Shown one piece after another: positions 1 through 64,000 of a stretch of 64,000 bases of DNA. The notes under the pieces were generated by a model, which was not told the origin of the DNA, made no database searches, and saw only the letters and a list, made by a program, of their open reading frames with translations. The position numbers were made by a program, and so were the translations under genes. Every line of letters begins with the position of its first letter. The stretch's first letter is position 1. Source of the stretch: Terriglobia bacterium (GTDB taxonomy: Bacteria > Acidobacteriota > Terriglobia > 2-12-FULL-54-10); NCBI GenBank assembly GCA_963666975.2, contig CAXVYR010000003.1, positions 480,001 through 544,000 of the forward strand. The letters run 5' to 3'.

Positions 1-1
1 G

Positions 2-187
2 GAGGGAGACACGGAGCTGGCTGCCGAGGGCGGCTACACCGTCGTTTGCGTGGACAGGAAGCGGTTTCAGTCCATCCCGTTGCACTCCCAGGTGCTGGAA
101 ATTCTACAGGATTATCTCCCTCCGGCGACGGCCTCTACTGGCAAAGCATCTGGGAAAAGGGGTAGGGGAGGGAAGGGAAGCCCTTAG
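2..187 (+). CDS. 3' end of a probable acyl-CoA thioesterase (4HBT/YbgC hot-dog family), truncated by the window edge
   Basis: Frame 2 reads [27 protein letters not shown]...SP*, resembling the C-terminal strand of hot-dog thioesterases; stop TAG at 185-187. Confidence 0.55.
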
Positions 188-1026
188 CGGAGCAGATCTT
201 CCAAACGGATGGACTGGTCGGTCTTCGAGTCGCGGTATTTGACGATCACCGGCGTGTACAGCGAAAGGTTCCACTGCTTGCCCCAGCCGCCCGGAAGCGC
301 ACGCGATCCCGGAACCACCACAGCCTGCGGAGGAATCACCAGGGGGCTGTCGCCGTCGCGGCGGTAAATCTTTTCCCGTACCAAATCATAAACCGGCGTG
401 GAGCCGGTCAGGATCGTTCCAGCGCCGACCACAGCCTGCTGCTTTACCACCGTGCCTTCATAGACGCCGCAGTTTCCCCCGATCAAGACATCGTCCTCAA
501 TGATCACGGGAAGGGCCCCCACGGGCTCCAGAACGCCTCCAAGCTGGCTGGCGGCGCTGAGGTGGACCCGTTTGCCCACTTGCGCGCAGGAGCCGACCAG
601 CGCGTGCGAGTCGATCATGGTGCCCTCATCGACATACGCTCCCACGTTGACATACATGGGCGGCATGCAGGTTACGCCTTTGCCGATATAGCAACCGTCT
701 CGGATCGAAGACCCCCCGGGCACAATACGGACGCCGTGGTCAATTTCAAACTTTTTCAGGGGAAAAGTGTCTTTGTCGAAATAACGGAATTGCTCGTCAA
801 TCGACATGTTCTCCAGCATGCCGATCCGGAATCCAAGCAAAATCCCTTTTTTGACCCAGGGGTTCACCTTCCAGCCGCTGGGTTCGGCTCCCTGGACGGC
901 TGCCGCCGCGCGAATCTCACCGCTATTGAGTCCTTTTTTGAACTCCCGGAAGGTGTCGTAACATTCCTGCTCGTAGGAAGTCGTCTGCTGCTCGAAAAAC
1001 TGCTCAATCCGCTCCGCCAGCGGCAT
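184..1026 (-). CDS. dapD: 2,3,4,5-tetrahydropyridine-2,6-dicarboxylate N-succinyltransferase
   Basis: [31 protein letters not shown] and [15 protein letters not shown] hexapeptide motifs; ATG at 1026 preceded by an AAGGAG-rich RBS; downstream of dapA. Confidence 0.95.
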
Positions 1027-1939
1027 ATTCCTTCTCCTTTTCCTTCTCCTTGGCCAGCAGCCCCAGATTCCGCAGAACTTGGGACAGCTTGGCTTGGTTG
1101 TCCGCATGGAGAGGAACCAGCGGCAGACGGTAAACAGGATCGATCCGGCCCATCAGGGCCAGGGCGGCCTTGACGGGGATAGGATTGCTTTCGATGAACA
1201 GTGCGTTGAACAGCGGAAGGAAACGGCGGTACTGGCTGCGTGCCGCAGTGAAGTCCCCGGCGTTCGCCTGGGAAACCATTTCGGTCATCTCCCGGGGAAT
1301 GACGTTAGCGGCCACCGAGATCACTCCGCACGCCCCGATTGCCATCAGCGGCAGCGTCATGGCGTCATCTCCGGAAAACACTCGGAAGTTTTCCGGGACC
1401 ATACTGAGGATCTTCTCGGTTTGCCCTACAGTGCCCGAGGCCTCTTTGACACCCATGATGTTGGGAATCTCCGACAGCCGTGCCAGCGTCTGGGGCTCTA
1501 TGTTCGAGCCGGTCCGTCCAGGAACGTTGTAGGTCAAAATCGGCAGGCGGGTGGAGGCAGCCAGCATCCGGTAGTGCTGAAAGAGGCCCTCCTGGGTGGG
1601 TTTGTTGTAATAAGGAGAGACCGAAAGGATGGCGTCGACGCCGAGCTGTTCGAGCGTCTGTATCCCTTCGCATACCCGGCGGGTGTTGTTGCCTCCCGCG
1701 CCGCCCATCACCGGCACGCGCCCTTTGGCCTCCTCCAGCGTGATCTCCACCACACGGAAATGTTCTTCCGAGCAGAGCGTGGGACTCTCGCCCGTAGTCC
1801 CGCAAGGAACCAGGAAATTAATCCCGGACTCGATCTGAAAACGCAGATGACGCCGTAAGGCGGCTTCGTCCAAACGCCCATTTTGGCTGAACGGCGTGAC
1901 GAGCGCCGTGCCGCAGCCTTTGATCTGATTTCGATCCAT
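1004..1939 (-). CDS. dapA: 4-hydroxy-tetrahydrodipicolinate synthase
   Basis: [30 protein letters not shown] and GVKEASG motifs. Confidence 0.96.
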
Positions 1940-2015
1940 ACAATCCTTCCCTGCCGATAAGCTTAGGATACAAGAACAGGGGCCGCTGTTTAATGTATTT
2001 GTTTAGAATATTTGT

Positions 2016-2193
2016 TCAGAACCTCTCCGGAAAATAATATGTCAGCACGCTGTTCAGGCGCATGTCGGCGACGATCAGTTCCTTGTGCTGGGGGTTCAAA
2101 GCCACGCCGCGCGGCTTTTTCATCAGGCTTTCCGGCCCCCCGATCTTCCACCGGGGCGGAACGTCGCCGTTATCGTTCACGCTCCAGACACCG
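2016..2193 (-). pseudogene. Orphan C-terminal fragment of an NHL/beta-propeller repeat protein
   Basis: GVWSVNDNGDVPPRWKIGGP...KKPRGVALNPQHKELIVADMRLNSVLTYYFP looks like the last blade of an NHL-type propeller; the upstream sequence is not protein-like and only about 150 bp separate it from rsmI. Confidence 0.6.
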
Positions 2194-2340
2194 CGCATCG
2201 AAATCTCCTGCAATCCCGGTCGAAAAATGATTAAAACTCTTGTTTGAGAAGAATCATATGCCAAGCCTACTTTGGTTTCAAGCTCACCAGACGAGAGGGG
2301 CGAGACTCGAAACAACTGGCGCAGCGCTTCCGCTAGAGAG

Positions 2341-3273
2341 TCAGGATTGGAATTCCCGATAGGCTTGGCTCTTGGAAATGTGGCGTTCCCGAGCTACCGT
2401 CTTGAGGGCATCCATACGGCTCAATTTCTCCTCGCGCATCAGTTCTTCCACCCGTTCCCGAAGGGGTTGAGAGGCGAGGGTGGCGGGACCTTCATGCTCA
2501 TCCTCATCCTCATCCTCCGCCTGCCCGATCAGTAGAGTAATTTCCCCTTGAATGGAAGGGCGACCTCGCAAGTTTTCCAAGACTTCCGAGCAAGTTCCTC
2601 GCAGAAACTCTTCGTGGATTTTGCTGACCTCCCGGGCCAATACTGCCGGACGGTTTCCCATGACCTTCTGGACATCTTTGAGAGCCTCCACAATCCGATG
2701 GGGCGATTCAAAAACGATGGTAGTGCCGGCAAAATCCTTGAATTTCTCAAGCGTTTTACAACGGGCGTTTCTTTTGGAAGGGAGGAAGCCGGAAAAACAA
2801 AAGGAATGGGTAGGCAGGCCGGAAGCAACCAACCCGGCAACAAGAGCGGAAGCTCCCGGAACAGGCACAACCGGGATGTTGTGACGAATGCATAGATGAA
2901 CGAGACGGTATCCGGGGTCGGAGATGCCGGGCATGCCGCCATCAGAGACGAGGGCAATTCGTGCGCCCTCCTCCAAGGTCAAAACCAATTCGGCTGCCTT
3001 CGTCACCTCGTTGTGCTCATGATAGCTGGTCGTTCGGGTGGTAATCTGGTAGTGGTTTAGCAGTTTCTGTGTCTGCCGGGTGTCCTCGCAGGCAATCAAG
3101 TCTGCTTCACGCAAAACCCGCAACCCGCGCAGAGTGACGTCCTCCAGGTTGCCAATGGGAGTTCCTACCAGATAAAGCACCCCCTGCGAATTGCTTGGAA
3201 AGCCCCGAACTTCGGCGATGCTCTTGTCTTTCATGCGCTTTTTGCTCGCGTGCTCTTTATTTTCACAGGACAT
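2341..3273 (-). CDS. rsmI: 16S rRNA (cytidine1402-2'-O)-methyltransferase
   Basis: LYLVGTPIGNLED, ACEDTR, VSDGGMPGISDPG, FESPHR and REVSKIHEEF motifs; exact start uncertain. Confidence 0.95.
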   Translation of the reverse strand: MSCENKEHASKKRMKDKSIAEVRGFPSNSQGVLYLVGTPIGNLEDVTLRGLRVLREADLIACEDTRQTQKLLNHYQITTRTTSYHEHNEVTKAAELVLTLEEGARIALVSDGGMPGISDPGYRLVHLCIRHNIPVVPVPGASALVAGLVASGLPTHSFCFSGFLPSKRNARCKTLEKFKDFAGTTIVFESPHRIVEALKDVQKVMGNRPAVLAREVSKIHEEFLRGTCSEVLENLRGRPSIQGEITLLIGQAEDEDEDEHEGPATLASQPLRERVEELMREEKLSRMDALKTVARERHISKSQAYREFQS

Positions 3274-3383
3274 GCCCCAGTTTTATTGAGCATAGCATAG
3301 TTGTCTGGCGCGAGGAACCGGCGGTTGTCGCGGGCATAGGAGAGTTTCAAGGGTCGGTGTTACACATTTTTCCCGCTCAGCAG

Positions 3384-3413
3384 TTGACAGCGAAAAAGAT
3401 GCCTTGTTAGGAT
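3384..3413 (+). promoter_or_regulatory. Putative sigma70 promoter
   Basis: TTGACA (3384-3389), 18 bp, TG-n-TAGGAT (3408-3413), upstream of the TPR gene. Confidence 0.5.
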
Positions 3414-3477
3414 GCCATTAGCATTAATTGATAGACTGACTTCGATTTCCATTTCAAATGGGGAGCGAGAGGATTTC

Positions 3478-4238
3478 TTGACGCGCATAACACGGCAGGA
3501 ATTGAAAAAGAACGAATTTGCAATCCGGTTTGAGGAATTGCGGGAACTGTATCTCCGGCATCAGCGAAAATTAGCTCTTCTGGGCGGAGCGGTCCTGCTT
3601 GTCGCCGCCGTGGCTGCCGGGAGCCTGCTATATCTGAGGAGCCAGAAGGTGCTGGCTGGCGAAACCTTTGCACGCTATATCTGAGGAGCCAGAAGGTGCT
3701 GGCTGGCGAAACCTTTGCACGTGCCTTGGAGACCTACCATGCCCCGGTGATGCAGACCCCTCCGGCTAACATTCCCGATATGGTGTATTTCAAGACCAAC
3801 CAGGAAAAATATACAGAGGCATTGGAGCAGTTTCGGGAAGTTTCCGAGGGGTTCTCCTGGTTCGCTCAAGGAGAAATGGCGCGATACTATGCCGCCCTCT
3901 GCCAGCGAGGGTTGGGAAAGCTGGCGGAGGCAGAACAGGAACTGGCGTCCATCGCAGGAGGCGGAAATCGAGATCTGGCAGGCTTGGCCAAAATGACATT
4001 GGCGGATATATACGCGTATACAGGCCGCGAGGAAGAGGCCGGGAAGCTCTACGAAGAAGTGGGGAATAATCCCGCCAGCACGGTTCCCAAGGCTACGGCG
4101 CAACTGGCGTTGGCTGAGCTTTATCAGAAGACGCGGCCGGAGCAGGCCGTTGATCTGTACCAACAGATAGTGGATGATTACCCGGGCACGGGAGTCAGCG
4201 AATTGGCTACTCAACGCCTGGAAGAGTTAGCGGAATAG
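3478..4238 (+). pseudogene. YfgM-like membrane-anchored TPR protein, frameshifted by a 47-bp tandem duplication
   Basis: ORF 3412-3684 (ITRQELKKNEF, TM helix) and ORF 3696-4238 (TPR helices) join into one 237-aa protein once one repeat copy is removed. Confidence 0.8.
3627..3720. repeat. Perfect 47-bp tandem duplication
   Basis: gctatatctgaggagccagaaggtgctggctggcgaaacctttgcac at 3627-3673 and 3674-3720. Confidence 0.98.
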
Positions 4239-4438
4239 CTCGGGCGGAAGACGGGCCGTTCCAGCCGGTGGCACCTGCCGGTCGTAGCAGGTTTTGAGCA
4301 GCTCTTTGCGGCAGGTCTTTGCGGGAGAGCTTTGCGCGAGATCGTTGAAAGAGATCGTTAAGAGAGAGCTTTGCGAGTCCTTGTTTCAACCCATCTTCTA
4401 ACCTCCAACATTGATTCTAATCCTGGATTCCAATCCTG

Positions 4439-5602
4439 ATGCGGGAATTCGCCCTGAAACCGGAGCAAAGTCGCGGACGCAGGTTCGCGGAGCCTCCGCA
4501 TCCCTACCGCAATGACTACCAGCGGGATCGGGACCGGATCGTCCATTCCCGTGCCTTCCGCCGCTTGGAAGACAAAACGCAAGTCTTCACCACGCGGTAT
4601 TCCGATCATTTCCGCAACCGCCTGACCCACACCATCGAGGTGGCGCAGATTTCCCGGACCATTGCCGGCGTAATGGGCCTGAACGGAGACTTGGTGGAGG
4701 CCCTGGCTTTGGTTCACGACATTGGGCATCCGCCCTTCGGACACTCGGGGGAAAGAAGTCTGGATCAAATCATGCAGACGTTCGGGGACCGCTTCGAGCA
4801 TAACCGGCAGGCTTTGCGGATTGTGGAGAGTTTCGAGCAGCGCTACGCCGAGTTCCCTGGCTTGAACCTCACATTCGAGGTGCGGGAAGGCATTATCAAA
4901 CACTCTCGGGACTATCCGCCGGAGCAGTTCCCGGAGCTGTCCGAGTATCTTTTGGATCAGAGGCCGCCGCTCGAAGCGCAACTGATCGATTTAACCGATG
5001 AAATTGCCTACTACACCGCCGACCTGGACGACGGCTTTGAAGCCAAGTTGCTTTCGCTCGACTCGATGCGAGAGCAACTGCCGATTTTTGAGCAGTTTTA
5101 CTGTGAGGTGGAGCGCAGATATCCGCAGGTTGCTGTTAAGTTGAGGTTTAACGAGACGCTCAAGGGGATTTTGAACTTCTTGGTGACTAATTTGCTCGAA
5201 AACTCTCTGGCGCAAGTGGAAAAGCTCTCGCCGGAAACCGCAGAGCATGTTCGTGCGCATCCTCACCGGCTCATTGGCTTCAGCGAGGAAGCCGAGCAAT
5301 ACAAAAACCGTTTGAGGGAATATCTGTATCATCGGCTCTATCTCCATACCGCTTTTCAGGCGGAGAAGGAGCAGGGAATTCGGGTGGTGGAAACCTTGTT
5401 CCAATTTTACTTGGACCATCCGGAACGAATGCCTGCCTGGCATGCCGGGCAAGTCAAGCAGGTCCCGAAGCATCGGGTCGTCTGCGACTATATCGCCGGC
5501 ATGACCGACCATTATATTCAGAAGCTGCACCAAGAATTGATCGGCGGGCATTCCGCTGCCACCCCCTCTTCCAGTTCCGGAAGCCGCGATTCCCTGTTTT
5601 GA
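4439..5602 (+). CDS. dgt: Deoxyguanosinetriphosphate triphosphohydrolase-like HD protein
   Basis: QRDRDRIVHSRAFRRL, RNRLTHTIEV, HDIGHPPFGHSGE and DYIAGMTD motifs. Confidence 0.93.
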   Translation: MREFALKPEQSRGRRFAEPPHPYRNDYQRDRDRIVHSRAFRRLEDKTQVFTTRYSDHFRNRLTHTIEVAQISRTIAGVMGLNGDLVEALALVHDIGHPPFGHSGERSLDQIMQTFGDRFEHNRQALRIVESFEQRYAEFPGLNLTFEVREGIIKHSRDYPPEQFPELSEYLLDQRPPLEAQLIDLTDEIAYYTADLDDGFEAKLLSLDSMREQLPIFEQFYCEVERRYPQVAVKLRFNETLKGILNFLVTNLLENSLAQVEKLSPETAEHVRAHPHRLIGFSEEAEQYKNRLREYLYHRLYLHTAFQAEKEQGIRVVETLFQFYLDHPERMPAWHAGQVKQVPKHRVVCDYIAGMTDHYIQKLHQELIGGHSAATPSSSSGSRDSLF

Positions 5603-5672
5603 GTCCAATTGCCATCCGAGTGGCGTTTTCGCATATAATTGAAAAGGGGAGTACGCAGCGGAGGAGGGGAAT

Positions 5673-6185
5673 ATGTTCCTGAGTGTCCATGAATTGGAAC
5701 TGCAACCAATTGAATTTGCGGACACCCTGCCTCCGGGCAAAATCGATTTCGGCAGCGATGTGGTTCAGACGGAACCATTAGAAATTCGGGGTTCCGCGGA
5801 ACTGCTGGCTTCCGCAATCCGCTTGCGAGGCCAGCTTCGAACCGCAGTCGAAATCTCTTGCGCCCGATGTCTGGAACCGTGCCGGCGTGATATTGAGAAA
5901 GAGTTTGATCTGTTCTATAACCCGGTTGCCACGATCGCTCAAGAGGAAGTGATCTCTGTGAGCAAAGACGAACTCGAGATCGGCTTTTACCACGGCGACG
6001 GGCTGCTGCTGGAAGACGCCATGAAGGAGCAGGTCTTGCTGGATCTGCCGATAAAGGACATTTGCCGGGAGAATTGCTCCGGCCTCTGCCCTAGTTGCGG
6101 CCAAAATCTCAATCTCGCGGCTTGCGGCTGCAAAGCTTCTTTGGTGGACTCGCGCTGGGCTCCTTTGGCAAAATTGAAGAATTAA
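5673..6185 (+). CDS. yceD: DUF177/YceD family protein
   Basis: CARCL and C-x3-C-xGLCPSCG...DSRW motifs; canonical position upstream of rpmF. Confidence 0.9.
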   Translation: MFLSVHELELQPIEFADTLPPGKIDFGSDVVQTEPLEIRGSAELLASAIRLRGQLRTAVEISCARCLEPCRRDIEKEFDLFYNPVATIAQEEVISVSKDELEIGFYHGDGLLLEDAMKEQVLLDLPIKDICRENCSGLCPSCGQNLNLAACGCKASLVDSRWAPLAKLKN

Positions 6186-6369
6186 AGGATTGAAGGTAAG
6201 CTGTTTCGAGCTAAGAAACGTTGATTATTCGAGCATGACTGCCAGCCCCGACAGCCTTTCAGACGGGCGGTTATACTTTCTAATAGGAATTTCCTGCCAC
6301 TTCCAGGTAAAATCAAAAGTTCTGTCGATACAACATGGCAGGGTTTGTATTTGGACCTGGAGGAAATGA

Positions 6370-6555
6370 ATGCCCAACCCAAAACGGAGACATTCTCATT
6401 CGAGACGCAGGAAGCGCCGGGCGCACGATTTTTTGAGGGCATCGCTCGTGGAAGATTGCCCCAAATGTCATGAGAAAAAGCTCTCCCATCATGCATGTAA
6501 GAAGTGTGGCTACTATAAAGGGCGGCCAGTGATTGAGATCAAAGAAGCCGAGTAG
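6370..6555 (+). CDS. rpmF: 50S ribosomal protein L32 (zinc-binding type)
   Basis: MPNPKRRHS...CPKC...HHACKKCGYYKGR; GGAGG RBS. Confidence 0.96.
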   Translation: MPNPKRRHSHSRRRKRRAHDFLRASLVEDCPKCHEKKLSHHACKKCGYYKGRPVIEIKEAE

Positions 6556-6613
6556 CGATACATCCTGACAGCGGCACTCGGCCGCTCGAAGAGCCAACCG
6601 GCCATTCTCGCGG

Positions 6614-7684
6614 ATGTCAACTCAACCAATTACAATTGCTGTGGACGCCATGGGGAGCGACACTGCGCCTCACTGTGAGGTGGAAGGCGCCGTATTGGCC
6701 GCCCGCGAGTTTGGTGTCGGCATTGTGCTGGTCGGCAACGAGGAGTTGCTGCGCAAGGAAATGAAGCGCCACTCCATCCGCCGCTTGCCGGTTGAAGTGC
6801 TGCACGCCAGCGAGACCATTGCTATGGATGAGGGCGCTGCCCGCTCGGTCCGGCAGAAGCGGGACTCCTCCATTCGAGTAGCCGTGCGTCTGGTGCGCGA
6901 GGGCAGAGTACAAGGGGTCATCAGCGCCGGCAACACGGGGGCTGTGATGGCTACGGCCAAGATCGTCCTGGGCACGCTGCCCAGCGTCGAGCGGCCCGGG
7001 CTGGCAGCTTTGTTTCCCACTTCCAGCGGAAGTGTTGCCGTTATGATCGACGTCGGCGCGAACGTCGATTGCAAGCCGGAACAGTTGCGGCAGTTTGCCG
7101 TCATGGGGGAAACTTACTCGCGCCTCATGCTGAACGTTTCCAAGCCCCGCGTGGGTTTGCTATCCATCGGAGTTGAGGAATCCAAGGGCAATGAGTTGAC
7201 ACGGGAGGCGCATCGGCTCCTGCGGCATTTGCCGTTGAATTTTGTGGGAAACGTGGAGGGCCGGGACCTCTACAACGGCAACGCCGACGTCATTGTCTGT
7301 GACGGCTTTATCGGAAACGTGGCGCTCAAGATCAGCGAGGGGATGGTGGAAGCCATCAAGTATTTGTTAAAAGATGCGCTTTCCAGCACGATCGCTTCCA
7401 AAGTCGGATATGTGCTATCCCGGCAGGCCTATGCGGATTTTGCCAAACGGGTGGACTACTCCGAATATGGGGGCGCTCCTCTGCTGGGAGTCAAAGGCAC
7501 CTGCATCATTTGCCACGGCAGTTCCAACTCCAACGCCATTAAAAATGCAATCCGTGTCGCCGCAGCGTTTGCTGCCGGTGGTATCAATGAAAAAATTGAC
7601 GCGGAGTTGAGGATGCTCAGCCACGCTTCGGGCCCCAAACACCGGGGCCACGCCGCACCCTCGACCGGGCGGACCCTGCGCTGA
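6614..7684 (+). CDS. plsX: Phosphate acyltransferase
   Basis: [35 protein letters not shown] and GGAPLLG motifs. Confidence 0.96.
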
Positions 7685-7736
7685 GTGCCTCGCAGGGGAT
7701 GTCTTTCAATTCGTTTCCGCAGGTGAATGAATCACG

Positions 7737-8675
7737 ATGAGGCAATCAGCCTTCCTTTTTCCCGGACAAGGCTCTCAGGTTCCCGGGATGGGGCGAGAGT
7801 TGAGCGAGAAGTTCTCTGTCGCCCGCAAGACTTTGGAAGAAGCCGACCAGGCTCTGGGGTTTTCTCTCTCCCGCCTGTGTTGGGAGGGACCTGCCGAAGA
7901 GTTGCAATTGACGGCAAACACCCAGCCCGCGATTCTGGCCTGTTCGGTGGCGGCCTGCCGGGTGTTGCAGGAAAGGGGCATCTCGCCCGCCTATGTCGCC
8001 GGGCATAGCCTGGGAGAGTATTCCGCTTTGGTGGCTGCCGGGTCCATCGACTTCCCCGATGCGCTCCGCACCGTGCGCCATCGCGGGCAATATATGCAGG
8101 AGGCGGTTCCGGCGGGGACAGGCGCCATGGCCGCCTTGCTGGGCCTGACACAGGATCAGGTGGAGGAGTTGTGCCGGAATGCCGCCAACGGGGAAGTGGT
8201 GACACCGGCTAATTTCAATACGCCTGGACAGATCGTAGTTGCGGGAAATGCTGGCGCAGTCCAGCGGGTAATGGAGAGCGCCCTGGCGGCTGGGGCCAAG
8301 CGAGCGTTGCAGTTGCCGGTGAGCGCGCCATTCCATTGTTCGTTGATGCAGCCGGCCCAGCAGCGGCTGGCCCCGGAACTGGAATCGGTGTGCTTTTCCG
8401 ACTTGACGTTTCCGTTGGTGAACAACGTGCGCGCCGAGGAAGTAAAAACCGGCCCCCAGGCCCGTCAGGGCCTGATCGACCAAATCCCTTCTCCCGTCCT
8501 GTGGGAACAGAGCGTTCGCCGGTTGCTTTCCCTGGGAACAGAGCAATTTGTTGAGGTGGGGCCGGGCAGGGTGCTGACCGGAATGCTGCGGCAGATAGAC
8601 CGCAAGATTCCGGCGGTAAACGTAGAAGATGAGAAGAGCCTTGACAAAGCCCTCGCTGCCCTGGACGGTGGGTAG
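7737..8675 (+). CDS. fabD: Malonyl CoA-ACP transacylase
   Basis: FPGQGSQ, GHSLGEYSAL, VSAPFH and EVGPG motifs. Confidence 0.97.
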   Translation: MRQSAFLFPGQGSQVPGMGRELSEKFSVARKTLEEADQALGFSLSRLCWEGPAEELQLTANTQPAILACSVAACRVLQERGISPAYVAGHSLGEYSALVAAGSIDFPDALRTVRHRGQYMQEAVPAGTGAMAALLGLTQDQVEELCRNAANGEVVTPANFNTPGQIVVAGNAGAVQRVMESALAAGAKRALQLPVSAPFHCSLMQPAQQRLAPELESVCFSDLTFPLVNNVRAEEVKTGPQARQGLIDQIPSPVLWEQSVRRLLSLGTEQFVEVGPGRVLTGMLRQIDRKIPAVNVEDEKSLDKALAALDGG

Positions 8676-8745
8676 CTCATTGGACGCCGATTCAGGCGGC
8701 CTTGCTATTGCCGGGTTCGGCATTTCTTGTGGGTGCTGATTTGTA

Positions 8746-9492
8746 ATGTCCTGGGATGACAAAATCGCCTTCGTTACAGGAGCTTCACAAGGCATCGGAC
8801 GAGCCTGTGCCTTGGTTCTGGCCGAGGCAGGCGCGCGTGTTGTCGTTGCCAGCAGGAACCTCGGCAAGTTGCAGAGCCTCGCCGGCGAGATCAACAAAGA
8901 GAACGAAACGGTTCGCGCTCTTCCGCTTGCTTTGGACGTTTCACGGGAAGATTCGATCAAGGAAGCATTTCAGAAGGCTGTCGAGCAATTCGGCAAGATC
9001 GACATTCTGGTGAACAACGCCGGCATTGCACGCGATGGGTTGGTGATGCGGATGAAGCGGCAGGCCTGGGATGAAGTGCTCGAAACCAACCTGACTGCTG
9101 CCTATCACTGCATCCAACAGGTTTTGCCGGGCATGGTGCGCCGCCGCCAGGGGAGGATTATTAACATCACTTCTGTCGTTGCCCAGATGGGAAATGCAGG
9201 CCAGGCCAATTATGTAGCCTCCAAGGCGGGGCTGATCGGGCTGACGCGGGCGGTGGCGCAGGAGGTGGCCTCCCGCAAGATTACGGTCAATGCCGTAGCT
9301 CCCGGCTTTATCGAGACCGCTATGACAGATGCCATTACTCCGGAGGTTCGTGATAAACTACTTTCCCGCATCCCGCTGGGCAGGCTGGGGCAAGGCCTCG
9401 ATGTCGCCCATGCCGTAAAATTTCTGGCCGCAGACGAAGCCGCCTATATCACCGGGCAAGTCTTGAACGTCAATGGGGGTATGTACCTGTAA
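8746..9492 (+). CDS. fabG: 3-oxoacyl-ACP reductase
   Basis: TGASQGIG, NNAG, YVASK and VAPGFIET motifs; follows fabD. Confidence 0.96.
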   Translation: MSWDDKIAFVTGASQGIGRACALVLAEAGARVVVASRNLGKLQSLAGEINKENETVRALPLALDVSREDSIKEAFQKAVEQFGKIDILVNNAGIARDGLVMRMKRQAWDEVLETNLTAAYHCIQQVLPGMVRRRQGRIINITSVVAQMGNAGQANYVASKAGLIGLTRAVAQEVASRKITVNAVAPGFIETAMTDAITPEVRDKLLSRIPLGRLGQGLDVAHAVKFLAADEAAYITGQVLNVNGGMYL

Positions 9493-9542
9493 GGCAGTTC
9501 AGCAAGACCCTGCGAAACCGCTATCCAATTCCAGCCGGAAAA

Positions 9543-10682
9543 TCATCTCCGAATCTGCGTTGCGTGCGAAGCCAAAATGCGGGCGATCCGCTCGCTGGCC
9601 TTTCCATCGCCATAGGGATTGTGAGCCCGGCTCATCCGTGCATACTCGGCGGGGTCCTCCAGTAGCCGCGCCGCTTCCGCCACGATCCTTTCTTGCTCGG
9701 TTCCCACCAGCTTCACCGTGCCCGCGGTGACTGCCTCCGGGCGCTCCGTGACTTTCCGCATCACCAGCACGGGTTTGCCAAGCGCGGGCGCTTCTTCCTG
9801 AATGCCTCCGGGATCGGTCAAGATGAAATGCGCACGGTTCATCAGGGCGACAAAAGGGACATAGTCGAGGGGATCAATCAGAAAGACATTGGGAAGATTT
9901 CCCAAAATTTTCCTCACCGGCTGTTGCACTTTAGGATTCAGGTGCATCGGATAGATCATATCCACATCGCCTCGGAGGGCAATCTGCCGCAGTGCCTGGC
10001 AGATTCGCTCGAATCCTTCCTCGAAGTTTTCGCGCCGGTGGCCCGTCACCAAAATCAGCGGCTTCTCCCCCTTCCAGTTCTCCAGTCCCGGAGCGGCGGA
10101 AAGGGAAGGCATACAGCGCTCGCGCACGTAATAAAGAGCGTCGATGATCGTGTTTCCGGTGACGTGGATGCTCTGCTCGGAAATCCCCTCGCGCAGCAGG
10201 TTTTCTTTGGACTGCCAGGTTGGAGCGAAATGGAGATCGCACAGACGGGAAGCCAGGCGGCGGTACATTTCCTCAGGGAAGGGGCGAAACTTGTCCCCCG
10301 TGCGCAGGTCGGCCTCCACGTGAGCGACTCGAATCTGAAGATAGTAAGCCGCCAGCGCGGCTGCGAAGGTAGTTGTGGTATCTCCCTGGACCAGCACCCA
10401 GTCTGGATTTTCCTGCTCCAGGATAGGACGCAGCCGTTCCAGGCAACGGACCGTTACTTGAAACAGGTCCTGCGCGTCTTGCATTACTTGCAAGTCGTGC
10501 TGGGGAGTAATCTGAAAAGTGGCGAGCACTTGATCGAGCATGCTGCGGTGCTGCGCTGTGACGCAGACACAGGTCGAGAAATGAACGGGATCCGATTCGA
10601 GCGTATGGATCAACGGAGCCAGCTTGATGGCTTCCGGGCGCGTGCCGAAAACTGCCAGAATTTTTTGCCGGGAGGTTTTCAT
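9543..10682 (-). CDS. wecB: UDP-N-acetylglucosamine 2-epimerase (non-hydrolysing), several conserved motifs altered
   Basis: [27 protein letters not shown] and NPYGDG motifs. Confidence 0.92.
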
Positions 10683-10779
10683 GTCAATTCACTGCGCGAG
10701 GCGTGCGGGTGCGCTGAGTTGCCGCGCTGCATGGAACAGCCTCGATTTTGTTGATGCGATGCGGGCAAGAGGGAATGGG

Positions 10780-11934
10780 TCAAGATCGAGATTTGGTCAA
10801 TGGCGAATTTTCCATGTCCGCTGAAAGTCGCTGCGGGTTGCTGCGCCCCAGCAGTTCGCGAAAGAGCCGCTCGTATTCCAGGGTCACTTGATCCCATCGG
10901 TAGTGCTTGCGAACACGGTCCCGGGCGCGTGTTTGGTGTTCCTCCCGCAGGCCGGGATTTCCGAGCACTGCATTAATCTTTGCAGCAAGATCCTCTGGAG
11001 ATTTCTGGAATGGCAAAGCGGCGTCACCGGCCACCTCGCGGTTCTCCACGGTGTCAAGATAGAGGACGCACCGCCCGCATCCCATGGCTTCAATCAAGGC
11101 AGGGTGTGTTCCGCCCACTTCGGTGGCGTGGATATAGCAAAAGGCATGGGACAACAACTCCCGGTATCCCGCTCCATATATAGCGCCGGGAAACAGGATA
11201 CGGGGATCGGAGGTGGATTTCAGTTCCCGAATATAGTCACGGGCATAAGGGGCGTCCCCTACGATCGCCAGTTTTTGGCCGGTCTGCACCTGCTCAAAAG
11301 CTTTGACGACCAGCAGAGGGTTGTTCTCCGGCTCGAATCGTGTCACGTAAAGAAAGTAGCCCTCCGGCTCCAGTCCGATGCGTTCCAGCGCAGCCCGGCT
11401 CGAAAGACGCCGGTCATCCGCGCCATAGGGAATGAAATAGGAATGTTTGCCGTAGCGCCGAAGGTAGTATTGCGCGATTGCTTTGGCGTCGGTCACCATG
11501 GCGTTCGGAAGGAAGGTGGAAAGCCACTCGGAAAGCAGATAATACGTTTTCCCCGCCCAGTTCCATTTCGACCGCTTGCGTTCCAGCCCGTCCACGTTGA
11601 CCACGGTTTTCTTCCCGGCCAGGCGGGGAATAAAAGAAAAAATGCTATTGGCGGAATTGCAAATCAGCACCACCTCCACATCTTGAAAAAGAACGTGCCC
11701 AATGGATAGGAAGGTGTGAGCGACGGTATCGAAATACTTGTGCGGGATGGTCGGCAACAATACGAGCCGAACGCCTTTGTAATAACTGTCTGCATGGCGG
11801 ATGTTATGGGTGCGCCCGTAGACAACCACGGCATGCCCGTTCTGAACCAGCCGGCAGGAGAGCTCTTCCGCAAAGGTTTCAAAACCGCCGTAGTTTGCCG
11901 GGATACCACGGGTGCCGATTATGGCGATCTTCAT
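10780..11934 (-). CDS. GT4 glycosyltransferase with DUF1972-type N-terminus
   Basis: MKIAIIGTRGIPANYGGFETFAE, NVDGLE, RFEPENN and GGTHPALIEAM motifs. Confidence 0.88.
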   Translation of the reverse strand: MKIAIIGTRGIPANYGGFETFAEELSCRLVQNGHAVVVYGRTHNIRHADSYYKGVRLVLLPTIPHKYFDTVAHTFLSIGHVLFQDVEVVLICNSANSIFSFIPRLAGKKTVVNVDGLERKRSKWNWAGKTYYLLSEWLSTFLPNAMVTDAKAIAQYYLRRYGKHSYFIPYGADDRRLSSRAALERIGLEPEGYFLYVTRFEPENNPLLVVKAFEQVQTGQKLAIVGDAPYARDYIRELKSTSDPRILFPGAIYGAGYRELLSHAFCYIHATEVGGTHPALIEAMGCGRCVLYLDTVENREVAGDAALPFQKSPEDLAAKINAVLGNPGLREEHQTRARDRVRKHYRWDQVTLEYERLFRELLGRSNPQRLSADMENSPLTKSRS

Positions 11935-11936
11935 GG

Positions 11937-13040
11937 CTAGAGTTGTGTGAGTTGGCCGGACTGTGCTCCGGCTGTCGGCAAGGGCAAAGCCGAACTCGAG
12001 AACTCGGAAACCTGTAATTGCTGGGAAAGAGAGTTTCCCACAGGGGCGGTGACAGGCCGGAATCGGAACCAATTTTGTAAATAGGAGTTTGAGACCCGGC
12101 GGCGCTTTTGAATAATCCGGCGTTTAGCAAGGGTGCGGCGCAAGTTACGGAGCACAAAGGAAAATGCTCCCAGCGATTTCCGCTCAGCCAGCAGACAGTA
12201 TGCCAAAATGCCGATGTCCCTTGCCGTAGCCGGCAGGAAGTTGCGTAGATACAGCGGAAGGGTGGCGTTCTTGATTCGCATCAGGAAACGGTTTTTAACA
12301 CAATGCCGGTTGATCTCTTCCGGAATCTCCTGCCGCCGGCCGGGAAAAACCCTTCGCACGTGATAGCCGACCGCCTCCGGAAGGTACAAGCACTGCCACC
12401 CCTGCAGTTGGGCTCGCCAGGAGACGTCGGCGTCTTCCCGGTAGAGGAAGAAAGCTTCGTCGAAAAACTCTCCTTCCACAGCGATGTCCTGAATCATGCG
12501 GCTCCGATAGAGAGCTGCAGCAGCCGTCGCGCCAAAGACAAAGGCGGCGTCATTGTATTCTTCTCCATCCGGCAAAAGCATTCCCCGGTCGAAATGACGG
12601 AACGTGGGAGTGAAGTAGATTCCCGCCGAATCGAGCCGGTGTTCGGGAGAGACTTCAAAATTGGGTGAAACGCTAAAGAGCTTGCCACAGACCGTTCCAA
12701 TGGCGGGGTCGTGATTGCCCGCATGGACCAGACGGGACACAAAGTCGGAATCCAGCACCACATCCGGGTTGAGCGCCAGGATCCAGTCCCCGCTTGCCTT
12801 TCGAATAGCCTGGTTTTGAGCGGCGGAGAAGCCTCGATTTTCGGAATTGAAGATAGTCTGCAGACGTGGCTTATAACCGGCCAGAATCGACGCGGTGCCG
12901 TCCTGGCTGGCGTTGTCCACTACGATCACTTCCAGCGGGGTCCAGTCCTGCGCCAGCAAGGAATCCAAGCAACGGGCAAGAAAGAGTTCGCTGTTATGCG
13001 TAACCACCGTCACCGAAACAGTATTTTTCTCTATGCCCAT
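11937..13040 (-). CDS. GT2 glycosyltransferase
   Basis: VVDNASQDGT, LNPD and FFLYREDAD motifs. Confidence 0.9.
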   Translation of the reverse strand: MGIEKNTVSVTVVTHNSELFLARCLDSLLAQDWTPLEVIVVDNASQDGTASILAGYKPRLQTIFNSENRGFSAAQNQAIRKASGDWILALNPDVVLDSDFVSRLVHAGNHDPAIGTVCGKLFSVSPNFEVSPEHRLDSAGIYFTPTFRHFDRGMLLPDGEEYNDAAFVFGATAAAALYRSRMIQDIAVEGEFFDEAFFLYREDADVSWRAQLQGWQCLYLPEAVGYHVRRVFPGRRQEIPEEINRHCVKNRFLMRIKNATLPLYLRNFLPATARDIGILAYCLLAERKSLGAFSFVLRNLRRTLAKRRIIQKRRRVSNSYLQNWFRFRPVTAPVGNSLSQQLQVSEFSSSALPLPTAGAQSGQLTQL

Positions 13041-14056
13041 CTTTTTTTATCCGAACCGAGGCGGGAAATAGATTCCCGGCCTTTGTGCTCCGCGGGTGCG
13101 ACGCCGGAATGGTGACGGGCACCCCCTTGCCTCCACCGCGAAAAGGAGAGCAGAGCCGCCCGAAAATAGGCGAGGAACCTCTCCCTGCGAGTGGAGACCA
13201 GAGCCTGTGAGGTTGGCGCAATACCCAGCAGGGTTGCAAAAAGCCGAAGGCCCATACCCCACATCAAGGTTGCCCGGATGGCCAGTGCCATCGTCCAAGG
13301 GAAATGCTTCCTCACATAATAAAGCAAATTGTGGTTCCAGTAAATCTGTCTTTCCAAAAAAGTTAAAGAATTTACCGAATGTCCGCCAGTGTGTTGGAAT
13401 GCAACTTTCGGCCAAAACAGGATTTCGCCTCCCTGCTGGCGCAGCTTTTTACAGAGGTCCACATCCTCAAACCACAAAGGAAAGAAGGCCTCATCAAAAA
13501 AACCGCAGCTCTCGAAGCTCTTGCGGCGCACCAGCAGGCAGGCTCCTGCAGGTTGCTCCACTTTCGCAGGCCGCTCCGGATCAAGGTCCAGGCAGCGATA
13601 CTTCCTGTTTACGGGGTTATTCGGAAAAAGGCGATTTAGCAATAATAGTTCAAATATCAAGGAAGCTGGAGTCGGCAGGCGGCGCACATTGAATCCGATT
13701 TGTGTTTGACCCTGTGTATCGACTAGCCGGCCCGCTACAGCAACGGTCTTTTCCGAGTTCCGGAGCGGCTCCTCCAAACATTGCAACTGCCCAAGACAGA
13801 CACAGTCCGGATTCAGGAACAGAAGCGAGCTGCCACTGCTCTGGCGGACCCCGAGATTGGACGCCGCCGCAAAACCCAGATTGCGGGGAGCTTGAATTAA
13901 TTTTACGGAGGCAGAAAATTGCCGAACCAGAACCGCCGTCCCATCCGTTGAGGCATTATCAACCACCACGACCTCTGCGCCGGAATTTTTCAGGGACGCT
14001 AAACACTGGCCAATTTGGCCTTCGGAGTTGTGAGTGACGATGATGACCGAGATCAT
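13031..14056 (-). CDS. GT2 glycosyltransferase (WbbL-like)
   Basis: VVVDNASTDGT, NLGFAAA, LNPD, QPAGAC and FEDVDLC motifs. Confidence 0.9.
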   Translation of the reverse strand: MISVIIVTHNSEGQIGQCLASLKNSGAEVVVVDNASTDGTAVLVRQFSASVKLIQAPRNLGFAAASNLGVRQSSGSSLLFLNPDCVCLGQLQCLEEPLRNSEKTVAVAGRLVDTQGQTQIGFNVRRLPTPASLIFELLLLNRLFPNNPVNRKYRCLDLDPERPAKVEQPAGACLLVRRKSFESCGFFDEAFFPLWFEDVDLCKKLRQQGGEILFWPKVAFQHTGGHSVNSLTFLERQIYWNHNLLYYVRKHFPWTMALAIRATLMWGMGLRLFATLLGIAPTSQALVSTRRERFLAYFRAALLSFSRWRQGGARHHSGVAPAEHKGRESISRLGSDKKRWA

Positions 14057-14113
14057 ATTACTAAGCCGAAAAACTGCGCTATGCACGTACTCCAAGAGCA
14101 AGCATCCTGCTCA

Positions 14114-15250
14114 TCAGCCGGAAAGATGTCCCAGGTCTGGATTCACGGAAGACTTGTGCCCTTGGGGCGGGGGGAAAAGAAAAAAATACAGCTTCCAAAA
14201 CGTATCCTGTCTGTCTCGGTCCGCAGCAGTGGTGTCTTCGTAGATTTCCCGTTCCGATTCCCGTAACAAAGCAACGAAATTTTGCAGCTCATCCAATCGC
14301 CACCGAGTGCGCTTCTGAACCGTTTTTCTGAAGCGCCAGAAGAAATGAGCCATTCCGGACAGGTAAGCGCCCATCCTGTTTTTGCGGATAGCCAGGGCTG
14401 CCCAAAGCATTTGTGACCAAGCAATGCGAGGGCCCATGCGCAGCAATAACCGCCATGGGTAGTGTTTCGTCAAGATCATCAGTTGGTTTTGGGTCAGAAG
14501 GCGAAACACTGCCGTGGGGTCGGTTTCTCCCAGGGATGCGCTTCCTTGATGCCTGCAAGTAGCCTGCGGCAGGTAGAGCCCTCGGCGGCCCAATCGTCCC
14601 GCCCGCAGAGAAAAGTCGATGTCCTCCAGATAAGCAAAAAAATCTTCATCCAATCCGCCAACCTGCTCGAACACGCTTTGCCGAAAGAGCACGGCGGTGG
14701 CGGGAGCCGCGAAAACTTGCCGGGGAGTGGCGAATGATTCCGAGTCTTTCCGCCCGAAGCCGAGCCGCCAGGCAGAGCCACCCAGCGACAGAGCGTCTCC
14801 CGCGTTGTCCAACAAGACCCCGTCGGATTGGTAGATTTTCCCGCAGCAGAAGGATACATCCGGACGTGCCTCCAGAAGAGCAGCGGTCAACTCCAGCCAG
14901 GTTTTTTCTAGCTGCACGTCATCGTTCAGCAGGGCAACATAGGAAGACCGGCTGAGCGCGATGCCCGCGTTCATTGCCGCCGCAAAGCCGCGGTTTTCCG
15001 GGAAGGCGATCAGGGTACAGCCGAACTCGCCGGCCAGTTTGTTCGCCCAGTTCCCGGCTCCGTTCGAGATAAGAATCGTTTCAAAATCGTGGAACGTCTG
15101 TTGCCGTAGGGATTCCAAACAATCCCGCAGCAAGTCGTCCCGCAACACGGTGGGAATGATGACAGAAACCTTCGGGATCGGGGCCTTTCCGCCCCGTTGC
15201 ACGTTTCCTGCGGTGACATGCAAATGTGACATTCGGAAACGATTATACAA
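14114..15250 (-). CDS. GT2 glycosyltransferase
   Basis: VSVIIPT, NRGFAAAMN, LLNDD and FAYLEDID motifs; start uncertain. Confidence 0.88.
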   Translation of the reverse strand: MYNRFRMSHLHVTAGNVQRGGKAPIPKVSVIIPTVLRDDLLRDCLESLRQQTFHDFETILISNGAGNWANKLAGEFGCTLIAFPENRGFAAAMNAGIALSRSSYVALLNDDVQLEKTWLELTAALLEARPDVSFCCGKIYQSDGVLLDNAGDALSLGGSAWRLGFGRKDSESFATPRQVFAAPATAVLFRQSVFEQVGGLDEDFFAYLEDIDFSLRAGRLGRRGLYLPQATCRHQGSASLGETDPTAVFRLLTQNQLMILTKHYPWRLLLRMGPRIAWSQMLWAALAIRKNRMGAYLSGMAHFFWRFRKTVQKRTRWRLDELQNFVALLRESEREIYEDTTAADRDRQDTFWKLYFFLFPPPQGHKSSVNPDLGHLSG

Positions 15251-15335
15251 GCTTCCCCTTGATTTCTACGGTTTATGGATGCAGCCAAGCCGGAGAGATG
15301 TACGGCCAGAGACACTCTGGCTGGAAATACAGCAG

Positions 15336-15767
15336 CTAGCTGCGTTCGGCAAATAATTGGTGCAGCTTTTCTTTCAGTGATGGGAAGAGCTTGACACGGG
15401 GAAGAAAGGCATCGATCGGTATAGTCAGCAGGCGCAGAGCGCTCAGGGCTTTCACGCTAGCGGTTCGAACTCGCTCCGGGTCCACAAGCGCCATTTCGCC
15501 GAAAAGCGTGGGGGCCTGGAGCACAACAAGAAATTGAGGAGGGTCGGCCTCCCCACGGTAGATTCCTACCGAGCCCTCTTCCAGGAGATAAACATCCCTG
15601 CCGACTTGCCCTTGCCGGACCAGGATGGCGCCCGATTGAACAGTGACCTCGGCACAGTCCTGGGCAATTAGAGCGAGTTCCTCCTCCGTCAGCCCCGCAA
15701 ACAGATCAAAAGAGCGGAGGCGAGAGGTTGCGATCTTTTTTTTGGTGTCCATTTTCTCGCTATCCAT
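15336..15767 (-). CDS. Stand-alone cyclic nucleotide-binding domain protein
   Basis: LFAGL...VRQG...YLLEEG...FGEMAL...RTASV phosphate-binding cassette; no HTH follows. Confidence 0.85.
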   Translation of the reverse strand: MDSEKMDTKKKIATSRLRSFDLFAGLTEEELALIAQDCAEVTVQSGAILVRQGQVGRDVYLLEEGSVGIYRGEADPPQFLVVLQAPTLFGEMALVDPERVRTASVKALSALRLLTIPIDAFLPRVKLFPSLKEKLHQLFAERS

Positions 15768-16120
15768 CTGACGCTGGCGAGAAGTGAATGTTAGCTCGAT
15801 TGGCCTGGGATCATCCGCACTGATTCTTCCCATTCTATTCTTGCATTGAAAAGACCAAAAAAGAAGAGTTTTGAATGTGTCGGTGCAAACAATTTGGCAT
15901 AACGAAGAGGGAAGCAGATCATTCCGGCAAAGAACCTCGGTGTATATTTGTTTAGTGAACATCCGTTGCAGATTGGGGAGGAGACTGACCCTCCGCTCCC
16001 CTCAGCTACTTTGAAAGCTTCGCGGAAGGGTATCTTTGCCAACCCGAGGCCAACCCGAGTGCTGGTGGAAATTCATACTGCTGGCGTATTATTGGAGGGT
16101 CAGAACTGAAAGGAGAATTT

Positions 16121-16450
16121 GTGGCGCTCACAACTGTGCAAGCACGCTGTCCCTCCTGCCAATCCGCCGAAGTTTTCTATTCCTGCACGCCCAACTGTTG
16201 CTTTAACCACGTTTGCAATGAGTGCCAGAGCAGCTTTGAGCTTTCGACATCCCCTTTGCCGGGTGCTGTCCCAGGTCTGGATATGGATGCCGCCGGGCTC
16301 CCGCCGGAGCCGGACGCCTGCTCGCCCACAGCTCCCTGTGCCAAATGTCAAGGTATCCGCGTATATCAGCTTTCCGGTGGCGAAACCTTGTTTTGTCTGG
16401 ACTGCCGCGCCCTGCTCCAACTCGACTACGAAAACGTGGCAGGCCCGTAG
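16121..16450 (+). CDS. Small Cys-rich (zinc-ribbon-like) hypothetical protein
   Basis: 109 aa with 12 Cys (CPSC, CC, CNEC, CAKC, CLDC); AAGGAG RBS before the GTG start. Confidence 0.75.
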   Translation: MALTTVQARCPSCQSAEVFYSCTPNCCFNHVCNECQSSFELSTSPLPGAVPGLDMDAAGLPPEPDACSPTAPCAKCQGIRVYQLSGGETLFCLDCRALLQLDYENVAGP

Positions 16451-16493
16451 AAACTGGATTTGAAAGGTCGGTTTCCGCTAGAATTTATAACTT

Positions 16494-17687
16494 ATGAATG
16501 ATCGCGAGTTGGAAATTTTCTTAAACGACCTTGAATCTGACAGGGTGGAGCGAAAAGCTTCGATCTCTGACAGAAGTAAAATTAGTGAAGCTATCTGCGC
16601 TTTTGCCAACGATTTGCCTAATCATCGACAATCCGGAGTGATCTTTATTGGCGCTAATGACGATGGAACTTGCTCACAGCTAAACATCACCGATGAATTG
16701 TTACGAATACTTGCTGATATGCGGTCAGCTGGAAATATCTTGCCCATTCCAACCATGACCGGGGAAAAGAAAACCCTCGGGGGCTGTGAACTGGCTCTCA
16801 CCCTCGTAGAACCTTCCGATGCACCACCTGTGCGCTACGGGGGACGCACGTGGATACGCGTCGGACCTCGCAGGGCGATTGCTACGGTAGAGGAAGAGCG
16901 CCGTCTAACCGAGAAACGAAGTTCTCGAGACCTGCCTTTTGATATTCGGCCCATTTCCTCAGTTGACTTAGAAGCCCTCGATTTTAACCTCTTCCATCAA
17001 GTCTATTTGCCATCGAGCATAGCTCCAGATATTCTGGAGCAGAATCAGCGTACCGATGCAGAACAACTTGCTTCCCTGCGGTTCGCAACAGTCGAACCTA
17101 TGCCAAGACCTACCATTCTGGGTATCCTGGTGGTTGGAAAAGACCCGTGAGAATTCCTTGCCGGAGCGTACGTTCAGTTTCTCCGAATTGATGGCACCGA
17201 ACTGACAGACCCAATCAAGGATCAGAAGGAATTAGGCGGTCCGCTTTCGGACCTACTCAAGGCGTTGGACGAAATGTTCCTGGCTCACATTTCGGTCACC
17301 TCAGATATTACGTCAGAACCCGTGGAGATTCGTCGTCCCGATTATCCAGTAGTAGCGCTTCAGCAACTGGCACGGAATGCGGTATTGCATCGCACATATG
17401 AGGGAACAAATGCACCAGTCCGGATTACATGGTTTAACGACCGCATCGAAATTCAAAATCCGGGAGGTCCTTTTGGACAGGTCAATCGGGGAAACTTCGG
17501 CCAACCAGGGATAACAGATTATCGAAATCCTCATCTGGCCGAAGCAATGAAAAACCTGGGTTACGTCCAACGATTCGGAGTCGGTATACAGCTCGCCCGC
17601 GAGGAGATGGAGAAGAATGGCAACGCAGCACTAGATTTCGATGTTCAAGATGCCCACGTGTTGGTAATTTTGAGGAGGCGACCGTGA
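16494..17687 (+). pseudogene. Schlafen/AlbA_2-domain + HATPase_c_4 (RecG-C-like) protein with one in-frame stop
   Basis: ESDRVERK, AICAFAN and FIGANDDG (AlbA_2); NAVLHRTY, RIEIQNPGG, YRNPHLA and GYVQRFGVG (HATPase). Both ORFs share a frame; TGA at 17148-17150 is the only interruption (397 aa restored). Confidence 0.85.
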
Positions 17688-18721
17688 GTACAACAGTGAT
17701 GGCGTTCTTTAACAACAAAGGGGGGGGTAAGACTTCGCTAGTGTATCACTTAGCGGGGATGTTCGCCGATTTGGGTGTGCGTGTTGTGGTTGCGGACTTG
17801 GATCCTCAAGCGAATTTGACTGCTGCGTTTCTTGATGATAATCGCCTGGAAGAACTCTGGCCTGACGGAGATCATCGAGAAACCATTTTTGGGTCTCTAC
17901 AGCCTCTCTTGAAAGGGCTCGGAGATATAGCCGATCCACACATGGAATACATCGAAGACAGGCTAAGACTCGTGGTTGGTGATCTGTCACTTTCCCGGTT
18001 TGAAGATCCGCTCTCAGAAGTATGGCCTAAGTGCATGGACCGTGACGAACGTTCATTCCGGGTTATGTCTGCCTTCTGGAGGATATTGCAGCGGGCTGCT
18101 GCAAACCACAAAGCGGATGTTGTTTTGATAGATCTAGGCCCTAATTTGGGGGCGATCAACCGTGCGGCGCTCATCGCAGCCCACTATGTTGTAATCCCGC
18201 TTTCGCCGGACCTGTTCTCCTTACAAGGCCTACGCAACCTTGGCCCTACCTTACGGCGTTGGCGTGCAGAATGGAAAGAGCGTTTGAAGAGAAATCCTGT
18301 GTCTGATCTGCCACTTCCTTCAGGAAACATGGAGCCTGTTGGGTACATCGTCATGCAGCACTCGGAACGGCTGGATCGGCCCGTAAAAGCATACGACCGT
18401 TGGATCGCGCAGGTCCCAGAGACTTACCGAGGCCACGTATTGAAGATTTCGGAGGATAACGGAATTTCCGTTAAGAATGATCCTTACTGTCTGGCCCTTC
18501 TTAAACACTATCGGAGTCTGATGCCTATGGCTCAGGAAGCCCACAAGCCTATTTTCCGTCTAAAACCTGCCGACGGGGCTATCGGAGCCCATTTTCAGGC
18601 TGTTAAGGGTGCCTACCGTGATTTTGAGTCGTTGGCTCGTGAGATTGCTAAACGAACTAATGTAAATATCACGGAACAATTTGCGCGCACCTCAACGAAA
18701 TTGCATTTCCCCTTCACATAG
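17684..18721 (+). CDS. ParA/Soj-family (AAA_31) ATPase with a shortened Walker A motif
   Basis: FFNNKGGGKTS, DLDPQANLT, IDLGPNLG and PDLFSLQG motifs; 4-bp GTGA overlap with the upstream gene. Confidence 0.88.
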   Translation: MSTTVMAFFNNKGGGKTSLVYHLAGMFADLGVRVVVADLDPQANLTAAFLDDNRLEELWPDGDHRETIFGSLQPLLKGLGDIADPHMEYIEDRLRLVVGDLSLSRFEDPLSEVWPKCMDRDERSFRVMSAFWRILQRAAANHKADVVLIDLGPNLGAINRAALIAAHYVVIPLSPDLFSLQGLRNLGPTLRRWRAEWKERLKRNPVSDLPLPSGNMEPVGYIVMQHSERLDRPVKAYDRWIAQVPETYRGHVLKISEDNGISVKNDPYCLALLKHYRSLMPMAQEAHKPIFRLKPADGAIGAHFQAVKGAYRDFESLAREIAKRTNVNITEQFARTSTKLHFPFT

Positions 18722-18831
18722 TAACGATTATTCGTTACAAAAAATCAAGACTCGCTTGCGCATTCGCAAACCCAATGCCATAATTCGCGCAGTTCTCAAC
18801 GCAGTTCTCAACTGGGCGCCATTGTAAAACG

Positions 18832-20368
18832 ATGTTTAGAACGCTGAGCGCGACCGTATTCGGAATTGACGCCCACCTCGTGGAAGTGGAAGTGGACCTG
18901 AATCCCTCCCGCAGCGACTGGAATTTCACCACGGTGGGGCTCCCGGATGCAGCGGTTAAAGAAAGCCGAGACCGTGTCCGCTCCGCCATTCGCAATTGCG
19001 GCTACACCTTCCCTGCACAAAACATCACCGTGAACCTGGCACCGGCTGACATGAAGAAAGAAGGCTCCGGGTTTGACCTTACCTATTGCACTGGGTCTTC
19101 TCGCCAGCATGCAGGAACTCGAAGCCGAGCATCTGGCCGACTACCTTTTTCTGGGAGAACTTTCCCTGGATGGTCTTTTGCGGCCTGTGAAGGGAGTTCT
19201 TTCTATAGCGGTAAAGGCGAGAGAGGTCGGGATTCCCAACGTGGTGGTTCCGGCAGCCAACGGGCGGGAGGCCGCTACTGTAGAAGGGATCAACGTTTTT
19301 GCTTTGAAGACGCTGCCGGAAGCGGTGGATCTGCTTCGGTCACCGGTCCACTTTGCTCCGCTGCGGCTGGATTCCCAGGCGCTTCTGGAACAGGAAACCA
19401 GCGCCAGCGTGGATTTTCGCGATGTTCGCGGGCAACCCTCGGCAAAGCGGGCGCTGGAGGTGGCGGCTGCGGGGTCGCATAACATCCTCATGATCGGTCC
19501 TCCGGGTTCGGGGAAAACGATGCTCGCCAAGCGCTTGGCTACAATCCTGCCTCGGCTGACCTTTGAGGAATCGATACAAACAACCAAGGTGCACAGTGTG
19601 GCCGGATTGCTCGACCCTGCACAGGGTTTGATTACCTGCCGCCCTTTTCGCTCGCCCCACCATACCATCTCCGATGCGGGCTTAATTGGAGGGGGCGCCA
19701 TACCCCGTCCGGGAGAAGTGAGCTTGGCTCACAACGGCCTCCTATTCCTGGACGAGCTTCCGGAGTTTCCTCGAAATGTTTTGGAAGTGTTGCGCCAGCT
19801 GCTCGAAGATGGGCATGTCACTATTGCACGCGCTTCGATGTCGCTCTCCTTTCCGTCAACATTTATGCTGGCGGCGGCAATGAATCCTTGCCCCTGCGGA
19901 TATTTCAACGACCCTGCGCATGAATGTATCTGCACGCCTCCCATGATCCAGCGGTATATCGCGAAGATTTCCGGTCCGCTGCTGGACCGCATTGACATCC
20001 ACATTGACGTGCCTGCCGTGAAATACCGGGAACTGCGCTCCAGCAATTCGTCGGAAAGTTCTGCAGAGATTCGCACACGGGTTGAGCCGGCCCGGCGATT
20101 TCAGCAGGAGCGCTTTGGAGGGGTGAAGCTTTATGCGAACGCCCAGATGACGCCGCGCCTGATCCGCGAGCACTGCCGGCTGGATGAGGCCTCCGAACAG
20201 TTGCTGGAGAACGCCATGCAGAAGATGGGCTTGACCGCTCGCGCGCACGACCGCATCCTCAAGGTAGCCCGCACCATCGCCGACCTGGAGGGCGTCCCGG
20301 ACATTGCCTCGAAACACATTGCCGAAGCCGTCCAATACAGGTCTTTGGACCGGACCTACTGGGCATGA
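18832..20368 (+). pseudogene. comM: ComM/YifB Mg-chelatase-like AAA+ ATPase, +1 frameshift near 19081
   Basis: VGLPDAAVKESRDRV and NLAPAD...GSGFDL in frame 1; [24 protein letters not shown] and NPCPCG in the next frame; 511 aa when restored. Confidence 0.9.
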
Positions 20369-20467
20369 AAAAGCAATAGGGAGTTTTCCGGAAAAGAAGC
20401 CGGGGAGAAAGAGGAATACGATCGTGGGACTGGTTGTACCGTTGTTGGTATGAACCGTGTCGCAACG

Positions 20468-21922
20468 TTAGTGGGCCGATCTCGCAAACTTCACGAGGCG
20501 GTCCTCCTCGCCTATTTTGATTGGATGCTGGGGAGCAGTGGCAAGCGGCATTGTGGCCACGGTCGGGGCTTCGCCCTTCCAATCCCAATAGTCCTTCCCC
20601 CAGCGGTAATTGAGAGCGCCGTTCACGGCTAAATTTGTGATCCAGAGAATGAGGTCACCCCGGGTTTTCGGCATGCCCAGCCGTTTGAAGATGGAGCGGA
20701 AGGAGTAAAAGCGCCGCCATGCATGGTTCTTTTCAAAGTGCAGCCGCTTGGCGCTGAGCAGGGGATGGTTGAAAACGATCGTGCCAAGATCGTATTTGGA
20801 CCAATCCCTCAGATGTATCCGTTGCTCGTCCTCAAACTGCCGGTGCAGGGCCGTGCCGGGCAGCGGTGTCAGCAGCGAGAACTGCGCGTACTCCATCTTG
20901 GACTTTTCGATAAAATCGAGCGTTTCCCGAAAAACATCCAGGCCGTCATTGTCAAAGCCGAAGATAAACGATCCCCAAATCTTAATTCCGGCCTCGTGGA
21001 TGCGGCGGATGTCGCGCAGGTATTCGTCGGGGCGGTTGACACCTTTGCCGGCGTCTCGGATGCTCTTGTTGGAAAAAGTTTCAAAGCCGATGAACACCCC
21101 GTGACAGCCGCTCTGTTTGGCTAACTGCATCAGTTCCTTGTCGCGCGCGAAATTGATGGTGACTTGGGATGCCCAATTCAGCTTGAGCGGCAGAAATGCC
21201 TTGAACAACTCCTTAGCTCTCTTGGGAATCCCGATAATATTGTCATCGACAAAGTAAATGAAGCGGGTGCCCATGGAGCGGACTTCCTCCATCACGTTTT
21301 CTACGGGCCGAAATCGGTATTGAATACCTGACATGGTGGTGACCGAACAGAAGTTGCAATTGAACGGGCATCCCCGGGTGGTCTGCGCGGAGTTCACGAC
21401 CACGTAGCCATTCGGGTTAAACAAATCCCTGCGAGGCGGGACGATTTTAGCCAGATCGACGGGTTCCGGGTCGTGATAGCGCGACTTCATCGTTCCATTG
21501 GCAAAGTCCTGCACGATGTCGGGCCACAGGCGGTCGGCTTCGCCTAGCACTACTGCGTCGGCGTGTTCGGCGGCTTCATCCGGCAACATCGAAGGATGAA
21601 TACCACCAAGCACTACGGGTATGCCCTGGGCGCGGTATTTGTCGGCAAGCTCATAGGCGGCAGGAGCCTGGGCCGTCATCGCAGTAATGGCCACCAGGTC
21701 GGCATGCCTGCTCCCATCCAGCGGTTCCAGGCAGCCATCGTCAATGACCACATCGTGCTCGGGCGGCGTAAGCGCAGCCAGGGTCGCCAGGTTCAGCGGC
21801 GGGAAAAGCGCTCCATTCGCACTGAAATTCATGCTCTCCGATATCTTCGAGGCGTACCGGAAAAACTTAGGAGCCGCATACATGTTCGAGCCGTTGTGGG
21901 GATTCACAAACCGAATCTTCAT
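20468..21922 (-). CDS. B12-binding radical SAM protein
   Basis: PPLNLATLAALTP and LGGIHPS (B12-binding domain); RGCPFNCNFC CxxxCxxC; FVDDN and TPLPGT motifs. Confidence 0.92.
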   Translation of the reverse strand: MKIRFVNPHNGSNMYAAPKFFRYASKISESMNFSANGALFPPLNLATLAALTPPEHDVVIDDGCLEPLDGSRHADLVAITAMTAQAPAAYELADKYRAQGIPVVLGGIHPSMLPDEAAEHADAVVLGEADRLWPDIVQDFANGTMKSRYHDPEPVDLAKIVPPRRDLFNPNGYVVVNSAQTTRGCPFNCNFCSVTTMSGIQYRFRPVENVMEEVRSMGTRFIYFVDDNIIGIPKRAKELFKAFLPLKLNWASQVTINFARDKELMQLAKQSGCHGVFIGFETFSNKSIRDAGKGVNRPDEYLRDIRRIHEAGIKIWGSFIFGFDNDGLDVFRETLDFIEKSKMEYAQFSLLTPLPGTALHRQFEDEQRIHLRDWSKYDLGTIVFNHPLLSAKRLHFEKNHAWRRFYSFRSIFKRLGMPKTRGDLILWITNLAVNGALNYRWGKDYWDWKGEAPTVATMPLATAPQHPIKIGEEDRLVKFARSAH

Positions 21923-22109
21923 AAGCCCGCCAAGCCTCCAGACACAAAAGTTACTAATTAAAAGTCCCGCCAATCTAGCACAGAAGCTTGCTCCCGTATA
22001 TCGAAATAAATTCAAATAGTTCATTGCTTGGTTCAGTGGGGAGAATGAGGTCGGAGCGGCGCGATCTGGGGTCTTGGATTGTTCCGCTTTGTCGGTCGGA
22101 AGGGGCAAA

Positions 22110-22241
22110 GAGTCTGTGTGAAAACTCGGTTATTACGTCAGGGCATGGCTTCAGTCATGCCGTAACGCATTTTGGAATTAACGCCTTTTCCTTGCGGCTT
22201 CAGCCGCTGAGGTCCTCAAAGCCTGTTTTTCACACAAACTC
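22110..22241. mobile_element. 132-bp MITE with REP-like internal palindromes
   Basis: TIRs gagtctgtgtgaaaa / ttttcacacaaactc (14/15 match), flanked by a CAAA direct repeat at 22106-22109 and 22242-22245. Confidence 0.8.
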
Positions 22242-22517
22242 CAAAGCCCAGGCAGAAAGAGCCTATGGACCGTCGTTTTGGTGGGCAATACGCGCAATTT
22301 TGGGTCTGATTCGCCTGCGGTACACAGTTAAGCCCTTTGTTTTCGCCAAGCGGTGGCTTTGTTTTGCAAAAAATGTTTTTCCTTTCCCTATCCTGCTACG
22401 ACTTTCGTACCCGGATCCCTCCGCTAAAGACAGAACCTCTTGCCAAGTGTGGAGCGTAACTGCCCGTTAGTCCATCGAGAAAATACCGAAGATTCCGCAG
22501 TTGTGGATAGGAAGCGA

Positions 22518-22911
22518 TTATGGTCGAGGCCGCTTTTCCAGTTTGGCGACTCGCGCTTCGAGAACCGCCAATTCGTCGCGCCCTACTTTTTCTTTCAGGT
22601 CGCGCCGGATGATGGAAAGTTCCCCTTTCATTATCTCGATATCCACTTTCATCATTTCAATATCTTCGGTGTTCCTCGCCACCATATCCCGAATTGCCGT
22701 CAATTATTCCTATAGGCCCAGTTGTGCTTCGGCAACCAGTTTAATGTGGGATCGTAAGTCATCAGCAAGAACCTCCATATAGCGGCGGTCTTCCCGCGAC
22801 ACTTCCTCCACAGTATTGCTTGAAATCGTGCCTCAACTCATCCAGGTGTCGCTGGTATTTTTCCCGCTGGCGGGTGAGGATTTGTTCCAGGGTCTGCTCG
22901 TTGAGTTCCAT
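22518..22911 (-). pseudogene. Degraded coiled-coil hypothetical protein
   Basis: MELNEQTLEQILTRQRE..., frameshift near 22820, then ...RRYMEVLADDLRSHIKLVAEAQLGL*E*LTAIRDMV...; stops at 22710-22712 and 22704-22706. Confidence 0.7.
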
Positions 22912-23012
22912 GGGGGGAGATTATACCATCAGGGTTTGTCTGCTTGCTTGCGGTTCAGTTCCTGGAGCAGCCGGTAAAAATTCTTCTTGGGTTTCGTCCA
23001 GAATACGGGAAA

Positions 23013-24153
23013 TCAACGAGGTACGATTCGAACCGAATCGGTCCCAATAATCGGTGTGCCGGTAAACGTCTCGCCCTTCAGCACCCCCTCCGTGTCGCCC
23101 GACTGGAAACCTGTCTCCTGGGTATCGAAATGGCAGATCAGATCAAGGAAGCCATCGCCGTTCACATCTCCCGGACTGCCATTGCAAAAGGCCAGGCTCG
23201 TTTCGTCGCCCGTCCGACCGAAAGTTAGCGAGGTTGTATCCACGCTCGCCGGAGCGTCAAATGTGGGACCGGAGAGAATAGACACTGGAATTTCCCCTCG
23301 GCTTCTCAGGTTGATGCTGTTAGGATCGCTACCCGGCTTGATGTCGATGGCGACGGTCAAGAGTAGCGGTGGATTACAGGTGAGGTTTCTCGGATCGACG
23401 ATAAAGATTGTGCCGGGTATGTCCGGTGGGGTGAACGGATCGGGGTCAGAAACCTCCGCTATATATAACTTTGAGCCAACCATCGTCACAGCGCCAAGCC
23501 CCTGGATTCCGGGGTTCCGTGGTCCATCACATTCTCGAATAAGAACACCTTGCGTGGTGATCTCGGAAATTGTCATGTCGAACTGACTGCTCACCCAAAG
23601 GTGGTCGGTCGCGGGGTCAAAGGCCATGCCCGCAGGCCGCAGTCCCGTCAGGAACGTCCGAATAGGTGTCCCGGAGCGGTCCGTGACGAGGATCTCGCTC
23701 CCGTCGAAATTCCCAATGTAAAGATTCGTTCCGTCAAAGGCGATAGTTCCCCCCACGGAAGGGTAACGAAAAAGAGTTGAAGATCGTCGTCCCCGTGGAG
23801 TCGATCTCGTACACGATTCCGGCCCCAAAATTGCCAATGTCGCTGACAAACAAGCGACCAGCGCCATCGAAAACGATGTCGCTCGGGTTGCCTCTGCCAT
23901 CGAGGCCCGTCGGACTGGGCGCCAGGAATGAACCCATTATCCCACCTGTTGCCGGATCCAACTTGAAGATTGTCCGAAATCCACTCCCTTCCGAGACATA
24001 CAGGAAGGTCCCGTCATACGCCAAACCGCTTGGCTGAAAGCCAGGGGCAGGAATTGTGGTCTGCGCAGCCGCCCGTCCGGCAAGAGTGAAGAGAAGGAGC
24101 AAAACTCCTCCGCCTCCAAGTAGCGCGTTCGTCATTTTGCTTGTGCGTTTCAT
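23013..24153 (-). pseudogene. Secreted beta-propeller protein with a C-terminal IDIKPG-type domain, frameshifted in a G6 run
   Basis: Signal peptide, repeats GLAYDGTFLYV / IAFDGTNLYI / GMAFDPAT; C-terminal IDIKPGSDPNSIN...DVNGDGFLDL; frames switch at the homopolymer at 23749-23754. Confidence 0.8.
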
Positions 24154-24227
24154 TAGTTCTCCTTACTACGCCGCAGATTGCAATAATGCGGACGAAAGAG
24201 AAATCCCTCAGGATGGAAACCGAAAAG

Positions 24228-24391
24228 GAAAAACGCGGGTGCCACGGCGTCTTATTTCCTTTCATGCTTGATGGAACGGAGGAAGGATTAAGCCTACAGC
24301 GGAAGCCTAACACTGGTTGGAGGGGGGACAAGAACATTGTGAAAAACGCGGGTGCCACGGCGTCTTATTTCCTTTCATGCTTGATGGAACG
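24228..24391. repeat. Perfect 51-bp direct repeat, two copies separated by 62 bp
   Basis: gaaaaacgcgggtgccacggcgtcttatttcctttcatgcttgatggaacg at 24228-24278 and 24341-24391. Confidence 0.95.
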
Positions 24392-24469
24392 ATGGAATAT
24401 GGCACGGCCACGCAATTAGCGGGGTCTCCCAAAGACAGGCAGGAATGCCTGTCCCACTTTGCCACACAA

Positions 24470-24499
24470 TTGACGGCTCCGGGCTTCGGAAGGTATAGT
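24470..24499 (+). promoter_or_regulatory. Putative sigma70 promoter of valS
   Basis: TTGACG, 18 bp, TATAGT, ending 11 bp before the ATG. Confidence 0.5.
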
Positions 24500-24510
24500 C
24501 AAATCGCGAT

Positions 24511-27195
24511 ATGGCAGAGATACCCAAAGTTTACAACCCCTCCGAGATTGAACCAAAATGGGCGCAGGAATGGGTCGAGAAGCGCCTGTTTCAGGCTGCC
24601 ACAGACTCCGACCGGCCCATGTTTTCCCTGGTGATTCCACCGCCGAACGTCACCGGTTCGCTCCACATGGGGCACATGCTGGAGCACACCGAGATTGACA
24701 TCCTCATCCGTTGGAAGCGAATGCAGGGAATGAATACTCTGTGGCTGCCCGGCACCGACCACGCCGGCATCGCCACGCAGATGGTGGTGGAGAAGCAACT
24801 AGCCGAACAGGGTCTGGATCGCCGCAAGCTGGGCAGGGAGGCCTTTGAGAAAAAAGTATGGGAGTGGAAGGAGCAGAGCGGCGACACCATCAAAAAACAG
24901 ATGGTCCGCCTGGGAACCTCCTGCGACTGGTCGCGGGAGCGCTTTACGCTCGATCCGGGGCTTTCTCGCGCCGTGCGGGAAGTCTTTGTGCGCCTCTACG
25001 AAAAGGGTCTGATCTATCGCGGCAACTACATCGTCAATTGGTGCCCCCGCTGCCAGACAGCCATTTCAGACTTGGAGGTAGTGCACGAAGAACACCTCGG
25101 CAACCTGTTCCACATCCGCTATCCGGTGGCAGGCGCCGAGGACGCAGTTAGCAAGGAATGGGTGGTAGTGGCAACCACGCGCCCGGAGACGATGCTGGGT
25201 GACACGGCGGTAGCGGTGAACCCCAGCGATGAGCGCTACCGAAAATTCCATGGCCGCATGGCCCGGCTGCCGCTGATGAACCGTGAGATTCCCTTCATCA
25301 CCGACGAGCTGGCCGACCCTGCTTTCGGCACCGGCGTTGTGAAGGTGACTCCGGCGCATGACGCCAACGACTTCCAGGCCGGGCTGCGCAACGATCTGCC
25401 GCAGATTAACGTGATGGACGAGAGCGGCAAGATGAACGCCAATGCCGGCGCGTATGCCGGCCTCGACCGCTTTGAAGCGCGGAGCCGTGTACTGGCTGAC
25501 CTGAAAGAACAAGGCCTGCTCGAAAAGATCGAACCACATACCCATGCCCGGGGCCACTGCCAGCGGTGCAAAACGGTTGTTGAGCCGCGACTCTCGACGC
25601 AGTGGTTTGTGAAGGTGAAGCCTCTGGCCGAGAGTGCCATTCGCGCCGTCGAGGACGGCCGCACCCGTTTCCTTCCCGACAACTGGGCCAAGATTTATTT
25701 CGATTGGATGCGCAACATCCACGACTGGTGCATCTCGCGGCAGCTTTGGTGGGGACACCGCATTCCCGCCTGGCATTGCCAGGCTTGCAGCCATATCATC
25801 GTGGCGCGGGAAGAGCCGGGCAGTTGTTCCCACTGCCATGCCGGCAAGCTGGAGCAGGACCCAGACGTGCTCGACACATGGTTCAGTTCCGCGCTGTGGC
25901 CTTTTTCTACGCTCGGCTGGCCGGAACGCACCAAGGACCTGGAGACTTTCTACCCCACCTCCTTGATGATTACGGGCTTTGACATTTTGTTCTTCTGGGT
26001 TGCCCGCATGATGATGATGGGCGTGGAGTTCATGGGTGAGGCGCCCTTCCGCACGGTGTACATCCACTCCCTGGTGCGAGACGCGGAAAAACAAAAGATG
26101 AGCAAGACGCGCGGCAATGTGGTTAATCCGCTGGAGGTCACAGAAAAATACGGCACCGACGCGGTGCGCTTTACGCTGGCCATCATGGCGGCGCCGGGCA
26201 CCGATATTGCGCTATCGGAAGATCGCATGGCCAGCTACCGTGCCTTTGCCAACAAGATTTGGAATGCGGCACGGTTTCTATCTCTCAGCTTGGAAAAATC
26301 CGGCGCGGAGCCGTGGACGCCCCCGGCGGACGGCGTATGCCTTCCGCTCAGCGATTCCAACGGCCAGATGGCGCTCGAAGACCGCTGGATTTTTTCTCGC
26401 TTGACGCGTATCGCCGGTGAAATCGGGACGGCATGGGAAGCGTTTCGCTTCCACGAAGCCGCGCATCTCATTTACCACTTCTTTTGGCATGAATTTTGCG
26501 ACTGGTACCTGGAGCTCAAGAAACTGACCTTCGCGCCGCTTCAGGGGCCGCTTCCGCCTGCCTGGGAGAATCTGTGCCGCGCATTTGACCTGTCGTTAAG
26601 GCTGCTCCATCCCATGATGCCGTTTCTCACCGAGGAGTTGTGGCAGCGCCTGGGGCCGCGACAGCAGTCCATAGCGCTCGCTCCTTTCCCGAATTACAAC
26701 CCAACGATGGTGGATGAGTCTGCGGAAAAGGAGATGAATCTCCTGCAGGAGATTATTGGGAACATCCGCAACATGCGCGCGGAGATGCGCGTGGATGCGA
26801 AACGGAAAATCCCTGTAGAGCTTTTTGCCGCCAACGGAAATGTCAGCCGGTTGAGCGGGCAATACAGCCAGGCGATTGAGCGACTGGCAAACCTGTCCGC
26901 GCTGCAACTTGTGGCTGAACCGCTGACGGCGGAGGGCGGGGCAGTGCGGTCGCTGCCGGAGTTTGCGGTGAAGATCGCTTTGAACGACGCGGTGGACGTT
27001 GAGGCGGAACGCAACCGTCTAAAGAAGGAAGAAGAAAAATTGCAGCGCGACAGAAACGCTGTGAGCGCCAGGTTGCAGAACCAGGAGTTCCTTTCCAAGG
27101 CCCCGAAGGATGTTGTCGAATCGCTTCGCCAGCGGAAGGAAGAGTTGGACGTCAAATACTCGAAGGTTACCGAAACGCTCCGGAACCTGAATTGA
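24511..27195 (+). CDS. valS: Valine--tRNA ligase
   Basis: PPPNVTGSLHMGH, GTDHAGIATQ, DWCISRQLWWGH and KMSK motifs; C-terminal coiled coil. Confidence 0.98.
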   Translation: MAEIPKVYNPSEIEPKWAQEWVEKRLFQAATDSDRPMFSLVIPPPNVTGSLHMGHMLEHTEIDILIRWKRMQGMNTLWLPGTDHAGIATQMVVEKQLAEQGLDRRKLGREAFEKKVWEWKEQSGDTIKKQMVRLGTSCDWSRERFTLDPGLSRAVREVFVRLYEKGLIYRGNYIVNWCPRCQTAISDLEVVHEEHLGNLFHIRYPVAGAEDAVSKEWVVVATTRPETMLGDTAVAVNPSDERYRKFHGRMARLPLMNREIPFITDELADPAFGTGVVKVTPAHDANDFQAGLRNDLPQINVMDESGKMNANAGAYAGLDRFEARSRVLADLKEQGLLEKIEPHTHARGHCQRCKTVVEPRLSTQWFVKVKPLAESAIRAVEDGRTRFLPDNWAKIYFDWMRNIHDWCISRQLWWGHRIPAWHCQACSHIIVAREEPGSCSHCHAGKLEQDPDVLDTWFSSALWPFSTLGWPERTKDLETFYPTSLMITGFDILFFWVARMMMMGVEFMGEAPFRTVYIHSLVRDAEKQKMSKTRGNVVNPLEVTEKYGTDAVRFTLAIMAAPGTDIALSEDRMASYRAFANKIWNAARFLSLSLEKSGAEPWTPPADGVCLPLSDSNGQMALEDRWIFSRLTRIAGEIGTAWEAFRFHEAAHLIYHFFWHEFCDWYLELKKLTFAPLQGPLPPAWENLCRAFDLSLRLLHPMMPFLTEELWQRLGPRQQSIALAPFPNYNPTMVDESAEKEMNLLQEIIGNIRNMRAEMRVDAKRKIPVELFAANGNVSRLSGQYSQAIERLANLSALQLVAEPLTAEGGAVRSLPEFAVKIALNDAVDVEAERNRLKKEEEKLQRDRNAVSARLQNQEFLSKAPKDVVESLRQRKEELDVKYSKVTETLRNLN

Positions 27196-27241
27196 AAACC
27201 TGAATTGGAAACCCTCGAATTGAAAATTAAGGTTGATTCCC

Positions 27242-28231
27242 ATGTCCGAGCCGACATTAGATCGGCGACTGGACCGGCTCATTGACCTGCTTGCCGAAAA
27301 GGCCACAGTCGTGGTGAGCGGGACACGGCTAGCCGCCGAATTGCGAGTTCCACATTCCACCTTATGGGGTTGGATTGACCGATTACGCAGCATGGGAGTG
27401 GAGGTGAGAGGATTGCCGGGGAGCGGCTTTCAACTTGTAAAGATGCCGGATGTTCTCACCCCGCAAGCCATACGGCGTAGACTGCACCGCGGGCAATTTG
27501 GATGCCGCATCTATCATCATTATAAGATCGATTCCACCATGAACGAGGCTGCGCGGCTGGCGGCTGCGGGCGCTCCGCACGGCGCCTTGGCCGTCGCCGA
27601 GGAGCAAACCGCCGGGCGGGGAAGGCTTGGCCGGAGTTGGTTTTCCGAGCGCACAGCAGGAATCTACTTTACGCTGATTCTCCGTCCGTCCCTTTCTCCG
27701 GCAGCAGCGCCTGTTTTGACGCTTTGGGCCGGGGTGGCGCTGGCCGAGGTGCTGGCAGAGACATCCGGCCTCTCGATGGACCTGCGCTGGCCGAACGATG
27801 TTTTGGTGAAGGGAAAAAAGTGCGCGGGTATTCTGGTGGAGATGACCGCCGAGCCGGAAAAGATCAGCCATGTCCTGGTGGGTCTGGGGATCAATGCGAA
27901 CCACCCGGAAATTCCCAGCGAACTGGCCGCCGAGGCAACTTCGCTGCGTCTCGAAGCGGGACGCGGCTTCTCGCGGCTGGAACTGTTAATTTCGGTGTTG
28001 GAGCGGCTGGAGTATTACTATAATCGTTTTCGGGAACAGGGAGCTGGAATCATTGTCCGGCGGTTCTGCGAAATCTCAAGCTACGCCCAGGGGAAGCGCG
28101 TAAAGGTCACCGACGGATCGGGCATCGTATCCGGTGTGACGGCGGGGCTCACGCCGGAGGGCGTCTTACTCCTCCGGCGCGACGACGGACGAATCGAAAA
28201 GATATTGAGCGGGCAGGTCCGTCCGGAGTGA
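27242..28231 (+). CDS. birA: Bifunctional biotin--protein ligase with N-terminal HTH
   Basis: N-terminal wHTH; STM, QTAGRGRLGRSW, WPND and KCAGIL motifs. Confidence 0.93.
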   Translation: MSEPTLDRRLDRLIDLLAEKATVVVSGTRLAAELRVPHSTLWGWIDRLRSMGVEVRGLPGSGFQLVKMPDVLTPQAIRRRLHRGQFGCRIYHHYKIDSTMNEAARLAAAGAPHGALAVAEEQTAGRGRLGRSWFSERTAGIYFTLILRPSLSPAAAPVLTLWAGVALAEVLAETSGLSMDLRWPNDVLVKGKKCAGILVEMTAEPEKISHVLVGLGINANHPEIPSELAAEATSLRLEAGRGFSRLELLISVLERLEYYYNRFREQGAGIIVRRFCEISSYAQGKRVKVTDGSGIVSGVTAGLTPEGVLLLRRDDGRIEKILSGQVRPE

Positions 28232-28299
28232 AGGATCTGTCGCCTGGGTATCGGTAAGCAGATCGTGCCAGAGGAAAATTCCGCAGGAGGGTTTCCTGG

Positions 28300-29070
28300 G
28301 TGAGCATGCTTTTGGCTATTGACGTCGGCAACAGCAACACCGTGCTGGGGGTCTTTGAAGACAAAAAGTTGCTGGCGCACTGGCGGCTGACCACTTTGAA
28401 CGAGCAGACAGTGGACGAGTGGGGCATCCTGACACGCAATCTTTTTGCGCTGGGGAAAGTCGATTCCTCCAAGATCGCCGCCATCATCATCGCCAGTGTC
28501 GTGCCGCCGCTGGAGTCTACCTTGGAGGAGGTGGCGGAGAGATATTTCCATCTGCCCGCCCTGTTTGTCCGTCCCAACAACTCGATGGGCATGAAGGTCC
28601 ATTACAATCCTCTTCAGGACGTCGGCGCCGACCGCATCGCCAACGGCATGGCCGCGTTTGAAAAATACGGCGGACCCTGCGTTGTGGTGGACTTCGGCAC
28701 GGCAATTACCTTCGATGCAATTTCGGACAAAGGGGAATATCTGGGTGGTGTGATTGCACCCGGTTTGGGGATTTCATCCGATGCGCTCTTCGCGCGAGCG
28801 GCGCGATTGCCTCGCGTGGACATTCGCCAGCCGAAGTCCCTCATAGGCACCACGACGGTTGGCAGCATGCAATCGGGGCTTTACTACGGCTATCTGGGAC
28901 TGATCGACGGCATCCTGGAGCGGATGGTGGCGGAGTTAGGAAACACATGCCGAGTGGTGGCCACAGGCGGACAGGCAGAGCTTCTGGCGCAGGCATCGAA
29001 GTATATTCAGCAAACCGACGAGTTCCTTACCCTGGATGGGCTTCGAATTCTTTGGGAGCAGAGCCGGTAA
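28300..29070 (+). CDS. coaX: Type III pantothenate kinase
   Basis: LAIDVGNSN, GADR, VVDFGTA, GGVIAPG and TGG motifs. Confidence 0.95.
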   Translation: MSMLLAIDVGNSNTVLGVFEDKKLLAHWRLTTLNEQTVDEWGILTRNLFALGKVDSSKIAAIIIASVVPPLESTLEEVAERYFHLPALFVRPNNSMGMKVHYNPLQDVGADRIANGMAAFEKYGGPCVVVDFGTAITFDAISDKGEYLGGVIAPGLGISSDALFARAARLPRVDIRQPKSLIGTTTVGSMQSGLYYGYLGLIDGILERMVAELGNTCRVVATGGQAELLAQASKYIQQTDEFLTLDGLRILWEQSR

Positions 29071-29246
29071 GGGCAGTCGGTGACGATTCTAAAGCGACCG
29101 TTGCTGATTTTTGAAGAGGGGAGCCAGCTGGACTATCGTGAACTCTTCCTGAAACAAAAAGAAGCTGCCCGCAAGCGAACTGGACCGGGTCGGGAAACTT
29201 CCGCCGGAGGCAGTGACAGGGCCCGGCGTTTGGTTGATCCTTCACA

Positions 29247-29942
29247 ATGGAGAACTACTTCAACTACTTTACCGAGATTGAGGAATACTTCTGGAAGAAG
29301 CGTGGCACGGCGCTGCTGATCTCGACGCTCGATTGGGCTTTGATCGACTCCTGGAAAGAGGCGCAGATTCCGCTGGAAGCAGTTCTGCAAGGAATTGATC
29401 GCGCCTTTGAGAAACAGGAGTCCCGGCGGAACAAGGCGCGCAAGGTGAACTCTCTGGCTTACTGCCATCAGGAAATCTTGGCGGCCACGGCTGAGAAGCA
29501 GCGCTCCACTCTTCATCACGGTTCGGAAGGGGAGCCATTTCCGCGCGAGGAACTGGCAACGTTCTTGGATCGCAATGCCGCCGCTTTGGAAAATGCCTCC
29601 CGGCAATTCGAGGAACAAGGAAGGCCGGAATCGGCGGCAACCTTTCGCTCGCTGGCGGGTTCCCTGGCTGAACTGGCAACGGCTGCCAGATCGAATGCGC
29701 CGATGAATCTGGAAGAGACCGAGCAAAGGCTCAGCGTTCTGGAGGAAAAGATGTTCTCGACCCTTCAGCAGGCTGCCGAAGAAAATGATTTGGTGGCGAT
29801 TCGCAGCGAGATGGACCGGGAATTGGCTTCCGTTCGGAGAAGGATGAGCGCGGAACAGATCGCGCTCATCCAAAAGCAGTTTCTGCAGCGAAAGCTGCTC
29901 GAAGCGGCAGCGTTGCCCCGGCTGAGTCTCTTCTATTTATAG
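29247..29942 (+). CDS. Hypothetical protein (alpha-helical)
   Basis: Clean 231-aa ORF (NYFNYFTEIEEYF...LPRLSLFYL) co-oriented within the operon. Confidence 0.8.
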   Translation: MENYFNYFTEIEEYFWKKRGTALLISTLDWALIDSWKEAQIPLEAVLQGIDRAFEKQESRRNKARKVNSLAYCHQEILAATAEKQRSTLHHGSEGEPFPREELATFLDRNAAALENASRQFEEQGRPESAATFRSLAGSLAELATAARSNAPMNLEETEQRLSVLEEKMFSTLQQAAEENDLVAIRSEMDRELASVRRRMSAEQIALIQKQFLQRKLLEAAALPRLSLFYL

Positions 29943-30003
29943 AGTAAGTATTTATAGAGCAAGAAAATACTGTCAGGCGAATGATAATGATGAAAGATGA
30001 ATA

Positions 30004-31314
30004 ATGAATGATGTAATGATGAATAACGAAGCCGATTCACATGCCGTGGCGCGAACTCTGAACGTCTCCATCGAAAAATTGGTATATGGAGGCGAGGGGC
30101 TGGCGCGCACCGAGCAAGGCGTGCTGCTGGTGCCGGGCGTGTTGCCGGGCGAGAGCGTAGAGGTAGAACTCGGACCGCGCCAGCACGGAGTTCTGCGAGG
30201 CCGCTTGGTGCGCCTTGTGGAGCCCTGCCGGGAACGGGTTCCGCCCGACTGCCCTTACTTTGACCAATGCGGCGGCTGCCAGTATCAATTCATCAGCTAC
30301 GAGCAGCAGTTGCGGCTCAAGCAGGAGATTCTGCGGGAATGCTGCGAGCGGGTAGGCAAGTTTCGCATCGATGTTCCTGTCACAGTGCTGGCCGACGCGC
30401 CCTGGCACTACCGTAACCGCACTCGATTGCGGATTGAGAATCAATCGGGACGTTTTGAGATCGGATATTTTGAACCCTCCTCCCACCGTCTCTGTTCCAT
30501 TGAGCGCTGTCCCATTAGTGCGCCCGCCATTAATGACGTATTGAAAAGTCTTTGCGGCGGAGTCGGCGCGTCCTGTTTTCCGGAGGGCAAGGCGGAGATC
30601 GAGTTGTTTGCCTCCGACTCCGGCCAGGCGATTCTGGTGACGGTCTCCTCCTCTTTGGCTCCGCCTATGGATTTCGGGGAGAAACTGCGGAGCGCGTTAC
30701 CCGGTGTCGAATCTGTTTGCTGGCTGCAGGAACCTTCCGGAAAGAAAACGATCTGGGGCAGCGGATCGATTACCTACCATGTGGGCGAGTTCCATTATCG
30801 TGTAGGGCACGATTCCTTTTTCCAGGTCAACCGCTTCTTGCCGGACGAATTGATCCGTGCTGTAGTCGCGGACCTCGAAGGCGCTCGCGCGCTGGACCTC
30901 TATGCCGGCGTCGGCCTGTTCACCGTCCCGCTGGCTCGCCAGTTTCAGCGAGTAACGGCAGTGGAAGCCCAAGCGGCGGCTGCCAGGGACCTGGCCTCGA
31001 ACGTGGGTGTGGCGGGCACGCGAGTACGTTCTTATCACAGGGCAGTGGAAAAGTTTATTGCGAATACATCGCCCAGCTGGGAGTTGATCCTGGTCAACCC
31101 GCCTCGCAACGGCCTGAGCAAGATTGTGGTGGAGCATCTGCGACGGTTGCATCCGCGCCGCTTTGTTTATGTATCTTGCGATCCCACCACGCTGGCCAGG
31201 GATTTGGCTGCGCTCATCCATTCGGGATATCAGATACGGTCTGTTCATTTAGTTGACCAGTTTCCACAGACGTTCCATCTGGAAAGCGTGATTCATATGG
31301 AGCACGCTGGATAG
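30004..31314 (+). CDS. rlmD: 23S rRNA uracil-5-methyltransferase RlmD/TrmA family
   Basis: TRAM domain; CPYFDQCGGCQ [4Fe-4S], FFQVN, LDLYAGVG, PPR and YVSCDP motifs. Confidence 0.9.
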   Translation: MNDVMMNNEADSHAVARTLNVSIEKLVYGGEGLARTEQGVLLVPGVLPGESVEVELGPRQHGVLRGRLVRLVEPCRERVPPDCPYFDQCGGCQYQFISYEQQLRLKQEILRECCERVGKFRIDVPVTVLADAPWHYRNRTRLRIENQSGRFEIGYFEPSSHRLCSIERCPISAPAINDVLKSLCGGVGASCFPEGKAEIELFASDSGQAILVTVSSSLAPPMDFGEKLRSALPGVESVCWLQEPSGKKTIWGSGSITYHVGEFHYRVGHDSFFQVNRFLPDELIRAVVADLEGARALDLYAGVGLFTVPLARQFQRVTAVEAQAAAARDLASNVGVAGTRVRSYHRAVEKFIANTSPSWELILVNPPRNGLSKIVVEHLRRLHPRRFVYVSCDPTTLARDLAALIHSGYQIRSVHLVDQFPQTFHLESVIHMEHAG

Positions 31315-31326
31315 GAGCCTCCACAG

Positions 31327-33957
31327 GTGATGCGGAACCCGCTCGTTCCCGTTACTGCCGCCTTTGCCGCCGGGATTTGGTTTGCTCCCCGGTTTTTCCT
31401 CTCCGCTTCGGAGCAAGTTTTCTTCCTCTCTCTAATCGTTTTTGGATCCATAGCTTTACTCGCTCTAAGGCGCTACGGGAAAGGCTGGCTCCTGGCATTG
31501 CTGGGGTTCTTTCTGTGCGGAGCGTTCCTGGCTGCGGAGGAGCAAGCGGTCCTGCCGGCGGAGCACATCGAATCGCTCGCCGAGCGGGGCTTGATCGATC
31601 CAGCGCAACCGATTCAAATCACCGGATGGGCCCGTACTCCTTCGGTCCGGCATCCCAGGGGACAATACTTTGACTTAGCGTTGACCGAGATCCGCCAGCA
31701 GGGCCGCGTTATTTCTGCAGAAGGCATCATCCGGCTCAACGAGTATCTGTACGATGATAAAGCCAAGCCTCTCGATATTGCATACGGGATGCGTCTTAGG
31801 TTTCCTTTGAAAGAACTCCGCAGACCCCGCAACTTCTTGACTCCGGGCTCCTACGATTGGGCAGGATATATGCGGCGGCAGGGTATTTATTTCACCGGGC
31901 TGTTGCGCGACCAGGAAACGGTGGCGACGCTGCCTGGCCGCGCTGGCAGCCGCTACTGGTCCATTCTCTATCGGGTTCGCAGCCGCTTGCTCTCCCATAT
32001 CGACCGCCTTTTTCCGCCCCAGCAAGACCCGCTTGGCCGGGGACCCATTTTGAAAGCGATATTGCTCGGTGACCGCCAATGGCTGAGCGAGCAAACTAAA
32101 ACGATATTTCAAGAGAGCAGCACCTATCATGCCTTGGTAGTTTCCGGTCTTCATGTGGGAGCGCTGGCAGTGGGTCTTTTCTGGATGCTTTCCCGGTTCC
32201 GCTTGCCTGACTGGCTGGTGACGTCGCTGGTCATCTGCTGTGTGGCTGCGTTTACGTTGCTGGCCGGAGCGCGAGTCCCTGTCGTGCGGGCTGCGCTGAT
32301 GGTTTTAATTTATTTCCTCGCACGGCTCGTCTATCGTCAGCGGGCTTTGCTAAACTCGATTGCAACCGCGGGGCTGATCTTGTTGGTCCTGCATCCATCG
32401 GATTTGAAGGACTCCGGTTTTCAACTTTCCTTCCTGGCAGTTTTGGTTATTGCTGTCATCGCCGTGCCTGTTCTCCAATGGACGATTTCGCCTTACCGGC
32501 AGGCGTTGCAAGGGTTGGATGAAAAGGAGAAAGACAGCCTGCTCAAACCGCAGCAAGCTCAATTCCGGCAGGACGTGCGCACCCTGCTCGATTATTTCTG
32601 CGATCCGGCATTGCTGTCGCAGAGACGCTGGCGAATTTATCGCAAGGCGCTTTTACTGTTCGCCACCGCCCTGTTGCGAGTGGTGGAAGCTGCTGTATTT
32701 ATATTTTTTATTCAAATCGGCCTGGCGCTCACCACGGCGACTTATTTCCACCGAATGATGTGGCTGGGGATAGCCGCCAATGTGCTGGTGATTCCATTGA
32801 TGGGAATTCTCGTGCCGCTCGGTTTTTGTGTGCTGCTGGTGTCGCTGGTTTGGTGGCCGCTATCCGCGCTGGGAGCACAGTTGCTGGGGATATTGGTTTC
32901 GCTGCTGTTGCAGATCATGGATGGGATCGTCAGCCTGCCTTGGGGGGATGGCCGCGTGCCAACTCCCCCTGCTTGGGTCTCTGTCTGTTTTATAGCGTTG
33001 TTGCTCCTGATGGCGGTGTTCGTAGAGCGGCGTTCGCGGTTTGTATCGCTTTCTGTCGCGGCTGTGATGGCATTCGGAGTTCTATTCACCATCGCACCGT
33101 ATTCTCCACGGCTGCCCGAGGGGAAATTAGAAGTGACGGTTCTGGACGTGGGGCAGGGCGATTCCCTTTTCATCGCCTTTCCCAAAGGCTCCACCATGTT
33201 AGTGGACGGAGGAGGAGCGACGGTGATCGACGTCGGCGAGCAGGTTGTCTCCCCCTATTTATGGTCCCGGCGGCTCAAAGCAATCGATTATCTTGTCTTG
33301 ACACATGCTCATCACGACCACCTGGATGGATTGAAGAGCGTGCTGGGGAACTTTTCAGTGCGGGAGCTATGGATCGGTTCGGGACCAAACTCGGAGGAAC
33401 TCGAAACGCTGCTGGAAATCGCCGGCAGCCGCGATGTCCGCATCGTTCACCAGCCGGCAGGGGGTAATACAGAGATCGACGGGGTCGAGATCAGCTTCCT
33501 GTCGCCTCCTGACCGGCGGAGACTTCGTAACGTCAGCAATAATGACTCTCTGGTGCTTCGCCTGGGGTACGGTCTCCGGCATATTCTTTTGCCGGGTGAT
33601 GTAGAGTCGAGCATGGAAAGGCGGTTAGTAAGGGAAGCAGCTACGATTACCAGCGACGTATTGAAGGTCCCGCACCACGGAAGTAAAAGCTCGACCAGCG
33701 ATGCTTTTCTGAGTCAGGTCGATCCGAGCTTCGGAATCATCTCGGTGGGAGCCTACAGGAGGTTTGGGCACCCTCACAATGAAGTTTTGGAGGCGTTCCA
33801 GCGTGCGGGAGTGCGTATCTACCGCACCGATCAGGATGGCAGCGTCACAGTTTCAACCGACGGGACTCGGATCGAACTGAAGACTTTTCGGGACTCCATC
33901 GCATCTTGGGCCCCCTTCAATCGTCGCTCTGTCCGTCGCTTTCCTGTTGGGAGATAA
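31327..33957 (+). CDS. comEC: DNA internalization competence protein ComEC/Rec2
   Basis: HALVVSGLHV, GFQLSF, LDVGQGD, THAHHDH, KVPHHGS and GHPH motifs. Confidence 0.95.
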   Translation: MMRNPLVPVTAAFAAGIWFAPRFFLSASEQVFFLSLIVFGSIALLALRRYGKGWLLALLGFFLCGAFLAAEEQAVLPAEHIESLAERGLIDPAQPIQITGWARTPSVRHPRGQYFDLALTEIRQQGRVISAEGIIRLNEYLYDDKAKPLDIAYGMRLRFPLKELRRPRNFLTPGSYDWAGYMRRQGIYFTGLLRDQETVATLPGRAGSRYWSILYRVRSRLLSHIDRLFPPQQDPLGRGPILKAILLGDRQWLSEQTKTIFQESSTYHALVVSGLHVGALAVGLFWMLSRFRLPDWLVTSLVICCVAAFTLLAGARVPVVRAALMVLIYFLARLVYRQRALLNSIATAGLILLVLHPSDLKDSGFQLSFLAVLVIAVIAVPVLQWTISPYRQALQGLDEKEKDSLLKPQQAQFRQDVRTLLDYFCDPALLSQRRWRIYRKALLLFATALLRVVEAAVFIFFIQIGLALTTATYFHRMMWLGIAANVLVIPLMGILVPLGFCVLLVSLVWWPLSALGAQLLGILVSLLLQIMDGIVSLPWGDGRVPTPPAWVSVCFIALLLLMAVFVERRSRFVSLSVAAVMAFGVLFTIAPYSPRLPEGKLEVTVLDVGQGDSLFIAFPKGSTMLVDGGGATVIDVGEQVVSPYLWSRRLKAIDYLVLTHAHHDHLDGLKSVLGNFSVRELWIGSGPNSEELETLLEIAGSRDVRIVHQPAGGNTEIDGVEISFLSPPDRRRLRNVSNNDSLVLRLGYGLRHILLPGDVESSMERRLVREAATITSDVLKVPHHGSKSSTSDAFLSQVDPSFGIISVGAYRRFGHPHNEVLEAFQRAGVRIYRTDQDGSVTVSTDGTRIELKTFRDSIASWAPFNRRSVRRFPVGR

Positions 33958-34180
33958 GCTGACCGGCTAGCTCGGCCTGCGATTCGAGGACGAGAATCTC
34001 CAATATGGCAATTCGCCCCATTTGCAGTGGAAAGAGATTGGGAGGAAGATCGCTGTTCATCATGCTCTCGATCCCGGCGGCATGGAGCAAACCTTGCACC
34101 ACCCGCGCCTCCATCTCATCCTGTGTGGAGAAAATAGCCGTTAATTTTTGGCGGGACAGTTCTGTTCGATCTGGTTCCAT
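33917..34180 (-). CDS. DUF2007-like small protein
   Basis: EMEARVVQGLLHAAGIES...ILV pattern. Confidence 0.7.
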   Translation of the reverse strand: MEPDRTELSRQKLTAIFSTQDEMEARVVQGLLHAAGIESMMNSDLPPNLFPLQMGRIAILEILVLESQAELAGQLISQQESDGQSDD

Positions 34181-34328
34181 AAACGTTTTCAACTCCAGAC
34201 TTTCATCCCGGTTCTGTCCCGGCCGCGTCCCTGGGCGCTTGGGCTGGGAGTTTCCCCGGCATATTCTGTGACAATGCGGCGTTTTTGAAAAGCTAAATTT
34301 TTCCCGGATTGCTGCGCAAAGAGGGCGG

Positions 34329-35117
34329 TCAGGGGACAATCTCCCAGCGGTCGATTCCGGTCAGCGAGGCGGTAATGGTTCCTGCCGGGATCTGGACTTT
34401 CAGTTGGACCGGCAAGCGGTTGTCGTCGTCACTGAACCAAACAAACATGCGCCCCTTTTCTTTGAACAGATTTTCCGAAAAAACATCCGGCTCCACGCGA
34501 ATGGCCGGAAACATCCCAATCGCGGTCTGAATTTCTTCCCGTGCCTGGACCTCCACACGGACTTGAGCTGTTCGGGAACCGTCATTCAGGGGAATCTCGA
34601 AAGTCTCGCCCACATTGAGCGGCTGCGTGCGGACGTAATACAGCGCGGAAAGGATATCGTAGACGCAGGCCGGAATGGAGAACTGTTCCTGCCGGGGAGG
34701 AGCATCGCTGGCAGTATCCCGTTCACGCAGAAGCGCCGTCCCGCTGCTTTGGTCAAACTGGAGGGATACCTCCCGGTGCCGCTCCCCTTCATGGATCACT
34801 TTGCGAATTCCATCGGAGCAGAAGGTGGGATTATGAAAAGTAGACTGGTATTCGTCTTCGACTTTGTACAGGTTGGCGACGTAGCCTGTGGATTTGGCCT
34901 TGGCCGTTGCCTTCCAGCGCCCTGCCTGCTTTCCTTCCTTTGCCAGGAACAGCTCTGCGTGGCCGGCCGGGAACAGCCGCCATTGGACTGCATACCGTAA
35001 TTTTTCTCCGGGGGAAAAAGGGATCTCTGGCTTTTGTGCGCTGCTTAGTAAAGCGCACAGAACGCTGCCTGTGGCCAGCAAGCCCCCGATCGCCAATATC
35101 CTGCCCCGGAAAACCAA
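34329..35117 (-). CDS. DUF3108-like exported protein
   Basis: PFSPGEKLRY, YDILSALYYVR and WFSDDDNRLPVQ motifs; signal/TM N-terminus; TTG start chosen from the RBS. Confidence 0.8.
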   Translation of the reverse strand: MVFRGRILAIGGLLATGSVLCALLSSAQKPEIPFSPGEKLRYAVQWRLFPAGHAELFLAKEGKQAGRWKATAKAKSTGYVANLYKVEDEYQSTFHNPTFCSDGIRKVIHEGERHREVSLQFDQSSGTALLRERDTASDAPPRQEQFSIPACVYDILSALYYVRTQPLNVGETFEIPLNDGSRTAQVRVEVQAREEIQTAIGMFPAIRVEPDVFSENLFKEKGRMFVWFSDDDNRLPVQLKVQIPAGTITASLTGIDRWEIVP

Positions 35118-35137
35118 AGATTTCCTTCCTCTCTCCT

Positions 35138-35701
35138 CTAGGACCCGCCCGTGAAAAAGCTCTTCACCAGCAAAATAATTATAATAACAAGATAAGCCAA
35201 AAAGGCCTGATATTCCCGGTTCCGCCAATAAAGGTCCAAGCGAAAATACTCCCTCGTGGCCTGGTTTTTTTTATTTGTCAGCAGGCGCGGCAGCAGCACA
35301 GGAACGGAACGGGCGTAAACATCAAACTCCTCCGGGAACAACTTTCGCAAGTGGGCCTCTTCCTGGCGAATCACCGGCCAATAGACGGCCACTTCTAAAA
35401 ATCCCAGCAGAAGGAAAAACCACCAGCGCCCCCCCGCTATTGAAAATCCAACGCCTGCCAGCAGGGAACCCAAATACAGGGGATTGCGCGTGTAGAGGTA
35501 AGGCCCGGTGGTCGCTAGTTTTTGATTCTTCTCCAGGTAACCCGCGCTGGTCGCTCGCAACAAAAGACCCGTGAAAGCCACCGCCGCACCTGCCATCAAT
35601 AGCTCTCGGGTCGGTTGTGCGAAGATCAGGTAAACGGCTCCCAAAAAAAACCCGGAGGGAACCCGAATGCGGGCGGCGAATTGCGAGTACGATTTTGGCA
35701 T
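35138..35701 (-). CDS. Isoprenylcysteine carboxylmethyltransferase/PEMT-family membrane methyltransferase
   Basis: LATTGPYLYTRNPLYLG and EEAHL...F...Y...VP motifs. Confidence 0.88.
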   Translation of the reverse strand: MPKSYSQFAARIRVPSGFFLGAVYLIFAQPTRELLMAGAAVAFTGLLLRATSAGYLEKNQKLATTGPYLYTRNPLYLGSLLAGVGFSIAGGRWWFFLLLGFLEVAVYWPVIRQEEAHLRKLFPEEFDVYARSVPVLLPRLLTNKKNQATREYFRLDLYWRNREYQAFLAYLVIIIILLVKSFFTGGS

Positions 35702-35739
35702 TCATCCTATTTTGAACCCTGATCCGCATCCCGGACAGA

Positions 35740-36792
35740 TCAAAATGACATACTTTTTGAAATGGTTTCATTCTCCTCACTCAAGAGCTGGCGAATTGCT
35801 TCCACCACCTGGCCCGGCCGGATCAGGTCCATTGTGCTCCCGGGAGAGTTGGAATGTTTGTAAGAAGTCTCCGCATCGCCGGGCCGCAGAGATTTATGGC
35901 GGCCACCGTAGGGTCCATTGCGTTGCGGTGCAGTGGGTCCATACAAGCCAACCGTGGGAACTCCCAGGGCAGCGGCCAAATGCAGCGGGCCAGTGTCGGA
36001 GCCGACCATAAGCCGGCTGCGGCGAAGCAAAGCGATCAAACCCTTCAGATTGCCTATGTAGGCTAACGGGTCCGAATTCCGGCAGGCGGCCTGCACCTGC
36101 TGCGTCAGCGGCTCTTCGCCGGGCCCGCCGTTGAGTATTACCTGCATCGAAAAATCTTTTTGCAGCGCATCGGAAACTGCGCCGAAGTTTTCCGGAGACC
36201 AGCATTTGGATCGCCACCCGGCGCCAGGATTCAAGACCGCCAAATTTTTTTCGGGAAGGCCGGCGGGGAGCGAGACAGTATCTCCCTCCGGAAGAGGGAA
36301 GCGAATGACAGGCCGCGCGGCTCCCAGGGCTGCCGCCAATGCCAGGTTGGCGTCAATGACATGGACGGCTTTTGTTTCGATCCTGCGCGTGTAAAAAATG
36401 GAGCAAGCCGGCTCCTTGAGCCACGGTTTCTCAAAACCGATGATTTCCTTCGCCCCACTCCAGCGACAGGCCAGAGCAGATTTCAACAGTCCTTGCAGGT
36501 CGAGAGCGCAATCATAGCGGCGCTCTCGCAACACCTGGACGGCGCTGCGCAATGCGTGCCAAACATGAGGGGAGAGAGGCTGTTTTCTCCATGCGAAGGT
36601 GTCCACATCCACGATATGAGACAGGTAAGGATTTCCTTCTAGCAATGGACGCCAGCGGCTCTCCACCAGCCAGTCGATTTCCCATGAGGGAAAATTTTCC
36701 TTCAGGGTCGCCAATACCGGGAGAGCGTGGAGAATGTCGCCCATCGATCCCAGGCGCACCAGTAAAATCCTGCGTGCCGTATTGTGGTTCAT
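35740..36792 (-). CDS. waaC: GT9 heptosyltransferase I-like
   Basis: VRLGSMGDILHALP, DLQGLLKSA and DTGPLHLAAA motifs. Confidence 0.8.
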   Translation of the reverse strand: MNHNTARRILLVRLGSMGDILHALPVLATLKENFPSWEIDWLVESRWRPLLEGNPYLSHIVDVDTFAWRKQPLSPHVWHALRSAVQVLRERRYDCALDLQGLLKSALACRWSGAKEIIGFEKPWLKEPACSIFYTRRIETKAVHVIDANLALAAALGAARPVIRFPLPEGDTVSLPAGLPEKNLAVLNPGAGWRSKCWSPENFGAVSDALQKDFSMQVILNGGPGEEPLTQQVQAACRNSDPLAYIGNLKGLIALLRRSRLMVGSDTGPLHLAAALGVPTVGLYGPTAPQRNGPYGGRHKSLRPGDAETSYKHSNSPGSTMDLIRPGQVVEAIRQLLSEENETISKSMSF

Positions 36793-36875
36793 CCTGTTGT
36801 GTTCATTCTATGGTTTCGCGAAGCCGCCGAATCTCATTCAGCGGGGCATTTCATGCCGCTCACAATGTTTCAAAA

Positions 36876-37505
36876 CTACAACTGTTGCAGGATCCAGTGA
36901 ACAGCTTGATGAACGTCTTTTGCCACATAATCCGGTTGCCGCTGCTCCTGTGCCTGTCCTGCTTCCCATTCTTGCTTCCCGAAACCCGTCAGCACCAGCA
37001 CGCTCCGCGCTCCCACCCGGTGGCCAGCCTGAATATCCACATAGCGGTCACCTACAATAAACGATCTTTCTAAATCGATGCCGAACCGGGTCGCGGCCCG
37101 CTCCAGCATTCCTGCGCCCGGCTTGCGGCAATCGCACTCGACACGGTAGGTTTCGACGGCAGCCCGCGGGTGGTGAGGGCAATAGAAGATGCCGTCGAGT
37201 TTTCCTCCGGCGGTCTGGATAGCGTCGGAAAGCTGCCGATGGATTTTTTCGAGCGCAGGCTCCTCGAACAACCCTTGTGCCACCCCGGCCTGGTTGGTCA
37301 CTACAATCGTCAATAGATCAGCCCGATTTACCAATTCCACCGCCTTCCCGGCGAAGGGATAAAGCTCAAGCAAGCTGGGGTCGTTCAGGTAGCCGATCTC
37401 TTTGTTCAATGTTCCGTCACGGTCAAAGAAAACAGCTCGCCGCCGCCCGTCCTGCAATTCAGGGGATTTTTCCTGAGCGGACTGGTTTTTTCCTTTAGAA
37501 TTCAT
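36876..37505 (-). CDS. gmhB: D-glycero-D-manno-heptose bisphosphate phosphatase
   Basis: FFDRDGTL, TNQAG, YCPHHP, CDCRKP and GD motifs. Confidence 0.92.
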   Translation of the reverse strand: MNSKGKNQSAQEKSPELQDGRRRAVFFDRDGTLNKEIGYLNDPSLLELYPFAGKAVELVNRADLLTIVVTNQAGVAQGLFEEPALEKIHRQLSDAIQTAGGKLDGIFYCPHHPRAAVETYRVECDCRKPGAGMLERAATRFGIDLERSFIVGDRYVDIQAGHRVGARSVLVLTGFGKQEWEAGQAQEQRQPDYVAKDVHQAVHWILQQL

Positions 37506-37515
37506 GGCCTAAAAT

Positions 37516-38637
37516 TCATTGTGCTGCTACCTGGCCCTGGTGCAGACAGGATTGAGCCGCGTGCAAAACGTCCTCCACGGATATGGAAGTCATGCAGCGG
37601 TGATCGATCGGGCAATGCCGCAGCTTGCATGGACGACAATACGCCGAGCCGGCCAGCAATTCCACGCGGGGGCCGAGCGGCCGCGTGCCCTGTTCGTCGG
37701 TGGGTCCGAAAATAGCTAGAGTGGGAACACCCAGCGCGGCCACTACGTGCATAGTGCCGGTGTCATTCGTCACATACAGATCACAGCCTTGAACCAGCCG
37801 GATGAATTCATCGAGCGATGTCTTCCCGGCAAGCGACAGGGCGGCTTTGCCCGCTTTCGGCAGGAGGGACTCCACCAGGGGGCTCTCTGCGGGGGAGCCG
37901 AAAAAAATCGATATTGCTCCCCATTGCTCGTTCAGGCGGCGGGCGAGTTCTGCAAATCTCTCCGCCGGCCATCGCTTGGCGGTGCCGAACGCCGCGCCTG
38001 GGCTGATGCCCACCAGTAACCCACTCTTTGATTTCCAGCCCGCCGGAAGGGAAGTCTCCTGACCTAAAAGTTTTTCGATCCGTTCTCTGGCTGCCGCCCG
38101 GCTGGGCCCGGTTGAGGGCAGCAAAATTTGCCTCACTTCCGGAAACTGCGAAATCAATCCCAGCCGCCGGAGAAGCTCCAGATAGTAGTGTGCCTCGTGT
38201 GCTGGAATCTCTCCACTGCGGGGCACTGCAACGGGGTGCGTCAGCAAAGGGCCACGGCCCTGCCGTGCATATCCGGCGCGGATGGGTATGCCGGAAAGCG
38301 CAGCCAGCACGGCGGCATCCAGCGCATTCTGGAACAGGATGGCGGCGGAGAACCCCTCTTGCCGCAGATGGGCGGCCATGCGCCACCTTCCGATGATTCC
38401 CTTGTGCTGGTCGCGGGTGTTGTAGGCAATCAGGCGGCAGCGCAGCTCGTCCAAGGGAAAAACCTCGCTGACCCAGGGCCGCGCCACCAAAACCAATTCC
38501 GCTTGGGGCAACACCCGGCGCAGCTCGCGCAGAGCAGGCAAGCACATGACTGCGTCGCCGATCCAGTTCGGAACGCGAACCAGCAGCTTGATGCGGGTTC
38601 CTGTCCCTTCCAATTGTTCGACGCGGAGCGTTTTCAT
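37516..38637 (-). CDS. waaF: GT9 heptosyltransferase II
   Basis: RVPNWIGDAVM, PGAAFGTAKRW and NDTGTMH motifs. Confidence 0.9.
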   Translation of the reverse strand: MKTLRVEQLEGTGTRIKLLVRVPNWIGDAVMCLPALRELRRVLPQAELVLVARPWVSEVFPLDELRCRLIAYNTRDQHKGIIGRWRMAAHLRQEGFSAAILFQNALDAAVLAALSGIPIRAGYARQGRGPLLTHPVAVPRSGEIPAHEAHYYLELLRRLGLISQFPEVRQILLPSTGPSRAAARERIEKLLGQETSLPAGWKSKSGLLVGISPGAAFGTAKRWPAERFAELARRLNEQWGAISIFFGSPAESPLVESLLPKAGKAALSLAGKTSLDEFIRLVQGCDLYVTNDTGTMHVVAALGVPTLAIFGPTDEQGTRPLGPRVELLAGSAYCRPCKLRHCPIDHRCMTSISVEDVLHAAQSCLHQGQVAAQ

Positions 38638-38648
38638 GCGTGCTCGTT

Positions 38649-39770
38649 TCAGCTTCTTCCGGCCAAGTTTGCCGCTAAAGGCAATCGTTTTCGGGGAAAC
38701 CCCAACTCCTCCCAAAGCCAGTTCACCAAGCGCACTTCCTCATCCACTACAGGCTCGATGGCGGCCCAATAGAGCGGAATTCTAAAGGAGAGCAGTTCCG
38801 GCAGGTTGACGATATCTTTCTCCGTAGTGAGCAGGCAATCCGCCCGGTTTGCTTCCACGAGTTTCCGAAGAAGCTCCAGGTCGTCTTCGTTATAGCGATG
38901 GTGGTCCGGAAAAGTTTTGCTTCCGACCGTCTCAATCCCGGCCATTTCCAGCATCAGAAAAAAAGCCCTGGGGCTTCCCAGACCACAAAAGGCCATGGGC
39001 CGCCGTGGAAAAAAATCCGTGAGCGGCACACGGTCTGCGTTTCGGGCATCTACAAAATGGAGAAGTTTTGTCCTGAGGGTAAAGCATGGCGCACGGGGAT
39101 TCAATCTTTGGACGTTTGCCTTCAGGCTTTCCAGATGCGAGCTGTAGTCCGTGCCACTCACAACCAGCTCACAGCGGGTTAAGAGGATGCCATCTGCCCG
39201 GCTTAGCGCTGAAGCGCCCTCACGGAGCAGGCGGGAGAAGCCAGGACGCGCTCCCCAGGGATTTTCCGCGTCCAGCAGCACCAAATCCAGAGCGCGTCTC
39301 AACGCGAGGTGCTGGAAACCGTCATCGAGCAGGTGGAGATCGACAGGAAACTGCTCCTCCACAAGCCGGCCCGCTTCATACCGCGAAGCGGAAACTCCAA
39401 CGGGGAGATTCAAATGCCGAAGGTAGAGCTGCACTTCGTCGCCTGAGTCCAGGGCATCCTGCGGAGAGGTGCCGGGAGGAAGGATTTGCACCGGCTGGTT
39501 GGAAGCGCGGCGGTAGCCTCGGGTCAGAATCGAAACGCTAAGCCCGGCAGCCTGCAAGCGGCCCGCCAGCCATATGGTAAACGGAGTCTTGCCCGTTCCG
39601 CCCCAACTGATGTTCCCCACGCTAAGCACTGGAGCCTGCAAGCTTCGTTGCCGCAAGAGCCCGCTACGGTAGAGCCAAGCCCGCATCCACGATCCGGCAG
39701 TCCAGAGGCTTGTGAGGCTCGATAGTGGAAAAGCTCGTTGCATTTTCTGACTCATTTTGCTTGGGCTCAT
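38649..39770 (-). CDS. lpxK: Tetraacyldisaccharide 4'-kinase
   Basis: VGNISWGGTGKTP, TRGY, GDE, LDDGFQH, FPDHH and TTEKD motifs. Confidence 0.95.
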   Translation of the reverse strand: MSPSKMSQKMQRAFPLSSLTSLWTAGSWMRAWLYRSGLLRQRSLQAPVLSVGNISWGGTGKTPFTIWLAGRLQAAGLSVSILTRGYRRASNQPVQILPPGTSPQDALDSGDEVQLYLRHLNLPVGVSASRYEAGRLVEEQFPVDLHLLDDGFQHLALRRALDLVLLDAENPWGARPGFSRLLREGASALSRADGILLTRCELVVSGTDYSSHLESLKANVQRLNPRAPCFTLRTKLLHFVDARNADRVPLTDFFPRRPMAFCGLGSPRAFFLMLEMAGIETVGSKTFPDHHRYNEDDLELLRKLVEANRADCLLTTEKDIVNLPELLSFRIPLYWAAIEPVVDEEVRLVNWLWEELGFPRKRLPLAANLAGRS

Positions 39771-41236
39771 TGCGGAGTGGTTCCGATAGCGGGTCCTGGA
39801 CCGTTTGCCGGAGGCATCAGACCAGGGGACGCCGTTCCGGCTATTCCTGTCGCCGAATATCGGTTCGCCGGCGAATCGGAATGGTTTTGAACCGGCTCAT
39901 GCGGGGCGAATACTTTTCCCATTTCATCCAGGATCGGTGTAATGGCGCTGAGATTTGCCTGCAACAGATCGCAGGCGGATTTTCCCAGGCGCTGGCTGAA
40001 CTCCGGGTTTCCCAGCAAGAATCGAAGCGCCTGGGAAAGCGCCGTGGCATCCTGCAACTGAATTACCGCACCCGTGCGGGTATTCATGCCTGGACCCTCC
40101 GGCCCCTGCTGAACTTCCGCGTCTTTCAGGTAGCGATCTGCCAGGTAGTGATCGGCAATCTCCTGGAAGTTTTCCATATGCGGGCCAATGACAATGGGGC
40201 GCGCAAAATACGCAGGCTCTAAAATATTGTGCCCGCCGGTGGGCACCAGCGTTCCGCCTACGTAGGCTACGGTGGCAAGCTGGTAGATTGCTCCTAACTC
40301 GCCGATGCTGTCGAGAAGCAGCACGCCCGGCGCAACGGGCTTGGTTTGCGACTGCCACTGTGAGCGCAATTGCAATGGGATGCCGGAAGCGCGGACCTGC
40401 TCTGCCACCGAAGCAAAACGCTCAGGGTGCCTGGGAGCCAGGATCATCCACAAGCGGGGAAACTCAGCCAGAAGTTGTGTAAAGGACTCCAGTAAATATT
40501 TTTCTTCTCCGGGCATGGTGCTGCCGGCCACGATCACCGGTCCCGCATTCGAGTTCTCCAACGTCCTTCGCAGAGCATCGGCCATCGGCGAGGAAGCAGG
40601 CTGTGCGGCAAATTTGAGGTTTTGCGATACCCACACTTTATTCAGAGGAGCGCCCAGAGCTTTGAAGCGTTCGGCATCGGCAGCGCTTTGCAGAAGAAAA
40701 CCGTCCGGGTAAGTCAAAACGCGCCGCCAGAGAAAGCGGCTGGCGCGGTAGCGCGGGAAGGCGCGGTCGGAGATGCGTCCGTTGACCAGCAGCAACAATG
40801 CCCCGGAACGTTTGGCTTCGCGGAACAAGTTGGGCCAAAGTTCTGTTTCGATTACCATGACCACGCGCGGTTTCAGTCGCCGAAAGAAGCGGCGGCAAAT
40901 CCAGCCCATGTCCAGGGGAGGGAAGTAAACAGCGTCTCCCGGCTGGAGAAGTTGCTGCGCCTCCTTCCAGCCCGTCGTGGTGGAAGAGGTAATGACGATG
41001 CGAATCCCTGGGAACCGCTTTCGGATCGCGTCAATCAATGCCGCCACCGCCTTCACTTCGCCCAGTGAAACGGCGTGGATCCAGACTGCCGGGTTCTCGG
41101 AAGGCGACCCCTCGCCCGGAAGCAAACCCAGCCGCTGCGCAATGCCCGGCAAGCGTCCTCGCAGAGCCCGGTAAGCCAGCCAGGGCGTGATCAACATCAG
41201 CCCAAAACAAAGGGCGAGGTTATACAGAAAATACAT
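39767..41236 (-). CDS. waaA: 3-deoxy-D-manno-octulosonic acid transferase
   Basis: WIHAVSLGE, ETELWPN, NGRIS, APRHPER and GGHNILEP motifs. Confidence 0.95.
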   Translation of the reverse strand: MYFLYNLALCFGLMLITPWLAYRALRGRLPGIAQRLGLLPGEGSPSENPAVWIHAVSLGEVKAVAALIDAIRKRFPGIRIVITSSTTTGWKEAQQLLQPGDAVYFPPLDMGWICRRFFRRLKPRVVMVIETELWPNLFREAKRSGALLLLVNGRISDRAFPRYRASRFLWRRVLTYPDGFLLQSAADAERFKALGAPLNKVWVSQNLKFAAQPASSPMADALRRTLENSNAGPVIVAGSTMPGEEKYLLESFTQLLAEFPRLWMILAPRHPERFASVAEQVRASGIPLQLRSQWQSQTKPVAPGVLLLDSIGELGAIYQLATVAYVGGTLVPTGGHNILEPAYFARPIVIGPHMENFQEIADHYLADRYLKDAEVQQGPEGPGMNTRTGAVIQLQDATALSQALRFLLGNPEFSQRLGKSACDLLQANLSAITPILDEMGKVFAPHEPVQNHSDSPANRYSATGIAGTASPGLMPPANGPGPAIGTTPQ

Positions 41237-41779
41237 ACAGCCATGACTCCGGTTTATAGCGGCTGTGGCGCGCAGGCCAGAACATTAGCGGGCTCGACCG
41301 GAATTCACCGTTGGGGATGAATGATCTAAAACGCCATTATAGCTTCCCCGGCCAGCACCCACCAGCCGCTAATGAGCTGCGAATCAATTATGTAATGCGA
41401 GATGAGTTCAGCACAGGCGTTGTCAGTCTCCGGGCCAGAACCATAGCGAAGAGAGGAAAGACGTCTTCAGTATTTTTCCGCTGCAGGACAGAATGATGCA
41501 GGTGGAGAAGGGATTATTTTACCGCTGAGGCAGAGAAGATTTGCAACGTCCAGTGCATGGAAAGATGAGGAAGGCGCAGAGCATTGTGAGAGGAATTGGC
41601 GATGGAGTCAGACAGACCGGCTGACAGGCCACAGCTGTAGAGTATCCATTCAAGACAGGCTACTCAAGACAGACTACGAATTCGGTGATGCGCTCATGCA
41701 GCGGGAATATCCCCCGTGCCTTCTTTTTGAAAGAGGGCACGCCAAATAAAAAATCGGGCTAGTTTCCTTTGGCCTTCCG

Positions 41780-44575
41780 CTAGCGCACTGCGACCGTGGC
41801 GCTGCCGGTTGAGAGAATCCCGTCCACTGAAATCTCCACGGGCACCTCGCCCGACGGTATGCCAGCCGGCACCCTCACGTTAATCTGGTAGAGACCGACA
41901 AATCCAGGAGCCATGCCTGCAAAGTCAACCGTGGCAGGCTGGCCGCCAATGTTTACCTGCACGTTCCCGGTGACCGTGGTCAGCCCATCGGTAGCATTAC
42001 CCGTCTCCACCGCCGGGTCGACAGCGCCCAGTCCGGTGGCATAAAGTACAATCACCTCGCCGGCCGCGGCTGGATTGGAGGCATTGACAGGCGCGAAGTT
42101 GCTATGGAAGATGGCGCCTGATCCCTGGCCGGTTTGCGAAAGCGTAAAGAGCGCGGGTACAGCGGGGCCGAGGGCAATAGTTTCCGGAGCGCTGAGCACG
42201 CCGTTGTTGTTCACTAACACCTCAGCCTGGGACAGTCCATCCAATTCGAAGGGCACTTGCAGGTTGATTTGATCGGTGTTGCCTCTAACTGCGGCCAGCA
42301 GTGGTGCAGAAAAACCACCGATACTCACGCTGACCCCGCCCAGGCTCTGCGGCAGCGGGATACTGGTGGCAAGCCCGCCACTACCCGCCAGGCCCGTGCC
42401 AAACAAAGACATCAATGCGCCGGGAGCCAATGGCGTAGGTGATGCAGCGAAGCTGGCCGTGTTGACCGCGCCTGCCGGGAAAATAACCGTCAAGGTTCCC
42501 GAAGAAGCTTCCATGTCGCCCGAGACGGCGAAGCTGGGCGACTGCACGCCCAGCACCTGCGCCGACCCGGTTAAGGTAAGAGGGCCGCTGGAAAGAGCGC
42601 GGAAGACCGTGGCGTACTCTCCGCCGCCCAAGTCCTCCAGCACCAGGTCCGGTTCGGTGTTGGAAGAACTCACCACAACCGTCGCGCCTTCTACGAGCAC
42701 GCCTCCTGCATCCAGCAATAAGACGCCAACGTTCATAGGCAAGTCCGCTTGGGTGATAAAACCGCCCTCCGGTTCTGTGAACAGAGGCACCAGCGGCGGA
42801 AACGGGAAGATAGCCGCTCGCGGCGGACCTCCCGCCGTGGTAATAATGACCTCTGCTCTTACTATCAGCTTTACCACCAACGTGACCGGTGAGGCACCGC
42901 TTTCTGCAACCGGAGTGAATACGATCGATCCACTGTAGACTCCGGCCGCAAGACCTGTGATATCTACGGAGACCGCTGCTTCCACGGGCGCTGTGCCCGA
43001 TTCAGGTGGAAAGATAAGCCAATCTCCGCCCGATACTGTAGAAACGGTGGGGTTCCACACGATGCTGGCTGCGCCTTTCGGCTCCAACTCCACTTCCTTG
43101 GCCTCCGGGTTCGCGCCGCCTTCCACGGCGACAAACGCCATCCCGCCGGGTCGTAGCTTCAACCGGGGAGTATCCTCCTCACCAAAAACTTTCAAAGCAA
43201 CGTGCACGTTGTGCACTTCCTTGGCTGCGCCGGGAACCATGACCTCGATGTTGCCGGTATAAACTCCCGGCTCCAGGGCCAGGGCAACTGCCGAAACCAC
43301 CGTAACGGTGATTTCACCTGGCACGGCCCCCGAGTCGTTAGTGATGTTGAGCCAATCGCCTCCGCGGGCCGTCTCGGCCGTAGCGGTGAAAGTCAATCCA
43401 ACTGCCTCGCTCTTCACCTCCAAGACGCGCGATTCAGGCGAGACGGTTCCCTCAGCCACGGAGAATTGCAGTACTTTAGGTCTTACACGGACACGAGGTT
43501 CCGCAGGACCCAGAATACGCAGAAAGACACGGGCCGTTTGGCTGACTTCCCCGGCGGTCACGGTGACCAAGCCGGAATACATTCCGGGTGGAAGTCCGGT
43601 TGGGTCGACCGCTATCTCGACTTCAGCTTCCCCGACGCCTGCGTCGGGGTCGATAGTGAGCCACATGCCGCCGTCCGGCGTCTCTACCGTTGCCGTTGCA
43701 GCCCATTCGAGCGTTCCGGCCCCCGCGTTTTTGATCCTGAGTTCCTTTGGTTCTAGCAAATTTTCGTTATCCGGGCCCTCACCACTTGAATCATTATTCG
43801 GCTTGACGATGAAGTTAAAGGCGCGCGGACGGATCACCAATCTGGGTGGACGCACACCCTCGAACTCCAGTTCGACCTCCACCCTAACCGTTCTGCTGCC
43901 GCTCGTAATGGCAATCTCGCCTTCGAACTCGCCGACAGTCTGACCCTCCAATAGAACAGGATTCACGCTCACCTCGATCACGCTATCGCCCATGCCCGAG
44001 AGAGGGAACACGGTGAGCCACTCGACTCCCGGCGGCGTTAAGACGCTGGGCGCTGCCGTCCACTCGAAGTCCTCTCCGCCCGTATTGAAGATGTGCAGCC
44101 GGCGGCTAACAGGGGCGGGGCCGCCTTCCACCACTTTAAACTCTAGTTCGCGGGGGCGCACAATGAGCGCTCCCACACCCGGACGTCCAATGCGCAACTC
44201 CACCTGTACCTTTTCCGGACTGTCGTCCAAGCCCGGCGCGGTTACGATGATTTCACCGGAATACTCCCCTACGGCCAAGCCTGCCGTGTTCACCGATACC
44301 GTCAGCAGGGCAGGACCCGTCCCTTCCGGCGGGGGGGTTACGCTGAGCCAATCGCCGGTCATCGTCGTGACCTCGACGGTAAAGGGAAAGGAGTCGACCC
44401 CTTCCGCAGACACAGTTATCTCTCGCGGAGGCGGAGGTGTAGTTCCTGTCTGCCGGAAAAACAGCGACTCCGGACGCACTTTCAGTTCCGGTTCGTCATC
44501 ACCGTTGGCCAGCACTCCCGTGGCAGAGGTGAAGACCAGCAAAAACATCATGGCGATTGTTTTCCAGCAGCGCAT
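41780..44575 (-). CDS. Secreted multi-BACON-domain surface protein with a Solibacter-type (TIGR03437-like) C-terminal domain
   Basis: Signal peptide; about five repeats of P..L.F...WL...P..G....V.V....L..G.Y.G; C-terminal LAPG...QINLQVP...LYATGLG...GLYQINV. Confidence 0.85.
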   Translation of the reverse strand: MRCWKTIAMMFLLVFTSATGVLANGDDEPELKVRPESLFFRQTGTTPPPPREITVSAEGVDSFPFTVEVTTMTGDWLSVTPPPEGTGPALLTVSVNTAGLAVGEYSGEIIVTAPGLDDSPEKVQVELRIGRPGVGALIVRPRELEFKVVEGGPAPVSRRLHIFNTGGEDFEWTAAPSVLTPPGVEWLTVFPLSGMGDSVIEVSVNPVLLEGQTVGEFEGEIAITSGSRTVRVEVELEFEGVRPPRLVIRPRAFNFIVKPNNDSSGEGPDNENLLEPKELRIKNAGAGTLEWAATATVETPDGGMWLTIDPDAGVGEAEVEIAVDPTGLPPGMYSGLVTVTAGEVSQTARVFLRILGPAEPRVRVRPKVLQFSVAEGTVSPESRVLEVKSEAVGLTFTATAETARGGDWLNITNDSGAVPGEITVTVVSAVALALEPGVYTGNIEVMVPGAAKEVHNVHVALKVFGEEDTPRLKLRPGGMAFVAVEGGANPEAKEVELEPKGAASIVWNPTVSTVSGGDWLIFPPESGTAPVEAAVSVDITGLAAGVYSGSIVFTPVAESGASPVTLVVKLIVRAEVIITTAGGPPRAAIFPFPPLVPLFTEPEGGFITQADLPMNVGVLLLDAGGVLVEGATVVVSSSNTEPDLVLEDLGGGEYATVFRALSSGPLTLTGSAQVLGVQSPSFAVSGDMEASSGTLTVIFPAGAVNTASFAASPTPLAPGALMSLFGTGLAGSGGLATSIPLPQSLGGVSVSIGGFSAPLLAAVRGNTDQINLQVPFELDGLSQAEVLVNNNGVLSAPETIALGPAVPALFTLSQTGQGSGAIFHSNFAPVNASNPAAAGEVIVLYATGLGAVDPAVETGNATDGLTTVTGNVQVNIGGQPATVDFAGMAPGFVGLYQINVRVPAGIPSGEVPVEISVDGILSTGSATVAVR

Positions 44576-44721
44576 AAAGAACCTCTTTCACGCAAAGGTC
44601 GGCGAGACTCTAGACTTATAAGGTTGCTCGGAGGGAATAGCCTATAGCATAGCTCCGATGTGCAGGCGGTTCAATAGAGCAGAAGTACTTTTCTCGGTCA
44701 AGGCCACTATTTCCGTTGAAG

Positions 44722-46401
44722 CTATTTTCTTTGCGCCGCTTCCCGGTCCTCCCCAGGCACGAGAGGCGGGACCTCCAGTCCTTCAGGCGGCCGGTTGGTG
44801 GCGCGCAGTGGAATCTCTTTCAAAAAGAAACTGATGAGGAAGGATGCCGCCATAATGCCCATGCACAGCAGGAAGACCTCCTGCATGCCAAGGCTGAAGC
44901 CCTGTTTGAAAATTTGTGAGAAGAGATCGGTCTCAGACCCTCCCTGGGCCCCGAAATCAGCCGTCGAAGGGCTCGGCTGTAGCAGGCCCCCTTCGTTCAG
45001 GAGGCGCAAAGGGTCGGCGATGCGGCTCTGCCACTCGGAAGAGAAGCCGCTTTGCCCGGCCATCATGCCGCTGATATGAGATTGCAGGCGCATCGCCAGG
45101 AAGGAGCCAAAAATCGCGGCTCCCACCGCCCCGCCGATGCTTCGGAAGAATTGGATGGAGCCGGTGACGACGCCCAGGATGCCGTGTGGAAAAGCGTTTT
45201 GAACCGAGATCGTAAAAACGGGAAAGGTCACTCCCATGCCTGCGCCTACCACGATCAGATTGCGTACGATGAGGGCGCGGGCCGGGTTTTGCTCCATGTG
45301 GGACAGGAGGAAGAATCCGGCGGCCGTCACAGCCAGCCCGCAGATGCCCAGCAGACGGTACCCGTTGGTTCTGGAGATAATCTGCCCGCCGACGACGCTG
45401 CTGATAACCATGCTGAGCATCAGCGGAGTCAATACCATGCCGGCGTCGGTGGCAGTGGAGCCGACAACCACCTGTATGAACAGGGGGATAAACGTGACGG
45501 TGCCGAACATTGCGGCCGCCACCAGAAACACCACCGAGGCGGAGACCATGAATATGGGGTTCTCGAATAAGAAGAGGGGTTGGAGAGGATCCTCGGCCGT
45601 CCGCTCGTTGAGAACGAAAAGGATCAGCATGGCCGCCGCGAAGCCCAGCAACCCGCCCACTTGCGGCGAGAACCACGGATAGGCGCGTCCTGCCCAGTTG
45701 AAGGCCAACAGCATAGGGATAACGCCCGCCACCAGCAAGGCTACCCCCTTGTAGTCAATGGGGAGCCGGGTGCCCGTTCGGGCAAACGGCGGCATGGCGA
45801 AGAAAAGTATGGCGGCCGCAACGAAGCCGATCGGGAGATTGATGAAGAAGACCCAGCGCCAGCTCAGATGGTCCGTAAGGTATCCCCCCGCCAAAGGGCC
45901 AAAAACGCTGGCAATCCCAAAGACTGCGCCGACGATGCCCTGCCACTTGCCGCGCTCTGCGGGCGGGAAGATGTCGCCGATGACGGTAAAGGTATTGGCC
46001 ATAATCGCGCCGGCGCCGATTCCTTGAATGCTGCGGAATACAATGAGTTGGGTCATCGTGAAGGAAAATCCGCTCAGGATGGAGCCCAGCATGAAGATGC
46101 CCAGGCCTGCGAGGTAGACGCGCTTCCGTCCGTAGAGATCGGAGAGTTTTCCGGCGACGGGAATGGCGGTGGTAGAGGCCAGCATGTAGGAGGTAAACAC
46201 CCAGGCAAAGTGAGCAAACCCGCCCATCTCTTCCACCACTGTAGGCAGAGCTGTTGCCACTACTGTTTGGTCCAGCGCAGCCAACAACAAGCCGGTCAGC
46301 GTCCCGGCTAGGACAGACGCTGTCCTGAGCTTGGAATGGCCTCCAACCCATGCTGTTCCCGACGGGGCGGGCATTTGTTCTATATTCTGTTTTTCAGCCA
46401 T
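44722..46401 (-). CDS. DHA2-family (14-TMS) MFS efflux transporter
   Basis: [28 protein letters not shown] and [10 protein letters not shown] motifs. Confidence 0.92.
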
Positions 46402-46842
46402 CCAGCCGTGTCCCTTTTTTCGGCAGGGCGCGCGTCCCGGATCCCTTTCAAGCAATGTCCAACAGGCTCTTTCGGCTGCGGGTATGCCGCAAGATAAGTC
46501 CCCAGCCGGATTCCAATCCTGGGCCGAGAGCAACTTCACCATCCTAAATTAAACGTTTCCGTTTGTGCATGCCCGGGTGAGCGAAAGCCCTGCGGAATGG
46601 CGAAGATTATCCACTAGAAGAGTGGAAGCGTCAACCCGCCGAACGAAGGAGGGAACATTTATGGAATTGTCCGGAGATTTCTGCCGGGGATGTTTCCCTG
46701 GAGTTGGAACCCAGCTTGACAGTATTTGGGCTATCGGTCATTCTTCTCATCGTTTCATCGTTCGCATGTTGGATTCTTCTATCTGGCAAGTGGTACTGGC
46801 CGAACCGCTGAAGGGTTGCGGCGGTTTACCGGGAGGGACCGT

Positions 46843-47631
46843 TTGGACGTTCTAGCTTTCGGCACTCATCCGGACGATTTGGAAATTGCCTGCGCCGGGA
46901 CGCTGATCCTTCTGGCAAACCAGGACCATCAAGTCGGGGCGGTGGACCTGACCAGAGGGGAGCTTGGAACGCGGGGGACGGAGGGAATCCGCGCCCAGGA
47001 GACCGCCGCAGCGAACCAACACCTCAAGCTTTCCGTGCGGGAAAATTTGGGCATCCCGGATGGCCGCGTGGAAAAAAACCAAGAGAACTTGCTGAAGGTG
47101 ATCCGCTCCATCCGCCAGCATCGGCCGCGGCTCGTACTGGCGCCCTACTGGGAGGGGCGGCATTATGACCACATCCATGCCAGCCATTTGGTGGCGGAGG
47201 CAGCTTTCTACTCCGGTCTATCTAAAATCGAAACCGGGCAGGAAAGCTTTCGTCCGTTCCGCGTTTTGTTTTATGTCAGCCGGGTCGGTTTCCATCCATC
47301 TTTTGTGGTGGACATCTCGGAGAGCTTTGACGCTAAGATGAAGGCTGTTCAGAGCTACCGCTCCCAATTCTATAAAGACCAGCAGTCCGGCGCAGGCGGC
47401 GCGCCAGCGACCGAACAGGAAACCGAACCGGAGACCGAGCCGGAAACCATGATCAGCACCCCGCTTGCGCTGGAAGTGCTGGAAACGATGTCACGCTACT
47501 ACGGAGCGATGATTGGGGCTCGGTATGGAGAGCCGTTCTTGGTCCGAGAACCCCTGGAGATTCCGGACATGGTAAGCTTTTTTCGTGTCTTCCCGGACTC
47601 CAAGCAGGCGCATCTTTTCCCGCCGCGCTAA
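46843..47631 (+). CDS. bshB1: Bacillithiol biosynthesis deacetylase (PIG-L family)
   Basis: HPDDLE, DLTRGELGTRG, RHYDH and YRSQF motifs; directly upstream of bshA; start uncertain. Confidence 0.88.
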   Translation: MDVLAFGTHPDDLEIACAGTLILLANQDHQVGAVDLTRGELGTRGTEGIRAQETAAANQHLKLSVRENLGIPDGRVEKNQENLLKVIRSIRQHRPRLVLAPYWEGRHYDHIHASHLVAEAAFYSGLSKIETGQESFRPFRVLFYVSRVGFHPSFVVDISESFDAKMKAVQSYRSQFYKDQQSGAGGAPATEQETEPETEPETMISTPLALEVLETMSRYYGAMIGARYGEPFLVREPLEIPDMVSFFRVFPDSKQAHLFPPR

Positions 47632-47682
47632 GCCTGCCATACTGTTCTATCGAAATACTCTACGGAGGAAATTTCACCCAAG

Positions 47683-48831
47683 ATGAAGATCGGCATTACC
47701 TGTTATCCCACGTACGGTGGAAGCGGAGTGGTGGGCACGGAACTGGGCATCGAGATGGCCGCTCGCGGGCATGAAGTGCATTTTATCAGCTCCTCCCTGC
47801 CGATTCGGTTGCGCCAGCCCAACCCGCTGATCACCTTCCACGAAGTGGAGGTGATGACCTATCCGCTGTTTGAATATCCGCCCTATGCGCTGGCCCTGGC
47901 TACCAAGATGGCTGCGGTTGCCGAGTCGGCTTCGCTCGACCTGTTGCACCTGCACTACGCCATTCCCCATTCGGTGAGCGCCTTCCTGGCGCGAGCAATG
48001 CACGCCCCGAAAAAGTTGCCGTTCATCACCACGCTGCACGGGACCGACATTACTCTAGTAGGCGTGAATAGTTCTTACTTGGGCATCACTCGCTTCGCCA
48101 TTGAGCAAAGCGACTTGGTGACGGCAGTCTCGCAATACCTTAAAGATAAGACCATTGAAGAGTTTGAAACAAAAAATAATATTGAAGTAATACATAACTT
48201 TGTAAACTGTGAGCTATATTGTAAAAATCTTGACGAAGCCTTTCGCCGGACCTTTGCGCCCGATGGCGAAAAACTTCTAGTGCACCTCTCGAACTTCCGG
48301 CCTGTCAAGCGGGTTATGGACGTGATGGAAATTTTTGCCCGTGTGCGGGAGAAGGTGCCTTCTAAATTGCTTCTAATCGGCGATGGCCCGGACCGGACGG
48401 CTGCGGAAACGCTGGCGCATAAGAAGGGAATTCACCAGCATACTTTCTTCCTGGGCAAGCAGGAGAATGTGGAACAGACGCTGGGCATTGCCGATGTTCT
48501 GCTGCTGCCGAGCGAGATGGAATCTTTTGGACTGGCTGCGCTGGAGGCAATGGCCTGCGAGGCGCCGCCGGTGGCCAGCCGCGTTGGAGGAGTGCCCGAA
48601 GTGATTACCCACGGGGTGGATGGATTTCTCGCCGATCCCGGCGATATCCAGAGGATGGCTGACTACGCCATTCAGTTGCTCGGGAATGCTGCTTTACATG
48701 CTGAAGTTTCCCAGGCAGCTCGGCAGACGGCGTTGAAAAGGTTTTGCGCTTCTCTGATCATTCCCGCTACGAAGAGCTTTACCGGCGGGTACTCGAACAA
48801 GCCGGTTGAAAAATCAGAATCTATCCCATAG
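47683..48831 (+). CDS. bshA: N-acetyl-alpha-D-glucosaminyl L-malate synthase, C-terminus frameshifted
   Basis: MKIGITCYPTYGGSG, HYAIPH, TTLHGTD, SNFRPVKR and ESFGLAALEAM motifs. Confidence 0.94.
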   Translation: MKIGITCYPTYGGSGVVGTELGIEMAARGHEVHFISSSLPIRLRQPNPLITFHEVEVMTYPLFEYPPYALALATKMAAVAESASLDLLHLHYAIPHSVSAFLARAMHAPKKLPFITTLHGTDITLVGVNSSYLGITRFAIEQSDLVTAVSQYLKDKTIEEFETKNNIEVIHNFVNCELYCKNLDEAFRRTFAPDGEKLLVHLSNFRPVKRVMDVMEIFARVREKVPSKLLLIGDGPDRTAAETLAHKKGIHQHTFFLGKQENVEQTLGIADVLLLPSEMESFGLAALEAMACEAPPVASRVGGVPEVITHGVDGFLADPGDIQRMADYAIQLLGNAALHAEVSQAARQTALKRFCASLIIPATKSFTGGYSNKPVEKSESIP

Positions 48832-48887
48832 TCTTGGAGTAGTTTTTGAAGATAAATTTCAATCCTTTGCAATAGAGGAGACAAACC

Positions 48888-51554
48888 TTGCGGCACCGCC
48901 TGGCGATTAAAACACTCGCTGCGATCCTGGCAGTTCTTTTACTCGGAACCCTGTGGCTTTACAGAGATCAACCGCAGGCTCTTGCCTCCGAATCCGCAGA
49001 CGCCGCGGCGATCGCCGAAGCGATTGACCGGCTGCCCGTGGTCGGCTCGCTTCTCTTGATCGCTGCCCACCCGGACGATGAAAATAGCCAACTGCTGCCT
49101 TACTTGGCGCGCGGATTGCATCTGCGCACAGCGTACCTTTCGGCCACGCGGGGAGATGGCGGGCAAAACCTGCTTGGGAACGAGCAATACGAGGCGCTGG
49201 GAATATTGCGGACCGAAGAATTGCTGGCGGCGCGTCGGCTCGATGGCGCGGAACAATTTTTCGCCCAGGCTTTCGACTTCGGTTTTTCCAAAAGCGCGGA
49301 AGAAACGCTGGAAAAATGGGGCCGGGAACAAGTCCTGGGCGATTTTGTGCGTGTGATTCGCAAATTCCGTCCTGACATCATCATTTCCCGCTTCACCGGC
49401 ACCAGCAGGGACGGCCATGGTAATCACCAAGCGGCCGGCATCCTGACACGGGAAGCCTTCCGGGCCGCCGCCGATCCGCAGCGCTTCCCGGAGCAAATCG
49501 AAGCAGGGTTGCGTCCCTGGCAAGCCTCCAAATTGTTTCTGAACCTGCGAGGCGCAGAGGCCGATTCGGTCACAGTGAGCCTCGAAGGATTTGATCCTCT
49601 CTACGGAAGAACCTATGCAGAGATCGGGACTGAAGCGCGCAGCATGCATCGCAGCCAGGGCATGGGAAGATCCCGTGGCCGTGGGCCTTACTTTGCTTCC
49701 TTTAGTTTGCTGGATTCGGCTTCTCCCGCCGCAGGTCCGCCGGAAGGCTTGCCGAAAGGTTTGTATGACGGGATGGATCTGACCCTGAACCGCTTCACGC
49801 AGCTTTCTGGAGGCTCCGCCGCAGTGGCGCGCCGTGTCCGTTCCATTGAGCAGGATATTGAGACGGCAAGGAAAATGCTTTCGCCCACCCAGCCGAGCGC
49901 TGTGCTGCCCTCGCTGGCCCGTGGTTTGGACCGATTGCGGGAGCTTCGCAACGATATCCAGCAAGCGCAGCAGTCAGAACAACAGAGGGACCATGCGCTG
50001 TTCTTGCTTGCTTTGAAGGAAGCTGATTTTGTCCGCGCCATCGGCATGGCTGCGGGGGTGCAGGTCGATGCCTTAGCGGACAGCGCGGAGGTTGTGCCCT
50101 CGGAGCCGTTCACCGTTACGGTTACCGGCATGGTGCGCGGCCCGGAGTCCCTGCAATTGGGGGAGGTCATGTTGCAGGGGCCGGACGGGTGGAAGATTGA
50201 GAAACTTGTTCCTGATGCTGCGCCCGGCGGGAGCGGCGACCATACGGAAGCAAAATTCCGGGTCACCATGCCGGGAGATACTCCGGTTTCGCAGCCTTAC
50301 TGGATGGTCGAGCCGCGTGAGGGCGCCTACTTTCCGGTAACGGATGTTCCCTGGATCGGAGCGGCTCAAAATCCTGCTTTGCTTACGGGGAGCGTTCAAT
50401 ATGCGGTCGCGAGCGAAGGGAACCCGGTGGAGGTCGTGCAGCAGTCGGATGTGATCTACCGGTTTTACGACCGCATCTATGGGAAGCAGGAACAGCCGGT
50501 GAGCGTTGTGCCGGACTTGGGCATTTGGGTGGAGCCTGCGGTTGCGATTTTTCCGCTGGATTCTGACGAGCCGCAAGCGCTGCTGGTGAAGCTCCGCAAC
50601 AATACTTCCGCAGAGCAGCAGGGAGTGCTGCGGTTGGCCCTTCCATCAGGCTGGCAATCCAACCCGTCCAGGAGACCTTTTACCCTGGCGAAGCGCGGGG
50701 AAGAGATTTCTGCCCGGTTTGATGTTTCCGCGCCGGCTGCGAAACTTCCCGGTGGCGCCGAAGCGCAATCCCTTGCAGTGAAAGCGGTGGCCGAGGCGAA
50801 AGGACAATCCTATTCTACCAGTTATGAAGTCGTGAACTATCCGCACGTCCAGGCGCGGCATTGGTTCCGGCCTGCGGCCTCAGAACTGTTGCGGTTCGAC
50901 GTGAAAATTGCTTCAGGGCTGCGGGTTGGCTACATTATGGGTTCCGGCGATAGCGTGCCGGGAGCATTGGAGCGCCTGGGAGTCTCGGTCGAGCAGCTTG
51001 GTCCGGAGGCACTGGCGTTCGGGAATTTGGGAGAGTTCGACGCCGTTGTCACCGGCATCCGCGCCTATGAGGTGCGCGATGACCTGGTCATCCATCACGA
51101 CCGCCTGATGGAATACGTCCGCGACGGCGGGACGATGATCGTGCAGTATAGCAGGCCGTTTGGAATCAGCCCGCCGATCGGTCCCTATCCCATGGACCAG
51201 GGCGGCAGAGCCGCGCCACGGATTACGGTGGAGGAAGCGCCGCTTGAAATCCTCGAACCCTCCCATCCCGTCTTTCAATCTCCGAACCGGATCACGGAAA
51301 AAGATTTTGCGGGCTGGGTCCAGGAGCGGGGCCTTTATTTTATGGTCTCCTGGGACCCGCAATATCACGCCCTGGTTTCGAGCCATGACCCGGGCGAGCC
51401 GGACTTGAAAGGGGGTATGCTGGTCGCCTCTTACGGTGAGGGCCTGTACGTCTACTCCGCCTACTCCTGGTTCCGCCAGTTGCCTGCCGGTGTGCCGGGA
51501 GCCTATCGAATCTTTGCCAATTTGCTGAGTTTGGGTAAAGCGCCTGCCAGGTAG
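48888..51554 (+). CDS. Large exported PIG-L/LmbE-family protein with Ig-like (NEW3-type) and GATase-like domains
   Basis: Signal/TM segment; AHPDDE, TRGDGGQN, HGNHQA, HRSQG, GWVQERG and FRQLPAGVPGA motifs. Confidence 0.88.
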   Translation: MRHRLAIKTLAAILAVLLLGTLWLYRDQPQALASESADAAAIAEAIDRLPVVGSLLLIAAHPDDENSQLLPYLARGLHLRTAYLSATRGDGGQNLLGNEQYEALGILRTEELLAARRLDGAEQFFAQAFDFGFSKSAEETLEKWGREQVLGDFVRVIRKFRPDIIISRFTGTSRDGHGNHQAAGILTREAFRAAADPQRFPEQIEAGLRPWQASKLFLNLRGAEADSVTVSLEGFDPLYGRTYAEIGTEARSMHRSQGMGRSRGRGPYFASFSLLDSASPAAGPPEGLPKGLYDGMDLTLNRFTQLSGGSAAVARRVRSIEQDIETARKMLSPTQPSAVLPSLARGLDRLRELRNDIQQAQQSEQQRDHALFLLALKEADFVRAIGMAAGVQVDALADSAEVVPSEPFTVTVTGMVRGPESLQLGEVMLQGPDGWKIEKLVPDAAPGGSGDHTEAKFRVTMPGDTPVSQPYWMVEPREGAYFPVTDVPWIGAAQNPALLTGSVQYAVASEGNPVEVVQQSDVIYRFYDRIYGKQEQPVSVVPDLGIWVEPAVAIFPLDSDEPQALLVKLRNNTSAEQQGVLRLALPSGWQSNPSRRPFTLAKRGEEISARFDVSAPAAKLPGGAEAQSLAVKAVAEAKGQSYSTSYEVVNYPHVQARHWFRPAASELLRFDVKIASGLRVGYIMGSGDSVPGALERLGVSVEQLGPEALAFGNLGEFDAVVTGIRAYEVRDDLVIHHDRLMEYVRDGGTMIVQYSRPFGISPPIGPYPMDQGGRAAPRITVEEAPLEILEPSHPVFQSPNRITEKDFAGWVQERGLYFMVSWDPQYHALVSSHDPGEPDLKGGMLVASYGEGLYVYSAYSWFRQLPAGVPGAYRIFANLLSLGKAPAR

Positions 51555-51562
51555 TTCGCAGA

Positions 51563-51919
51563 CTACAGCGGTTTCACAAAAGGTGTATAGGACTCGACAG
51601 TCAAAGAAGCTACCCACTCGCTTACGCTCGTGGCTCGGTTTTCGATTCCCCTTGCAGGCCGAATCCGAGCCGCGACTGTAAAGGAGCGGGTTTTCGTGGA
51701 TGTCGCCGCCACTGCGCGCTGCTGTACACCATCTGTGAAAAGGCCCAAACCATCAGAGCCGCGCGCGCCTGTCCCGCCTGCCCTGAGCAGCGTCGAAGGG
51801 AGCGAAGCCGAGGGATCAGCAAGCGGTCACGCACGTTCGAGGATTCACCGTAAGGTTGGGACCGCTCCATTACTGTCGCGGCTCTGATTGGCTACACACC
51901 AACTCTGAAACTGCTATAG
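51563..51919. mobile_element. Composite MITE/REP cluster
   Basis: Outer imperfect IR ctacagcggtttca / tgaaactgctatag (12/14); internal inverted pair agccgcgactgtaaaggagcgg / ccgctccattactgtcgcggct; palindrome ccctgagcagcgtcgaaggg. Confidence 0.65.
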
Positions 51920-52005
51920 AACAGAACAATACTTCCCTTTTGTGACAAATTCAGGGATTCCTTGATCGTCGGGTAAGGGAGGAAGACAGGAGTCAGGAGG
52001 GGTAG

Positions 52006-52087
52006 CCACGGCAAATTGGCGGTTTAAATTTGCCGTGGGTTTGTAAATTCATGAAAGGCCCACGGCGAGAAAAAGCGCTCACCGTGG
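52006..52087. repeat. Two related REP-like hairpins between convergent genes
   Basis: ccacggcaaatt...aatttgccgtgg and ccacggcgag...ctcaccgtgg. Confidence 0.6.
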
Positions 52088-52933
52088 CTACCCACCCCGT
52101 TTTCCCCGTGCCGCAATCATCAGACAGGAAAAGGTCCCTTCGTCTGCTGCATGGAGCAGATTTTCAAGAGCAGTAATCCGTTCACGCGCAGACTCGCGCG
52201 AGGCTAAGGCCTGCACATCCGCCCGCAGCGCTTCTTGCATGGCAGCCGTTACGTCTTCCGCCTCCGGAACAAAATCGTAGTCCTGGAGCATCTGCAGAAA
52301 TTTGTCCGATGACCCCGCATGGTTCAACGAGGGGTTTGAGGCCCAGGGCAATGGGAGGCGAAGCTTGCCAAGATGATGCTGACGATGATTGCAAAACCAC
52401 TCATGGGCGGCGAGACGCCCGGAGGGTTTCAAGACGCGGGCGCACTCGTCGAGGAAAGAGGGCAAATCAGGGAGGTTCATGAGGAGATGCTGAGTCCAGA
52501 CGATGTCGGCAAAATGGGAAGGCAGGGGCAGGGAATCGGCATGGGCCGCGAGAAAGTGAATCTGATTTATTTTCTCCTCTTTCCCTCTAACGAGGCGAGT
52601 GAGATCAATTGCCGTCCGGAGCCGGGTCAGAGCCAGATCAAAGCCAAGGACCCGGCAGGAAAACTCCGTGTGCAAGAAGCGGGCCGCTCCGCCGATGCCA
52701 CAGCCGACGTCCACGACGCAGATTTCGGGGCGGGAATGCGGCTCGATTCCGGCGATTCGGGCCAGCATGCGGGTGGAACCGATTCCGCCGGCATGGGATT
52801 GGTCGTAAGGATAAAGGTCTTGCGGACGGACACGCGCCAGGTCCAGCCCTTTGCGCCGCAGGTTTTCGAGGATGGTCTCCGTGTTGGGCCCGCGGGAGTA
52901 GTGCTTTTGCAGGGATGAGGTGAACTCTTTCAT
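52088..52933 (-). CDS. Class I SAM-dependent methyltransferase
   Basis: DQSHAGG, VDVGCGIGG and RVLKPSG motifs. Confidence 0.88.
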   Translation of the reverse strand: MKEFTSSLQKHYSRGPNTETILENLRRKGLDLARVRPQDLYPYDQSHAGGIGSTRMLARIAGIEPHSRPEICVVDVGCGIGGAARFLHTEFSCRVLGFDLALTRLRTAIDLTRLVRGKEEKINQIHFLAAHADSLPLPSHFADIVWTQHLLMNLPDLPSFLDECARVLKPSGRLAAHEWFCNHRQHHLGKLRLPLPWASNPSLNHAGSSDKFLQMLQDYDFVPEAEDVTAAMQEALRADVQALASRESARERITALENLLHAADEGTFSCLMIAARGKRGG

Positions 52934-52973
52934 GCTTCTTCCTTAGAGTTGCGGCTATTATAACCAGGACTAC

Positions 52974-53047
52974 GCCACTGAGGCACAGAGACACGGAGAA
53001 AGCAAGAACTCATGATGATCTGTGGCAGTCCTTTGTGTCTCTGTGGC
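52974..53047. repeat. REP-like inverted repeat
   Basis: gccactgaggcacagag ... ctttgtgtctctgtggc (14/17 inverted match). Confidence 0.65.
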
Positions 53048-53083
53048 TAGTGCAGGTTCGGGATCATAAGCAGGAGGAAGTAC

Positions 53084-53368
53084 ATGGCAGCGCAAATTTC
53101 CGTCGAAGAGCAGCCGAAAGGCGACGGCTGGGAATGCCGGGTGACGGTTGCCGAGGGCAGCAGCCAAACTGTACATACGGTAACGGTCGAGAAGTCCTAC
53201 CGTGACAAACTGGCAGGGGCAGAGATTTCCGCCGGGCAGCTTGTGCGCAAGTCCTTTGAGTTTCTCCTGGAAAGGGAACCCAAAGAATCCATCCTGCGTT
53301 CTTTCAATCTGACTGTGATCAGCCGTTATTTTCCGGAGTACGAGCAGGATATCCGGCGGTCTTTCTAA
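53084..53368 (+). CDS. Small hypothetical protein
   Basis: AGGAGG RBS; SFEFLLEREPKESILRSFNL...YFPEYE. Confidence 0.8.
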   Translation: MAAQISVEEQPKGDGWECRVTVAEGSSQTVHTVTVEKSYRDKLAGAEISAGQLVRKSFEFLLEREPKESILRSFNLTVISRYFPEYEQDIRRSF

Positions 53369-53862
53369 CGCCCGGCCAGCAACACTATGGCGTGAGCCGT
53401 TGCCACGGGTGAGGCTGATGACACCCCCGAGGCTCCTTCCGAAGTCTTTGCCTTCACGTTTACAAGCGAACTTTGAATTCCCAGCGCCCCAGCCAGGGTT
53501 TCTCGCATTGGGGCGATGTGCGGAGCGAGTTTCGGTTCATCGATCACAACCACGCTATCGATATTGAGGATTTGGAATCCCCTCTCGGCAAGAATACTTT
53601 TGATGGTCGCCAAAAACGTCAGGCTGCTGGCGTCTTTCCAGCGAGGGTCTGTGTCGGAGAAGAAATGTCCGATGTCCCCCAGCCCGGCAGCGCCGAGCAG
53701 GGCATCGGCTATGGAATGGGAAAGTACATCGCCGTCGGAGTGGCCGAGCAGACCCAGCGGGGAAGGAATTTCCACGCCTCCCAGCAGAAGCTTGCGGCCT
53801 TCCACCAGACGGTGCGTGTCGTACCCGATGCCGCAGCGAAGTCCGGTCTGTTCTTGAGTCAC
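53365..53862 (-). CDS. ispF: 2-C-methyl-D-erythritol 2,4-cyclodiphosphate synthase
   Basis: GIGYDTHRL, GHSDGDV, GDIG and VNVKAKT motifs. Confidence 0.96.
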   Translation of the reverse strand: MTQEQTGLRCGIGYDTHRLVEGRKLLLGGVEIPSPLGLLGHSDGDVLSHSIADALLGAAGLGDIGHFFSDTDPRWKDASSLTFLATIKSILAERGFQILNIDSVVVIDEPKLAPHIAPMRETLAGALGIQSSLVNVKAKTSEGASGVSSASPVATAHAIVLLAGR

Positions 53863-53873
53863 AAAGAAAAAAT

Positions 53874-54617
53874 TTAGCCAGCGTCAGCCGGGCGGCTTCG
53901 CAAATTTATGGCAGATTCACCCAAAGAGTGGCGCTCCTCTTCCAGAAAGAAGCGGGCCAGTTCCAAATCGGCCGGTTGGGTGATCTTAATGTTGCGATCG
54001 GAACCCTTGACGACCGTGACCTCCATACCGAGATGCTCCACCAAGCCTGCTTCATCGGTGGCCTGAAACCCATCCTCGCGGGCCTTCTCGAAGGCTTGCT
54101 TCAGGATATCATATCGAAACACCTGGGGAGTTTGCGCCAGAACAATCCGCTCTCGCGGGATGGTGCTTACAATTCGGGTGCGCTCGACCTGCTTGACCGT
54201 ATCGATGCTGAGGACGCCCAGGATGCTGGCCCCGGTTTGGAAAGCTTCCTGGATTACGGCGGAGATCAACGCAGGAGAGACGAAGGGCCGCACGGCGTCA
54301 TGCACGGCCACCAAATCCGTATCGGGCGGCAAGGCGCGCAGGCAGTTTTCCACCGAGTCTTGCCGGCGATTGCCTCCCGTCACTATACTCACGCTCTTTC
54401 CGAGTTCCTCGCCTCCCAGAATATCTTGCAACTGGGCAAGGTCCTCCGGACCTGTGGCGATGCAGATGCCGCCGATTTCAGGGCAGGCGACGAGCTTGCG
54501 CAGCGTATGGATGAGGATGGGAGTTCCGTCCAGTTTCAGAAACTGTTTTTTGGAGGATCCCATGCGGACGCCGTGGCCGGCTGCAGGGATGATTGCTGTT
54601 ACCTTTTTCTCGCTCAT
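53874..54617 (-). CDS. ispD: 2-C-methyl-D-erythritol 4-phosphate cytidylyltransferase
   Basis: PAAGHGVRMG, VHDAVRP, AQTPQ and NIKIT motifs. Confidence 0.96.
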   Translation of the reverse strand: MSEKKVTAIIPAAGHGVRMGSSKKQFLKLDGTPILIHTLRKLVACPEIGGICIATGPEDLAQLQDILGGEELGKSVSIVTGGNRRQDSVENCLRALPPDTDLVAVHDAVRPFVSPALISAVIQEAFQTGASILGVLSIDTVKQVERTRIVSTIPRERIVLAQTPQVFRYDILKQAFEKAREDGFQATDEAGLVEHLGMEVTVVKGSDRNIKITQPADLELARFFLEEERHSLGESAINLRSRPADAG

Positions 54618-54827
54618 CTCTTACTCATCTCGCTCATTCATCTTGCTGATTCATCTTGCACGCACCCCAACCTTCGATTATTGGTTCATGCCCGCAACGA
54701 TTGTGGAGCAAAGCAGCAGCGGCGTCAACGAGGTTTCTGTGCTATGGGGCGTGCTCGCGCATCCCCATTGCATCCGGTCTCGCGGTTTGTTAGAGTGATT
54801 TTACTCTTAATGAACGGGGTGTTGCCG

Positions 54828-55001
54828 ATGGCGATCAGCCAGGAACTGTTAGATATTTTAGTCTGCCCGGAGTGCAAGGCGCCGCTGAAAATGAAAGGCG
54901 ACCAGTCTGGGTTGAAGTGCGAAAAGTGCCGCCGGGTTTATCCGATCAAAGATGATATACCGGTCATGCTGATTGAGGAGGCTCAGGTTGAACCTGAATG
55001 A
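54828..55001 (+). CDS. Trm112/YcaR family protein
   Basis: LLDILVCPECK...CEKCRRVYPIKDDIPVML. Confidence 0.9.
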   Translation: MAISQELLDILVCPECKAPLKMKGDQSGLKCEKCRRVYPIKDDIPVMLIEEAQVEPE

Positions 55002-55080
55002 GCCGAGCCGGAATGAGCCAAGCCTCTGAACTGTTTTCTCAACAGTCACAGGTTTCGCAATCGTCGCAGGAGTCACTCGA

Positions 55081-56136
55081 GTGAAAGAGCTGGCCCAATT
55101 ACCGCAGGACGCTCGCGTGCTCATCGTTCGGCTGCGCTCCCTCGGGGACACCGTGCTGATGACGCCCGCGCTGCGCCTGCTGCACAACTGGCGTCCGGAC
55201 CTCCAGGTTTCTGTGCTGACAGAACATCCTTGGGACGAGCTGTTGGAAGGGAATCCGGCTATCCATTCTGTGATGATGATGCGAGGGAAGCTTCGCACGG
55301 CGTGGCAAGTGCGCCGGGCGCGGTTTGCGGCGGTGGTCAACTTGCACGGAGGCCCTACCAGCGCTTTTTTGACCCGGTTGAGCGGAGCCGGATTACGGGC
55401 CGGCTTTGAGCATTTCCGGGATGCTGCCGCCTATAACCTGCACGTTCCCGCCGCCCAGCAGATATTGTGCCGGGAAGGGCCGGTGCACACCGCCGAGCAC
55501 GTTGCCTCCTGCCTGTTCTGGCTGGGCGTGCCGCCGGGCGAGGTGCCTCCGGCAGAGGTTTACCCGTCGCCCGAAACCATCGAGAATGTTCTTGCGAAAC
55601 TACACTCCATCGGGTTGGAAAACGGAACCCGGTATGCCGTGATACACCCGGCTGCATTGTATGCCACCAAGCAATGGACACCGCAGGGATTTGCCGAGAT
55701 CGGTGAATTACTGGAGCAGGAATTCGATTTGCGTCCGGTGTATATCTGTGGCGCAGGTGAGTCTGAGGTGCTCGACCGGGTTGAGACCTATGCGCGGCAT
55801 CCAGTGCTTCGCGCGGAAGGCTGGCCGGTGCGAAAGCTGGTGGCGCTGATCGCGGGCGCGCGTGTCTTTGTGGGGAACGACTCCGGGCCGGCTCACGTTG
55901 CCGCGGCAGCGCGCATCCCCGTGCTGGTGATCTTCGGCTCTTCCCACGCCGCCGTGTGGAGGCCCTGGAAAGCGGTGGATTCGGCGGTAGTGCAGAATGA
56001 CTTTGATTGCAATCCCTGCCCGGGCGATCACTGTTCCGTCTACGACGAGCCTCGCTGTATCCTCTCCATCAGCACCGAACAAGTCCGGGTGAGCTTGGAG
56101 TCGTTGCTTCGCTCCCGTGTCTCCACCCGAGCCTGA
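55081..56136 (+). CDS. GT9 glycosyltransferase (LPS heptosyltransferase-like)
   Basis: RLRSLGDTVL, IHPAA...KQW and GNDSGPAHVA motifs. Confidence 0.9.
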   Translation: MKELAQLPQDARVLIVRLRSLGDTVLMTPALRLLHNWRPDLQVSVLTEHPWDELLEGNPAIHSVMMMRGKLRTAWQVRRARFAAVVNLHGGPTSAFLTRLSGAGLRAGFEHFRDAAAYNLHVPAAQQILCREGPVHTAEHVASCLFWLGVPPGEVPPAEVYPSPETIENVLAKLHSIGLENGTRYAVIHPAALYATKQWTPQGFAEIGELLEQEFDLRPVYICGAGESEVLDRVETYARHPVLRAEGWPVRKLVALIAGARVFVGNDSGPAHVAAAARIPVLVIFGSSHAAVWRPWKAVDSAVVQNDFDCNPCPGDHCSVYDEPRCILSISTEQVRVSLESLLRSRVSTRA

Positions 56137-56223
56137 ACCAGTGCGGCGTTCCCTGAATTCGGCCTTGAATTTAGACCTGAGTTTTACGGGGCAGCCGAAG
56201 CTATTCGGAAGGAAGCGGAGGCT

Positions 56224-56742
56224 TCAAGCCTCTTTCTCCGCCGACGTTCTGAATTCGTAATAAAGGTATGCGGCAAGCAGGAGAGAGAATACGACAACTG
56301 CGATGAGCACGCGCCTGCCACGAGAGGCGGGCGAACCACTCGGCTGGATAGGAGGAAAGCTGAGTCTTTTATCCGTTTTCTCCACCCAGAGCGTGGTGGT
56401 TTCCGCATCGTTCAACCGGATGCGTACGACCACGCCGCTTCCCCGCGCGCGGGAGTCCTCAATGCGATACTGGTGGATGGGACCTTGCAAACCGTTCCAG
56501 CCCCAGTCTTCCAGAAAGTCGTCGAAGTGATAAGAGGAGGTGGGCTGCCAGATACGGTAGGCTTCTTGGTAGTCCTCTTGTTGCAAGGCCTTAAAAAATT
56601 GGCTGGCTCGGCGTTCCTCCGGATAGTTCTTCCATTCGTAATAAAGATACCCGGCAAGCAACAGGGACAGTACAATACCAAATATGAGCCGGCGCTTGCG
56701 GCGTTCCGCACCGAGATCAATCGGCTTAATGTATTCAAACAC
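56224..56742 (-). CDS. Hypothetical membrane protein with a duplicated TM segment
   Basis: GTG start at 56742 (VFEYIKP); TM helix, soluble domain, then a second copy of the TM region. Confidence 0.7.
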   Translation of the reverse strand: MFEYIKPIDLGAERRKRRLIFGIVLSLLLAGYLYYEWKNYPEERRASQFFKALQQEDYQEAYRIWQPTSSYHFDDFLEDWGWNGLQGPIHQYRIEDSRARGSGVVVRIRLNDAETTTLWVEKTDKRLSFPPIQPSGSPASRGRRVLIAVVVFSLLLAAYLYYEFRTSAEKEA

Positions 56743-56873
56743 CCCAAACCTCTGAGCCTGGCAGATATGCCTGGAACATTTTCTCCAAAGCCAAACGCAA
56801 GATATATCATAACCGATCCAACTGTAAACGGCATGCCCGGGCCGGAGGTGGCGGCTGAACATCCGGCTCCGGC

Positions 56874-58106
56874 GTGCCGATTCTTGGGTCGCAGGAGGTT
56901 GTCCTGCTTATATTGATCGTTTTATTGTCATGCGGGCTGGCAGGGTGGCTCTTTTTGCTCCTGTGGCATGCGCTTCAGACTCGAGGCGTCGCAACGCTCT
57001 CCGGAACGATGGACTTTCCTCTTCGATCGCAGCCTCTTGTCTCCATTCTGATCCCCGCACGAAACGAAGCAGAGATCCTCGCGGCGACCCTCCCGCGCTT
57101 TCTGTCGCAGGACTACGGCAACTTCGAGGTAGTCCTAATAGACGATGCCTCGACGGACGGCACTGCGGATGTGGCCGGAAAATTCATGGCGTCCTATCCG
57201 GAGCGGTTGCGCTTGCTTCGGGTGGAGTCGTTGCCGCCGGATTGGATCGGCAAGACTCACGCGCTGGACGTAGGGTTTCGGGCTGCGAGAGGCGAGTGGG
57301 TGCTGGCCGCTGACGCAGATATTCTGCTTGATCCCAAGGCGCTGCGAGCTGGTTTGTGGGTGGCGGAACAGCAACGAGCGGAACTGGTCAGTATATTTCC
57401 TTTTATGGAATGCGTTTCCTTCTGGGAAAAGGTAATCTTGCCGGGCTTCGGCCTATTGCTCGCCACGTTTTTTCCGGTGCGGAAGGTGAATGATCCCAAT
57501 TCCACTGTGGCCCTGGCATCCGGAGGGTACATCCTAATGCGGCGCAGCGTGTGGGACAAACTGGGAGGATACCAAAGCGTTCGCTCGGAGATGATTGAGG
57601 ACTTGAATACAGCACGGATTGTAAAGCACTCCGGCCATCGCATCTTCGCCGCCCTGACCCAGGACCTGGTGCGGACACGCATGTACAAAAACTTCGGAGA
57701 AATCTGGGAAGGATTGCGCAAGAATGCCTTTGCGAGCCACCACTTTTCTATCCGGCGAATGCTGTTTTGGGTGAGCGGAGGTCTCCTGGCAAACCTGCTC
57801 CCGCTGGCCAGTCTTTTTTATTCTGCAGCTTTGTTGCTGGGCAAGACAGCAGGAAGCGGGGAACAGGCGTGGCAACTCCAGGCGGTTTTGGCTCTCTCCG
57901 CCGCCCAGTATTTCCTGTCCGTGTTGCTGCATCTGCCCGTGCTGGCCTACTACGGCATCGGATTCGGCTATGCGCTGCTGGCTCCTCTGGGTGGCGTTTT
58001 GTACGCTGTGATTTCTTTGGATTCGATGATGAGCACTTTGTTTGGGCAGGGGGTTTCCTGGAAATTGCGGCAATATGGCAGGCCGCCGCTTGAGTCGGAG
58101 GATTGA
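56874..58106 (+). CDS. Membrane GT2 glycosyltransferase (HpnB/CrtQ-like)
   Basis: ILIPARNE, DDASTDGT, WIGK, DAD, IEDL and RMY motifs; flanking TM helices. Confidence 0.85.
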   Translation: MPILGSQEVVLLILIVLLSCGLAGWLFLLLWHALQTRGVATLSGTMDFPLRSQPLVSILIPARNEAEILAATLPRFLSQDYGNFEVVLIDDASTDGTADVAGKFMASYPERLRLLRVESLPPDWIGKTHALDVGFRAARGEWVLAADADILLDPKALRAGLWVAEQQRAELVSIFPFMECVSFWEKVILPGFGLLLATFFPVRKVNDPNSTVALASGGYILMRRSVWDKLGGYQSVRSEMIEDLNTARIVKHSGHRIFAALTQDLVRTRMYKNFGEIWEGLRKNAFASHHFSIRRMLFWVSGGLLANLLPLASLFYSAALLLGKTAGSGEQAWQLQAVLALSAAQYFLSVLLHLPVLAYYGIGFGYALLAPLGGVLYAVISLDSMMSTLFGQGVSWKLRQYGRPPLESED

Positions 58107-58185
58107 ACCGGTCGATCTTTTCGATCTTTCGGCTTGCCTCTCGAGTGGCGGACCAGGAACAAAGCCAGCGAACGCTGCCGAACGG

Positions 58186-58806
58186 TTATTTTGTTTCCGT
58201 TGCAGCGGAAGACGGGTGAACGGCGGTTACCTCCTTCAGATGGCGCTCATAGGATTCCTGCTTCCAGGATTCCGGCACTACACCGATCCCGTCGGAAATC
58301 CGGTTCATGAAATTGAAATAGGCTACAATCGCCACCGCATCGAAGATGTTCTGATCCGTAAAGTCGGCGCCCCTCAGGCTGTCGATGTCTTCTGCAACCA
58401 CGTCGCCAGGGGTGTCGTTCAGCTTGCGCGCAAAGCCCAGCAAAACACGGTCCTTGTCATCCAGGCTTGCCAGCGCCCAGTGATCTTGCTGCAAGGCGGC
58501 AACCAGGGCATGATCGTGGGTGGCGGCGCGGAGAAACTCTCCGTGGGAGACTATTCAGTAGTGGCAGTGGTTCCAACTGGAGACGGCCGTCGAGAGCATC
58601 TCCTCCCAGCGGCGGCCCAGTGAGCTGCCCCCGAAGGTGACTTGATCCGTCAGCCGAAGGACCGCCTGCAATACTCCAGGCTTCATGCTGAAAGCCTGCA
58701 GAATCGGTGAAGGCCGCTTCAATTTCCGTTTCTTTTTAATCTCCTCGTAGGTTTCTTTTAACTCTCCCGTGGCTTGATTTTCATCAATGATCGGCAAGTA
58801 ACCCAT
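58186..58806 (-). CDS. Probable selenoprotein: AhpD/carboxymuconolactone-decarboxylase-like peroxidase-related enzyme (CxxU)
   Basis: EMLSTAVSSWNHCHY-TGA(58555-58557)-IVSHGEFLR, continuing in frame to AYFNFMNRI; hairpin downstream of the UGA. Confidence 0.85.
58529..58557 (-). promoter_or_regulatory. Putative bacterial SECIS element
   Basis: UGA-AUAGUCUCCCA-CGGAGA-GUU-UCUCCG: 6-bp stem whose loop starts with G 18 nt after the UGA. Confidence 0.6.
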
Positions 58807-58868
58807 GATGTCTCCGGGTTGAGTATGCTGAGTGGCTTCTGCGATACAACTATACCAGAATGCAGTGC

Positions 58869-58898
58869 TTGCCTCGAACGAAAGATGCGGCGTATAAT
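58869..58898 (+). promoter_or_regulatory. Putative sigma70 promoter
   Basis: TTGCCT, 18 bp, TATAAT, upstream of the GAF gene. Confidence 0.5.
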
Positions 58899-58967
58899 AG
58901 TGGCTTTCGATACAATTACCAGATGCATTCTTCTTCGATTGATATTCTTCTTCTGTATCGAGGCGGT

Positions 58968-59507
58968 ATGACGAACGGTGCAACAGCGTCACCTACCAGC
59001 GAGGTCGCTCGGCTGATCAACGATGTCCTCAAGGGCGGGAAGGGGCTCGCCGATGAATCGACGGGAAAAATTGTGCAAGAACTGGCCAAACTCTTCTCGG
59101 TCGAGCTGGATGAGGTGGCCATCCTGCAACTCTCCACCGACGGCAGAGTTCTCAGCTTTCTCCATCCTTTTAAGCTGAAGCAAATGGGGAGCATCCCGCT
59201 GAGCACGACCAACTCGCTGGCGGTGCGTACGGTAAGAGAAAAGCGTCCGGAGATGATCAACAACTTCCCGGCTCAGAAGCATCCTACTATTTTTGAGGCG
59301 GTCGGGCTGGACCCCAAAAAGAAAGAGCGGGAGCCGATTCAGAAAATCATCAGCGCTCCTTTGCTGCTCGATTCAAAACCCGTCGGGGTCATTCAGATTT
59401 CCCGCAAAGGGAAATCCCTGCAGACGGCGGGAGCCGACTTTACCATACGCGACCTCACCTCCCTGATGACCACAGCGGGGATGCTGGCGAAATGCTTTAA
59501 GAAATAG
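58968..59507 (+). CDS. Stand-alone GAF-domain protein
   Basis: IISAPLL...VGVIQI...FT..DL..L GAF C-terminal signature; GAGG RBS. Confidence 0.8.
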   Translation: MTNGATASPTSEVARLINDVLKGGKGLADESTGKIVQELAKLFSVELDEVAILQLSTDGRVLSFLHPFKLKQMGSIPLSTTNSLAVRTVREKRPEMINNFPAQKHPTIFEAVGLDPKKKEREPIQKIISAPLLLDSKPVGVIQISRKGKSLQTAGADFTIRDLTSLMTTAGMLAKCFKK

Positions 59508-59645
59508 TCCAGAGAGCGATTCCTGGCTTTTGAACCGCTGATTCACATCCCAACCGCAGATTCTCAACAGGAAAAGTTACAGCCGCCGTAAGTGCACTGG
59601 CAGTTATTGCCGGATGGTTTGCTTTCTCTCGATTGTTGCGGCTCG

Positions 59646-60836
59646 CTAATGGGCAGGCGCTTGCAATGCCTTCTCTGCCGCCGCTACCCCGGCCCCACGA
59701 TCCAAAGAAAAACCGCTATCAGCCAGAACAGACTCCAGGGCGCTGAGCAGCAGCAGGACGCAGGAGGGAGTCGCCGTCAGTCCCATCAGGCCGATGCGCC
59801 AGATCTGGCCTTTCAATTTATCCAGGCCTCCGGCAATGTCGATGCCGAATCGGTTCAAAAGGCTCGTCCGGATGCGCGCGTCGTCCACTCCAGCCGGGAT
59901 GCGGATGGTATTTACAGTCCATGCGCGGGCTGCGGGGTCTTCGACGAACATTTTCAATCCCAAAGCTTCCACTCCCTGAACCAGCGCCAAGTGACTCTGT
60001 TGATGCCTGGCCCAAGCCGACTCCATGCCTTCTTCCCGCAGCATCCGCAGGGCCTCGTGAAATCCAAACAGCATATTGACGGGCGGGGTGTGATGGTAGC
60101 GCCGTTCCTTCCCCCAGTATTGCTGGATCATGCTGAGGTCCAGATACCAGCTTTGCACGGGGTGCCGGCGTTGGGAGATGACCTGAGCTGCCCGCTCGCT
60201 GACGGTGATGGGAGCCAAGCCAGGAGGGCAAGCAAGACATTTTTGAGAGCCGCTGTAGCAAATATCCAGATTCCATAGGTCGGTTTCCAGCGGCAGTCCT
60301 CCCAGCGAGGAAACCGTGTCGACCACCATCAGAGCGCCGCACTCCTGAGCGATTGCGCGCAAAGGCTCCAGCGGCTGGCAGACCCCGGTGGAGGTTTCGC
60401 TGTGAACCGCCGCCAGAACCTTCACCTTTTTTCCCCTGACGGCTTTGCGAATTTGGTCCGGATCGGGAGCTGCTTCCCAGGGAACATCAATGCGGATCAG
60501 CTTGCCGCCGCACCGCTCTACGATTTCGCACATGCGCGCGGCAAAAACCCCGCCCACAATCACTGCTGCGGTGTCCCCGGGCTCAAGTAAGTTGACCAGC
60601 GCGGCCTCCATGCCGGCGCTGCCGGTTCCCGAAAGAGGAAACGTGATGGAGTTCTGGGTTCGGAAGGCATAGCGCAACATCTCGTGCAGTTGGTCCAAAA
60701 TCTGCAGGAAGGCGGGATCGAGCAGGCTGACCACGGGCTGGATCATGGCGCGGTATACGCGCGGGTCCACCTCGCTGGGGCCCGGCCCCATCAGCAGGCG
60801 TTTGGGAATATTCACAGGGAGGAAGTTGTCAGCCAT
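59646..60836 (-). CDS. Alanine--glyoxylate/serine--pyruvate aminotransferase (class V PLP)
   Basis: LMGPGPS, GTGSAGMEA, HSETSTG, DTVSS, SQKCL and WRIGLMG motifs. Confidence 0.93.
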   Translation of the reverse strand: MADNFLPVNIPKRLLMGPGPSEVDPRVYRAMIQPVVSLLDPAFLQILDQLHEMLRYAFRTQNSITFPLSGTGSAGMEAALVNLLEPGDTAAVIVGGVFAARMCEIVERCGGKLIRIDVPWEAAPDPDQIRKAVRGKKVKVLAAVHSETSTGVCQPLEPLRAIAQECGALMVVDTVSSLGGLPLETDLWNLDICYSGSQKCLACPPGLAPITVSERAAQVISQRRHPVQSWYLDLSMIQQYWGKERRYHHTPPVNMLFGFHEALRMLREEGMESAWARHQQSHLALVQGVEALGLKMFVEDPAARAWTVNTIRIPAGVDDARIRTSLLNRFGIDIAGGLDKLKGQIWRIGLMGLTATPSCVLLLLSALESVLADSGFSLDRGAGVAAAEKALQAPAH

Positions 60837-60907
60837 TCGGTTCTCCTCTATCTTTATAATTATGATTTTCCAGTTCAGCGGTTCTACGGGTTTTTGGGCT
60901 CAGAGAA

Positions 60908-62008
60908 TTACCCTTGCCCTCCGGTATCTCCTTGAACCTCTTCTTGGTATTCGATCCCATCCATATCCAATTCTATGCCAGCCCCTTTTTCCCGGGCCAA
61001 CTGATAAATACGGGCTCCGAGCGCCACGTCACAGACTCCTTGGCCGGCGTTGTTCTTGAACAAGGTGATCTGTTCGGGATCGGTGCGGCCGGGCGCTTTG
61101 CCGGAGAAAATCTCAGGAAGTTCCCAAATTTGGTCCCAACTGAGAAGCCCTCTCTCCACACGGTCATAAATATCGGCTTGCTGATCCTGCTGCGCTTGTT
61201 CCCGGGAACAGAGCACAATACGGTCCGCGCGCCGGATAGTTTCATCATCCAACTCCCGGCGTTTTTTGCTGACGAACCCGCCACGCAGCAGCCCCACGTT
61301 GCTTGCCACGATGGATACTACGTGCGTGCCCGGCTGTAACCATGCGCCGTCCATCACCGGAACATTGGAGTTGGTGGCCGCCACCACGATGTCGGCGCCC
61401 TCGACGGCTTCCCGTGCGCTGCGTACCGCTTCTATTTCGATCCCCGGGGTTGCCATCGTGCGGGCAAAGGCACTGCGGTTCTCCGGGTTGCGGCTATAAA
61501 CTTTCACGGTTGTGAACAAATAAAGCTGCTGAAGGGCCAGTAGATGGTATTTCGCCTGAGCGCCCGCACCCAGCAATCCGATCCGGCGTGAGTCAGGCCG
61601 GGCGAGTTGCTTGGTTCCGACCGCGCTGGTGGCCGCCGTGCGCAAAGCCGTCACGCCGTTCAGGGGAAGTTCTTTCGGCTGCGGTTCTCCCACCAGGATT
61701 GCCGTCAGTTCTCCGGTCTGGGTGCTGTAAAGCACATGGACAGGCCGGCCTCGCAGACGATACCGCTGGGTGCCGTCACCCTGGATGCTTACATGCTCGC
61801 AATGAGTCATCAATCCTGTGGCCTCTAGTTTAGGCACCCCACCCTGATGCACGCTCACACGCACTCCGGAAGGAACATGAATCCGCCGCCGGGGAGCATT
61901 GATTTCCGGCAACTCCGCCCATTGCCGGAAACTTTCCTCCACTGCCTCAATCGCCTCTTTCATGCTGATCAGCTGGCGCATCTCGCCGGGACGAATCAAA
62001 AGGACCAT
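60908..62008 (-). CDS. Ornithine cyclodeaminase/mu-crystallin family protein
   Basis: TALRTAATSA, GAGAQA, ADIVVAAT and GRT...ITLFK motifs. Confidence 0.9.
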   Translation of the reverse strand: MVLLIRPGEMRQLISMKEAIEAVEESFRQWAELPEINAPRRRIHVPSGVRVSVHQGGVPKLEATGLMTHCEHVSIQGDGTQRYRLRGRPVHVLYSTQTGELTAILVGEPQPKELPLNGVTALRTAATSAVGTKQLARPDSRRIGLLGAGAQAKYHLLALQQLYLFTTVKVYSRNPENRSAFARTMATPGIEIEAVRSAREAVEGADIVVAATNSNVPVMDGAWLQPGTHVVSIVASNVGLLRGGFVSKKRRELDDETIRRADRIVLCSREQAQQDQQADIYDRVERGLLSWDQIWELPEIFSGKAPGRTDPEQITLFKNNAGQGVCDVALGARIYQLAREKGAGIELDMDGIEYQEEVQGDTGGQG

Positions 62009-62146
62009 GTTTTCCTCCAAGCGTTGAGACTTTATCATGCCGGGCTTGCACTTCCAACCACGCAATCGCGGGAAGCGGAGGAAAGCGTACCGATATCAGG
62101 TTATGTCAGAAACAACGTTTTAGGCGCGCCCTCCAGCTGCTCCCGC

Positions 62147-62176
62147 TTGACAAACCGATTCTCACCTGTATAGATT
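62147..62176 (+). promoter_or_regulatory. Putative sigma70 promoter of dprA-topA
   Basis: TTGACA (62147-62152) followed at 16-18 bp by TATAGA/TAGATT. Confidence 0.55.
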
Positions 62177-62202
62177 TTCTCCGACTTGCAAAGAGGGGAA
62201 AC

Positions 62203-63345
62203 TTGACGGCACCTGGCAAAAAAACAGAAGAGGAGATGCATTGGTTAGCCTTGCGATTGGTTCCCGGCCTGGGCACACGGGTTGCCCTGCGCTTGGTAGA
62301 AGCTCTTGGGTCCGCCCTGGACGTATTCCGCGCTTCTTCAACCGAGCTGGAGGCTCTGGGCGTCTCCTCCCACGTTGTTCGGAACATCGCGGCAGGCACG
62401 GTGTATGAGGAAGCAATCCGCGAGGCCGAGAGGGCCAGGCAACTGGGGATATCGTTTCTGACCTTCAGAAGTTCAGATTATCCTCAGTTGCTGAAAGAAA
62501 TATTTGATCCCCCGTTGCTTCTTTATGCGCAGGGGAATATCGACTTACTGAAATCGCCGGGCTTGGCAATCGTCGGAGCGCGCAAACCCACCGCCTATGG
62601 GAGAGCGATCACCGGAAGACTGGCTTCCGATTTGGCGAACCGTGGTCTAACCATCGTCAGCGGCTTGGCGCGGGGCATCGATTCAACCGCGCATCGCGGC
62701 GCTTTGGATGCGGGCGGGAAAACCATCGGAGTGCTGGGTTCCGGCATTGACGTGGTTTATCCGGCGGAGAGCAAAAAACTGTTTGCCGAGATTGCCGAGA
62801 AGGGACTGCTGCTGTCGGAGTTTACGGTCGGCTCGTTTCCAGCGCCGCAAAACTTCCCGATTCGCAACCGGATCATCAGCGGTCTCTCGCTGGGTGTCGT
62901 GATTGTGGAGGCGGCCCAGTACAGCGGATCGCTGATTACGGCGCGGCTGGCGATGGAACAAAACCGGGAAGTTTTTGCAGTACCTGGTTCGCTCACCAAC
63001 CGTTTCAGTTGGGGGCCGCACATTCTCATCAAACAGGGAGCAAAGCTGGTGCAAGATTGGCGTGATATAGTGGAAGAACTGCCTGCGAAAGTGCGCCAGG
63101 AGCTTTCTTCCCCGCAGGATGCAACGGAAAGCGCGGATAAGGCATCTTTATCTGCTGAATCTCTTTCGGCACCGGGGAAAGCAATATATGACTTGCTGAA
63201 AGTCGATGAACCCGTTCATATTGATGAGGTTTTGGATGCTCTGCCGCAATTTTCCTCTTCGCTGATTCTGGCGAATTTGCTCGATTTGGAGTTCAGGAGC
63301 TTGGTGCGGCAGTTGCCGGGAAAAAATTTTGTGAAAACTTTATAG
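62203..63345 (+). CDS. dprA: DNA-processing protein DprA
   Basis: AIVGAR, IVSGLARGID, FPIRNRIISG, SGSLITA and REVFAVPG motifs. Confidence 0.96.
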   Translation: MTAPGKKTEEEMHWLALRLVPGLGTRVALRLVEALGSALDVFRASSTELEALGVSSHVVRNIAAGTVYEEAIREAERARQLGISFLTFRSSDYPQLLKEIFDPPLLLYAQGNIDLLKSPGLAIVGARKPTAYGRAITGRLASDLANRGLTIVSGLARGIDSTAHRGALDAGGKTIGVLGSGIDVVYPAESKKLFAEIAEKGLLLSEFTVGSFPAPQNFPIRNRIISGLSLGVVIVEAAQYSGSLITARLAMEQNREVFAVPGSLTNRFSWGPHILIKQGAKLVQDWRDIVEELPAKVRQELSSPQDATESADKASLSAESLSAPGKAIYDLLKVDEPVHIDEVLDALPQFSSSLILANLLDLEFRSLVRQLPGKNFVKTL

Positions 63346-63393
63346 AGGAAATGCCGATCTAAAATAGGGCACAATTGCAAAAGTTAGGTATCT

Positions 63394-64000
63394 ATGGCGA
63401 AGGTAACAAAGGCGGCGAAGACAACAAAGACAAAAACTGCGACCAAAACAAAAGTAAAGGCAAAGGGAGCCTCCCTGGCTGGCGACAAGACAACGGGAAG
63501 CAGGTCGGAGGGCAAATTCCTGGTCATTGTCGAGTCGCCGGCAAAAGCTAAGACCATCAATCGCTACCTGGGTGGGAACTACTTGGTGAAGGCATCCCTG
63601 GGGCATGTCAAGGATTTGCCCCGGAAGAAACTTGGAGTGGACGTGGAAGATAACTTTCGTCCCACCTACGAGGAGATTCCTTCCAAGGCGAAGGTCATTC
63701 GCGAACTCAAAGAAACGGCCAAGAAAGCCAGCGTGATTTATCTGGCGGCGGACCCGGACCGGGAGGGCGAGGCGATTTGCCAGCATCTGGCCGAGGAGTT
63801 GCGAAACGGCAAGAAGGTTCATCGGGTTACTTTCAACGAAATTACTCGCAGTTCCATCCGAAAGGCTTTTGAGAATCCGGGGGTGATAGACGAGAAGTTG
63901 GTGGCGGCCCAACAGGCGCGGCGAATCCTGGACCGGCTGGTGGGCTATCAGGTTAGCCCCTTGCTGTGGGACAAAGTGCGCAGAGGTATCTCGGCGGGCC
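63394..64000 (+). CDS. topA: DNA topoisomerase I, 5' part (runs off the window)
   Basis: Manual translation: [54 protein letters not shown]; not in the ORF track because no stop falls in the window. Confidence 0.96.

What the first reader, a model, noticed from the sequence alone, without database searches (positions are those of the whole stretch)
58186..58806. Hidden selenoprotein: AhpD/CMD-like peroxidase with a CxxU active site
Seen: the ORF track splits this locus in two (58555-58992 and 58186-58494), but the pieces are in one frame, separated only by TGA at 58555-58557. Read through, they give a 206-aa protein: ...VSSWNH-C81-H-Y-U84-IVSH-GEFLR...YFNFMNRI. Established: AhpD/CMD peroxidase-related enzymes use N-x-C-x-x-C-x-x-x-H, and AhpD-like CxxU selenoproteins are a known but usually mis-annotated class. 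Inference: the UGA sits exactly at the second Cys, so it is probably decoded as Sec. That implies selA/selB/selC/selD elsewhere in this genome (none is in the window) and a Se-dependent redox enzyme of unknown substrate.
Basis: partly seen in the sequence, partly recalled or inferred. Interest (0 to 1): 0.85.

Follow-up and report, generated by a model that had tools for sequence, protein, structure and literature searches.

The report
Selenocysteine-containing AhpD-like redox protein gene
This is a real but ordinary gene for a small antioxidant-type enzyme whose in-frame "stop" codon almost certainly encodes selenocysteine; it belongs to a selenoprotein family described in 2005 that gene finders still routinely cut in two.

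Summary
On the minus strand, 58806..58186 is one frame with a single TGA (58557..58555, codon 84). Read through, it gives 206 aa with N-x-C81-x-x-U84-x-x-x-H88.

- The protein passes NCBIfam TIGR01926 "peroxidase-related enzyme" (126.9 bits, cut-off 81.8).
- TGA sits at the same column in 22 of 34 aligned homologous genes from 30 loci of the same class.
- 17 of those 22 carry a 6-7 bp hairpin 11 nt after the TGA, with a G-first 3-nt loop. None of 9 Cys/other-codon homologs has it.
- The part 3' of the TGA is under purifying selection (dN/dS 0.21, no indels).
- The genome has tRNA-Sec, SelA, SelB and a Sec-containing SelD.

The kind is known. "AhpD-like protein, CxxU" was reported in 2005, and a 2026 review lists it under TIGR01926 among predicted families. 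This is therefore a new, unannotated member, not a new class. Substrate and Sec insertion remain untested.

A side observation: three relatives carry TGG (Trp) at the Sec column and keep the hairpin.

The parts
58186..58806 (-). Complete coding sequence of the AhpD-like (TIGR01926) selenoprotein: 206 codons including Sec84, plus the TAA stop at 58188..58186
   Evidence: frame and translation. (TIGR01926 126.9 bits, cut-off 81.8). (Pfam CMD PF02627 30.3 bits, cut-off 23). (AF2 pLDDT 91.6; Foldseek top hit 3c1l, TMq 0.77).
58555..58557 (-). In-frame TGA, codon 84, read as selenocysteine (the second position of the C-x-x-U redox motif)
   Evidence: TGA at this column in 22 of 34 aligned homologous genes. 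Solved homologs have Cys here (alignments).
58564..58566 (-). TGC, Cys81: the first position of C-x-x-U and the presumed resolving cysteine
   Evidence: Cys at this column in all 22 TGA-bearing genes.
58543..58545 (-). CAC, His88 (C-x-x-U-x-x-x-H)
   Evidence: At least 90% conserved in the 29-sequence alignment A2.
58600..58602 (-). Glu69, 12 residues before Cys81
   Evidence: Invariant column in alignment A2. Its role as a proton-relay residue is inferred from recalled work on M. tuberculosis AhpD.
58528..58544 (-). Candidate bacterial SECIS hairpin. It starts 11 nt after the TGA. The stem is 6 bp in the window (7 bp in most relatives) and the loop is G-U-U (58537..58535). It overlaps codons His88-Arg93.
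   Evidence: fold. (80.5% of cells paired vs 72.4% shuffled, 0/500; slid controls 32-54%; pair 20-30 is C:G in 11, G:C in 9, unpaired in 2). (at least 6/7 pairs in 17 of 22 TGA genes; 1-5/7 in 9 non-TGA, non-TGG homologs).
58812..58815 (-). GGAG ribosome-binding site, 5 nt before ATG 58806
   Evidence: Read. The ortholog has GGAGG at the same place.
58849..58857 (-). TGGTATAGT, an extended -10-like element conserved with the same-genus ortholog (possible promoter)
   Evidence: alignment (conserved block). Inference only: the consensus scan did not report a minus-strand promoter.
58165..58181 (-). Terminator-like hairpin with a T-rich tail just after the stop codon
   Evidence: Two such sites were found in the region against 1.7 expected from shuffles, so this is weak evidence.

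Best explanation
The locus is one intact, free-standing gene for a 206-residue all-helical AhpD/CMD-fold protein of the 'AhpD-like / peroxidase-related' family (TIGR01926). Codon 84 (UGA) is recoded to selenocysteine.

Recoding (inferred from sequence). SelB carrying Sec-tRNA(Sec) binds a small hairpin that begins 11 nt after the UGA and delivers Sec in competition with release factor 2.

Chemistry (inferred from homologs). Sec84 sits where the second Cys of the family's C-x-x-C motif sits. Its selenolate attacks an oxidised substrate, either a hydroperoxide directly or the oxidised cysteine of a peroxiredoxin-type partner. Cys81 then resolves the intermediate into an intramolecular selenenylsulfide. 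Glu69 and His88 serve as the proton relay. A cellular thiol reductant (thioredoxin or a lipoyl protein) regenerates the enzyme.

Shown here:
- the single frame;
- family membership;
- column-exact conservation of TGA;
- the hairpin and its link to TGA;
- purifying selection 3' of the TGA;
- the complete Sec machinery.

Inferred only: actual Sec insertion, the substrate and the reductant. I put about 0.93 on 'genuine selenoprotein', about 0.85 on 'selenol/thiol oxidoreductase' and about 0.55 on 'peroxide defence specifically'.
For: (1) One frame, one TGA, 206 aa, motif N-x-C-x-x-U-x-x-x-H.

(2) TIGR01926 scores 126.9 bits against a cut-off of 81.8, covering residues 3-179, that is, both sides of the TGA. 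PDB homologs 3c1l (E 1e-23), 2pfx, 6k40, 2oyo and 2prr align across the TGA with Cys at that column.

(3) Of 61 genomes searched (own, genus, family, class), 35 have a match at E<=1e-10, and 34 of the 49 listed matches contain an in-frame TGA. In the 30 loci fetched, 34 genes were aligned. 22 have TGA at the window's column, always as C-x-x-U. 6 have Cys there, 3 have TGG, and 3 have another residue.

(4) The hairpin has at least 6 of 7 pairs in 17 of 22 TGA genes. G is the first loop base in 19 of 22. None of the 9 Cys/other-codon homologs reaches 6/7. Pair 20-30 switches C:G (11) to G:C (9). This couples a Gly/Ala second codon base to a synonymous Leu third base, which protein constraint does not explain.

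(5) Nei-Gojobori dN/dS against the 78%-identical same-genus ortholog is 0.097 5' of the TGA and 0.209 3' of it, with dS 0.71-0.91 and no indels. In the 20 codons between the TGA and the first possible restart I count 5 synonymous and 2 replacement codon changes (sequences).

(6) The own genome (98.9% complete) has tRNA-Sec (72.8 bits; ARAGORN anticodon TCA), SelA (563 bits), full-length SelB (372 bits, profile positions 1-579 of 581) and SelD (349 bits). SelD has its own in-frame TGA in G-U-A-S-K.

(7) TGA is the commonest true stop in the window (27 of 52 long frames), so it is not a general sense codon.

(8) The AF2 model has pLDDT 91.6. The best structural matches are AhpD-like proteins (3c1l TMq 0.77 / TMt 0.87; 6k40; 2oyo).

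(9) The homolog DR1765 (PDB 6k40, E 2.5e-19 to residues 63-179) was reported to protect against H2O2 in a manner dependent on its CxxC cysteines. I read this in passages of PMC8945050, not in the original paper.
Against: - No experiment shows Sec in this protein. According to the 2026 review, none shows it in any member of the family either: it is listed there among predicted, not verified, families.
- The 101-nt stretch around the TGA folds no better than shuffles (z = +0.79; 156 of 200 shuffles fold at least as well). The hairpin is short and has only 6 pairs in the window.
- Two of the five covariation measures do not beat the shuffles: pairs with a double change, 2 vs 1.7 (275/500); further pair types, 4 vs 4.4 (418/500).
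- The hairpin overlaps the conserved peptide H-G/A-E-F/D-L-R, so much of its conservation could be protein-driven.
- 5 of 22 TGA genes do not fit this register. They fold into other hairpins.
- Rfam has no matching SECIS family.
- SelA was not found in the same-genus genome G001 (95% complete), although tRNA-Sec, SelB and SelD are there.
- SelA is present in 52 of 61 genomes of the group, so its co-occurrence with TGA forms (20 of 21) says little.
- No conserved neighbour points to a partner or substrate.
Confidence: 0.93

Rival explanations
1. Pseudogene: a recent nonsense mutation (TGC/TGT to TGA) inactivated an ordinary CxxC AhpD-like gene.
For: Table 11 reads a stop, and gene callers split the locus. 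Public protein collections hold only 3' fragments of close relatives.
Against: TGA is at the same column in 21 other genes from 20 other genomes across several families of the class. The 3' part is under purifying selection with no indels at dS about 0.7. A TGA-linked hairpin is present. The Sec machinery is present.
Confidence: 0.02
2. Genuine termination: the UGA stops translation and the cell makes only an 83-residue N-terminal fragment. In a variant of this, the two halves are made as separate polypeptides, with a restart at the TTG at 58494.
For: The ORF list gives two pieces. UGA recoding is never 100% efficient (PMC3834832 abstract), so some truncated product is likely anyway.
Against: The 20 codons between the TGA and the first start codon include His88 and are conserved at the protein level with mostly synonymous changes. 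An 83-residue fragment would end just before the catalytic residue and lack over half of a single-domain fold. No restart signal was seen.
Confidence: 0.03
3. UGA is read through with a standard amino acid (Trp or Cys by near-cognate tRNA, or a genome-wide code change) rather than Sec.
For: Three relatives in one genus have TGG (Trp) at this column and are under purifying selection. A non-Sec residue can therefore be tolerated in at least that lineage.
Against: TGA ends 27 of 52 long frames in the window, so there is no code change. The position is the catalytic Cys column of solved homologs. A SECIS-like hairpin and the full Sec machinery are present. The genome's SelD uses TGA at its known Sec site.
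Confidence: 0.02

Closest known systems
AhpD-like protein selenoprotein family. First reported as 'AhpD-like protein, COG2128, CxxU' (Sargasso Sea 2005). Called 'AhpD-like 1/2' in GOS 2008. Listed as 'AhpD-like protein, TIGR01926, CxxU' in Table 1 of a 2026 review.
   Same: The HMM family is the same (TIGR01926 above cut-off). The C-x-x-U motif has Sec at the second position. A small hairpin with G in the apical loop follows the UGA, which is the feature PMC1088965 names for bacterial SECIS elements. It is a single-Sec, stand-alone small protein.
   Different: Nothing in kind. This lineage (own genus) is only 29-40% identical to the other class members aligned. It also carries a C-terminal extension of about 25 residues (181-206), partly helical in the model.
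DR1765, the AhpD-like protein of Deinococcus radiodurans (PDB 6k40)
   Same: The fold and subfamily are the same (E 2.5e-19; Foldseek TMq 0.77). The redox motif is at the same place. It is the only close relative with functional data I could find: the mutant is H2O2-sensitive and complementation depends on the CxxC cysteines (PMC8945050 passages).
   Different: DR1765 has Cys, not Sec, at the second position. The sequence match covers only residues 63-179.
Mlr4105 (PDB 3c1l), 2pfx, 2oyo and 2prr: structural-genomics 'peroxidase-related / antioxidant defense' proteins
   Same: These are the best sequence and structure matches (3c1l E 1e-23 over residues 11-179, about 30% identity). They share the ...S-S-x-N-x-C-x-Y-C...H-G... 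motif.
   Different: All are CxxC proteins, and none has a known substrate.
Mycobacterium tuberculosis AhpD (PDB 1knc/1gu9; NCBIfam TIGR00777)
   Same: It has the CMD/AhpD core with Glu...C-x-x-C-x-x-x-H. From recall, the second Cys is the nucleophile that reduces AhpC and lipoamide is the reductant. This is the template for the mechanism proposed here.
   Different: This protein is not a member: TIGR00777 scores 18 bits against a cut-off of 191.95. Structural similarity is weak (1gu9 at rank 47, E 0.38, TMq 0.46).

Membership tests
AhpD-like selenoprotein (TIGR01926, CxxU) | Sequence scores above the curated cut-off of NCBIfam TIGR01926 (peroxidase-related enzyme) | tested here: met
   126.9 bits against a cut-off of 81.8, residues 3-179 on profile positions 2-176 of 178.
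AhpD-like selenoprotein (TIGR01926, CxxU) | In-frame UGA at the second position of the C-x-x-C/U redox motif, aligned with Cys in homologs | tested here: met
   C81-H-Y-U84. Cys at this column in 3c1l and 2pfx (alignments). TGA at this column in 22 of 34 aligned genes and Cys in 6.
AhpD-like selenoprotein (TIGR01926, CxxU) | Bacterial SECIS-like stem-loop just downstream of the UGA, with a small apical loop containing G | tested here: met
   The stem is 6 bp (7 bp in most relatives) with a G-U-U loop starting 17 nt after the UGA. It is linked to TGA (17 of 22 TGA genes against 0 of 9 non-TGA, non-TGG homologs). One pair is compensatory. Caveats: the hairpin is short, it overlaps a conserved peptide, and the 101-nt fold is no more stable than shuffles. 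The numeric bSECIS criteria are recalled, not read.
AhpD-like selenoprotein (TIGR01926, CxxU) | Host genome encodes tRNA-Sec, SelA, SelB and SelD | tested here: met
   All four score above their family cut-offs. SelD is itself a selenoprotein.
AhpD-like selenoprotein (TIGR01926, CxxU) | Selenium actually incorporated at the UGA | not testable with these tools
   This needs 75Se labelling or mass spectrometry. The 2026 review lists the family among predicted, not experimentally verified, families.
AhpD/CMD fold (Pfam PF02627) | CMD domain hit above the gathering score, and an all-helical AhpD-like fold | tested here: met
   PF02627 scores 30.3 bits against 23. The AF2 model is all-helical with pLDDT 91.6. 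Foldseek gives probability 1.00 to 3c1l, 2prr, 6k40 and 2oyo.
Canonical AhpD (TIGR00777, M. tuberculosis type) | Score above the TIGR00777 cut-off | tested here: not met
   18 bits against a cut-off of 191.95. 1gu9 is only at rank 47, E 0.38.
AhpD-related CFYUT (seleno)protein (NF041238) | Score above the NF041238 cut-off, and its architecture of about 357 positions | tested here: not met
   61.2 bits against a cut-off of 175. Only profile positions 151-345 of 357 match.

The most novel reading that the evidence does not exclude
The window's own gene is ordinary for its family. The most novel reading my evidence does not exclude lies in its relatives.

In one genus of the same class (g17), three species have TGG at the Sec column and a fourth has TGA. 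All four keep SelA and a UCA-anticodon tRNA-Sec. The TGG genes keep the downstream hairpin (7/7, 6/7 and 6/7 pairs) and are under strong purifying selection. By synonymous distance the TGA and TGG forms are interleaved.

SECIS-dependent Sec insertion at UGG by wobble has been shown in engineered E. coli (PMC3834832, abstract read). These natural genes could therefore make a Trp/Sec mixture at a sense codon. That would be a natural case of SECIS-directed sense-codon recoding without a changed tRNA. The plainer reading is a simple Sec-to-Trp substitution with a decaying hairpin: two of the three carry a G.G mismatch in the stem.
Probability: 0.07. Interest if true: 0.7.

Novelty: new member of a known kind. 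Interest (0 to 1): 0.25.

Why it matters
For this genome it corrects an annotation. Two meaningless fragments become one 206-aa selenoprotein, which adds to the organism's selenoproteome and shows a selenium-dependent redox function.

More generally, the split is systematic. The 19 closest relatives in a 5.8-billion-protein collection are all unnamed 3' fragments of 113-139 aa, so this lineage of the family is invisible to protein-level surveys.

It does not open a new question. The family has been catalogued since 2005 and its substrate is still unknown. What would matter is a biochemical study of any member. This one offers a clear hairpin, a natural Sec/Trp/Cys series among its relatives, and solved Cys homologs as structural templates.

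Tried and rejected
- Rfam scan of 58100-58900 at E<=10 found no SECIS family, only a chance hit (Xoo8, E 0.89).
- Whole-stretch folding of 101 nt was not more stable than shuffles. The case for the hairpin rests on the comparative data instead.
- The conserved-neighbour search over the 30 loci (1.5-kb flanks; all-vs-all blastp of frames of 90 aa or more) found no neighbour shared beyond close kin. I therefore propose no partner.
- In the window the gene lies between a convergent GT2 glycosyltransferase (56874-58106, +) and a divergent GAF-domain ORF (58860-59507, +). The GT2 neighbour is kept in the same-genus genome (79% identity). The + strand ORF I compared in the same-genus locus did not match the GAF ORF.
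- Code 4/25-type reassignment is rejected, because TGA ends 27 of 52 long frames.
- The alternative start GTG 58992 is rejected, because homologs start at the ATG 58806 position.
- A Sec-specific tRNA with a CCA anticodon in the TGG-bearing genus was not found: all four have anticodon TCA.
- The search for related loci in genome contigs found nothing, so I did not name the organism or its class.
- Not run: expression data (look-up of sequencing runs, read laying) and complex prediction. Neither could show Sec insertion.
- Not seen: supplementary tables of the 2005/2008 surveys and the BSepDB database. These may already list this lineage.
- Papers. Passages read: PMC1088965, PMC2398784, PMC13188914, PMC13326102 and PMC8945050. 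Abstract and outline only: PMC3834832. Search listing only: the other papers.
- Recalled, not read: the original DR1765 paper (Zhao et al. 2020), the work on the M. tuberculosis AhpD mechanism, and the numeric bSECIS criteria.

Full report
**1. Observation**

They are in the same frame. Translating 58806..58186 with TGA=U gives a 206-residue product with a single recoded codon, U84 (TGA at 58557..58555), and a TAA stop.

The local motif is S-S-W-N79-H-C81-H-Y-U84-I-V-S-H88-G-E-F-L-R. This fits N-x-C-x-x-C/U-x-x-x-H.

The start is ATG 58806, not the GTG at 58992:
- GGAG lies 5 nt upstream.
- The same-genus ortholog begins with the same M-G-Y-L-P behind GGAGG.
- More distant homologs align from residue 1.

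**2. What the protein is**

Family hits:
- Pfam gives CMD (PF02627, 30.3 bits, cut-off 23).
- NCBIfam gives TIGR01926 "peroxidase-related enzyme" at 126.9 bits (cut-off 81.8) over residues 3-179, on both sides of the TGA.
- The canonical AhpD model TIGR00777 (18 bits vs 191.95) and the CFYUT (seleno)protein model NF041238 (61 bits vs 175) are not met.

Solved relatives:
- Against solved structures the best sequence matches are 3c1l (E 1e-23), 2pfx, 6k40, 2oyo and 2prr.
- In the printed alignments the TGA column is the second Cys of their C-x-x-C.

Structure model:
- An AlphaFold2 model built on a 29-sequence alignment is confident (pLDDT 91.6, pTM 0.87) and all-helical.
- Foldseek places it with the same AhpD-like structures (3c1l TMq 0.77 / TMt 0.87).
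- M. tuberculosis AhpD matches only weakly (rank 47, E 0.38).
- The CMD-family debrominase Bmp8 appears at E about 8e-5.
- Glu69 is invariant and His88 at least 90% conserved in the alignment.

**3. Is the TGA a conserved Sec codon?**

I searched 61 genomes (own, genus, family, class) with the read-through protein. 35 had a match at E<=1e-10, and 34 of the 49 listed matches contained an in-frame TGA.

I re-translated the 30 fetched loci with TGA=U and aligned the 34 matching genes. At the window's column 84:

| Codon or residue at column 84 | Genes | Notes |
|---|---|---|
| TGA | 22 (own gene plus 21 others from 20 other genomes) | always C-x-x-U |
| Cys | 6 | all six lack the first Cys |
| TGG (Trp) | 3 | motif C-V-Y-W |
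| Met, Ser or Leu | 3 | |

This is what a selenoprotein family looks like. It rules out a private nonsense mutation.

A 5.8-billion-protein collection adds indirect support. The 19 closest relatives (55-89% identity) are all fragments of 113-139 aa covering only the 3' part. Five of the eight I looked at begin exactly at residue 85 (M-V-S/H-H-G-E-F-L-R). One carries the name "hypothetical protein" and the rest have no name. Gene callers evidently break this lineage at the same place.

**4. Recoding signal**

A hairpin begins 11 nt after the UGA (window 58544..58528; loop G-U-U at 58537..58535). On an ungapped alignment of the 22 TGA genes:
- 80.5% of cells pair, against 72.4 +/- 1.8% in shuffles (0/500 reach it) and 32-54% when the 3' arm is slid.
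- The covariation score is 0.183 against 0.098 (0/500).
- Pair 20-30 is C:G in 11 genes, G:C in 9, and unpaired in 2.

That switch couples the second base of a Gly/Ala codon to the synonymous third base of a Leu codon. The peptide alone does not explain it.

Per gene:
- 17 of 22 have at least 6/7 pairs, and 19 of 22 have G as the first loop base.
- The other five fold into different hairpins.
- As a control, none of the 9 homologs with Cys or other codons at the column reaches 6/7 (range 1-5). The three TGG genes keep 7/7, 6/7 and 6/7.

Results against:
- The 101-nt stretch is no more stable than shuffles (z +0.79).
- Two of the five covariation measures are not above shuffles.
- The hairpin overlaps a conserved peptide.
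- Rfam has no matching family.

**5. Selection**

Against the same-genus ortholog (78% amino-acid and 80% nucleotide identity, no indels), Nei-Gojobori dN/dS is:

| Region | dN/dS |
|---|---|
| 5' of the TGA | 0.097 |
| 3' of the TGA | 0.209 |
| Codons 85-180 | 0.194 |

dS is 0.67-0.91. The downstream half is translated and constrained.

**6. Machinery**

The window is G000:C3:480001-544000 in a 4.23-Mb, 4-contig genome, 98.9% complete. It holds:
- tRNA-Sec at C3:431679-431772 (72.8 bits; ARAGORN SeC, anticodon TCA);
- SelA (563.5 bits);
- SelB (371.8 bits, full length);
- SelD (349.5 bits) with its own in-frame TGA in G-U-A-S-K.

None of these is in the window. TGA ends 27 of 52 long frames in the window, so the code is standard.

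Among the 21 genomes with a TGA form, 20 have SelA above the cut-off. The exception, G001 (95% complete), has tRNA-Sec, SelB and a TGA-containing SelD. SelA is in 52 of 61 genomes of this group anyway, so this co-occurrence carries little weight.

**7. Context**

The gene looks monocistronic:
- It is convergent with a GT2 glycosyltransferase (56874-58106, +).
- It is divergent from a GAF-domain ORF (58860-59507, +), with a class-V aminotransferase further up (59646-60836, -).
- A terminator-like hairpin follows the stop codon, but such sites are no more frequent here than in shuffles.
- An extended -10-like TGGTATAGT (58857..58849) is conserved with the ortholog. Calling it a promoter is inference only.
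- No neighbour is conserved across the family, so context gives no clue to a partner.

**8. How it most likely works**

Recoding: SelB with Sec-tRNA(Sec) binds the hairpin and inserts Sec at UGA84.

Chemistry: this follows the AhpD template. From recall, the second Cys of M. tuberculosis AhpD is the nucleophile, and a Glu-water-His relay assists it. The template fits the data here, because Sec occupies exactly that second position. In the six Cys-type relatives only that second position keeps a Cys, which marks it as the essential residue.

The cycle would run as follows:
- Sec84 selenolate attacks a hydroperoxide, or an oxidised peroxiredoxin-type cysteine.
- Cys81 resolves the intermediate to a selenenylsulfide.
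- A thiol donor reduces it.

The only functional data on a near relative are for DR1765. The mutant is H2O2-sensitive, and complementation depends on the CxxC cysteines. I read this in passages of PMC8945050, not in the original paper. Substrate and reductant are inferred, not shown.

**9. Comparison with what is known, and novelty**

- "AhpD-like protein (COG2128), CxxU" was one of the new selenoprotein families of the Sargasso Sea survey, with 27 sequences (PMC1088965).
- "AhpD-like 1" was the fourth most abundant prokaryotic selenoprotein family in the GOS data, with 299 selenoproteins and 902 Cys homologs (PMC2398784).
- BSepDB uses the family as its browsing example (PMC13326102).

The window's gene meets every testable defining feature of that family. 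It is a new, unannotated member of a known kind. It is somewhat divergent (29-40% identity to the class relatives aligned) and has a genus-specific C-terminal tail. A specialist would not be surprised.

**10. Side observation**

In genus g17, three species have TGG (Trp) and one has TGA at the Sec column.
- All four keep SelA and a UCA-anticodon tRNA-Sec.
- The TGG genes keep the hairpin, though two carry a G.G mismatch.
- They are under purifying selection (dN/dS 0.065-0.196 among the Trp forms).
- The TGA form is closer to one Trp form (pS 0.41) than that Trp form is to the other two (pS 0.63-0.66). So there were either two TGA-to-TGG changes or one reversal.

SECIS-dependent Sec insertion at UGG by wobble was shown in engineered E. 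coli (PMC3834832, abstract). Natural Trp/Sec dual decoding there is therefore not excluded, but a plain substitution is far more likely.

**11. Verdict**

This is a genuine selenoprotein gene (confidence 0.93) of a known family. Interest is low to moderate (0.25).

Noticed in passing
L032:1501-2067(+), L037:1501-2064(-), L038:1501-2022(-) against L036:1501-2028(-) (genomes G038, G046, G030 against G022; genus g17): Three species have TGG (Trp; motif C-V-Y-W) at the Sec column, and a fourth species of the genus has TGA. All four have SelA and a tRNA-Sec with anticodon TCA. The TGG genes keep the downstream hairpin (7/7, 6/7 and 6/7 pairs) and are under purifying selection (dN/dS 0.065-0.196). 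By synonymous distance the TGA and TGG forms are interleaved..
   Followed up: partly
L044, L045, L048, L049 and L051 (two domains): The six homologs with Cys at the Sec column all lack the first Cys of the motif (x-x-x-C). No C-x-x-C form was among the 34 genes aligned from this class, whereas the solved homologs from other phyla are C-x-x-C.
   Followed up: no
G000:C4:1360322-1361257 (L018): The genome's selenophosphate synthetase SelD is itself a selenoprotein, with an in-frame TGA in G-U-A-S-K. The same holds in the same-genus genome G001.
   Followed up: partly
G001:C2:273247-273861(-) and G001:C2:438515-439129(+): The same-genus genome shows two equal-scoring copies of the ortholog (both 78% identity, E 4.4e-106) in inverted orientation on one contig. 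This may be a real inverted duplication or an assembly artefact.
   Followed up: no
G001 (whole genome): SelA (TIGR00474) was not found in this 95%-complete genome, although tRNA-Sec, SelB, a TGA-containing SelD and the TGA-containing AhpD-like gene are present. It probably lies in an assembly gap.
   Followed up: partly
L046:1504-1941(+) and L046:2615-3088(+) (G049): Two Sec-containing paralogs of the family lie about 0.7 kb apart. Their downstream hairpins are in a different register from the common one.
   Followed up: no
L031:1501-2055 with 2269-2670; L040:1501-2055 with 2314-2661: In two genomes (one in the window's own family) the Sec-containing gene is followed on the same strand and in the same frame by a second AhpD-like domain that has neither Cys nor Sec at the motif (M or S at the column). 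This may be a tandem pair or a fusion.
   Followed up: no
window 58860-59507 (+): The GAF-domain ORF divergent from the selenoprotein gene probably starts later than listed, at an ATG near 58968 (my reading of the sequences). The block around that ATG is also conserved in the same-genus locus. The + strand ORF I compared there did not match the GAF ORF, whereas the GT2 neighbour is kept at 79% identity.
   Followed up: partly
Public protein collection (P0002-P0020): All 19 close relatives (55-89% identity) in the 113-361 aa range are 3' fragments of 113-139 aa. Eighteen are unnamed and one is called 'hypothetical protein'. Five of the eight inspected start exactly one codon after the Sec column. 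This is a systematic annotation break for this lineage.
   Followed up: partly
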